Assembly: GCA_038087875.1 (NCBI GenBank)
Contig: CM075989.1
Span: 18,416,001-18,480,000, forward strand
Length of the DNA stretch: 64,000 nucleotides
From: Malacoraja senta
Lineage: Eukaryota
Direction: 5' to 3'
Shown here: piece after piece, positions 1-64,000 of the stretch
How the letters are laid out: each line of letters starts with the position of its first letter
Numbering within the stretch: position 1 is the first letter of the stretch
The notes under the pieces: generated by a model
Told to the model about the DNA's origin: nothing
The model's input: only the letters and a program-made list of their open reading frames with translations
Database searches by the model: none
Translations under genes and position numbers: made by a program

Positions 1-775
1 GAGTGATACAGTGTGGAAACAGGCCCTTCAGCCCAACCTGCCCACACCGGACAACGTGTTTTTCACGCAGAGAGTTGTGAGTCTGTGGAATTCTCTGCCT
101 CAGAGGGTGGTGAAGGCCGGTTCTCTGGATGCTTTCAAGAGAGAGCTAGATAGAGCTCTTAAAGATAGCAGAGTCAAGGGATATGGGGAGAAGGCAGGAA
201 CGGGGTACTGATTGTGGATGATCAGCCATGATCACATTGAATGGCGGTGCTGGCTCAATGGGCCGAATGTCCTACTCCTGCACCTATTGTCTATGTCCCA
301 GCTACACTAGTCCCACCTGTCTGCGTTTGGTCCATATCCTTCCAAATGTCCTTTCCATGTACCTGCCTAACTGTTTCTTAAACGTTGGGATAGTCCCAGC
401 CTCAACTACCTCCTCTGGCAGCTTGTTCCATACACCCACCACCCTTTGCGTGAAAAAGTTACCCCTCAGATTCCTATTAAATCTTTTCCCCTTCACCTTG
501 AACCTAAGTCCTCGATTCCCCCACTCTGGGCAAGAGACTCTGTGCATCTACCCGATTTATTCCTCTCATTATATTTATCCTTAAGCAAATGACTCTCTGT
601 TTGGAATTGGAATAGTCAGGGCACAATTGAAGAAGATAGATAGATTCTGAGATAGATAGATTCTTGATTAGTTGGATATGGGGAGAAGGCAGGAGAATGG
701 AGTTAGGAGGGAGATATAGATGAATGGCAGTAGACGATGGGCCGAATGGCCTAATTCTACTCCTATCCCATATGA
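1..775. mobile_element. Nested CR1 3' fragments (+ copy ~57-292 inside a - copy; another at ~645-775)
   Basis: FFTQRVV..WNSLP..VV.A motifs on both strands; CR1 3'UTR. Confidence 0.85.
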
Positions 776-780
776 CCTTA

Positions 781-866
781 TGAAGAAAGGTCTTGACCCG
801 AAACGTCACCCTTACCTCCTGAGATGCTGCCTGTCCCGCTGAGTAACTCCAGCATTTTGTGTCCAT
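781..866 (+). mobile_element. Penelope-derived pLTR fragment
   Basis: TGAAGAAAGGTCTTGACCCGAAACGTCACC...GAGTAACTCCAGCATTTTGTGTC. The family recurs at ~3548-3637, 4520-4648(-), 6265-6395, 7310-7398, 11250-11400, 11500-11870, 12490-12700, 14770-14850, 18860-18980, 19900-19970, 21300-21455, 24650-24890, 38855-39075, 41215-41385 and 59270-59365. Confidence 0.7.
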
Positions 867-1726
867 TTCAGGGCACAATTAAGATCTCTTCTGAGATGGT
901 GCTGAGGGAAGGTGAAGGGGAAAGTTGGTGGACGTCAACAGTCCACGTGGGGTGGAAGATTGCAAGTGAGTTCTGGCTTCTGAGTGAAAATAAATTGTCC
1001 TAATCTCCTCCCAACCGATTTCTTTAATTTATATCTTCTGGCTATTGACAGTCTGCTAAAGGAAACGTTTTTTTTCTTACATTCTGTGCCTTGGACCCTT
1101 ACAATTTTATAGATCTCAATCGTATTTCACTTTCTTCTGTTCCACAGGATGCCAGCTCAGTATCTCCAGTCTTTATTCATGACAACAACTTGTGGTGCTG
1201 GAGATAGGCCCTCACAGATAGAACATAGCTCAAGTCCAGATTCAGGGACACTTTCATCCCAGCTGTCATTACTGCTCTCTGGTAGTGGCAGGATGATTCA
1301 GTTGTCTGATAACAGCTGGGATGAAACTGTCCCTGAATCTGGACTTGAGCTGTGTTCTATCTGTGACACTTGGGCCAAACGCAGGCAGGTGGGACTCGTG
1401 TACATGGGGCATGTTGGCCGGTGTGGGCAAGTTGGGCTGAAGGGCCTGTTTCCATGCTCTAAGACTCCATGACTCTATGAGTCTACACTGGCTCAATGAG
1501 CAGATAGCTTGAGGTGAAGGTAACCTACCAGTCATCGTGATCATTGAACAGTTGGATCGACGGAGTTCACCTGGTTCACTGTTATCCTTCATTAGAGGAA
1601 TTCTGTCGTCCTTAAGGGCCTGTCCCACATTCACGACCTAATTCACGACCTCTGCCGAGTTTGCCCTTGACTCATACTCGCAGCATGTTCGTCACGAGGT
1701 CGTAGGAGGTCGTAGGTAGGTCGTGA

Positions 1727-3047
1727 AAGTGGTGAAATCATTGGACAAAGTCAGCATGGATTTACGAAAGGTAAATCATGTCTGACGAATCTTATAGAAT
1801 TTTTCGAGGATGTAACTAGTAGCGTGGATAGGGGAGAACCAGTGGATGTGGTGTATCTGGACTTCCAGAAGGCTTTCGACAAGGTCCCACATAAGAGATT
1901 AGTATACAAACTTAAAGCACATGGCATTGGGGGTTCAGTATTGATGTGGATAGAGAACTGGCTGGCAAACAGGAAGCAAAGAGTAGGAGTAAACGGGTCC
2001 TTTTCACAATGGCAGGCAGTGACTAGTGGGGTACCGCAATGCTCAGTGCTGGGACCCCAGCTATTTACAATATATATTAATGACCTGGATGAGGGAATTG
2101 AAGGCAATATCTCCAAGTTTGCGGATGACACTAAGCTGGGGGGCAGTGTTAGCTGTGATGAGGATGCTAGGAGACTGCAAGGTGACTTGGATAGGCTGGG
2201 TGAGTGGGCAAATGTGTGGCAGATGCAGTATAATGTGGATAAATGTGAGGTTATCCATTTTGGTGGCAAAAACAGGAAAGCAGACTATTTTCTAAATGGT
2301 GGCCGACTAGGAAAAGGGGAGATGCAGCGAGACCTGGGTGTCATGGTACACCAGTCATTGAAAGTAGGCATGCAGGTGCAGCAGGCAGTGAAGAAAGCGA
2401 ATGGTATGTTAGCTTTCATAGCAAAAGGATTTGAGTATAGGAGCAGGGAGGTTCTACTGCAGTTGTACAGGGTCTTGGTGAGACCACACCTGGAGTATTG
2501 CGTACAGTTTTGGTCTCCAAATCTGAGGAAGGACATTATTGCCATAGAGGGAGTGCAGAGAAGGTTCACCAGACTGATTCCTGGGATGTCAGGACTGTCT
2601 TATGAAGAAAGACTGGATAGACTTGGTTTATACTCTCTAGAATTTAGGAGATTGAGAGGGGATCTTATAGAAACTTACAAAATTCTTAAGGGGTTGGACA
2701 GGCTAGATGCAGGAAGATTGCTCCCGATGTTGGGGAAGTCCAGGACAAGGGGTCACAGCTTAAGGATAAGGGGGAAATCCTTTAAAACCGAGATGAGAAG
2801 AACTTTTTTCACACAGAGAGTGGTGAATCTCTGGAACTCTCTGCCACAGAGGGTAGTCGAGGCCAGTTCATTGGCTATATTTAAGAGGGAGCTAGATGTG
2901 GCCTTTGTGGCTAAAGGGATCAGAGGGTATGGAGAGAAGGCAGGTACGGGATACTGAGTTGGATGATCAGCCATGATCATATTGAATGGCGGTGCAGGCT
3001 CGAAGGGCTGAATGGCCTACTCCTGCACCTAATTTCTATGTTTCTAT
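1727..3047 (+). mobile_element. CR1 (HER1-like) LINE, 5'-truncated, young
   Basis: Open RT frame (YLDFQKAFDKV, SGVPQ, FADD, LVRPHLEYC) and 3'UTR ending (TTTCTATG)n. Inserted into a MITE with possible GTGA duplication. Confidence 0.95.
1824..2957 (+). CDS. CR1 ORF2 reverse transcriptase, C-terminal part (truncated transposon ORF, not a host gene)
   Basis: 377-aa uninterrupted frame with non-LTR RT motifs. Confidence 0.85.
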   Translation: MDRGEPVDVVYLDFQKAFDKVPHKRLVYKLKAHGIGGSVLMWIENWLANRKQRVGVNGSFSQWQAVTSGVPQCSVLGPQLFTIYINDLDEGIEGNISKFADDTKLGGSVSCDEDARRLQGDLDRLGEWANVWQMQYNVDKCEVIHFGGKNRKADYFLNGGRLGKGEMQRDLGVMVHQSLKVGMQVQQAVKKANGMLAFIAKGFEYRSREVLLQLYRVLVRPHLEYCVQFWSPNLRKDIIAIEGVQRRFTRLIPGMSGLSYEERLDRLGLYSLEFRRLRGDLIETYKILKGLDRLDAGRLLPMLGKSRTRGHSLRIRGKSFKTEMRRTFFTQRVVNLWNSLPQRVVEASSLAIFKRELDVAFVAKGIRGYGEKAGTGY

Positions 3048-3199
3048 GTGATGCTAGTCGTAGGTACTCGTGGCATCAAGTAGGTCGGGGCATTTTTTCT
3101 AGCATGATGAAAAATGTCCACGAGTAAAAAAGGTCGTGAATTAAGTCGTGAAAGTGAGACAGGCATTTACATAGCCTATAAATGGCTCCAAAATGTACA

Positions 3200-3760
3200 A
3201 TCATTGTTGCCAGGTCTTCAGGGCCTGAGCTATAGGGAAAGGTTGGTCAGACTTTATGCCTTGGTGTCTAGGAAGCCAAGGGGGTGTTTTTATGGTCTAT
3301 AAAATCCTGAGGGAGATAGGGTGAATGCAAAGCCTTTTACCCAATGTAGGAGAATCAAGAATCACAAAAAAATGAATCAAGATCCATAGATTTAAGGTGA
3401 GAGAGGAAAGATTTAACTGAACCTGAAGGGCAACTTGTTCATACAGAGAGTGGTAGGTATATGGAACAAACTGCCAAAGGAGGTTGTTGAGGCAGGTACT
3501 GCAATGACATTTACAAACAAGACACTTGGACAGGTACATGGATAGTCTCAAGAAGGGTCTCGACCCAAAACATCACCCATTCCTTCCCTCCAGAGATGCT
3601 GCCTGTCCCACTGTGTTACTCTAGCATTTTGTGTCTGACATGGATAGGCAAGGTTGAGAGGGATATGGGCCAAATGCAGGCAGGTGGGACTAGCGTAGAT
3701 GGAATTTCTTGATCGGCATGGATGAGTAGGACTGTGGGGGTGTTTCCTTGCTCCAAGACT
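3200..3760 (+). mobile_element. Degenerate CR1 3' fragment
   Basis: GLSYRERL and CAGAGAGTGGTAGGTATATGGAAC; interrupted by a pLTR fragment. Confidence 0.75.
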
Positions 3761-4921
3761 GTAAAGCAATGTGGTTGATTAAGAAGAGTCTCGACACAAG
3801 ATAAGGTCGGGGGGGGGGGGGGGGAGGTGCGAACACACGGCAAGGATGGGGTTTGGGGCCGGAGGAAGGCAGGTGAGTGGACGGAGGTCGAGGCCATGTC
3901 TGGTAGGGGGGTGGTGGGTGGTCAGGGAGGAGGGGGGTCTGAGGACTATAGTATGGGTGAGGAGGAGCTGGGGTCACATGGTACAAGGGGGAAGGGGAAG
4001 ACCCAGTGGAACAACCACTGATGTTTCATGTGTTGGGGGGTGGAGAGCACTAGGACCCAGCGCAGTCAGGCCCCATGGTGTGAGAGTCTGGCGTGGAGAC
4101 TTCAGGCGTAGAGACTCCAGGCCCGGTGCTGAGCCTGGGACTCAGATAAGGCGACGGCTGCGGCCTGCTGGTGGGCGGTGGAGTGGGGAGGGTCGGTAGA
4201 GTCACTGGTGGAGGCCCGCGGGGAGTGGAGTCCGGGCCAGCGGGCGAAGCGTCGGAATCCCGGTCAGCGGATGGCTGGTGAGGCGGTGAGGGTCGGCGTA
4301 ATCGGTGAGGCAGCGATAGTCAAAGGTACCAGTGAGGCAGCGAGGATCGGCGCCATCGGTGGGTACGTGGAGGTCGGCGGCAGCGGCGTCCTTGGTGGTC
4401 TAGGCCTGAGATCGGTCAGGGAGGCGGTGAGTGTTGGCGCTGCTCCTCGTAGCAAAGATGGCGTCGCGGGACATGTAAATGGTTTATTTATGATGGCTTA
4501 GTTTGGTTTAGATTAGTGTAGAAAGGAAATGCAGATGCTGGTTTAAACCGAAGATAGACATGAAAAGCTTGAGTAACTCGGCGGGACAGGCAGCATCTCT
4601 GGAGAAAGGGAATAGGTGACATTTTGGGTCGAGACCTGTCTTCAGACTTTGGTTTAGTTTGGCTTAGGTACACATGACAATAATAAACCAGTGCTGATAT
4701 GAATGGCTGAAATTAGGAGTTAACGACTTGGAGATGACCAATTATAGGGAACATTCTTAATATAGGCATCTAACAAAGGTGTTAATAAATAAAGTGGGCT
4801 TGTCATTGTGCACACTAAAACCTTTCTTCTGTTATGACACTGAATTGCTAGCCTTGCCATGTTTTACTTATTTTAACGTCATTGAATAGATATGAATATT
4901 ACCTCATTCTTTGATGGGTAA

Positions 4922-5428
4922 AGGGGCTGTCCCACTTGGGCGACCTAATTGGTGAGTTTAGAAGAGTTTCAAAAAATGACATGTTGAAGACCTCCTTCGA
5001 CTATGTTGAAGACCAGCTTTGACTAGCTTCGACTAACTTCGGGAAAATTGGACACCAAATAGTGGAGAGTGAAGACGACCTCCTTCGACCTCCTTCGACC
5101 TCCCTTCAACTATGATGAAGACTATATACGACTACCTTCGACTACCCTTGATTTCCTACGACTAACATGCTGACCTACTACGACCTACTACAGCTAAACC
5201 TACGAGTAAAAAAAGTATAGATTTTTTCCATGGCGACCTTTTTTTACTCGCGGGCATTTTTTAACATATTGAAAAAACCGCCGCGACCTAGCTGAGGCCT
5301 CGAGTACGCGGAGACCACTCTCGAGCATGAAGGAGAGTTACGAAGATCTCCTACAACCTCTGCGAGTATGAGTCGAGGGCAAACCCGCCAGAACTCGGGG
5401 ACTAGGTCGCCCAAGTGGGACAGGCCCT
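4922..5428. mobile_element. PIF/Harbinger-type MITE
   Basis: TIR AGGGGCTGTCCCACTTGGGCGACCTA / TAGGTCGCCCAAGTGGGACAGGCCCT; TSD TAA. Confidence 0.85.
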
Positions 5429-6404
5429 TAAGTTTACAGTCTGAGGCTTTATCAGCTTAACTAACAGAAACCAACCCTTTAGAACATGTCTGGAGTGATG
5501 ACCTTAGAGCCAGATTTAGCCACACAGTCTTTACTTTAGTTCAGAGATACAACATGGAAACAGGCCCTTCGGCCCATCAATCATCAATCATCTGTACACT
5601 AGTACTCTGTTAGTCCCACTTTTGCAAGGTACACACTTGGGTCATTTTAAAGAGGCCAATTATTCTACAAACCTGCATGTCTTTGGGAGATGGGAGGAAA
5701 CTGGAGCACCTGGAGGATACGCACGAGGTCACATGGAGAATGTGCAAACTCCACACAGACAGCACCCGAGGTCAGGATCGAACCTGGTTCTCTGGCGCCG
5801 TGAGGCAGCGGCTCTACCACTGCGCCACTGTGCCTCCCCCGGTCATCGTCAGTCGTGAGTGCACATGGAATCATCTCATTCCCCAGGCCAAGAGAATTCA
5901 CAGCTCATTCAGTGCCAACAACCACGCTCCTGCCTTGTGCATTCCGTTGGGAAGGGCCTGTAGCAGCAGGATCATGCCTACCCACCAAGGGAAAGCTTTG
6001 AGGATCGGGCATCTTGTCGACATCGTGCAGGGATTTCTATTTCTGTTCAAGCACAATAATTCAGCAGGAAATCGTTGAGGTGCTAACACAGGACAAGCAG
6101 CGGTGGGACCACTTGATGGTGCACAGGAGCAAGAGCACTCGTTAAAGGAGGGGCTCAAAGTGTGCAATGCACTCATTGTCCCTGCTGCACAGACGTGGCT
6201 GCCAATGATGTCCTCTGGGCCAGTGCTGTATTCAGCCCTCACCATCCTTCTCCACTGGGGTCTTAGTCTGAAGAAGGGCCTCGACCCGAAACGCCACCCA
6301 TTCCTTCTCTCCAGAGATGCTGCCTGTCCCGCTGAGTTACTCCAGCATTTTGTGTCTATCTTTGGTTTAAACCAACATCTGCAGTTCCTTCATACACAGG
6401 AGTT

Positions 6405-6695
6405 CAGTTTAGTTTAGTTTAGAGATACGGTGCAGAAACAGGCCCTTTGGCCCACCGAGTCCACACCGACCAGTGATCCCCACACACTTACACTATCCTA
6501 CACACACTGGGGACAATTTACACTTATATCAAGCTAATTAACCTACAAACCTGTACGTCTTTGGAGTGTGGGAGGAAACCGAAAATCTCGGAGAAAATCC
6601 ATGCAGGTCACGGGTGGAATGTACAAACTCCGTAGTCGGGATCGAACCCGGGTCTCCGGCGCTGTAAGGCAGCAACTCTACCGCCGTGCCGCCCT
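6405..6695 (-). mobile_element. HE1-like tRNA-derived V-SINE
   Basis: tRNA-like head with A/B boxes (GGCGGTAGAG...GGTTCGATCCC), conserved core CTCCCACACTCCAAAGAC, CR1-shared tail GGGCC.AAGGGCCTGTTTC and (CTAAA)n. Other copies at ~5535-5835(-), 9480-9670(+), 10100-10392(-), 10645-10925(+), 13160-13465(+), 17078-17372(-), 20413-20722(-), 23788-23992(-), 25290-25610(-), 39185-39495, 39640-39930(+) and 59460-59730(-). Confidence 0.85.
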
Positions 6696-8277
6696 GGGCC
6701 TTGTCAATACTTTGCTGCTCACCTGCGCACAGTGCCCTGCCATCAGCGGCCGCTAAACCAATTAAGCTTTTGGCAAACACCGTGCAACAGACTGTCGAAA
6801 GGCCCAGTGGTAAATGGCAAGTCCTTGATGTTGCCTGTGATACTGGGAAAGGCTGTTCCCCCACTGAACACCGAGCCAGTTAATGTTTAATTGCAAGAAA
6901 AATCCATATAAACTTGACGCTCGGCCAAAGGATGCAGCTTCCCAGGGGTACGTCAACTCCAATTTAGCAGGTAAGTTAATTGACAGCTGGTGGTATTAAT
7001 TTCATCCAGTATAATATTGTTCCCAGCAAATTGAACACAGACTTGAACCAGCAACAGATTTTAATAAAATTGTTCACAATTTCTGCCCCTTATTTTGCGT
7101 ACAATGCAGCGGTGATGACAACGAGGGAAAAGGAAATATTCTCTTGCGTTGATTCAATTAAATCACCCCACCAAGGTCCAGCTCGCTTGTTGTTGCGATG
7201 GCTGTGTAATTGATTATTGTCGGGTAAAGTATGCCAGCGAGCCTCAACCAGCTCACTGTACGAGGCAACGTCAGGTTGGCAACTGTGTCTCCGTCTCCCT
7301 CGACTCTGAGTCTGAAGAAGGGTCTCGACCCGAATCGTCACCCATTCCTTCTCTCCAGAGATGCTCCATCATACTCCATCATTTTGCGTCTATCTTCAGA
7401 ATACGTACAGTGGCTTTCAATTTTTTTGACTTCACCTAGCAAGAAATTTCAATTCTCACATTTAGTCACAAAGTCATTGTCACCCAGTGTTCAAGAGGGT
7501 GTGATCACTGCTCATGTTGGTAAGTTATAGTTGGAATGGTGGATGTATTACTGCTATTAATTTATTGCATTATTGATTATTATTGATTATTATTTATTTA
7601 TCTGTGTGTTATTGTATTTATGAGCCTGTAGGAAGTAAGAATTTCATTGTTTGATTGTTGGTACGTGTGGCAATTAAACACTCTTGACTCTCTTGATGTA
7701 TTGTGAATGTGGAACGAATGTCAGGCTGATTTCAATGACTAGTCATGGACCATCATGACAAGCACACAGGGAGTCCGGAACTGTGCTTCCTTTGTGCACT
7801 GAGCAGTGTCACAAATGTTAACTCATAAAATGTCACAACAAACAAACTTGAAATACAATTTATTCATGAATTTCACCTTTTAATGTAACAGAATATTCCT
7901 GATCGCTACACAAGAGAGTTAACAACTAAAATCGTGCTAGTCCCTTGAGATGTTATCAAGGTAGGTGACCTGAAATTTGATAGATCTAAGGAAGAGAGAG
8001 ACAACGAGGGGTGGACTAGGATTGGTGTTGGTTTGTTCATGTCTTGCTCCAAGATACAGTGAAAACTTAGTTTGCGTGTTACTCAGTCAAATCATTCCAT
8101 ACGAGTGCAATGAGGCCACACACACGCAAGTACACCAGGTGGTGCAAAGAGAAAAATAACTGAGTGCAGAATATAGTTACAAAAACAGAGGAAGTGCAAT
8201 TTAAAAAAATGCAATGTCTGCAACGAGGTAGGCTGGGAGATTGAGACTCTACCCTTAGCTTGTGAGATGTCTGTTAG

Positions 8278-8528
8278 TAGACCCCGACCTCGGGTGATCA
8301 CAGAGGAAGAGGACAACGTTTTGTTCCCTTTCCCCACAATGGAACATTTTGATTCTGTTGTTGGGGGGACATTCATGTTGGATTCTATAATGTGTTGTGT
8401 CATTTTAAAAAAAAAATTAAATTCTATGGATGTACGGAAATTAATTATTTTTTCTATGTAAAGCACTTTGGTTTCAACGCGAGTTGATTTAAACGTGCTA
8501 TATAAATAAAATGTACTTACTTACTTAC
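8278..8528 (+). mobile_element. L2-type 3' tail
   Basis: GTAAAGCACTTTG...GTGCTATATAAATAAA followed by (CTTA)n. Confidence 0.6.
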
Positions 8529-9184
8529 TAGTCTGGTAGTTGTAGTATGAGTAGACTGATAACAGCGGGGAAAAGGCTGTTCCTTAACCTGGAGGTACAT
8601 GCTTTCAAGCTTTTGTATCTGCTGTCCAAAGGGAGAGGTGAGAAGAGTGAATGATCTGGGTGTGAGTGGTCCTTGATTACGTTGGCTGCTTTCCCAAGGC
8701 AGCATGAAGTATTAGATGGAGTCAATGGTGGGGAGGCTCCTCCGCCCTGAGTGGAAGGAGTGGGTTGGAGGGTCAATAAGCAGACCGGCTACAGGAGGAA
8801 CTGCACTGCCTCGATGGTGGAGTGGGCCGCTGGAGGCCCTGCAACAGCCTGGGACTTGGCTGGGCCGGCGCCGATCCATGAGGCCGAGCGAGCGGACTTG
8901 ACGCGGCCTACAGCGGCGGAGCAGCGGTGGAGGACAGCACGGCTTCACTTGGTCAGACTGACTCAGCAACACTGCCTGGACAACGGGTCTTCATGGTCAG
9001 CCTTCAAAAACCCTGCGCTTACAAACTGGGACTTGAAAATGGCACCAAAATGGTGTCTCTGTATACTGGCTCAGTGTACTACTGCTATACACTTGTACTG
9101 TATCCAAGATGTATCTGTGCTTATCTATAGTGATACTTGTACTGAACTGTATACAAAATATATATATATATATTTTTATATATT

Positions 9185-9475
9185 TTTTTCTTTTTCTTTT
9201 TTTTTTTAAATTATTTTTATTGGAGGAAAAAAAAATACAGTACATCCGACGTATTGCATTACATTTCCCTCCATTTAGTTTTTTATATATAATAACAAAA
9301 TAACCCTTACCCACCCTCCCTAAACACCCCTTGGCAGCTAATGTGTTCACAACACAAACATATCACAAATACAAATGCACATTTTAACACTAATAAAGTA
9401 ACAAAACAGAACAAAAATGAATTTCACTGGACCTCGATAGATACGATAGATAAAGTACCATGGCCATTGATATTT
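9185..9475 (-). mobile_element. L1-type 3' tail
   Basis: Poly-T plus AAATTATTTTTATTGGA, same as 30417-30433. Confidence 0.55.
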
Positions 9476-11641
9476 CAGGTCACAGTGGCGCAGCGGTAGA
9501 GTTGCCGCCTTACAGCAAAATGCAACGCCGGAGACTCGGGTTCGATCCCGACCACGGGCGCTGTCTGTACGGAGTTTGTACGTTCTCCCCGTGACCTGCG
9601 TGGGTTTCCTCACACATTCCAAAGACGTACAGGTTTGTAGGTTCATTGGCTTGATAAATGTAAAAATTGTCCCATATAAAAGTGTCCAACTTCCAATGTA
9701 ATCCCTGGTGGACTCTTAGGAAGGTAGAAGGTACAAGGTTTAGTTTCTGGAACCTCCCTTTACATTTGTTTTTCTTCATTAACATACCGCCTTATTGCAT
9801 TGAAGAAGGTGTCTCATGTATTTAGGAAGTCTTAGTCAACTAATCCCACTCCCTTGCTCATTTACCATTTTCCTACATATTTCACCTTTTAATATTTATT
9901 AAGTTCACTTTTGAAAGCTACTATCAAACGTTTCCACAATCCTTTAATCCATTCCAGATCATAACAACAAGTTGACAAGGAGTAGACTGAGGTCCAATTA
10001 GGAGTGTGTTGGAGTAGTTAAGTTCCCATGGAAAGGTGTGAATGAGGAGCAGATGAGTGGAAGTAGGGGTGAAATTGTTAGGAATTGAGTGAATCATCTT
10101 AGTTTAGTTTGGTTTAGAGATACAGCGCAGAAACAGGCCCTTCGACCCACCGGGTCGGTGCCGACCAGCCATCACCCCGCACACTAACACTATCCTACAC
10201 ACACTAGGGACAATTTACAATTTTACCGAAGCCAATTAACCTACAAACTTTGGAGTTTGGGGGGAAACTGGAGCACCTGGAGAAAACCCACGGGGTGAAC
10301 GTGCAAACTCCGCGCAGACAGAACCCATCGTCAGGATCGAACCCGGGTGTCTGGCGCTGTAAGACTGCAACACTACCGCTGCGCCACCGTGCTGATCTCT
10401 TGAGCTTTTGTTCCCCCTATGAATTCCCTAAATGTTTGCTTATATATAAAATAAGTCTCTCATCTTAACTCTGGACAACGTTATACCTGAGATCAGTAGT
10501 TACCACATCCACCACAGTCAGAGGATACCAACGCAAACAATAGCAATAAACAATAATGTTTAAATACAGAGATTATTTGAGGAATTAAAAGCGATGGAGA
10601 GAGTATGATGCTGGGACTCGAGGCGCTGAGCTATAGAGGAAGCTTGGCGCGGTAGAATTGTTGCCTTACAACGCCGGAGACCGGGGTTTGATCCTGAGTA
10701 CAGATGCTTTCTGTACATTCTCCCTGTGACCGTGTGGGTTTTCTCCGGGTGCTCTGGCTTCCTCCCACACTCCAAAGACGAGCAAGTCTGCAGCTTAATT
10801 GGTTTCAGTAAAATTGTTAAATTATTCCTAGTGTGTAGGACAGTATTAGTGTACATGGGTTGCTGGTGGGCGTGGATTCGGTGGGCCGAGGGGTCTGTTT
10901 CCGCGCTGCATCTCGAAAACTAAAATTAACCACCATTCCGCCTCCTATTCAAAAGCTGTTGCCTTTATCTGAGGAACTGCGTCACAAAAAGGGAAATGGT
11001 TGATTTGCCCTTTATCGTTGCATTATCAATGAACCTCCAGAGGGATTTTAATCAAGGAATCTGAATTATGAATGATTTCTGTCCATTTTCCTCAAGGCAT
11101 CTTGTATCGTTGGGACCGTGAGCCAGAATGAGTTTCAGCTCTCTCGGGGACAAATTAATTCTGATGTAAATAAATGTCCATGCAGTGTGAAAGGAAGAAT
11201 TTAAAGGCCTGACAAGCATTTATGTTTTGGAGTTAACATATTAAGAGAAAAAGGATGGGTGACGTTCGTGTCTGAAGAAGGGTTCCGACCAGAAACGTCA
11301 CCTATTCCTTTTTCTCCAGAGATGCTGCCTGACCCGCCGAGTTACTCCAGCACTTGGCATCTATCTTCGGTATAAACCAGCATCTGCAGTTCCTTCCCTC
11401 ACAAGCTTATATGTCTCAGTCGGTTTCTAATTGCATTTGTGCCTTTTACTTTATGAGCGTTGAAACACATGACATTGTGATTAAAACAAGTCATAGAAAC
11501 ATGGAACTGCAGATGTTGGCCAATGCACAAAAGGATACAAAGTGCTGGAGCAATTTAGCAGGTCAGGAAACATCTCTGGAGAACATGGATAGGTGACGAT
11601 TCGGGTCGGGACCCTTCTCAGTCTGAAGAAGGGTCTCAACC

Positions 11642-11783
11642 CTCTTCTTCTTCTTGCGTACGGCGTGCACAGCCTAAAGTTGTAGGACAACTTGTTCTAT
11701 TTGATCTTACTTGATTGTGCACGCCAGGTTGATTGCATTCGTCGAAACAGGGCGGACCCCGTGAAGGTTGCAATCTCCCACCC
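11642..11783 (-). mobile_element. Short non-autonomous retroposon (~140 bp) with 5' HDV-like ribozyme fold and (GAA)n tail, copy 1
   Basis: Flanked by 11-bp TSD GGGTCTCAACC (11631-11641, 11784-11794). Minus strand ends ...GCTGTGCACGCCGTACGCAAGAAGAAGAAG. Homologous to the split copy at 15355-16370. Confidence 0.85.
11731..11783 (-). ncRNA. Minimal HDV/CPEB3-like ribozyme fold (copy 1, lacks G1)
   Basis: GGGUGG-GA-GAUUGCA(P2)-ACC(P3)-UUCACGG(L3)-GGU-CCGCCCU(P1')-GUUUCGA-CGAA(J4/2)-UGCAAUC(P2'). Confidence 0.75.
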
Positions 11784-12796
11784 GGGTCTCAACCTGAAAC
11801 ATCAACTAACCATGTTGTACAGAGATGCTGCCTGACCTGCTGAGTTACTCCAGCACTTTGTGTAGTTTTGTGCTTAGAACAAAATCAGTAATTAACAGAA
11901 AAGACAACAATAAAAACATCTGGCCCTCAAACTCAATAGATTTCTTCTGACTTGGATTTATTTTCAGTTGGTAACATGATGAATGTTGGAAATATTACTT
12001 GTTCAATACCATTAAGACTTGACTTCTATTGTGCAAATAAGCACGTTATATAACCAAGCTCACCTTGAAACACAGACAAAATATACGACTTGGCTGACAG
12101 TGAGATTTAAGGTGATCATTAAACTGCAACGCTCTGATGCAGATGATTTCCACTTGGGATTCTGATGGGACAACTACCTCCTGTAAACATTCAGATTGGC
12201 ATGAGTTTCCCCCTTTCTCTCTCCTGCTGCACTGAACGGAGATGAGGAATTAGTTACGACAAGCTTCTTACTCAAGGAAATTCATCTTCATCCTTGTTAT
12301 CAAATCCCACCATGGCTTTGCCCTTCCCCTCCCTTTAAACTCACCCAGTCCCACAGCATTCAGTTATATCTCTCCTTCTCCAGTCCTGCTCTTGTGAACA
12401 CATCTAACCATTAGGAGGGATACTGCCTCTGGAATGATATTCATTCAAAGGACGCGGGCTTTGAAGGCTGAGCCCGCATTTAATTGATGATAGACTCAAA
12501 GTGCCGGAAGAACTCAGCGGGTCAGGCAGCATCTCTGGAGAAAGACGATGGGTGACATTTGGGCCGGAACCCTTCTGCAGACGGATGAAGTGTTCCGACC
12601 TGAAATGTTACCCATCCTTTTATCTCCGGAGATACTGCCTGATCCGCTGAGTTACTCCAGCACTTTGTGCCTATCTTCGGTATAAACCAGTATTGCAGTT
12701 TCTCCCACCTTTTAATTGCCCATCCCTAATGGCCCTTGAGAGGCGTGGTGCAATGTTTTGTTGAACTGCTGCAACCCTTGAGGGATGATACACTAA

Positions 12797-13064
12797 AGGG
12801 CCTGTCCCACTTGGGCGTTATTTGCGTGTCATTTACGCGACATCATTTACGCGTCACGCACACACGACGCGACATCATTTACGTGTCACACACGCGTCGT
12901 GACGCGCCCATGGCGTGCATTACAAGCGCATGGCGCGTGGTGAGATGTGGTGGCGTACGCAGTGACGCGCTGTCGCGCGCGGCACCCCCAGGATTTTGGG
13001 ATTCACAAAATCTTCGTGCGCCACCTGCATGACGCGCAAATGACGCCCAAGTGGGACAGGCCCT
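12797..13064. mobile_element. PIF/Harbinger-type MITE
   Basis: ~33-bp TIR; flanks TAA/TCA; inverted homolog of 18492-18701. Confidence 0.8.
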
Positions 13065-14299
13065 TCACAATACTCTGCTGTGTGCTCTATAAATTAAATT
13101 GTTGGATCTAAATGAATAATGGCGTAAACTGCTTCCAGTGCTGCTTGCACCTTTCTGCTTGCATGGTGGCGTAATGGTAGAGTTACTGCCTTACAGCGCC
13201 AGAGACCCGGGTTCAATTCCGACTACGGGTGCTGTCTGTATGGAGTTTGAACATTCTCCCCACGAACTGTGTGGGTCTCCTCCCAGATCTTCGGTTTCCT
13301 CCCACACTCCAAAGACGTGCAGGTTTGTAGGTTAATTGGCTTGGTACAAAATGTAAGAAATCATCTCCAGTGTGTGCAGGGTTGTGTTAATGTGCGGGGA
13401 TCGCTGGTCGGCGCGGACTCTTTGGGCCAAAGGGCCTGTTTCCACTAAACTAAACTAAACTAAATCTCTGAAACCTTATCCATTGACTGATGCCCTCGGC
13501 ACCAGAGAGGACATGGTTACCCTGGGCTCGATCAATAAGAGTGATTGTTACGAGGATTCAACAGCCAAGGCGATTTCTCCTATTCCTTTGTGAAGGATAC
13601 ATACTGTATATGATAATGCAGTGAGGTGCACACAAACGCAATGCCAATCGCAGTCTAATGGTATTCATCATCACTGTGAGGATCGAAATGAAGAAATTTC
13701 AATTTTAAAGAGAATTCTAAGAGGACTATCACCACGTGCAGTAAGGACACTCAATAGCAGACATTCAACCTTCAACTCATGCCGTGAGTATTGTAATTCC
13801 AGCAATCTATCAACGGAAACAAGAATAATTTCCGTCCGCACTGACTCACAATTTGATGCACAAATCAGAGAGTACGATGATTCAAATTTAGATTGAGCAT
13901 TCTGGTTATGTCAGTGTGTAAAATTCTTTTATTCTGAACGTTATTACTTCTGCCCAGTGGAAGGCCTCTCGCTGGCTGCCTGTTATATTATCTCAGTTAC
14001 AACATTGTGGTATTAGGGAGACAAGTTTCATTGTTTCCTTGTTCCTGGACAAGGCTTCTGTCAGAAATGTATGTCATTCGCGCACGGCTGTCATAGACAA
14101 CGTAATGGATCCTTCTCAATACTCAGCCCAAAAATGGGAGATTCTGCGGATTCAGGCTTTGCAGTTTCGTGGGGAACAGTCCCCAACTATTCTCGATTTT
14201 CTTTCAGAAAGTGCTGTATGACGGATTTAAGAGATTTCCACCTTTGCCTTTAAGTTCTGGAAAATCCAGAAAGCATTTCAAGTTATCTTCCCGGCCTAT

Positions 14300-14600
14300 T
14301 TTAGTTCAGTTTCGAGATACAGCACTGAAACAGGCCCTTCGACCCACCGAGTCCACACCAACCAGCGATCCCCGCACACTAACACCACCCTACACACACC
14401 AGGGACAATTTACATTTATACCAAACCAATTAACCTACAAGCCTGTACATCCTTGGAGTGTGGGAGGGAACCGAAGATCTCAGAGAAAACCCACACAGGT
14501 CATGGAGAGAACGTACAAACTCCGCACAGACAGCGCCCGTAGTCAGGATCGAACCCGGGTCTCCGGTGCTGTAAGGCAGCAACTCTACCACTGCGCCTTG
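14300..14600 (-). mobile_element. HE1-like V-SINE
   Basis: Full-length copy of the same family. Confidence 0.85.
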
Positions 14601-15414
14601 TGAAGTCAATGTGAATATTTCTTCAAATGTTCATGGCATGATTTGTTCAACAATATTTATCACTGACACAAGTTGATTAATTTTGCCATCAAATATTAAT
14701 ATTAAGCTATACTATGTAAGAACAGGCATCATTCAGATTACAAAGTCAATTTTAAACTACTAGTCTGAGAAATATCGTCTGCCCATTCTCTCCACAGATC
14801 CGCTGAGTTCCTCCAGCACTTTGTGTTTTGCTTATGATCCCAGCATCTGCAATTCCATGTGTCTCCATTGAACCACTGGATCAGCCGTATGAATATGAGC
14901 TCTTCATATTTCGATTGGGTAAGTCTGTCAGAGAAAAGGCTGCTGTTTGGCCTTTCTACTAGTTGCTGGCAGTCTGAGTCTGCAGAGTTCCCCTCGCACA
15001 TCAATAATATTGCCTTTCTGGGTGTGGAAGGATAGCAGGCAAACGCACAGTTGTTCTTGAACGCATTGCCGGGGATCCAACTTTTGTGTTGGTCGGGTTG
15101 CCCATCATAGATTCATAGGCTCAGTGGATATTATAGTGAGCTAGTTTAAAATCATCGCCACGGACAATATGTTTCATTTAGTTCCACGTGAGCGTGTGGT
15201 GTGGATGGGCAGTATTCAAGAACTCGCTCATTCAAACCTTGAGCCATATAGAATCTTGCAATAATAGAGCCATATAGCACTGAAATAGGCCGTTCAGCCC
15301 AACTTTCCCTTGCTAACCCAGATGCCCCATTTGTCTACATATTTTCCCAAATCTTCTTCTTCTTTCGTGTGGCGTGCACAGCCTAAAGTTGTTGGACAAC
15401 TTGTTCTATTTGAT

Positions 15415-16277
15415 GGTACACAAAAATGCTGGAGAAACTCAGCGGGTGCAGCAGCATCTATGGAGCGAAGGAAACAGGCAACGTTTCGGGCCGAAACCCT
15501 TCTTCAGACTGATAGGGGGTGGGGAGAAGAAAGGAAAAAAGGCGGAGGAGGAGCCCGAGGGCTGGGGGAGGGGAGGAGACAACCAGATGGCTGATGAAGG
15601 GGAGGGGACAGCAAGGGCTAGCAGAATTGGGAGAATTCAATGTTCAAGCCCCCAGGATGTAGACTGCCCAAGGTGCATTTCCTCCAATTTCCGGTGTTGC
15701 TCGCTGTGGCCATGGAGGAGACCCAGGACAGAGAGGTCAGATACGGAATGGGAGGGGGAGTTGAAGTGCTGAGCCACCGGGAGGTCAGGTTGGTTACCAA
15801 GCGGAGGCTTGCCGATCGTTTTAGCCGAACACCTCCGGTCGGTCCGCAATAACCAACCTGACCTCCCGGTGGCTCAGCACTTCAACTCCCCCTCCCATTC
15901 CGTATCTGACCTCTCTGTCCTGGGTCTCCTCCATGGCCACAGCCAGCAACACCGGAAATTGGAGGAAATGCACCTCATATTCCGCTTGGGCAGTCTACAT
16001 CCTGGGGGCTTGAACATTGAATTCTCCCAATTCTGCTAGCCCTTGCTGTCCCCTCCCCTTCATCAGCCCTCTGGTTGTCTCCTCCCCTCCCCCAGCCCTC
16101 GGGCTCCTCCTCCGCCTTTTTTCCTTTCTTCTCCCCACCCCCTATCAGTCTGAAGAAGGGTTTCGGCCCGAAACGTTGCCTGTTTCCTTCGCTCCGTAGA
16201 TGCTGCTGCACCCGCTGAGTTTCTCCAGCATTTTTGTGTACCTTCGATTTTCCAGCATCTGCAGTTCCTTCTTTAAC
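15415..16277 (+). mobile_element. Penelope-like retroelement 3' end (GIY-YIG C-terminus + pLTR) with inverted 5' duplication
   Basis: 15797-16039 encodes TKRRLADRF/AEHLRSVRNNQPDLPVAQHFNSPSH...HLIFRLGSLHPGGLNIEF, typical of PLE GIY-YIG. 15415-15796 is a near-perfect inverted copy of ~15850-16241. 16-bp TSD ACTTGTTCTATTTGAT (15399-15414, 16278-16293). Confidence 0.9.
16145..16182 (+). ncRNA. Minimal type I hammerhead motif in Penelope pLTR
   Basis: CTGAAGA-AGGG-TTTCGG-CCC-GAAACGTT: CUGAnGA and GAAA cores, short stem II, palindromic ACGU in place of stem III. Mirrored on the minus strand at ~15476-15512. Stem I is poor in this copy. Confidence 0.55.
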
Positions 16278-16316
16278 ACTTGTTCTATTTGATCTTCCGT
16301 TTGTGCACGTCGAGTT

Positions 16317-16370
16317 GATTGCATTAGTCGAAACAGGGCGGACCAGGTGAAGGTTGCAATCTTCCACCCC
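16317..16370 (-). ncRNA. Minimal HDV/CPEB3-like ribozyme fold (54 nt, copy 2)
   Basis: GGGGUGG(P1)-AA-GAUUGCA(P2)-ACC(P3)-UUCACCU(L3)-GGU-CCGCCCU(P1', G1.U wobble)-GUUUCGA-CUAA-UGCAAUC(P2'). G1 abuts the TSD. Confidence 0.8.
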
Positions 16371-16659
16371 TCCCAAATCTAAAACCTTTCCTATTCATGT
16401 ACATGTCCAAGTGTCTTATAAATGATGTTATAGTACCTGCCTCGACTACCTCTTCTGGCAACTCATTCCATATACGCACCACCCTCTGAAAAAGTTGCCC
16501 TCCAGGTCCATATCAAACCTTGCCCCTCGAGTACCTTAAACATATGTCCCCTGGTTCTTGATTCCCTTACTCTGGGTGAAAGGCTCTGTGCGTTCACCCC
16601 ATCTATTGCTCTCATATCTCAAACCACCACAGGGAACTTCATGTTGTTGCCATTCTTAC

Positions 16660-16870
16660 TCTGTCTGGGATAGACGATGGTTGGTGTGTTGAGGAAGACG
16701 TTGGAGTCTCCACGTATGGATGTCAGCTTTTGGTCTGAACTGGTGACGTCTTGTCATAGCATCTCTTCCCCTTGTTCTCGATTTTGTTCCCGAACAACAG
16801 GTTAATTTATATTGGATTAGCAAACGAAGAATTATAATTTGATCATCTAAAACAGCTCTTCTGAAGGGAT
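16660..16870 (-). other. Candidate exon (211 nt), gene unknown
   Basis: Acceptor TTTTTCTCTACTTTCAACAG, donor GTAAG, one open frame, non-repetitive sequence. The peptide is not recognised. Confidence 0.3.
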
Positions 16871-18119
16871 CTGTTGAAAGTAGAGAAAAATAACCAACAA
16901 ATAAATAGAACAACTAAAAATAAACCTTGGCTTTACCCTCATGAGTTGGAGACAATGTACCTGAGTTTAAAACCCTCATCATCATCGGCAGTCACTCCAC
17001 TAAAGTCAGCCATCATCCTCCACCTGTTCCACCGTTGAGGTCTTGGTTGAAAACCCTCAAAGCCCTGCACACTCAATAGTTTAGTTTAGTATTTTCGAGA
17101 TACAGCGCAGAAACAAGCCCTCCGGCCCACCGAGTCCACACAGACCAGGGATTCCCGCACATGAACACTATCCTACACACCCACCAGGGACAATTTTACA
17201 TTGATACATTTATATCAAACCAATTAACCTACAAACGGGAGGAAGCAGGAGAACCCGGAGAAAATCCACGTGGTCACATGGGGGAACGTACAAACTCCGT
17301 ACAGGCAGTACCCGTAGTCAGGATGGAACCCGGGTCTCTGGCGCTGTCTGGCAGTAGCTCTACCGCTGCGCCAACGCACCACCACAAGACTCACAAAGCG
17401 AACAAATTATCTCCTGTTCCTGGTGTGGCAGCTCAGTATAAATGGTGGTGGCAATCAGTGTAAAATCTGATGACAAATCTCAATAATGTTCCTATAATAT
17501 GACTGGAATGGTCGACTCCAAATACTTATCTTAAAGAAAAACTGATTTCAAATTCACAGCTTCCACTGGTGGGACTTGTACGTGGGTTCTCTGAATTATT
17601 AATCCAGTCCTTTGGATTACAATGTGATGTCTTCAAAGATGTACTACCTGGCTTCCCCTCCCAGAGAGGGAATGATACAGCATTGAGACGGGTCCCACAA
17701 GCATCTAACACCCCAGTTACATCTGAATGTTAATCTGCACACAGAACTAACCAGGAGACTGCAACATTTACTAAACTTATAATTTATAAATACAGCTTTG
17801 AAGTTACCTCATATCCCTCCCGATATTTTCCATCATAAAGGAAGGCTTTGATGTTTTTGAGTTTTCACTTTTCACTTTGGTTCAGTTCAGGGAAGTTTTA
17901 GTGTTTGGCCAAATTGAATAATTTTGTTTATTTTGAAAATATAATCCTTCAGCCGAAGGATGCATTATTTATTTATTCATCTCTTTCAGGCTCTAAGTTC
18001 AACTAAATCAAAATTACAGTGAAGCCATGGGGTGATGTAATCTGCCTCTGCACTAAGGCTGCGGTGTAAATCATCAAACTACACTCTTTTCTTGTCCTAT
18101 TGTTTGGGCAAACTGGAAA

Positions 18120-18790
18120 GAATGCAACGAAGATTTACGAGGATGTTGCCAGGACTCAGTAGCCTGAGTTATAGGGAGAGGTTGCGCAGGTCAGGACTTT
18201 GTTCCTTGTGGTAGGAAGGAGGCTGAGGGTGATCTTATAGAGGCGTATAACATCATGGGGGAAATAGACAGGGTAGATGCACAAAGTCTTTTACCCAGAG
18301 TTGGGGAATCAAGAACCAGAGGGCATACATTTAAGCTGAGAGGGGAAAGATTCAATAGGAACCTGAGGGGCAACTTGTTCACTCAGTAGGTGGTGGGTAT
18401 ATGGAACAAGTTGCTGGAGGAGGTAGTTGAGGCAGGTAATATAACAACATTTAAAAGACATTTGGGCAGGTACATGGATAGTAAAGGTTTAAGGGCCTGT
18501 CCCACTTGGGAGTCATTTGCGCATCATGCAGGTGGTGCGCGAGGATTTTGAGATTCCGAAATCCTGGGGCGACGCGCGCGACCGTGCGTCACTGCCTACG
18601 CCACCACGTCTCACCATGCGCGCGTCACGATGCGTGCGTCGTGACGCGTAAATGATGTCGCGTAAATGACGCGCAAATAATGCCCAAGTGGGACAGGCCC
18701 TTTAGAGGCATATAGGCCAAACGCGGGGAGATGCGACATCTTGGTCGGCTTGGGCAAGTTGGGCCGAAGGGCCTGTTTCTATGCTGTACA
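18120..18790 (+). mobile_element. CR1 3' fragment containing a MITE
   Basis: Homologous to other CR1 3' ends in the window. Confidence 0.8.
18492..18701. mobile_element. PIF/Harbinger-type MITE
   Basis: TSD TTA, confirmed because removing the MITE restores the CR1 sequence AAAGGT-TTA-GAGG. Confidence 0.85.
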
Positions 18791-21469
18791 ACTTATCCAT
18801 TTAAGACCTCGACACATATTTGACATGGATATTAAGACATTTAAAGAATTTTAAGACCCTGTCTGAAGAAGGGTCTCGACCCGAAACGTCACCCATTCCT
18901 TCTCTATCTGCCTGCCCCGCTGAGTTACTCCAGCTTTTTGTGTCTATCTTCAGTTTAAACCATCATCTGTAGTTCCTTCCTAGACATGGATTTTCAGGCA
19001 GGTTTTTATTCTGCCTTTCAGAACTCAAGAATAACAGTATTTACTTGTCACATGTACCGGCAATGGAAGGACAACATTCTTAGTTGCTGCAAGTTTACAG
19101 GCGCGTTAACACAATAGCACAAAAATAAATATATTACAATACATTAATAACCACAATACTAGGTAACCATAATAGTGCAAAATCCAAAGACACAGTCCAT
19201 TGAAGATGATAGTTGCTGAGGTTCATACGGTCATAAGTAATAGGAGCAGAATTAGGCCATTTGGCCCATCAGGTTTACTCCGCCATTTAATCATGGCTGA
19301 TCTGTCTCTCCCTCCTAACCCCTTTCTCCTGCCTTCTCCCCATAACACCTGACACCCGTACTAATCAAGAATTTATCTACCTCTGCTTTAAAATAATCCA
19401 TTGACGCCCTCCACAGCCTTCTATGGCAAAGAATTCCATAGATCCACCACCCCACAACAAGGTTAGCATTGTGCAGTATTCAAGAGCCTGATGGCTACCG
19501 GGAAGAAGCTGTTCTTGAGCCTGGAGGTCACAGTTCCCAGTTTTCAAGCTTGTGTTCTGTTCAAACATGTTAAGACATTGAAGCAAGCCTACTTTGAAAT
19601 CTGCCATGAAATGGGTTTAGCACCAAAAGACATGCTGCCAGTCACCATGTCCCAATGGCTTTGCTTGAGTCTATTCTCGTCTTGGTTTAACACTGGAGAA
19701 CACTCGCAATATTTCCAGCAGGTTACACAGTCCCTGGGGCCAAATCCCTCAGACTGAGCAACTTCAGCAAATCGCTTCTTCACACATTATCATGCATCCT
19801 TTGATTTCTCGCCCCGCTTCTGCTCATGCTTACACTCTTCAATTTTTATATAACCATCCATATAACTGGCCAGCGCATTCCACAAGTGTAGAGGCACAAG
19901 AGACTGCAGATGCTGGAACTGGAGCAAAACATAACTGCTGGAGGAACTCAGCGGGCCAGGCAGCATCAGTGGAAGGAATGTATGCAAATAGTCGCCACAT
20001 AAAGGGCACAGACAAAATGACAAGGTATACCGCGCGGGTCCTCCTTTATTTCCCGGCGGCGTGTCCTCCGACGCCCACGTGGCTCGTCCTCGAACGCCAA
20101 CATCCTCAACGACAGCCACACTGACCTCATCCACGATCGCCACCGGGACCCCTCCGCAGCGCCGACCCAGTCCCCAGCCCCAGCCGTAGGCTCCGTCAAC
20201 CCAGGCTCCATTGGCCGCGGGCTCCAGCTCCGACCCACGAGGCTCTGGGTCTGACTCTGACCAGCGGGGCTCTACCACCTGGCTCCTCTGCAGCCTCACG
20301 GGAGCCATCCATCTTTCTCTACCCACTAACCTCTCTGCCCACTGACTTAAGCATAGAGTCATACCACATGGAAACAGTTAGCAATGGCAGTTACTGTTCT
20401 GAACATGACTGTTTAGTTTAGTTTAGAGATACAGCATGGAAACAAGCTCTTCGGCCCAACCAGGCTCGCGTCGACCAGCGATCTCCGCACATTAACACTA
20501 TCCTACACACACTAGGGAATTTTTTTAAAAACATTTACCAAGCCAATTTACCTACAAACCTGTATGTATTTGGAGTGTGGGAGGGAACAGAAGATCTGGG
20601 AGAAAACCCACGAAGGTCACGAGGAGAACGTACAAACACTGCACAGACAGCAGTCGGGATCGAACCCGGGTCTCCTGCGCTGCAAGCGCTGTGAGGCAGC
20701 AACTCTACCGCTGCGCCACCGTGGTGGGATTTACTGTGGAAGGCAAGAAGGTGGGGTCTTCAGAGGAGATGGGATTTGGCAGACTATGATCTGCGTCCAT
20801 TATTCCCAGCCTGTGGTCTGTCCCCCACGACTTTCCAACTTGTTCTCCTTTGATCTAGTTACATTCCACATTCATTCAGAAGCAGGGTAAAAAGTTGTAA
20901 GGAAAAGTGAATTACATACATATTTTATGAACTGCGCTGAAATAGAGAAAGACGTTGGGAAAGATCTTGTGATGCATCTTATTCAGTGCCAGGTCGATAT
21001 AAGTCATATCTCACCCATTTGTTCTTGGAGCTTTCAATATTTCTCACTTGCAGATATTCAGATAAGCCCTTAATGTGCAGAACCATCGCAATTTATTCTG
21101 CAGATTTTTTAATAGAATCAAAGGAGGCTGGTTGATGTGAAAAAGAGATGTTGCTGAAATGTTTCCATCTGAGCAACTTGGCTCCAATAGCTGGAAATAT
21201 TGTAAATGTTTGCCAGTATTAAATCAAGCTGATTTAGCAAGAGCAGCCTTTGTCTTCCTCACGACGGTTTCCTACAGTAGAATGGAACTCATTAACACCT
21301 CCCATCTGCAGCATCTGTGGAGAAAAGGAACAGGTGACCCTTCTTCAGACCAAAACGTCACCTATTCTTTTTCTCCAGAGATGTTGCCTGACCCACTGAG
21401 TTACTCCAGCTTTTTGTGTTTATCTTCAGTGTAAACCAGCATCTGCAGTTCCTTCCAACACCTTCCTTA

Positions 21470-21955
21470 GAGTCATAGAGTCTTACAGCATGGAAACAGG
21501 CCCTTCAGCCCAACATGTCCCATCTACACCAGTCCCACCTGCCTACATTTGACACATATCCCTATTAATCTGTCCGATCCATGTACCTGTCTAAATGTTT
21601 CTTAAATGTTGTTATAATACCTGCCTCAATTACCTCCCCTGGCAGCTCGTTCTATACAATCTCCACCCTTAGTGTAAAGAAGTTACCCCACGGATTCCTA
21701 ATAAATCTGTTCCCCCTCACCTTAAACCTAGGTTCTCGATTCCCCATACTCTGGGCAAGTGACTCTGTGCGTCTACCCGATCTATTCCTCCCATGATTTT
21801 ATACACCTCTATAAGATCACCCCTCATCCTCCTGCGCTATTCACCAAGCAATAGAGTCCCAGCCTACTCAACCTCTCCCGGTAGCTCGGGCCCTCAGCTT
21901 CTGGCAACATCCTCATAAATCCCTCCATGCCGCCTCTGCACTCTTTCCAGCTTCC
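21470..21955 (-). mobile_element. CR1 3' fragment
   Basis: Reverse complement of the CR1 3' end. Confidence 0.8.
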
Positions 21956-23991
21956 TTCCGCAGTTGTTTATTGATATCCTGTACTTAAAGGTGGAACTTG
22001 CAATGAGGCAGTATTTCCCAAGACTTCAGAATGACCCAACACTCTTTGCAATCCACGAGGTACTTTGGAAGTGCAGTCACTGTTGCGATGTACGAAATTG
22101 GATCCTAATTTTTAAGGAGGTCCTGTTTTCGATTTCGACACACATTTGTTGATAAGGCTGTTGAACAAGTTGCCACCACACCTAACGACCAGAACAATTG
22201 CCCGCCTTCTGTGTGTAGCATGAATGCAGAAAGAAGCTTATGACCAGGCAGAAAGTTACCTCCTGCAAAGCCTGAATTTCCTTATGGCTTCCCTTCAAGA
22301 TGAACTTGCACCGCATCCCACGCTGAATCTCAGCTTGCTCTCTTGTATTTATCACATCAGCGCAACGCTTTGTATCTATGTTTTATATTTTGCAAACTAA
22401 ATTGTGCTTGTTAGATGTTGTGATAACATGAGCTTGCAGGAGACGTGGCAAAGATAACGATCAGATTATTCTTTAACGTTGAAAAGGCAACACATTTAGT
22501 CCATTGCCAAGAGTGCTGGATTGGTTTCGTCATTCTGTTAATACCTATAGTCTTAATTCAGTACAAAAAGACTGCACTGAACAACTTCATAAATAAAGCA
22601 AAACATTTCAAATGTAAAAATACCTTAAAGCTACCTCATCTGACAGAAGTGGTAAACAACACTCGAAACTTATGTTCAAGTAAGGTTTAGAAAGATTCAA
22701 CGAAATTCTTGTGTTTCCTTCACAACTAATTATTCCTAGAAGCAACGACAGATACTTGAAGAGTGGAATTATTAAATGTCACCTCAATAAACAAAAGGCC
22801 ACGACAAGTTAACGTGAGCTAACATATAATTTTGCTTCAGAGCAAAGATACAAGCAGAACAATGAGGTCCCTGTTCGAATTGCTGGCTGGTGCAGGTACC
22901 TGGGGTGGAACATTGCAATTTATCTGGTGCTTATTCTAGTCATAGTCAGAGAACTGCGTGACATGGAAACAGGCCCTTCAGCTCTCCCAGTCTATGCTGA
23001 CCAAGCACAGAATTGTGGATGCAGCCCAGACTATCGCATAAACCAACCTCCCTCCCACTGACTCCGTTTACACCTCATACTGCCTCGGCAAGGCCTCCAG
23101 CATAATCAAGGACGTCGCACTCTGGAGAAGGGGGGATTTCAATGGAACCTTTGAGGCAACATTTTCACCCAGATGGTAGAGTGCATATCTGGAAGGTACT
23201 GCCAGAGGAGGCTTTAGATGCAGATACATTTATGACTTTTACAAGACATTTGAGTGAATAGGAAGAGTTTAGAAGGCTAATCCTTAATGGTCCTGAGTAT
23301 GAGAAGGAAAAATTCAGGATGGATTCCCGTTCTTGTCCACTGATTACCCAATGATTCATGCACTACTTTCTCAGGAGTCTGAGGAAATTCAGCATGCCTC
23401 TCCCATCCAGACCAGCTTCCACAGGTGCACATTAGAATCGCAGCTTGGTTTGGGAACAGCTCTGCCCAATTACACAGAGTTTTAGACATAGCCCAGTCCA
23501 TCACACAGTCTCCCCACCGTCGACTCCATCTACACTTCACGGCGCCTTGGGACAGCGGCCAACTTAATCACGGACCTCTCCCACCCTGGCCATTCCTTCT
23601 TCTCCCCACTCCTGTCGGGCAGAAGGCACAGAAGCTTGAAAGCACACACAACCAGATTCAGAAACAGCTTCTTCCTTTCTGTTAATATGCTTCTGAACGG
23701 TCCTTCAATAAGTAGGGTATAGTCCAGATTGTCAAATCTACCTCATTGTGGACATTGGACTTTTTATCTGGAACTATTACACTACAATAGTTAGTTTAGT
23801 TTAGAGATACAGTTGAGAAACAGGCCCTTCGGCCCACCGAGTCCGCGCCGACCAGTGATCCCCGCACAGTAACACTATCCTACACACACTGGGGCCAATT
23901 TACAATTTTACTGAAGCCAATTAACCTACAAAACCTGTTGGTCTTTGGAGTGTGGGAATGAAACTGGAGCTCCCAGAGAAAACCCATGCAG

Positions 23992-24257
23992 GTCGCCGAA
24001 AATTTCCAACATGTTGAAAATCCAGCGGCAACCAGAAAAAGGTACGACTCTTTGGGCGACTACTCACGACCATACAGGCGCCACCCCGCCACTTGTCGAC
24101 ACGTGACGCCTGTATGGTCGTGAGTAGTCGCCCAAAGAGTCGTACCTTTGTCTGGTCGCCGCTGGATTTTCAACATGTTGGACATTTTCAGCGACCTGCT
24201 GCGACTATGACGGGTGCCGGCAGTCGCCGAAAAAATGGCGTACGTGGGACAGGCCCA
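23992..24257. mobile_element. Truncated MITE with long internal palindrome
   Basis: Right TIR GTGGGACAGGCCCA; ~70-bp inverted arms over 24005-24182. Confidence 0.7.
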
Positions 24258-25959
24258 TAGGGCACCAACTCTACCGTTGTTCCACCGTGCTGCCCTGAGA
24301 AACCATATGCTGAGAAACTATATTTTACATTCTGCTATTTTACTCTTTGCTCTATCTGTTGTGCTTGAGTTTGGCTTGAGTCTACTCATATATAGTATGA
24401 ACTCATTGGACAATAATAATAATAAACCTAAAGCTAAATCTCGACTGTGCGTGGGGGAGAGGTGGACAATATTCAACAGTGACTCCCACTGTGGTGGTGC
24501 CGCCAACGCAGTTCCAGCTGGCTCTGTCCGTGAAGAATGCTGATTTTGAAGAGATACTAATGGGTGCCCCGACCTGAATTATTGTCTCAGTGAATCCTTC
24601 CAAAATAGCTCCTCTTTTACAACTAACACATTCTTGGCATCTTATGTGTAGGAAGGACCTGCAGATGCTGGTTTAAACTGAAGATAGACATAACAAAGCT
24701 GGAGTAACTCAGCGGGTCAGACAGCATCAGACAGCATCTCTGGAGAAAAGGAATAGGTGACGTTTTGGGTTGAGACCCTTCTTCAGAATCTTCCGTCTAA
24801 AGAAGGGTCTTGACCTGAAACATCACCTATTCCTTTCCCCCAGAGATGCGGACAGACCTGCTGAGTTACTCCAGCTTATTGTGTCCATCTTGGCTTCTTA
24901 TTGTCAGCCGCGGAATAATTTGGAAATGAAGGCTGATGCCTCTGGTTTTAAATTATCTGCTTTTAACAATATTGACTCTTGTGCTCAGTAAACATTCAGA
25001 AGGTGGAATTGCAAATGAACTCCAGTGCTATCAGAATCTCCTGGGCAGTCAAGTATATCGCAATGATGTGTGCATTGTATATCAGAAGGAATTGTTTCAG
25101 AATAGCAACAAATGGCTGGATGTTGAATTACTAATTCCAGGTGGATTGCAAACCTAAAGGTTTTATTGTTCTCGACTCTGGAGCCATTTACGTTTCATTC
25201 ATTAGGAGTATATTGTAAATTATACAATTCTGTAATGTCCATTAGACCTCATTGGGAATCCACATGAAGAGCAGATATGGCAAAACCTGATTTAGTTTAA
25301 TCGAGTTTAGTTTAGAGATACAGCGCGGAAACAAGCCCCACGGCCAACGGAGTCTGCACCGACCAGCACCGACCACCACACATTAACACCACCCTACACA
25401 CACTAGGGACAACTTCACATTCATATATTTTTGTCAAAGCCAATTAACCTCCAACCCTGTACGTCTTTGGAGTGTGGGTGGAAACGGAAGATCTCATAGA
25501 AAACCCACACGGTCACGGGGAGAACGTACAAACTCAGTACAGACAGCACCCGCAGTCAGGATCGAACCCGGGTCTCTGGCGCTGTGAGGCAGCAGCTTAC
25601 CAATGCACCACCTGTGAATCAATTTTCAGACTTGGCCAGAGTTTAAATTTTTTTGTCCCTAACATGTGCCGATTAATGTTTCTAATTACAAATCACATTG
25701 ATAGTATCTTCAGTCAAAGAAGTCGAGTCCATCACCCACATGCTATTGAAGCTGATTCCCTTAGGTCCAACAGTGTCTTCTGCAAACTAATCCACTCAAC
25801 TGGGATTGAGTAAAATCCTTGAGTAAAACAGAACTACTGCAGGTTATAGCTACATGATGATAAGGTCCAACGCCCAAAGTCACACGTTCCATGGCCAGTT
25901 CACTAGAGTGCAGGCCACTCAAACTGGGCAAATGAGGAGTCCACAACCCCTTTATTTTT

Positions 25960-26650
25960 CACACTCTTTGTGTGAAAAAAGATATCCCTCAGATTCCTGT
26001 TAAATATTTTCCCCTATGTCCTCTGGTCCTCGATTCACCTACTCTGGGCAAGAGACTCTCTGCATCTACCCGATCTATTCCTCTCATGATTTTATACACC
26101 TTTATAAGAGCGGCTGGGGCCGGGGTCGGTGCCACGGAGAAGTGAAGTGGGGCGTAGACAGCGGTGAGGCCTCGCGGCGGCAGCGAAGCCTCGGTGGGTC
26201 GACCCACAGTCGACGGTCGATGAGAGCGTGGAGGACTGTCGTGGGGGGGAGGGGAAGAACCATGGAGGACCATGTGGCATGGGGGAACCGCCTGAGGGAG
26301 GTGGGGGATAACAAAGGACAATGGGGACCCAACGTGGGGGAACTGCTGTGAGGGGGGGGGGGGGAAGCAAAAGGAGGAGCCGACGTGCTTTGTAACTTTG
26401 TCAGCGCTGTAGGTGGCTGCTATTTGTATACATTGGCTATGCAAGCAAATAATCTCACTGTGCCTAGTCACATGCCACAACAAAGTATTCCATTTCCATT
26501 GCCATTTCCAAGATGACCCCTCATCCTCCTGCGCTCCAAGGAATAGAGTCCCAGCCTACTCAACCTCTCCCTGTAGCTCAGACCCTCTAGTCCTGGCAAC
26601 ATCTCGTAAATCTTCTCTGTACCCTTTCCAGCTTGACAACGTCTTTCCCA
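25960..26650 (-). mobile_element. CR1 fragment with GC-rich insert (~26108-26508)
   Basis: CR1 sequence TATAAGA|TCACCCCTC is split by the insert, which ends in a (CCATT)n-like tail. Confidence 0.75.
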
Positions 26651-26999
26651 TAACAATGCCTTCATGAACAATGCCTTTGAAATGAATTTCCTTTCTTTGC
26701 TATTTTGCTGGTGCTATGAACTAATTTAAAAACACGCTAATGACTCCATTAAAATAGCAGATGCAACAAATTCATTTCAGCATGTTTGTGTTAGTTTCTC
26801 CTCCCTGGGATTTTGAGATAACTGAGGAGGTTTTGCTGAATAGTATTGTAATTCCATCTATTTTCTCGGAAAAGTTTTAATGAGCTCGGAAAGTTTGCAA
26901 ATGGTGTAGAAAAACAAGGACATCAAGAAGAAACAGTTGAACTCTTTTCTGCAGCTCAGAAAACATCAATACTCACAGATGTACAAGGCTTTTTGTTGA

Positions 27000-28332
27000 G
27001 GCTGACACCCGGAGTATTGTGTTCAGTTTTCGTCACTGTGCGACAGGAAAGATGCCAGTAAGTAGTAAATAGTGCAAGTTTTACATGGATTTTCCAGGAC
27101 TAGAAGGCCTGAGCTATAGGGAGTACAGGTGGCTGAGGGGTCAACAGTAAATAGTCAATAGTCAATTTTATTTGTCACATGCAGTGTAAGTACACTCATA
27201 TAAGTGCAGTGAAATGAATTTGCCAGCAGCGGTACAATAAATAAAAGAACACACAATACACAATAAAATTTAACACAAACATCCACCACAGCATTCTTCA
27301 CTGTGGTGGAAGGCACAAAGTACAGTCAGTCCTCCTCCATTGTTCCCCCGTGGTCGGGGCCATAAACCTCCGCAGTCGCCGCCACGGACGGCCGGATGTA
27401 CAGGCCCTCTCGTCGGGACGGTCGAACACCCTCCACGGCTTGGAGGTCCCGCATCGGCGCTTTCTTACTGGAGACCGCGGCTTCAGGATGTTGTAGGCCG
27501 CAGGCCGGCGGTCGGAGCTCTTCTCCGGGGATCCCCGACGAGGGATCCCAAGCTCCGGACGCCGCGCCCGTGGCCACAGGCTCCGCAGACCGCAGCTTGA
27601 GGATGTAACAGTCCGCGGGCCAGCGATTGGAGCACTCCCTTCTGGCGACCCCCGGCAAGGGCTCGCCCGCTCCGCGATAGAAAAGTCCACGCTGCGCCCG
27701 CTGCTGAAACTCCGGGTCCAACTCCGGGAAAGGCCGCTCCAATCCATGGTGTTAGGCCGCGAGGGAGGCGACATGGAAAAAGTCGCCTCTCCCTGGAGGA
27801 GGCGACCGAAAGCGGTTCCCCCCTTTCCCCCCCCTCACCACCCCCCCCACACAAGACACACCGAGAGACACTAAAACAAACATTTGTACACACTAAAAAA
27901 AACAAAAAACGTAGAACTAACGAACATGCTCCTGGCAGGGCAGCCGTCTCACAGCGTCCCCACCGACTGATCTTATAAGGGTATATAATATCATGAGGGA
28001 ATATATAGGGCGAATGCACAGATTATTTTTCCCAGGGTAAGGGAATTAAGAACTATAGGACTTAGGGTTAAGGCGAGAGGGAAAAGGTTGAACAGGAACC
28101 TGAGAGGTATCGTTGTTACACAGTGTGTGCTGGGTATATGGAGAAAGCCTCCTGAGGAGGTAGTTGAGGCAGGTACCGCAACACCATTTAAATGTCATTT
28201 GGACAGGTGTACGGACAGGAAAGATTTAGAGGGATAATGGGTCAAACCTGGGCAAATGGGACTAAGAGGGGACATTATGTCAGCATGGACGAGTCGGGCC
28301 GAAGGGCCTGTTTCCGTGCTGTATGACTCTAT
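27000..28332 (+). mobile_element. CR1 fragment with GC-rich insert (~27141-27968, minus strand)
   Basis: GGCTGAGGGG|TGATCTTATA is split by the insert, which has AATAAA and a (TTGACTA)n tail. Confidence 0.75.
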
Positions 28333-28472
28333 AACTCGGTCTCCAAATTCAATAAGCTGTGCTCATCCCAGTAGTCTGAGCCTCATTTTTTTTCCTTTTC
28401 AGCCCAATTTGCGCTTATTATTATTTCCTTATTTATCCTGAAATGTCTAATGGACAATGGTTTCTTTATTGT

Positions 28473-28600
28473 GTTAAAGAAGGAACTGCAGATGCTGGAA
28501 AATCGAAGGTACACAAAAATGCTGGAGAAACTCAGCGGGTGCAGCAGCATCTATGGAGCGAAGGAAATAGGTAACGTTTCGGGCCGAAACCCTTCTTCAG
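28473..28600 (-). mobile_element. Mini-Penelope tail insertion
   Basis: Matches 16150-16277. 15-bp TSD TGGTTTCTTTATTGT (28458-28472, 28601-28615). The 5' end lies at the hammerhead CTGAAGA. Confidence 0.8.
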
Positions 28601-28865
28601 TGGTTTCTTTATTGTCATGTGTGTCAGGTACAGTGAAATACATTGTTTTCATACACATCTGCAAGACTACGCCCGTACATAAACACAATCACCCCGGCTA
28701 GTGCAGAACGTACGCCCTGAGCTGTCCACCAAGTCCAGGTGCAAGGGACGCTGTTTTGGTGCCATTTTACAGTCCCAGCTGGAGCTGGCCACAAAGGCCC
28801 GGGGCAGCCACATCCTCCTCCATTTAACAGGCTATGTCTAATTCATTTTTGCCCCACTGCTGAAT

Positions 28866-29548
28866 ATATCATGAGAGGAATAGATCGGGTAGATTCACAG
28901 AGTCTCTTGCCCAGGGTAGGTGAGTTGAGGACCAGAGGACATAGGTTTAAGGTGAAGAGGAAAAGATTTAAAAGGAATCTGAGGGGTAACTTTTTCACAC
29001 AAAGGGTGGTGGGTGTATGGAACAAGCTGCCAGAGGAGGTAGTTGAGGCAAGGACTATCCGAACATTTAAGAAACAGTTAAAGCCCTGTCCCACGGTATG
29101 AGTTCATTCTAAGAGTTCTCCTGAGTTTGCCCTGATTCGAACTCGGAGATTTACGGTAATGGCCGCTCGTCGGTACTCGGGGCTCTCGTGGACATTTTTC
29201 AGCATGTTGAAAAATCTGCACGAGTACCTGCCGTTAGCGTTACGAGCCGCTAAGAGACGTCCCCGAGCACCGACGTACCCGCTACGTTCATTCTCCGTGC
29301 TTACCACGAGTTTGATTTTTTTTCAAACTCGGGAGAGCTCTTGGAATGAACTCGTACCGTGGGACAGGGCTATAAGACTGGTCTGCCATCGTCTCACTAT
29401 CCATGTACCTATAAGACAGGTACATGGATAGGACAGGTTTGGAGGGATACGGACCAAACACAGGCAGGTGGGACTAGTGTAGCTGGGACATGTTGGCCAG
29501 TGTGTGCAAGTTGGGCCGAAGGGCCTGGTTTCCACACAGTATCACTCT
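28866..29548 (+). mobile_element. CR1 3' fragment containing a MITE
   Basis: IMRGIDRVDSQSLLPRVGE...FFTQRVVGVWNKLPEEVVEA. Confidence 0.85.
29081..29372. mobile_element. PIF/Harbinger-type MITE
   Basis: TIR AGCCCTGTCCCACGGTA.GAGTTCATTC; inserted at TTA of CR1. Confidence 0.8.
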
Positions 29549-30999
29549 ATGCCAAATCTGGACATAAAAGTCTGCTGCTTTCATTTTGAGTGACGTGTTG
29601 TAATGGTACAGTGGGTTTGAAGTTTACTTGTGTTTCAGGAGGCATTGCAGTAAACATCTGAGTCACACAGAAGAAAATAACTAATAAAGGTACAAATGCT
29701 CACATCAAAGAAGGGGAGATAATGTTGATGATTCAAAAATAGCCATAAAACGTGCTCTTGTGAAAGAAGCAATGCTTTGCCTTTGATACCTGCGTAGTGC
29801 TGCATGCCAGTAAACAGAAACAAGATCCTCTTCTATCCTCAAGGCAACCTGATTTATTTTACAACCGTCACATTAAGTACCTGAAATCTTTAGTCATTCG
29901 AAACATTGCATTTTGTCCTCAACGTTTGACAAATGTGAAATGTGTGTGTGTGTGTGCACTGTCATATCTTTACTCCCAAGAATCAGAAGATCTTTTCGTG
30001 GAAACAGATGTTGCTTTTGTTAGGATTAATCTTGCCAGGTAAATCCTTTAATCTGGGGTGCTATTTAACTCCTGCTGTCTATCTTCAGCTTTTAATCAAT
30101 TTCCCGCACAGACCTCAACGTGTTTCCTCAGTAATGCTCGTGGCTTTAATTTTATCAGCGAGCTGCCCGAGAGGCATCTGTACACATCCCCACGCACAAC
30201 AACACGCTGATATTTACTCCTAAAATCCCATTACACTGGTCTGCCATCGTCTCACTTTCGCGAATCCTCCTCCCCAGCTGACCCTGGCGCCCCCTCAAAA
30301 GGGTTTTAATTTCATCCAACATTATGGCTCCGGAATGAAGTCACTGAGGGCAAAAGGTCAAGGACAGACAAAATAAAGCTTCTTTTTGCAATACGGTAAT
30401 TTTTTTTTATTTTTTTAAATTATTTTTATTGGAAGCAATTGTACAAGGATAAAACATTCAGCATTGTAAAATTATACAATTATTGTACAGCCTCATTTTT
30501 AACTTTATAACCTGAAAATGAAAGAACAGAAGAGAGAGAGAACAAGAGAGGGAAAAAGTGAGAAGTGAAAAGATAAGACCCCTAGACTACTACCAAAGTA
30601 GTGTGGCCGAAAAGAAAGTAGAGATAAAAGGAAAAAAAAAAAGAAAAAGGAAAGTGGAGATATACCTGCACCTCGTCCCCCTCCCCGCCCACCTCACCCA
30701 ACCCGGAATCGGATTTAAATTTAGATTTGTGTTGCTCCATACTATCCTTGTAAGAATTCGGTGAAGGGTGTCCATGTCTTGAAAAATTGATCTGTTTTTT
30801 TCGGCCAAGACAAGCCTAATATTTTCCAAATGTAGTGTCTTGGACATGTTTGTAATCCACATCTTCACTGTGGGGACTGATGTGTGTGTTTCCAAAATGT
30901 AAGTATTCATTTTTTTCGCCGTTGTCAGGCCATAGTTAAGGAGACATCTTTGAAATAATGTTCGCTCAGAACAGGCTTCTGACGTGCCTAGTGTAATCA

Positions 31000-33900
31000 A
31001 TTTTACTTCGGAGTCACGTGAGTGACTACGTGAAGAACCCCGCCGGTGCCCCTGCGCGTCATTACGTCAGACGCATTGGCGCAAACGGACACGAGGAGCA
31101 GAGCTCCTCTAGTGGAATTGTAATTTTCAACTACAAGGTAAGTATTAACTTTTTTGGAAGTATTTCCGTGTCCGTTTACTGTTGGTCTGTGGGGATTTTT
31201 TCCACAGGCATCATGGAAAAAACGGGCAAGGGGAGGAGGCGAGCGGCACAGCCGATAGAGAGTCGCGAGATTGCGGTCGGCGACCAGCCGCCTCTGACCA
31301 CGGTACAGTCGCCAGCAGACAGCATAGCGACTGTGGATATTGGGGCTGAAGTGAATTTAGTCAGCACCAGTGGGGCAAGGCAAAGCCGATAAAAAGCTGC
31401 GGGAATGCGGTTGGTAAAGGACTGCCTCATACCCTACAACAGTCGCCGGCTGGGAGCGGGGCGAACTGTGGACTTGTGTATTAAAGAAAAGAACTGAGCC
31501 AGCATCAGTTGGGTGCTAGGCAACATACAAGTCAGGGCCATGGAGCAAGAGTCAGTTTGGGATTCACCTCCAAGGCTGGATACCACTTTCTGAGTGGATA
31601 TTCCAAATGGAGAACCTGTACACAGGTTGCTCCAACAAAACATACTCCCAGGAGGAGTGATGTCAGAACCAGGCTCCAGAAAGCCAGGTCAGCAGCACCT
31701 AGTAAAGGGCTGCTTGATAGCACCCTCATTGATGAGGCGTACACAGGGTCAGCAGAGTTTCCAAAACAAGCGAAGATGGCAGCTGCCAGATGGGCTATTC
31801 CTGGCAGTACGATTTGCTGCTCTGTGAGAGTTTCTGACCCTGAGTCTGACGGTGAGGCCGATACAAGCGAAGACGGCAGCTGCCAGATGTTTTACTCCTG
31901 GTAGTACGATTCGCTGCCCCGTCAGAGTCAGGAGAGCCACTTGGAAAGGAAGTGGCCTCTGTGATCAACTATTGTGTCTGCCATCAGCTCTAGTAGCGTA
32001 CGATGGATGAAAATGCCAAAAAAAGCACGAGATCCCAAGGAACTGCGTATTGCTGAAAGTACTAGCAGTGAACCAAGATATAAGGGGTCAGATGGGAGAA
32101 GGCATGTGAGCCTAAGAAAAGTAAACTGCAGAGAATATTGAAGCTGCTGGGTTGATGAACAACTGCAATTTGCAAAACAATGGATGGAGGCCATGGATGG
32201 AGATGCATCAAGTGGCACTAAGGTTGCTATGTAGCGCCCACTTCAAGATGAATTGTTTCAGGAAGTATGCCATTCGGTCCACCATCAACCCAAAGTTGCA
32301 GCAACTCTGTAAAGCCCAGCAATGTGCAGTCATTCAACTTATTCTTCAGAGAAAAAACCTCATGAATCGTGGGAAAGAGTTGGATAATGAGGCAAAAACA
32401 GCAAAGTTGATCACAACATCAATGGTCGTCAAGTCTGCAAAGAGACATATCCTTTCAGACATCATACAAAATCCTGGACCGACATCAGGATCAAATCGAC
32501 TATTGAAGCAGGTTGATGTCCTGCAGCAGGAAAAACGAAAAAGCGTGGGTTTTGCCTGCCAGGAGCCAGAGACCACAGGTCACTCAGATGACAAAGGAGG
32601 TAGGTGGACCTGGTTCTTATGGGAACATATTAAGGCCAAAAACAGCCAAATATTGGAAGCAAATTACTTCAAATATTATTCTGAGTATTATAGAAAGGTT
32701 TCGAATTGATTCGATTCAAATACTGATTTGCCATCCAGCATGTTCCAAGCAGAACACACCAATTTCACATAAAATATTGATGGAGGTTCAAGCTGAATTG
32801 AAAACTTGTTTAGAAACAAGTAATTGAAAGGTCGGTTTATCAAAACCACCAAATTGTGTTTAAAATTTCTCAACCTAAAAAAGGTGAGGAGTATTTTAGA
32901 TCTGACAAGTCTTTAAAACGTTGTGAAGTATAGACACTTCAAAATGGAGACTTTGAGACTGCCAAACAATTTATTTCAAAAAAGATGTTTTATGTCAGTT
33001 ATAGATCTGAAAGATGTATATTACTTAGTGTTTGTTCATTTATAAGATAAAATGATCTGAAGGAACAATTATGGCAATTCAAAGTTCTGTCTAACGGGTT
33101 AACTTCAGCTCCTAGAATTTCACTAAATTGGTAAAACCAATTTTGGGGCTAATTAGAGTCCAAGGACAGATGTGGATGGCTTAACTGGATGATGTCCTAA
33201 TTAGGACGAACAAGAGAATTAGTGAGTTATCTCTCTCAAATTATTCAAACCACTTTTGAAAGTTGGGTTTAATTCATCCAGAGAGAAATTAAGTTTAACG
33301 ATACTTACAACAATTGATTATTTGATTCAATTGAAAGGGTAGTAATTTACCCAGGGTAAAGGGTAAATTCAATTCAATTCCTTTATTGTCATCTTGCAAG
33401 CAACAGTTGTGCAGTGCAAAACGAAAAAGGACGTTTCCCAGGGAATACCGGAGCATCGCACATGACGTTTAAAAACATTTCACACATAATAACACTAAAC
33501 AATCCAGTCCCTGATGGAACAGTATAAGTTAAAATAGATACAAACAACGTTAAAATACAGTGAGACCAAAATCATAAACATGTCCGGGGTGGCTGATTTG
33601 AGTGGCCAGTGCCAGTTATTGAAGTGGCCAGTGCCAGTTATTATAGTGTCCGTGCCAAGCCGCAGAATCAGGTGACTGTGAGTACAGAGTGGCTGTTTAG
33701 CAGCCTCACAGCATATGGCAGGAAGCTGTTTAGCAGTCTTGTAGTCCGGGCTTTGATGCAGCGATATCTCTTGCCTGATGGCAGGAGATCCAGGTGTATG
33801 TGGAGGGGGTGCAGTTTGCCTTAGCAATTTTTGGGGCTTTTTTCCGACAGTGGCTCAGGAACAGTTCTTGTACCAAGGGTAGGGAGACGCCAATGATCTT

Positions 33901-36473
33901 CTCTGCTCCCCTCACTACCCTCTGCAGAGCCTTCCTGTCCGAGCAGTTGCAGGTGGAGTACCACGTATTTAAACAGTACGTGAGTACAGACTCCACCGTA
34001 CCCCTGTAGAAAGTCCTGAGGATGTTGGTGGGGAGTGAGGCCTGTTTTAGTTTCCTCAGGAAGTGCAGTCGCTGATGGGTGGTTGTATTAAGCAGTTGGA
34101 AAAGCAACAATCTTCAATTAAGACAGGTGGCCAGCTTGTTAGGAGAATTAGTGTTATTTCCAGCAATACAATATGGGCCATTGGACTACCAGCAGCTGCA
34201 GACTGCAAAAAGAAAAAACACTAAGATGCATGATGGGCATTTTTTGATAGGCCATGCAATTAAACAACAAATGCTGCTTCTGATTGCAGTAGTGGATTTA
34301 ACATGTCTTCAGTAGTTCAAGCAAGATACGGATTGAACAGCCTTCCATGGTCTTAACAGACTGATATCAGTGTACTAGGATTGGTGCCACTGAAAAGGTA
34401 TCCATCTGTGGACAGATGGAATATGGAAGAAGTATTATTTTACAGACATGGAGAATCGACATTTTAAAGTCTATTGGAAGGCTTATGAGCTACAAGCTTG
34501 TTGTTTAATACAACTAATCTGCATGTTCAGTTTCAAATTAACAACACTACAGCAATGGCATGTATTAATTGTATGGGTGGAATTTCCATGATAACAAAGA
34601 ATGGATGTTTAACCTTAAGATTTTTTAATGATATAATAGTCAGATTTGGGAAGCCAGATATGATTTGTTTCCATCCAGACTCAATCACCCGTTACAGAGA
34701 TATGTGTTATGGGACTACATCGGGAGACAGTAGCGATGGATGTTTCTCGCTATATTAGTATGGTATGTTGTTATAGGCATTTTACTTCATCCTGTCTCAT
34801 AAATCGGTGTCTGCTTAAAACGAAGCAGTATGCTGCCTCTGGGGTATTCGTGGTACCAGACGGATCTACGCAGCCATGGTTCCCTTTGATATTGGAATTT
34901 ATGACACAGTTTCTGATAAATGTTCCCAAAAGAAGGAAGTTACTGGTGTATTCGATAATTGGAGAGTAACATCCGTCATATGCCTGTATGGATGCAGGTT
35001 TTAAAAAAGAGGATTGTCTGGGCATGCTGTGGACATGCTTACAGCAGTCTGGCGGAAGAGTACGCAAAAGCAGTACATTTGTGAATCTGAGTTGTGACTC
35101 TGTAAATGCTGCTTTCCCATTATGTAAAGAATGAGGGGAAAAATGTTCTGTGTATAAAAGAATATGGAATGTTGTATGGCACATGACGCAAATGTCTTGT
35201 ATTTACCTCTATTTAAGGGGTTGAGTTAGTGCGATTTATTCAGACAGAAGTATATTATTCCTTGTTTTTATTGATGAGGTTGGAAAGACATCCTGTTGAG
35301 TTTCGTTCTTTTATTTTCAGATTAATGAAAGGAATTTTAATTCCAGACCTTCTAAACCTAGGAGGGAATCTGGAATATAGAGTTGTTTTAAGCTACTTCA
35401 TCAATGGAGTCTTGGTACGATTCTGATTTGGCCAAGTTCAGCATGAAGGTAGTCATGCTTACGGCACTTGTAACATTACAAAAGTTACAGATACACAGGA
35501 TGGAAGTACCTCAGGATTATGTTATGTTTTACATTTGATGACCTACTCAAATGAAGTAGGATCAGGTGTGATAGGATTCAAGAGTGTTTTATTAGCATAT
35601 TCTATGGATCCATGTCTATATGTTAAGACATATTTGTTGCAATACATTGAGGCTACAAAGGTCTTATGAAATATGAAAACAAGATTGTTTATCATTCACG
35701 AAAAACCATACAAGATAGTGTCAGTTCAGACTATTTTAAGATGGTTAAAACCAAGTTTTGGTTGCTGCAGGTGTGAACATTGATGGTTTTACATTCCATT
35801 CAGTTTAGCAGCAACATTGACGACCAGGGCGAAGGACGTCCCGTCGACCATATTTTCACAGCCGCCGGGTGATCTAATAAGTTGGTGTTTCAACACTTTT
35901 ACCATCGGCCTATTGTCAATACGGGGCTGTTTGCAGATACTATATTAAGTTCTGCTTAAATTTCCCTGGGTTAAAGGGGATACTGTTAATTCTTTTATTC
36001 AAATAAATGAATTACTGCATTTGTCAGGCAAATGTTATTATTCGTGCATTATTGATTATTTCTCGTTCCGAGTCAATCAATGCAGTGAGAAGCCGGGATT
36101 TGTCTGCGGCATGAAATCACAAAGCTTTAAAATCTTCACGTAGTCACTCACGTGACTCCAAGTAAAATAGTAAGATTAAACGAGAACTTACCAGTTTGAA
36201 GTTTGATCTTTATTTTATGAGGAGTTACGTTGGTGATTACGTGCCCACCACGACCCAACCCTCTATCATAAAGGTCAGATGGAAGTTCTTGAATTACTCG
36301 TTTTATTATGATACTATATTACTTCGGTTGTTGTTTTTTGTGATTTCACACCGCTGCTTCGAAGATTGACGCGCAGGCGCACTGGCGGGGTTCTTCACGT
36401 AATCACCAACGTAACTCCTCATAAAATAAAGATCAAACTTCAAACTGGTAAGTTCTCATTTAATCTTACTATT
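31000..36473 (+). mobile_element. DIRS1-type tyrosine-recombinase retrotransposon, full length, decayed
   Basis: Left ITR (~31001-31062) is inverted against 36367-36400, with a right extension to 36473. The ICR (36133-36243) is complementary to both termini. Frameshifted RT (YRHFKMET, IDLKD, NGLTSAPR, LDDVLI; ~32880-33350), RNase H (INNTTAMACIN-MGG, ~34540), methyltransferase-like (LINRCL..VVPD.STQPWFP, ~34800-34890) and YR-like C-terminus (~35400-35960). Confidence 0.9.
33367..34082 (-). mobile_element. Rex1/Babar-like LINE 3' fragment nested in the DIRS
   Basis: ORF HQRLHFLRKLKQASL...FYRGTVESVLTYCLNTWY...RKALQRVVRGAEKIIG; 3' AATAAA and (GAATT)n tail at 33367-33390. Confidence 0.8.
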
Positions 36474-36579
36474 CTACGTCGGGGTCCAGTTTTATTTTAA
36501 GTATTTTAGAAATAATATCAAAAATCCCCTCCTGAAATTATGTAACTTTATACAGGAGGCAAAGCTATACGGTAAATGA

Positions 36580-36870
36580 GGCACGGCGGCGCAGCGGTGG
36601 AGCTGCTGCCTTACAGCGCCAGAGCCCGGTTCAATCCCGACTACGGGTGCTTGTCTGGAGTGACCTGTGTTGGTTTTCTCAGAGATCTTCGGTTTCCTCC
36701 CATACGCCAAAGATGTACATGTTTGTAGTTAATTGGCTTGGTATAAGCGTAAAATTGTCCCTAGTGTGTGTAGGATAGTGTATCAATGTGTGGGGATCGC
36801 TGGTCGGTGCGGACTCGGTGGGCCGAAGGGCCTGTTTACCGCGCTGTATCTCTAAACTAAACTAAATTAA
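36580..36870 (+). mobile_element. HE1-like V-SINE
   Basis: GGCACGGCGGCGCAGCGG head through to the CTAAACTAAAC tail. Confidence 0.85.
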
Positions 36871-36889
36871 ATTCTGGCAATGTCACACA

Positions 36890-61530: not shown

Positions 61531-62760
61531 TGGTCACGTGTACTGAGGTACAGTGCCTGCTATCCAGTCAGCGAAAAGACTGGATAGCACAGCGTCAAGA
61601 TGTCCACAGTGTACAGATACACGGTAAAGGTTATGACATTTAGTGCAAGATAAAGTCTGATTAAAGATAGTTTGAAGGTCTCCATTAAGGTGGATGGGAG
61701 GTCAGGACCGCTCTCTGGCTGGTTGCCCATCAACAGCTGGCAAGAAACTGTCCCTGAATCAGGAGGTGTGTGTTTTCTCACTTCTGTAGCTCTTGCCTGG
61801 TGGGAGAGGGGAGAAGAGGGAGTGCCCAGGGTGAGATTCATCCTTGATTATGCTGCTGGCCTTGCCGAGGCAGCATGAAGTGCGGATAGAGTCAATGGAA
61901 GGGAGGTTGGTTTGTGTGATGGTCTGGGCTACATCCACAACTCTCTGCAATTTCTTGCGCTCTTAAATGGAGCTGTTCCCAAACCATGCTGTGATGCTTC
62001 CCCGTAAAATGCTTTCTACGGCGCATGTAAAGAAGCTGCTGAGAATTGTTGGGGGCGTGCTGATCTTCTTACAATTGCAGAAGGGCCTGTCCCACTTTCA
62101 CGAGTTATTCACGAATTCTCCTGAGTTTTCCCCTTGATTCAAACTCGCAGACTGTTCGTAACGAGTTCGTAGGAGGACGTAGGAGTTCGTAGATATATCG
62201 TAGCGGCCCGTTATGCCAGCCGTAGGTACTCGTGGCATCGGGTAAGTCAGGACGTTTTTTCCAGCCCGATAGAAAATGTCCACGAGTAAAAAATGGTCGG
62301 GAAGAAAGAAATTGCAACTTTTTATTCGTAAGGAGGGCATCGAAATAGTCGTGGGAATTCGTAGACATACTCGTAGGGGTTCGTAGGAGTTCATGAACAC
62401 AGTCGTGGAAGGTCGTGGGAATTCGTAGATTACCACGATCTTGCTTTTTTTTTTTAGGTCCTTTAAACTCGGCAGAGGTTTTGAATTAAGTCGTGAAAGT
62501 GGGACAGGCCCTTAAGGAAGCACAAGTGTTGGTGTGCTTTCTTGGCCATTGCTTCCACATGGTTGGTCCAGGACAAGTTGCTGGTGATATTTATTCCTAG
62601 GAGCTTGAAGCTTTCAACCATGTCTACTTTGGCGCCTCCGCTGTATATTGGGGTATGTGCACCTTTGCAACTTGAAGTCGATCGCAATCTCCTTCGTCTT
62701 GCTGACATTGAGGGAAATGTTGTTGGCTTGGCATCGGGGCACGAGGTTCTCAATCTGACG
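61530..62760 (-). mobile_element. Rex1/Babar-like LINE 3' part
   Basis: VESFKLLGINITSNLSWTNH...KKAHQHL.FL and QRVVDVAQTITQTNLPSIDSI...IIKD.SHPGHSLFSPLP. Related pieces at ~8530-8740, 23010-23120, 23370-23780 and 58675-59075. Confidence 0.75.
62082..62512. mobile_element. PIF/Harbinger-type MITE inside a Rex/Babar fragment
   Basis: TIR AGGGCCTGTCCCACTTTCACGA / TCGTGAAAGTGGGACAGGCCCT. Confidence 0.8.
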
Positions 62761-63360
62761 TTGGAGGGGGGAGAAGAGAGAATGGACGGAGAGTGAGTTA
62801 GTCAGGACGAACGTGGTCAAGCAATGGTCCTGGAAGCAGAATATCTCTCTGCTTCTCTCCATCCCATCCTATAAAATGTCTTTCTGAAAATTGCTGTGGT
62901 CTGCAATGAGGATCCAAACTTCTCCATTAATGGTTAAGTGCAAATAGAACACTGTGCCACTTTGAGAGTAGGCAACATGCCCCGACTGTTGCCACCTGGT
63001 TTCAGCTGTGCTGGTTACGTCCAGAGGCACAAACCCAATGATCACCAGGTCACCACGTGAAATCCTTGCTGCACATGAGTTCAGTTTAGTTGATGGTCAC
63101 GTGTACCGCTTGTGTGGCGTGCTAACCAGTCAGCAGAAAGACAATGTGTGATTTCAATCGAGCCATTCACTGTGTACAGATACATGATAAGGGAATAAGG
63201 TTTAGTGCAAGGTAAAGCCAGCCAAGGCAAGAGTCAAGAGTGTTTTATTGTCATATGTCCCAGATAGAACAATGAAATTCTTACTTGCTGCAGCACAACA
63301 GAATATGTAAACATAGTACACTGTAAACAATATGATAAACGAGAAAAAAAGTTCAGAATG

Positions 63361-63464
63361 TGTATGCATACATACATACATACATACATACATACATACA
63401 TACATACATACATGTATATACACACACATACATACATACATACATACATACATACATACATACA

Positions 63465-63498
<34 letters not shown>

Positions 63499-63656
63499 CA
63501 TACATACATACATACATACATACATACATACATGTATATACACATACATACATACATACATACATACATACATACATACATACATACATACATACATACA
63601 TACATACATACATACATACATACATACATACATGTATATATACACACACACATACA

Positions 63657-63690
<34 letters not shown>

Positions 63691-64000
63691 CATACATACA
63701 TACATACATACATACATACATGTATATACACATACATACATACATACATACATACATACATACATACATACATACATACATACACACATACATACATGTA
63801 TATATACACACACATATACATACATACATACATACATACATACATACATACATACATACATTCATACATACATTCATACATACATACATACATACATACA
63901 TACATACATACATACATACATACATACATACACACATACATACATACACACATACATGTATATATACATACATACATACAAACATACATGCACACATACA
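63361..64000. repeat. (CATA)n microsatellite adjoining a LINE-type tail (63228-63355, minus strand)
   Basis: Direct reading; runs off the window end. Confidence 0.95.

What the first reader, a model, noticed from the sequence alone, without database searches (positions are those of the whole stretch)
11631..11794. Second copy of the ribozyme retroposon: differences avoid the stems; structured 3' domain
Seen: independent insertion with its own 11-bp TSD. Versus copy 2, the substitutions in the head fall only in J1/2 (GA vs AA), L3 (UUCACGG vs UUCACCU) and J4/2 (CGAA vs CUAA), plus loss of G1. All other paired positions are identical. Known: CGAA and CUAA are the variants of the genomic and antigenomic HDV ribozymes. 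The 3' half forms a 10-bp stem GGCGUGCACA/UGUGCACGCC enclosing hairpin AAGUUG-UCC(U/A)A-CAACUU, again varying in the loop. Inference: selection on RNA structure in the source elements; the 3' domain may be the RT recognition signal. Two copies give weak statistics.
Basis: partly seen in the sequence, partly recalled or inferred. Interest (0 to 1): 0.8.

Follow-up and report, generated by a model that had tools for sequence, protein, structure and literature searches.

The report
Ribozyme-headed mini-LINE with paired ends
This is one of thousands of copies of a 143-base jumping element cut down from a Vingi-like LINE; it starts with a fold predicted to be a self-cutting RNA, its two ends are complementary at a position shared by five related families and likely form a handle for the copying enzyme, and a sister family's front end closely matches the mammalian CPEB3 ribozyme, which likely came from such an element.

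Summary
The element (11642-11783, minus strand, 11-bp TSD) is real: a non-coding derivative of a 3.05-kb Vingi-like LINE, keeping the LINE's first ~85 and last ~36 bases. A 3' 19-mer has 5,722 exact matches; 86 of 97 sampled copies keep the head. The head is a 54-nt HDV-type fold without P4. The fold covaries across six families in this genome (14 of 18 pairs change on both sides); cleavage is untested.

Both L3 differences are departures from a shared consensus, both copies carry lesions at positions important for catalysis (G1 lost; G25C), and copy 2 has an A·C mismatch in the 3' stem. At subfamily level, 15 of 17 variable positions are unpaired.

Two results go further. The outer 3' stem is inherited from the LINE, where it joins 5' UTR to 3' end; five families pair at one fixed register (36 of 45 pairs, best of 120 permutations; register found post hoc). 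A sister LINE's head scores 63.8 bits against Rfam's mammalian CPEB3 ribozyme (cut-off 35). I found neither in print, but four key papers and patents were not readable.

The parts
11631..11641 (.). Target-site duplication, copy at the element's 3' side (11 bp)
   Evidence: identical to 11784-11794
11642..11783 (-). Short non-autonomous element, subfamily A, 142 nt (family 143 nt; this copy lacks G1)
   Evidence: 39 further hits of 97-99% identity among the 40 scored; alignment
11731..11783 (-). HDV-type ribozyme fold without P4 (P1, P2, P3, P1.1; predicted catalytic C44 at 11741); same head as the partner LINE
11716..11725 (-). 5' arm of the terminal helix; begins at the 6th base after P2; derived from the LINE 5' UTR
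11677..11693 (-). Inner 6-bp hairpin with 5-nt loop; 3' arm is the last codons of the LINE ORF; only 3 bp in the LINE, absent in this form from subfamilies C and F
11662..11671 (-). 3' arm of the terminal helix (LINE 3' UTR)
11657..11661 (-). 5-nt motif between helix and tail (ATACG in the family, first base changed here); A(T/C)(A/T)CG in five families
11642..11656 (-). (AAG)n tail shared with the partner LINE
11784..11794 (.). Target-site duplication at the 5' junction
15355..16370 (-). Second copy, subfamily B, TSD 15345-15354 / 16371-16380, G1 present, G25C in L3, interrupted by a nested insertion
15415..16277 (.). 863-bp palindromic insertion inside copy 2, with a 16-bp TSD (15399-15414 / 16278-16293)
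   Evidence: self-complementary at 93% over 828 bases

Best explanation
The element is a non-coding, internally deleted derivative of a Vingi-like LINE whose head is predicted to self-cleave just before G1, whose two ends are complementary and likely pair into a terminal helix in front of a conserved 5-base motif and the (AAG)n tail, and which is likely copied in trans by the LINE's endonuclease-reverse transcriptase. Shown: shared 5' and 3' ends with the LINE, TSDs, 5' junctions at G1, covariation of the HDV fold, fixed-register end complementarity. Inferred: a copy is transcribed as part of a host transcript; the ribozyme frees an RNA beginning at G1; the 5' arm and 3' arm pair, in the LINE across about 3 kb and in the short element across about 45 bases; the protein binds this helix plus motif and primes target-primed reverse transcription on the tail. 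A signal that needs both ends would explain why the derivatives keep both ends. The window's two copies are probably dead ends as ribozymes (G1 lost; G25C).
For: LINE partner shares the head and the last 36 bases; subfamily C is a clean 5'-96 plus 3'-36 deletion. 86 of 97 unique 3'-selected copies keep the head; a TSD was found in 73 of 86 and ends at G1 or one base in for 56 of 73. HDV fold over 8 rows from 6 families: 93.6% of cells paired, 14 of 18 pairs change on both sides, 0 of 500 shuffles; descriptor hits only at these heads in 2.4 Mb of both-strand sequence, 0 in 1.2 Mb shuffled. Terminal helix: 8, 5, 9, 6, 8 of 9 pairs in V1, V3, V4, V5, V7; identity pairing is the best of 120 permutations (36 versus mean 19.2); slides give 10-16; register-free test without V1, Fisher p 0.003 for helix length. 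V7 is a second short family with the same layout; 20 of 24 copies could be scored or kept as follows: 15 with 8 of 9 pairs, 4 with 7, 2 lower, 3 not scored. An alligator SINE printed in the supplement of PMC5786205 shows P2, 5 bases, a 5-bp hairpin, then ACACG and an A-rich tail (read by eye). In 20 LINE copies chosen by their 3' end, 4 of 6 inversions consist of the extreme 5' end joined to a distant 3' piece; also 3 of 8 V3 loci and 1 of 9 V4 loci.
Against: No cleavage, structure probing or retrotransposition was measured. Rfam HDV models score the head far below their cut-offs (18.7 of 50 and 14.4 of 44 bits, E 1.3 and 2.1). Within the V1 family there is no compensatory double change. The register was recognised after V1, V4 and V7 had been looked at; V3 and V5 give only 5 and 6 of 9 (p 0.023 and 0.049), and V5 rests on one 5' copy. 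Family V2 (different tail) shows no such helix (p 0.16 and 1.0) and was not. The V1 helix has a palindromic core, so it could also be a repeated motif. Only 36 of 86 copies keep every head pair and the four key bases. The partner is known only from broken copies about 8-12% apart, and V7's partner was not found. The inverted 5' pieces that end before base 96 could come from short-element RNA in trans.
Confidence: 0.72

Rival explanations
1. Same origin and ribozyme, but the end-to-end complementarity has no role in copying: recognition uses only the 3' end, and both ends are kept because the head supplies the 5' end (ribozyme or promoter).
For: R2 SIDEs are explained this way (PMC3414825 passages); V2 lacks the helix; the LINE, E and B tolerate an A·C mismatch; B and C 3' halves fold no better than shuffles.
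Against: Different arm sequences pair at one register in five families; the five copies with deletions near the 5' arm have different end points and form no subfamily.
Confidence: 0.17
2. The head is conserved mainly as a DNA-level internal promoter, as Pr77 is in trypanosomes, and the P4-less fold cleaves poorly or not at all; precise 5' ends come from transcription start.
For: Pr77 is both promoter and ribozyme (PMC4035085 passages); head sequence is nearly invariant across subfamilies; low Rfam scores.
Against: Sister families change stem sequences with compensation, including P1.1 C-G to U-A, which a promoter would not need; P4-less ribozymes are active in vitro (PMC10879173 and PMC6326823 passages).
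Confidence: 0.09
3. The element is a polymerase III SINE with an unrelated head, and the HDV fold is a chance pattern.
For: None found beyond a weak B-box-like look of the UUCG segment (recalled consensus, not tested).
Against: The head is the LINE's own 5' end; no tRNA, 5S or 7SL match at E up to 10; descriptor control 0 in 1.2 Mb.
Confidence: 0.02

Closest known systems
Bipartite non-autonomous LINEs: Vingi-1_EE derivatives, NARTc/RIME, R2 SIDEs (PMC5786205, PMC4035085, PMC3414825; passages read)
   Same: 5' and 3' ends of a LINE joined, no ORF, TSDs, precise 5' junctions; NARTc and SIDEs carry an active HDV-like ribozyme at the 5' end.
   Different: [quoted passage not shown]
Vingi clade of APE-type non-LTR retrotransposons (PMC13708176, passages read)
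   Same: Compact single ORF with endonuclease and RT, no RNase H; donor RNAs in the engineered systems carry both 5' and 3' UTRs.
   Different: Clade name rests on architecture and an indirect sequence link, not on a tree with named references; the passages read mention no Vingi ribozyme or end pairing.
Minimal HDV-like and theta ribozymes (PMC10879173, passages and section 7 read)
   Same: No P4, nested double pseudoknot, catalytic C first in J4/2.
   Different: Those are nearly all in phages and often follow a tRNA; this one heads a multicopy animal retroposon.
Mammalian CPEB3 ribozyme (Rfam RF00622; PMC8233481, passages read)
   Same: Same 7-nt L3 and single P1.1 pair in this element; sister family V4 scores 40.7-63.8 bits against a cut-off of 35 and shares stem sequence with the model.
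   Different: The window element itself does not match the model; CPEB3 is a single intronic copy said not to be found outside mammals, whereas V4 heads a 3.1-kb LINE.

Membership tests
HDV-like ribozyme | Nested double pseudoknot P1, P2, P3, P1.1 | tested here: met
   All pairs in all five subfamily consensuses; 14 of 18 pairs covary across six families
HDV-like ribozyme | G1 paired with a pyrimidine at the cleavage site | tested here: met
   G1 in 76 of 86 copies; not met in the window copy, which lacks G1
HDV-like ribozyme | U20, C24, G25 in L3 and catalytic C with two A in J4/2 | tested here: met
   U20 83, C24 73, G25 77, C44 82, A46 86, A47 85 of 86; copy 2 has G25C
HDV-like ribozyme | Rfam gathering score (RF00094, RF02682) | tested here: not met
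   18.7 of 50 and 14.4 of 44 bits; the models carry a P4 that this head lacks
HDV-like ribozyme | Self-cleavage 5' of G1 | not testable with these tools
   Only indirect: TSD ends at G1 or one base in for 56 of 73 copies
Bipartite non-autonomous LINE (SIDE type) | 5' end taken from an autonomous LINE | tested here: met
   LINE copies begin with the same head
Bipartite non-autonomous LINE (SIDE type) | 3' end and tail taken from the same LINE | tested here: met
   Last 36 bases and (AAG)n tail shared
Bipartite non-autonomous LINE (SIDE type) | Dispersed copies with TSDs, no ORF, no small-RNA head | tested here: met
   TSD 8-18 bp in 73 of 86; no tRNA, 5S or 7SL match
Vingi clade (partner LINE) | Single ORF of about 1000 aa with APE endonuclease and RT, no RNase H | tested here: met
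   Closest protein P0001 (1019 aa, 72% over the RT query) has these Pfam domains and no RNase H; V4 has a 1008-aa open frame; V1 copies themselves are broken
Vingi clade (partner LINE) | Placement with named Vingi elements in an RT tree | not testable with these tools
   No named reference among 120 listed homologues
Vingi clade (partner LINE) | Sequence link to a named Vingi | tested here: inconclusive
   V4 and V6 heads resemble the printed 5' end of Vingi-2_Gav by eye; V1 is 32-50% identical to V4 in protein pieces
Theta ribozymes | Phage-encoded, often directly after a tRNA | tested here: not met
   Heads a retroposon in a 1.94-Gb genome
CPEB3 ribozyme family RF00622 | Score above 35 bits, window element and its LINE (V1) | tested here: not met
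   No match at E up to 10 for L003 or E up to 3 for L107 and L099
CPEB3 ribozyme family RF00622 | Score above 35 bits, sister families V4 and V6 | tested here: met
   V4: 63.8, 61.3, 59.7, 57.1, 52.6, 44.0, 40.7 bits; V6: 51.1 and 34.4 bits
CPEB3 ribozyme family RF00622 | Single copy in a CPEB3 intron | tested here: not met
   V4 heads lie at the 5' end of LINE copies on several contigs

The most novel reading that the evidence does not exclude
Vingi LINE RNAs close into a panhandle: a helix starting six bases after the 5' ribozyme and ending at a conserved motif before the tail is the cis-signal for copying, which is why this clade throws off two-ended mini-elements; and the mammalian CPEB3 ribozyme is the domesticated head of a Vingi element or its SINE. 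Neither is in print.
Probability: 0.45. Interest if true: 0.88.

Novelty: new variant of a known kind. Interest (0 to 1): 0.7.

Why it matters
Ribozyme-headed, two-ended mini-LINEs are a known kind, and this copy is an ordinary decayed insertion. What the family shows is less ordinary. It puts a P4-less HDV-type fold, otherwise reported mostly from phages, at thousands of loci in an animal genome. It points to an end-to-end helix as the recognition signal of Vingi elements; that would answer why only a few LINE clades produce bipartite derivatives (stated as unknown in PMC5786205) and gives a design rule to test in the Vingi-based gene-writing systems whose donor RNAs carry both UTRs (PMC13708176). 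And it supplies candidate outgroups and a likely origin for the CPEB3 ribozyme, which PMC8233481 says has not been found outside mammals.

Tried and rejected
Rfam scan of the whole window at E up to 5 gave no ribozyme match; only the 251-base scan showed the two weak HDV matches. Searches for Vingi elements with both ends in other organisms gave nothing usable: metagenome contigs 1 weak locus, viral contigs none, genome contigs 45 loci, judged from the table to be partial or distant and not analysed further. Sequencing runs: no RNA holder listed; contigs of four runs guessed to be RNA cover the element but say nothing on expression or 5' ends; the raw-read run X22 laid 0 reads. The C-to-A/G/T control of my descriptor is not valid: its hits are the same heads read in a shifted register. 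One search used a wrong 5' anchor for V5 and is replaced. The outer-helix print is off by one column; the counts use columns 2-101 and are unaffected. MAFFT shifted P1 of V5 and V7 in alignment A2; both rows were kept. V6 was left out of the end-pairing tests because its 3' end was not found; V2 was left out because it lacks the motif. An early idea that the inner hairpin arm derives from the LINE 5' UTR was dropped: subfamily E shows its UUG comes from the LINE 3' end. Our earlier findings held nothing on this sequence or on Vingi. Not readable: Kojima 2011, Ruminski 2011, Webb 2009, Webb and Luptak 2011; Repbase entries and patents were not searchable; supplements other than that of PMC5786205 (part 3 of 15 and a term search) were not seen and may bear on novelty.

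Full report
Observation. The minus strand of 11642-11783 reads as a 142-nt element between 11-bp direct repeats, inserted into an abundant palindromic repeat. A second copy lies at 15355-16370 with a 10-bp TSD and is split by an 863-bp palindromic insertion that has its own 16-bp TSD. In the 3' half the 10-bp stem is perfect only in this copy; copy 2 has an A·C mismatch at the second pair.

Family. The genome (1.94 Gb; probably a cartilaginous fish from a recalled look of the flanking repeat, not tested) has 5,722 exact matches to a 3' 19-mer and 4,377 to a 5' 19-mer that misses the AA variant; reversed controls gave 0. Fifteen of 30 head-selected copies carry the exact 3' 19-mer (counted by eye), so the total is of the order of 10,000 (estimate). 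I took the first 100 matches along contig 1; 3 were duplicates. Of 97, 86 are short elements with a head, 8 are truncated or interrupted and 3 are LINE ends. A TSD was found for 73 of 86, 8-18 bp long, ending at G1 for 35 and one base in for 21. The family is also in runs labelled organisms C, D and F, with the same variable sites.

Partner. A locus fetched for another reason held an ORF end followed by the same last 36 bases and tail. Walking upstream gave a 3.05-kb LINE whose 5' end is the same head. Its RT matches PF00078; the closest database protein has endonuclease and RT, a weak zinc-binding match and no RNase H, the layout given for Vingi in PMC13708176 (passages). Subfamily C is the LINE's first 96 bases joined to its last 36. 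PMC5786205 (passages) describes such bipartite derivatives for RTE, Ingi, Vingi and R2 and says the reason for this bias is unknown.

The 86 copies fall into subfamilies A1 (28), A2 (23), B (13), D (9), E (8) and 5 with deletions, 2.0-5.6% from their own consensus. All share L3 UUCACGU. The window copy's U26G was seen in none of the 30 other rows; copy 2's G25C was in 2 of 29 B rows selected for likeness to it. These are mostly post-insertion changes. Private non-CpG substitutions hit paired sites at 101 of 3,955 and unpaired sites at 124 of 3,565 (p 0.02; head only 63 of 2,829 versus 31 of 1,073, p 0.24), close to neutral, with unresolved sub-lineages a likely cause of the small excess. At consensus level 17 columns vary; 15 are unpaired, column 32 switches U-A to U·G and column 61 is A·C in the LINE, E and B but G-C in A and D. 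Binomial p is 0.0006, or 0.001-0.002 after removing the columns fixed by the search motif; for the head alone p is 0.26. No compensatory double change occurs inside the family. G25 and G1 are described as important for catalysis (PMC6326823 and PMC8233481 passages), so both window copies are probably weak ribozymes.

The fold. A protein search found four more LINE families in the genome (V2-V5), a pattern search a fifth (V6) and a descriptor scan a second short family (V7, 212 exact matches, about 165 nt, 24 copies read). Each begins with an HDV-type fold of different stem sequence. Over 8 rows from six families, 93.6% of cells pair, 14 of 18 pairs change on both sides, and 0 of 500 shuffles reach this; slid partners give 40-47%. 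V1 alone lacks P4: six bases link P1.1 to the predicted catalytic C. P4-less ribozymes are reported active, and nearly all from phages (PMC10879173, passages and section 7).

The terminal helix. The 5' arm of the outer stem is LINE 5' UTR and the 3' arm is LINE 3' UTR, so in the LINE the two are 3 kb apart. In a register-free test the longest helix with each family's 5' window was with its own 3' end for V1-V4 and tied for V5; Fisher p without V1 was 0.003 for length and 0.0001 for energy; V2 was not significant. In V1, V3, V4, V5 and V7 the arm starts at the sixth base after P2 and its partner ends just before an A(T/C)(A/T)CG motif and the AAG tail: 36 of 45 positions pair, the best of 120 permutations, against 10-16 for eleven other starts. 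I saw this register after looking at V1, V4 and V7, so V3 (5 of 9, then a one-base shift) and V5 (6 of 9, one 5' copy) are the fairer tests. Of 24 V7 copies 15 keep 8 of 9 pairs, 4 keep 7, 2 fewer, and 3 could not be scored. An alligator SINE in the supplement of PMC5786205, whose 3' part the author labels unknown, shows by eye P2, five bases, a 5-bp hairpin, ACACG and an A-rich tail. Insertions fit close ends: of 20 LINE copies chosen by their 3' end, 6 have inversions, and in 4 the inverted piece is the extreme 5' end joined to a 3' piece that starts 0.7-2.0 kb further on; the same form occurs in V3 and V4. That ordinary twin priming leaves only small gaps is recalled, not checked.

Mechanism. 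Shown: origin from the LINE's ends, TPRT hallmarks, junction at G1, covarying fold, fixed-register complementarity. Inferred: host read-through transcription, self-cleavage, helix formation, binding by the LINE protein, priming on the tail. This follows R2 SIDEs and NARTc for the ribozyme step (PMC3414825 and PMC4035085 passages); the helix step is my inference.

CPEB3. Heads of V4 score up to 63.8 bits against Rfam's mammalian CPEB3 model (cut-off 35), V6 51.1 and 34.4, V2 19.9, while V1, V3 and V5 gave no match. The match includes stem bases that differ among the other families, which argues for descent over convergence. The crocodilian Vingi-2_Gav and SINE2-1_AMi heads printed in the supplement look closer still to the model consensus, the SINE also in its P4 stem (by eye). 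[quoted passage not shown] This concerns sister families, not the window element.

In print? Ten searches. No paper holds both 'CPEB3' and 'Vingi'; the 36 listed papers with 'Vingi' show no such title; the panhandle search returned six papers, seen as listings only, none on this topic by title. [quoted passage not shown] Four primary papers, Repbase and patents could not be read, so novelty is uncertain.

Verdict. The copy is an ordinary, decayed member of a new family of a known kind. The end-to-end helix and the CPEB3 link are the parts worth testing. Interest 0.70.

Noticed in passing
L332-L336, L344-L349, L357, L358 (V4); L347, L356 (V6): 5' ends of these LINE families match the Rfam mammalian CPEB3 ribozyme model at or above its cut-off (up to 63.8 bits versus 35).
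   Followed up: partly
L019:2947-3039, L370-L394 (V7): A second ribozyme-headed short retroposon family, about 165 nt, 212 exact 19-mer matches, with long P4, TSDs and the same terminal layout; partner LINE not found.
   Followed up: partly
L333, L334 (5' ends): The first 26 bases of the V4 ribozyme are repeated three to six times in tandem at the 5' junction.
   Followed up: no
L131, L134, L143, L146, L348, L359, L362, L366 and many of L099-L124: LINE copies made of the extreme 5' end, inverted, joined to a distant 3' piece.
   Followed up: partly
L325, L328, L335, L339 (V2): This family ends in a (TAAA)n tail directly after the stop codon, lacks the terminal helix, and by eye its reading frame runs back into the ribozyme without an ATG.
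   Followed up: no
window 15415-16277: 863-bp near-perfect palindrome (93% over 828 bases) with a 16-bp TSD, built from the same abundant repeat that flanks copy 1; not identified.
   Followed up: no
L251-L253: Three nearby loci share a deletion of the P3-P1 3' strands, lack the tail and run into a C-rich repeat; probably local duplication, not retrotransposition.
   Followed up: no
window 46500-58000 and 63350-64000: Long G/T-rich microsatellite array of about 11.5 kb and a TATG/TACA array on the other strand.
   Followed up: no
window 1737-2516: Fragment of a distant reverse transcriptase (26% identity to P0001, E 1e-19), from another LINE.
   Followed up: no
L279, L280, L281, L283: Vingi-like ORF fragments (38-44% identity) on short contigs of prokaryotic MAGs, probably eukaryotic contamination.
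   Followed up: no

What the first reader, a model, noticed from the sequence alone, without database searches (positions are those of the whole stretch)
16294..16380. Ribozyme-headed ~140-bp retroposon: minimal HDV/CPEB3-like ribozyme whose predicted cleavage site is the element's 5' end
Seen: the minus strand 16370->16317 reads GGGGUGG AA GAUUGCA ACC UUCACCU GGU CCGCCCU GUUUCGA CUAA UGCAAUC. It has a 7-bp P1 with G1.U wobble, a perfect 7-bp P2, a 3-bp P3, a 7-nt L3 and a C-N-A-A J4/2. P4 is reduced to about U-UUCG-A. G1 is the first base inside a 10-bp TSD. There is no tRNA head or A/B box. Known: this is the HDV-family nested double pseudoknot; the CPEB3 ribozyme L3 is UUCACGU, one base from each copy here. 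HDV-like ribozymes define the 5' ends of R2, RTE and Ingi/L1Tc elements. Inference: a promoterless SINE-like family that cuts its own 5' end out of host transcripts and is mobilised by a LINE via its tail. The tail ...GCC(G/A)(T/C)ACG(C/A)AAGAAGAAG suggests Vingi/Ingi or RTE. I do not know of a description in elasmobranchs but cannot confirm novelty.
Basis: partly seen in the sequence, partly recalled or inferred. Interest (0 to 1): 0.92.

Follow-up and report, generated by a model that had tools for sequence, protein, structure and literature searches.

The report
Ribozyme-headed short retroposon family
A 140-base mobile element, present in thousands of copies in this fish-like genome, begins exactly at the predicted cutting site of a stripped-down self-cleaving RNA that is a close relative of the ribozyme in the mammalian CPEB3 gene.

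Summary
The minus strand 16370->16317 reads exactly as reported and fits the HDV-type nested double pseudoknot. It heads a dispersed non-LTR retroposon family, here called S1. The genome holds 3,435 tail matches and 658 exact head 29-mers, against 0 for the controls. Copies carry (GAA)n tails and 8-15 bp target-site duplications. In 32 of 38 independent copies with a clear duplication, it ends within -1..+2 bases of G1.

The window copy is not a clean 140-bp copy. An 863-bp palindrome of a Penelope-like element splits it, and its tail lies at 15353-15414. A second, simple copy lies at 11643-11783.

Rfam does not reach threshold, but its three best hits are all HDV-family models, with CPEB3 first. 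A covariance model built only from other ribozymes of this genome ranks the two window heads first (E 8e-4 and 7e-3). Across families, 17 of 26 pairs show double changes.

The genome also holds a 3.1-kb RTE-like LINE. Its 5' end is a full-size CPEB3-type ribozyme (64 bits, cut-off 35) and its 3' end is ...ACACGAAAAGAAGAAG. It is the likely partner.

Self-cleavage and mobilisation are inferred, not shown. I rate it a new variant of a known kind.

The parts
16371..16380 (-). upstream copy of the target-site duplication (ATTTGGGA; 10 bp if the ambiguous AG is counted)
16317..16370 (-). 54-nt minimal HDV/CPEB3-type ribozyme fold; G1 = 16370 = first base of the element
16364..16370 (-). P1 5' strand GGGGTGG (pairs with 16335-16341)
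16355..16361 (-). P2 5' strand GATTGCA (pairs with 16317-16323)
16342..16354 (-). P3 ACC / L3 TTCACCT / P3' GGT; the C of L3 (16349) pairs with G 16334 (P1.1)
16335..16341 (-). P1 3' strand CCGCCCT
16328..16334 (-). G of P1.1, then GTTTCGA: P4 reduced to one U-A pair around a 3-4 nt loop
16324..16327 (-). J4/2 CTAA with the presumed catalytic C (16327)
   Evidence: C kept in 27 of 28 simple copies
16317..16323 (-). P2 3' strand TGCAATC
16278..16316 (-). variable linker of the element body, up to the break; its last 16 bases (16278-16293) are one copy of the direct repeat ATCAAATAGAACAAGT
15415..16277 (.). 863-bp insert: two 5'-truncated copies of the 3' part of a Penelope-like retroelement, head to head (arms about 16245-15830 and 15796-15412, 93% complementary)
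15353..15414 (-). 3' part of the element: second copy of the 16-bp repeat (15399-15414), two small hairpins, ...GCCACACGAAAG and the (AAG)n tail
15345..15354 (-). downstream copy of the target-site duplication
11643..11783 (-). second, uninterrupted copy of an older subfamily (90% identity); head 11731-11782, L3 TTCACGG, J4/2 CGAA, tail GCCGTACGCAAGAAG, duplication GGTTGAGACC(C)

Best explanation
S1 is a ~140-bp non-autonomous non-LTR retroposon. Its first 54 nt are a P4-less, CPEB3-type member of the HDV-like ribozyme family.

Proposed cycle:
(a) A copy is transcribed as part of a longer host or neighbouring transcript (inferred).
(b) The head folds into the nested double pseudoknot and cuts 5' of G1, freeing an RNA that starts exactly at G1 (inferred from the fold and from the genomic 5' ends).
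(c) An RTE-type LINE enzyme of the same genome takes the RNA's 3' end, ...ACG(A/C)AAG(AAG)n. It copies the RNA into a nicked target by target-primed reverse transcription, which leaves an 8-15 bp duplication and a (GAA)n tail. The duplications and tails are shown; the identity of the enzyme is inferred.

S1 is not an internally deleted LINE. Its body is unrelated to the LINE found. The window copy belongs to a sub-lineage that carries an 863-bp hairpin of Penelope-like sequence and still transposes.
For: Family and mechanism of insertion:
- There are 658 exact head 29-mers and 3,435 tail-pattern matches; the reversed-pattern controls give 0.
- Of the first 20 tail-anchored places, 19 reach a head (18 are simple ~140-bp copies and 1 is a chimera) and 1 is truncated to ~35 nt.
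- 38 of 42 independent copies have a duplication of 10 bp or more. It ends at offset 0 from G1 in 18, at +1 or +2 in 10 (a G shared with the G run), and at -1 in 4.
- In contigs of public runs the likeness stops at G1: 396, 48 and 26 contigs have unlike sequence before it.

Fold:
- The sequence is exactly as described.
- Rfam's three best families on 63 nt are CPEB3 (17.2 bits, E 0.0094), HDV-F-prausnitzii and HDV.
- Model R1, built from 11 ribozymes of other families of this genome, ranks the two window heads first of 13 matches in 64 kb. Scores are 22.8 bits (E 8.4e-4) and 19.4 bits (E 6.6e-3); the next match has E 0.33.
- On 13 rows, 89.2% of cells pair, against 37-46% with partners slid. 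17 of 26 pairs change on both sides, and 0 of 500 shuffles reach the observed values.
- Within S1, common variants in the head lie at position 8 (J1/2), position 45 (the N of J4/2) and position 32 (U.G<->U-A). The 39-nt linker has 7 such positions.

Partner:
- RF00622 finds 51 matches in the genome, 39 over the cut-off, of 59 candidates scored.
- The best matches head a 3.1-kb element with one frame carrying Exo_endo_phos and RVT_1. It has its own duplications starting at G1 and the 3' end ...CAAAGACACGAAAAGAAGAAG.
- That element has 4 exact heads against 160 exact 3' ends.
Against: - No cleavage was measured, and no RNA data could be used: all runs offered were contigs.
- S1's head is far below Rfam's gathering score (17.2 against 35). 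It is not found at E<=10 when 251 nt or the whole window is searched. R1 with default filters finds nothing.
- Calibration of R1 is rough. The row choice for includes three near-identical S1 rows and single decayed copies.
- P4 is all but absent and P1 has two G.U pairs, so activity may be low.
- S1 and the LINE share only L3 and the last ~14 bases. The abundant older S1 subfamily ends ...CCATACGCAAGAAG, which is less like this LINE.
- The positional comparison is biased, because copies were picked by motifs in positions 10-31 and in the tail.
Confidence: 0.75

Rival explanations
1. The head is a ribozyme relic or doubles as an internal promoter. In this reading the 5' end at G1 is a transcription start, as with the Pr77 region of L1Tc/NARTc that is both promoter and ribozyme, and self-cleavage plays little or no part today.
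For: Cleavage is untested. P4 is lost and P1 holds two wobble pairs. The abstract starts of PMC3383444 describe a 77-nt region that is both promoter and HDV-like ribozyme, so a dual role has precedent.
Against: The catalytic core is kept through old, intermediate and young subfamilies while the adjoining linker changes. This core is G1.U, C22-G37, L3 and the C of J4/2. A related LINE and a second short family keep the same core with different helices. No tRNA, 7SL or 5S likeness was found.
Confidence: 0.12
2. S1 is a short internally deleted element (SIDE-like) of a LINE not yet seen, one that carries the same head and the same last 50-60 nt.
For: R2 SIDEs are built this way (PMC3414825, abstract start). 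Full-length LINE heads are rare: 4 exact heads for the LINE found. A rare parent could therefore be missed.
Against: 18 of 20 tail-anchored places are simple ~140-bp copies and none is a longer element with a frame. Only 60 genome matches have the S1 core followed by a base other than T. All 12 that I fetched are ordinary S1 copies with a point change. There is no body likeness to the LINE found.
Confidence: 0.1
3. S1 is copied by the Penelope-like element's enzyme, not by an RTE-type LINE.
For: There are two different S1/Penelope-like chimeras, each with its own duplications. One is the palindrome-bearing lineage and the other is L043.
Against: The Penelope-like 3' ends in the window stop at ...CTTCTTTAAC without a (GAA)n tail. 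S1 and the RTE-like LINE share the ...ACGAAAGAAGAAG type of end and the size range of their duplications.
Confidence: 0.05
4. Chance resemblance to the HDV fold.
For: The Rfam score is below the family thresholds.
Against: In addition, the predicted cleavage site coincides with the element's 5' end in dozens of independent copies.
Confidence: 0.01

Closest known systems
HDV-like ribozymes at the 5' ends of RTE, R2, baggins and L1Tc retrotransposons (Ruminski et al. 2011 was not held and is recalled; it is described in passages of PMC6765202 and PMC7761336)
   Same: The ribozyme sits at the very 5' end, so self-cleavage would release the element RNA from a co-transcript. The LINE found here fits this picture directly.
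   Different: S1 has no reading frame, is 140 bp long and has almost no P4. The host is a vertebrate, probably an elasmobranch.
R2 SIDEs and NARTc (non-autonomous elements that keep the partner's HDV-like ribozyme; PMC3414825 and PMC3383444, abstract starts)
   Same: They are non-autonomous, have a ribozyme at the 5' end and use the partner's enzyme through the 3' end.
   Different: Those are truncated or internally deleted versions of their LINE. S1 shares with the LINE found only L3 and the last ~14 bases, and its helices P1, P2 and P3 have their own sequences.
Mammalian CPEB3 ribozyme (Rfam RF00622)
   Same: L3 UUCACGU, CCCUGU after P1, J4/2 C(G/U)AAU and a G1.U start are shared. The genome's LINE-borne relatives score 48-64 bits, and some share the P4 sequence CAGAUUCU...GAAUCUG.
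   Different: S1 scores 17.2 bits against a cut-off of 35, lacks P4, is multi-copy and mobile, and is not a single conserved intronic site. [quoted passage not shown]
Minimal HDV-like ribozymes without P4 (metagenomic drz, theta ribozymes; PMC10879173, passage)
   Same: The double pseudoknot is kept with P4 removed, at about 50-55 nt.
   Different: Those come from metagenomes and gut phages, next to tRNAs, and the cited passage gives their origin as undetermined. S1 is in a vertebrate retroposon.
Hammerhead-bearing SINEs of schistosomes and retrozymes (PMC6765202 passages)
   Same: They are short non-autonomous retroelements that process their own RNA with a small ribozyme.
   Different: They use a different ribozyme class, a tandem or circular RNA logic, and a Pol III promoter in the schistosome case.

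Membership tests
HDV-like (drz) ribozyme fold | P1 of 6-7 bp starting at the cleavage-site base, with G1.U | tested here: met
   GGGGTGG/CCGCCCT. G1 is kept in 24 of 28 and U36 in 28 of 28 simple copies. P1 pairs 5-7 change with compensation between families.
HDV-like (drz) ribozyme fold | P2 pseudoknotted with P1; 3-bp P3 closed by a 7-nt L3; P1.1 C-G | tested here: met
   In one search, 6 of 7 P2 pairs and 2 of 3 P3 pairs show double changes, and C22-G37 is invariant in 13 of 13 rows.
HDV-like (drz) ribozyme fold | J4/2 with the catalytic C followed by N-A-A | tested here: met
   CTAA, CGAA or CAAA. The C is kept in 27 of 28 copies.
HDV-like (drz) ribozyme fold | P4 helix | tested here: not met
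   Only U-UCG-A remains. P4-less natural forms are on record (PMC10879173 passage), so P4 is not strictly defining.
HDV-like (drz) ribozyme fold | Site-specific self-cleavage 5' of G1 | not testable with these tools
   No raw RNA reads were offered.
Rfam CPEB3_ribozyme RF00622 | Score at or above the gathering cut-off (35 bits) | tested here: not met
   The S1 head scores 17.2 bits. The LINE heads score 48-64 bits and the second short family 36.3 bits, so those meet it.
Classical SINE (Pol III head) | Head derived from tRNA, 7SL or 5S | tested here: not met
   ARAGORN finds 0 genes. No such Rfam family appears at E<=10.
Non-LTR retroposon inserted by target-primed reverse transcription | Dispersed copies, variable target-site duplications, simple-repeat 3' tail | tested here: met
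SIDE (internally deleted LINE) | Both ends identical to those of the autonomous element | tested here: not met
   Only L3 and AAAGAAGAAGAAGA are shared with the LINE found. No longer S1-headed element was seen.
RTE clade (for the candidate partner LINE) | A single frame with endonuclease/exonuclease/phosphatase and RT domains, and a very short 3' UTR ending in a simple repeat (definition: abstract of PMC2887409) | tested here: met
   One frame with Exo_endo_phos, Exo_endo_phos_2 and RVT_1. The frames in L061 and L062 run to about 35-45 nt before the (GAA)n end.
RTE clade (for the candidate partner LINE) | Placement inside the RTE clade in an RT phylogeny | not tested
   No named reference sequences were at hand. 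Relatives of 50-63% identity in amphioxus, sea urchins, fishes and insects carry no clade names.
Penelope-like element (for the insert) | RT plus C-terminal GIY-YIG endonuclease | tested here: inconclusive
   GIY-YIG scores 20 bits, E 8.4e-4, below the 22.6 cut-off, on the longer piece in L043. A skate protein 81% identical to the window piece carries RVT_1. The 88-aa window piece alone has no Pfam hit.
Penelope-like element (for the insert) | Hammerhead ribozyme in the terminal repeat | tested here: not met
   No hammerhead family appears at E<=1 in 15400-16290. A CTGAAGA...GAAAC motif that I recognised by eye is recalled knowledge only.

The most novel reading that the evidence does not exclude
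The heads of S1, of a second short family (S2) and of the RTE-like LINEs in this genome are non-mammalian members of the CPEB3 ribozyme lineage. On this reading the single conserved ribozyme in the mammalian CPEB3 intron is a domesticated 5' end of an RTE-type retroposon. A vertebrate genome has also pared the same ribozyme down, at least twice, to a ~54-nt P4-less core that still supports thousands of insertions. In addition, the long-lived S1 source copies may carry an 863-nt hairpin that reverse transcription skips again and again. This would explain why hairpin-bearing and simple copies share at least four subfamily haplotypes.
Probability: 0.5. Interest if true: 0.85.

Novelty: new variant of a known kind. 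Interest (0 to 1): 0.72.

Why it matters
HDV-like ribozymes at LINE 5' ends, and non-autonomous elements that inherit them, are established. What is new here has three parts.

First, S1 is a vertebrate non-autonomous family that is not a cut-down LINE. It carries its own ribozyme, reduced to the P4-less minimum. Until now that form was reported from metagenomes and gut phages, with unknown origin (PMC10879173 passage).

Second, the family gives a natural series of thousands of dated copies of a 54-nt ribozyme whose product end is recorded in the genome.

Third, following it led to multi-copy sequences that pass Rfam's CPEB3 cut-off at the 5' ends of an RTE-like LINE. [quoted passage not shown] If these are true relatives, the origin of the CPEB3 ribozyme becomes directly testable.

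My searches of the held library found no description of either point. Ruminski 2011, Webb 2009, Dfam and Repbase could not be consulted.

Tried and rejected
- Rfam at gathering score on the whole window gave 0 matches. Rfam at E<=10 on 251 nt also gave 0. The HDV-family hits appeared only on 63 nt.
- R1 with default filters gave 0 matches; filters had to be switched off.
- RNA evidence was not obtainable. The look-up of sequencing runs offered only Logan contigs, and the 'RNA?' runs are guesses, one marked 'probably DNA'. These give no starts, ends or strand, so they say nothing about cleavage in vivo. One metatranscriptome contig holds a head-head tandem with upstream flank; I draw nothing from it.
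- The search of earlier findings returned nothing for this genome or sequence.
- The search for an S1-headed LINE with a full P4 gave 60 pattern matches, and all 12 fetched were ordinary S1 copies.
- L034, a tail without a head, has no RT frame upstream, only a collagen-like frame. It is a 5'-truncated copy.
- Elements of the L055 type share only ~109 nt with each other and gave no frame or tail.
- No hammerhead was found in the insert. The nine hits there, eight microRNA-precursor models and one lncRNA model, are all sub-threshold; the strong microRNA ones are artefacts of the long palindrome.
- The 88-aa insert frame has no Pfam hit.
- Ruminski 2011 and Webb 2009 are not held.
- I considered and dropped a Pol III SINE reading.
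- I did not search for an Ingi/Vingi partner, and nothing of that kind turned up.

Full report
**What is at the coordinates**

P1 (7 bp, G1.U and U5.G), P2 (7 bp) and P3 (3 bp) can all form in the order that defines the HDV nested double pseudoknot. A C in L3 faces a G after P1 (P1.1), J4/2 starts with C, and P4 is reduced to one U-A pair around a 3-4 nt loop. The 36-mer is unique in the window, with 0 expected from 100 shuffles.

The window is G000:C13:18416001-18480000 of a 1.94-Gb assembly.

**The window copy is interrupted**

BLAST of the region against related loci shows that the element continues only to 16278 and resumes at 15414. Between these points lies an 863-bp insert (15415-16277), flanked by a 16-bp direct repeat ATCAAATAGAACAAGT (16278-16293 and 15399-15414). 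The insert is a palindrome with arms 93% complementary.

The element's 3' part reads ...GTTGTCCAACAACTTTAGGCTGTGCACGCCACACGAAAG(AAG)n and ends at about 15353. ATTTGGGA follows it, and the same 8-10 bases precede G1.

A second, uninterrupted copy of an older subfamily lies at 11643-11783 on the minus strand (90% over 141 columns).

**It is a large retroposon family (S1)**

- A 151-nt query found 1,726 first-look candidates, of which 40 were scored. Most matches begin at query position 10-11, where G1 is position 11.
- An exact 29-mer of the head occurs 658 times, and the reversed control 0 times.
- A degenerate 33-place tail pattern occurs 3,435 times, with control 0. Most matches are of an older type ending ...GCCATACGCAAGAAG.
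- I fetched the first 20 tail-anchored places. Of these, 18 are simple ~140-bp copies with the head, one (L043) is a chimera that also has the head, and one (L034) keeps only the last ~35 nt.
- I dropped 6 rows as duplicates, namely the window's own locus and loci that share a flank. Of the 42 independent head-tail pairs left, 38 have a target-site duplication of 10 bp or more.
- Relative to G1, that duplication ends at 0 in 18 copies, at +1 in 7, at +2 in 3, at -1 in 4 and at -2 in 2. The other four are +6, -5, -6 and -15.
- The plus offsets are Gs shared between the target and the G run. The four outliers are a target that itself contains GGGGTG, two partial 5' duplications that themselves start with GGGG, and one copy with 5 extra bases.
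- No copy continues upstream with family sequence.
- In contigs of public runs laid on a simple copy, likeness stops at G1 in 396, 48 and 26 contigs of three runs, each with unlike sequence before it.
- Twelve further copies seen look the same.

**Is the head a ribozyme of the HDV family?**

Rfam gives nothing at gathering score on the window, nor at E<=10 on 251 nt. On 63 nt of a typical copy, the only three matches among 4,227 families are CPEB3_ribozyme (17.2 bits, E 0.0094, cut-off 35), HDV-F-prausnitzii (16 bits, E 0.23) and HDV_ribozyme (13.3 bits, E 3.5). The CPEB3 consensus shows L3 UUCACGU, which is also the reading of most S1 copies.

Searching the genome with RF00622 gave 51 matches at E<=1e-3 among 59 candidates scored. 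Of these, 39 are over the cut-off, the best at 64.2 bits, and there were none in 14 control genomes. These belong to other repeat families.

I aligned 13 ribozymes: three S1 rows, one row of a second short family, one row of a LINE, and eight single copies of further families, some decayed. I then counted the pairs of the double pseudoknot:

| Measure | Observed | Control |
|---|---|---|
| Cells forming a standard pair | 89.2% | 36.7-45.6% with the 3' partners slid by 1-3 columns |
| Pairs changing on both sides | 17 of 26 | 0 of 500 shuffles reach this |
| Covariation score | 0.461 | 0 of 500 shuffles reach this |
| Further pair types | (not distinctive) | 193 of 500 shuffles reach it |

By helix, the pairs that change on both sides are P1 3 of 7, P2 6 of 7, P3 2 of 3 and P4 6 of 8.

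S1's own helices differ from all the others yet still pair, while L3, CCCUGU and C-N-A-A-U are shared.

As an independent test I built a covariance model from the 11 non-S1 rows (P2+P3+P4). With filters off over the 64-kb window it lists 13 matches at E<=10. The top two are 16317-16370 minus (22.8 bits, E 8.4e-4) and 11731-11782 minus (19.4 bits, E 6.6e-3), and the third has E 0.33. With default filters it finds nothing. The E-values are rough by the tool's own account.

Within S1 (28 simple copies), the frequent variants in the 54-nt head are position 8 (J1/2, A/G), position 45 (the N of J4/2, T/G/A) and position 32 (U.G<->U-A). The next 39 nt have seven such positions. This comparison is biased, because the copies were selected by motifs in positions 10-31 and in the tail, so I treat it as consistent rather than as proof.

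No tRNA-like head is present.

**The likely partner**

The best RF00622 matches head a 3.1-kb element. Four copies are 97.3-98.2% alike over about 3,140 bp.

- It has one long frame, 940 aa in L059, which stops about 190 nt earlier than the frames of L061 and L062. Those two run to some 35-45 nt before the end.
- The frame carries Exo_endo_phos, Exo_endo_phos_2 and RVT_1.
- Its duplications end right before GGGGATC..., which is G1 of its ribozyme. Its 3' end reads ...CAAAGACACGAAAAGAAGAAG.
- This matches the definition of RTE elements in the abstract of PMC2887409. I did not make a phylogeny.
- Relatives of 50-63% identity occur in amphioxus, sea urchins, fishes and insects, mostly on contigs of 3.0-3.4 kb.
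- The genome has 4 exact heads against 160 exact 3' ends of this LINE, the usual 5' truncation of LINEs. S1, by contrast, is mostly full length.

S1 shares with this LINE only L3 and the terminal AAAGAAGAAGAAGA. S1 is therefore not an internally deleted LINE, and the partnership rests on the type of 3' end, the size of the duplications and the shared ribozyme lineage.

**The insert and the hairpin lineage**

The insert is two 5'-truncated copies, head to head, of the 3' part of a retroelement. One arm encodes an 88-aa frame that is 81% identical to a Leucoraja erinacea protein carrying RVT_1. A longer piece in L043 has a weak GIY-YIG match of 20 bits, below the cut-off. Other copies in the window end at ...CTTCTTTAAC. 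Penelope-like is the best label. Rfam finds no hammerhead there.

The same head-insert-tail arrangement, with the same junctions but arms of varying length, occurs at other loci with their own duplications. Examples are L002, L003, L006, L007, L010, L011, L013 and L014. The composite therefore transposes.

Composite and simple copies share at least four subfamily haplotypes. A single insertion event cannot explain this unless long-lived source copies carry the hairpin and lose it repeatedly between the 16-nt repeats, or unless the RNAs recombine. This is unexplained.

**What is known**

HDV-like ribozymes at the 5' ends of R2, RTE, baggins and L1Tc, and their role in freeing the RNA from co-transcripts, are described in passages of PMC6765202 and PMC7761336. 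Non-autonomous elements that keep such a ribozyme are known too: R2 SIDEs (PMC3414825) and NARTc (PMC3383444), of which I saw the abstract starts. PMC6765202 also says that some SINEs use hammerhead or HDV-like ribozymes.

P4-less minimal forms are reported from metagenomes and gut phages, with origin undetermined (PMC10879173 passage). [quoted passage not shown]

My searches found no description of a ribozyme-headed short retroposon in cartilaginous fishes, nor of CPEB3-type ribozymes on retroposons. The primary papers of 2009 and 2011 were not held, and repeat libraries could not be consulted, so the novelty is provisional.

**Verdict**

Shown: - the fold and its covariation with relatives;
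- the family, its tails and its duplications;
- the coincidence of G1 with the genomic 5' end;
- an RTE-like LINE with the same kind of head and tail.

Inferred:
- self-cleavage;
- transcription by read-through;
- mobilisation by that LINE.

Noticed in passing
G000 loci L051-L062, L073-L082 (e.g. L052:1501-1584, L081:401-479): Multi-copy sequences pass Rfam's cut-off for the 'mammalian' CPEB3 ribozyme: 39 of 59 scored candidates, up to 64 bits. Some share even the P4 sequence with the mammalian consensus. They sit at the 5' ends of an RTE-like LINE and of older repeats.
   Followed up: partly
L063-L072 (e.g. L072:401-463 minus): A second ribozyme-headed short family (S2, about 175 bp). It has its own P1 and P2, P4 reduced to TTCCAC, J4/2 CAAT and the tail ...GACTCGATAAGAAGAAG, with clear target-site duplications. 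It scores 36.3 bits on RF00622. Some copies have a 6-bp P1.
   Followed up: partly
window 15415-16277 and loci L002-L022: Hairpin-bearing and simple S1 copies share at least four subfamily haplotypes. The arm length of the palindrome varies between loci from about 88 to about 415 bp.
   Followed up: partly
L043:689-1540: A different S1/Penelope-like chimera. It has the S1 head to position ~81, then a sense-oriented 3' part of the Penelope-like element including the GIY-YIG region, then the S1 tail from position ~90, all within one target-site duplication.
   Followed up: partly
window 11784-11795 and L002 upstream flank: Two independent S1 insertions sit in the same target AGGTTGAGAC(C/G)C inside another repeat (...GGTTGAGACCCTTCTTCAGACTGA).
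   Followed up: no
L025:1491-1641: One DNA contig of run X1 bridges this site without the element (it skips 149 bases, with 12 letters fitting both sides). This is a possible insertion polymorphism and so a hint of recent activity.
   Followed up: no
L005:1485-1520; L049: These copies begin with a partial duplicate of the first 6-17 nt of the head before the full head. A metatranscriptome contig (run X19) shows a head-head tandem.
   Followed up: no
L009, L012, L015, L017, L018, L020, L021 (unplaced contigs) and L004/L008: The same composite copy with the same flanks recurs on several contigs, which points to segmental or tandem duplication of a larger unit rather than to separate insertions.
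   Followed up: no
window 15689-15957: Sub-threshold Rfam matches to plant and animal microRNA precursor models (up to 128 bits, below their cut-offs) arise only from the long palindrome.
   Followed up: yes
window 16381-16600: S1 copy 1 is inserted next to another abundant repeat (...GGTGCGTATATGGAATGAGTTGCCAGAAGAGGTAGTCGAGGCAGGTAC...), which I did not identify.
   Followed up: no
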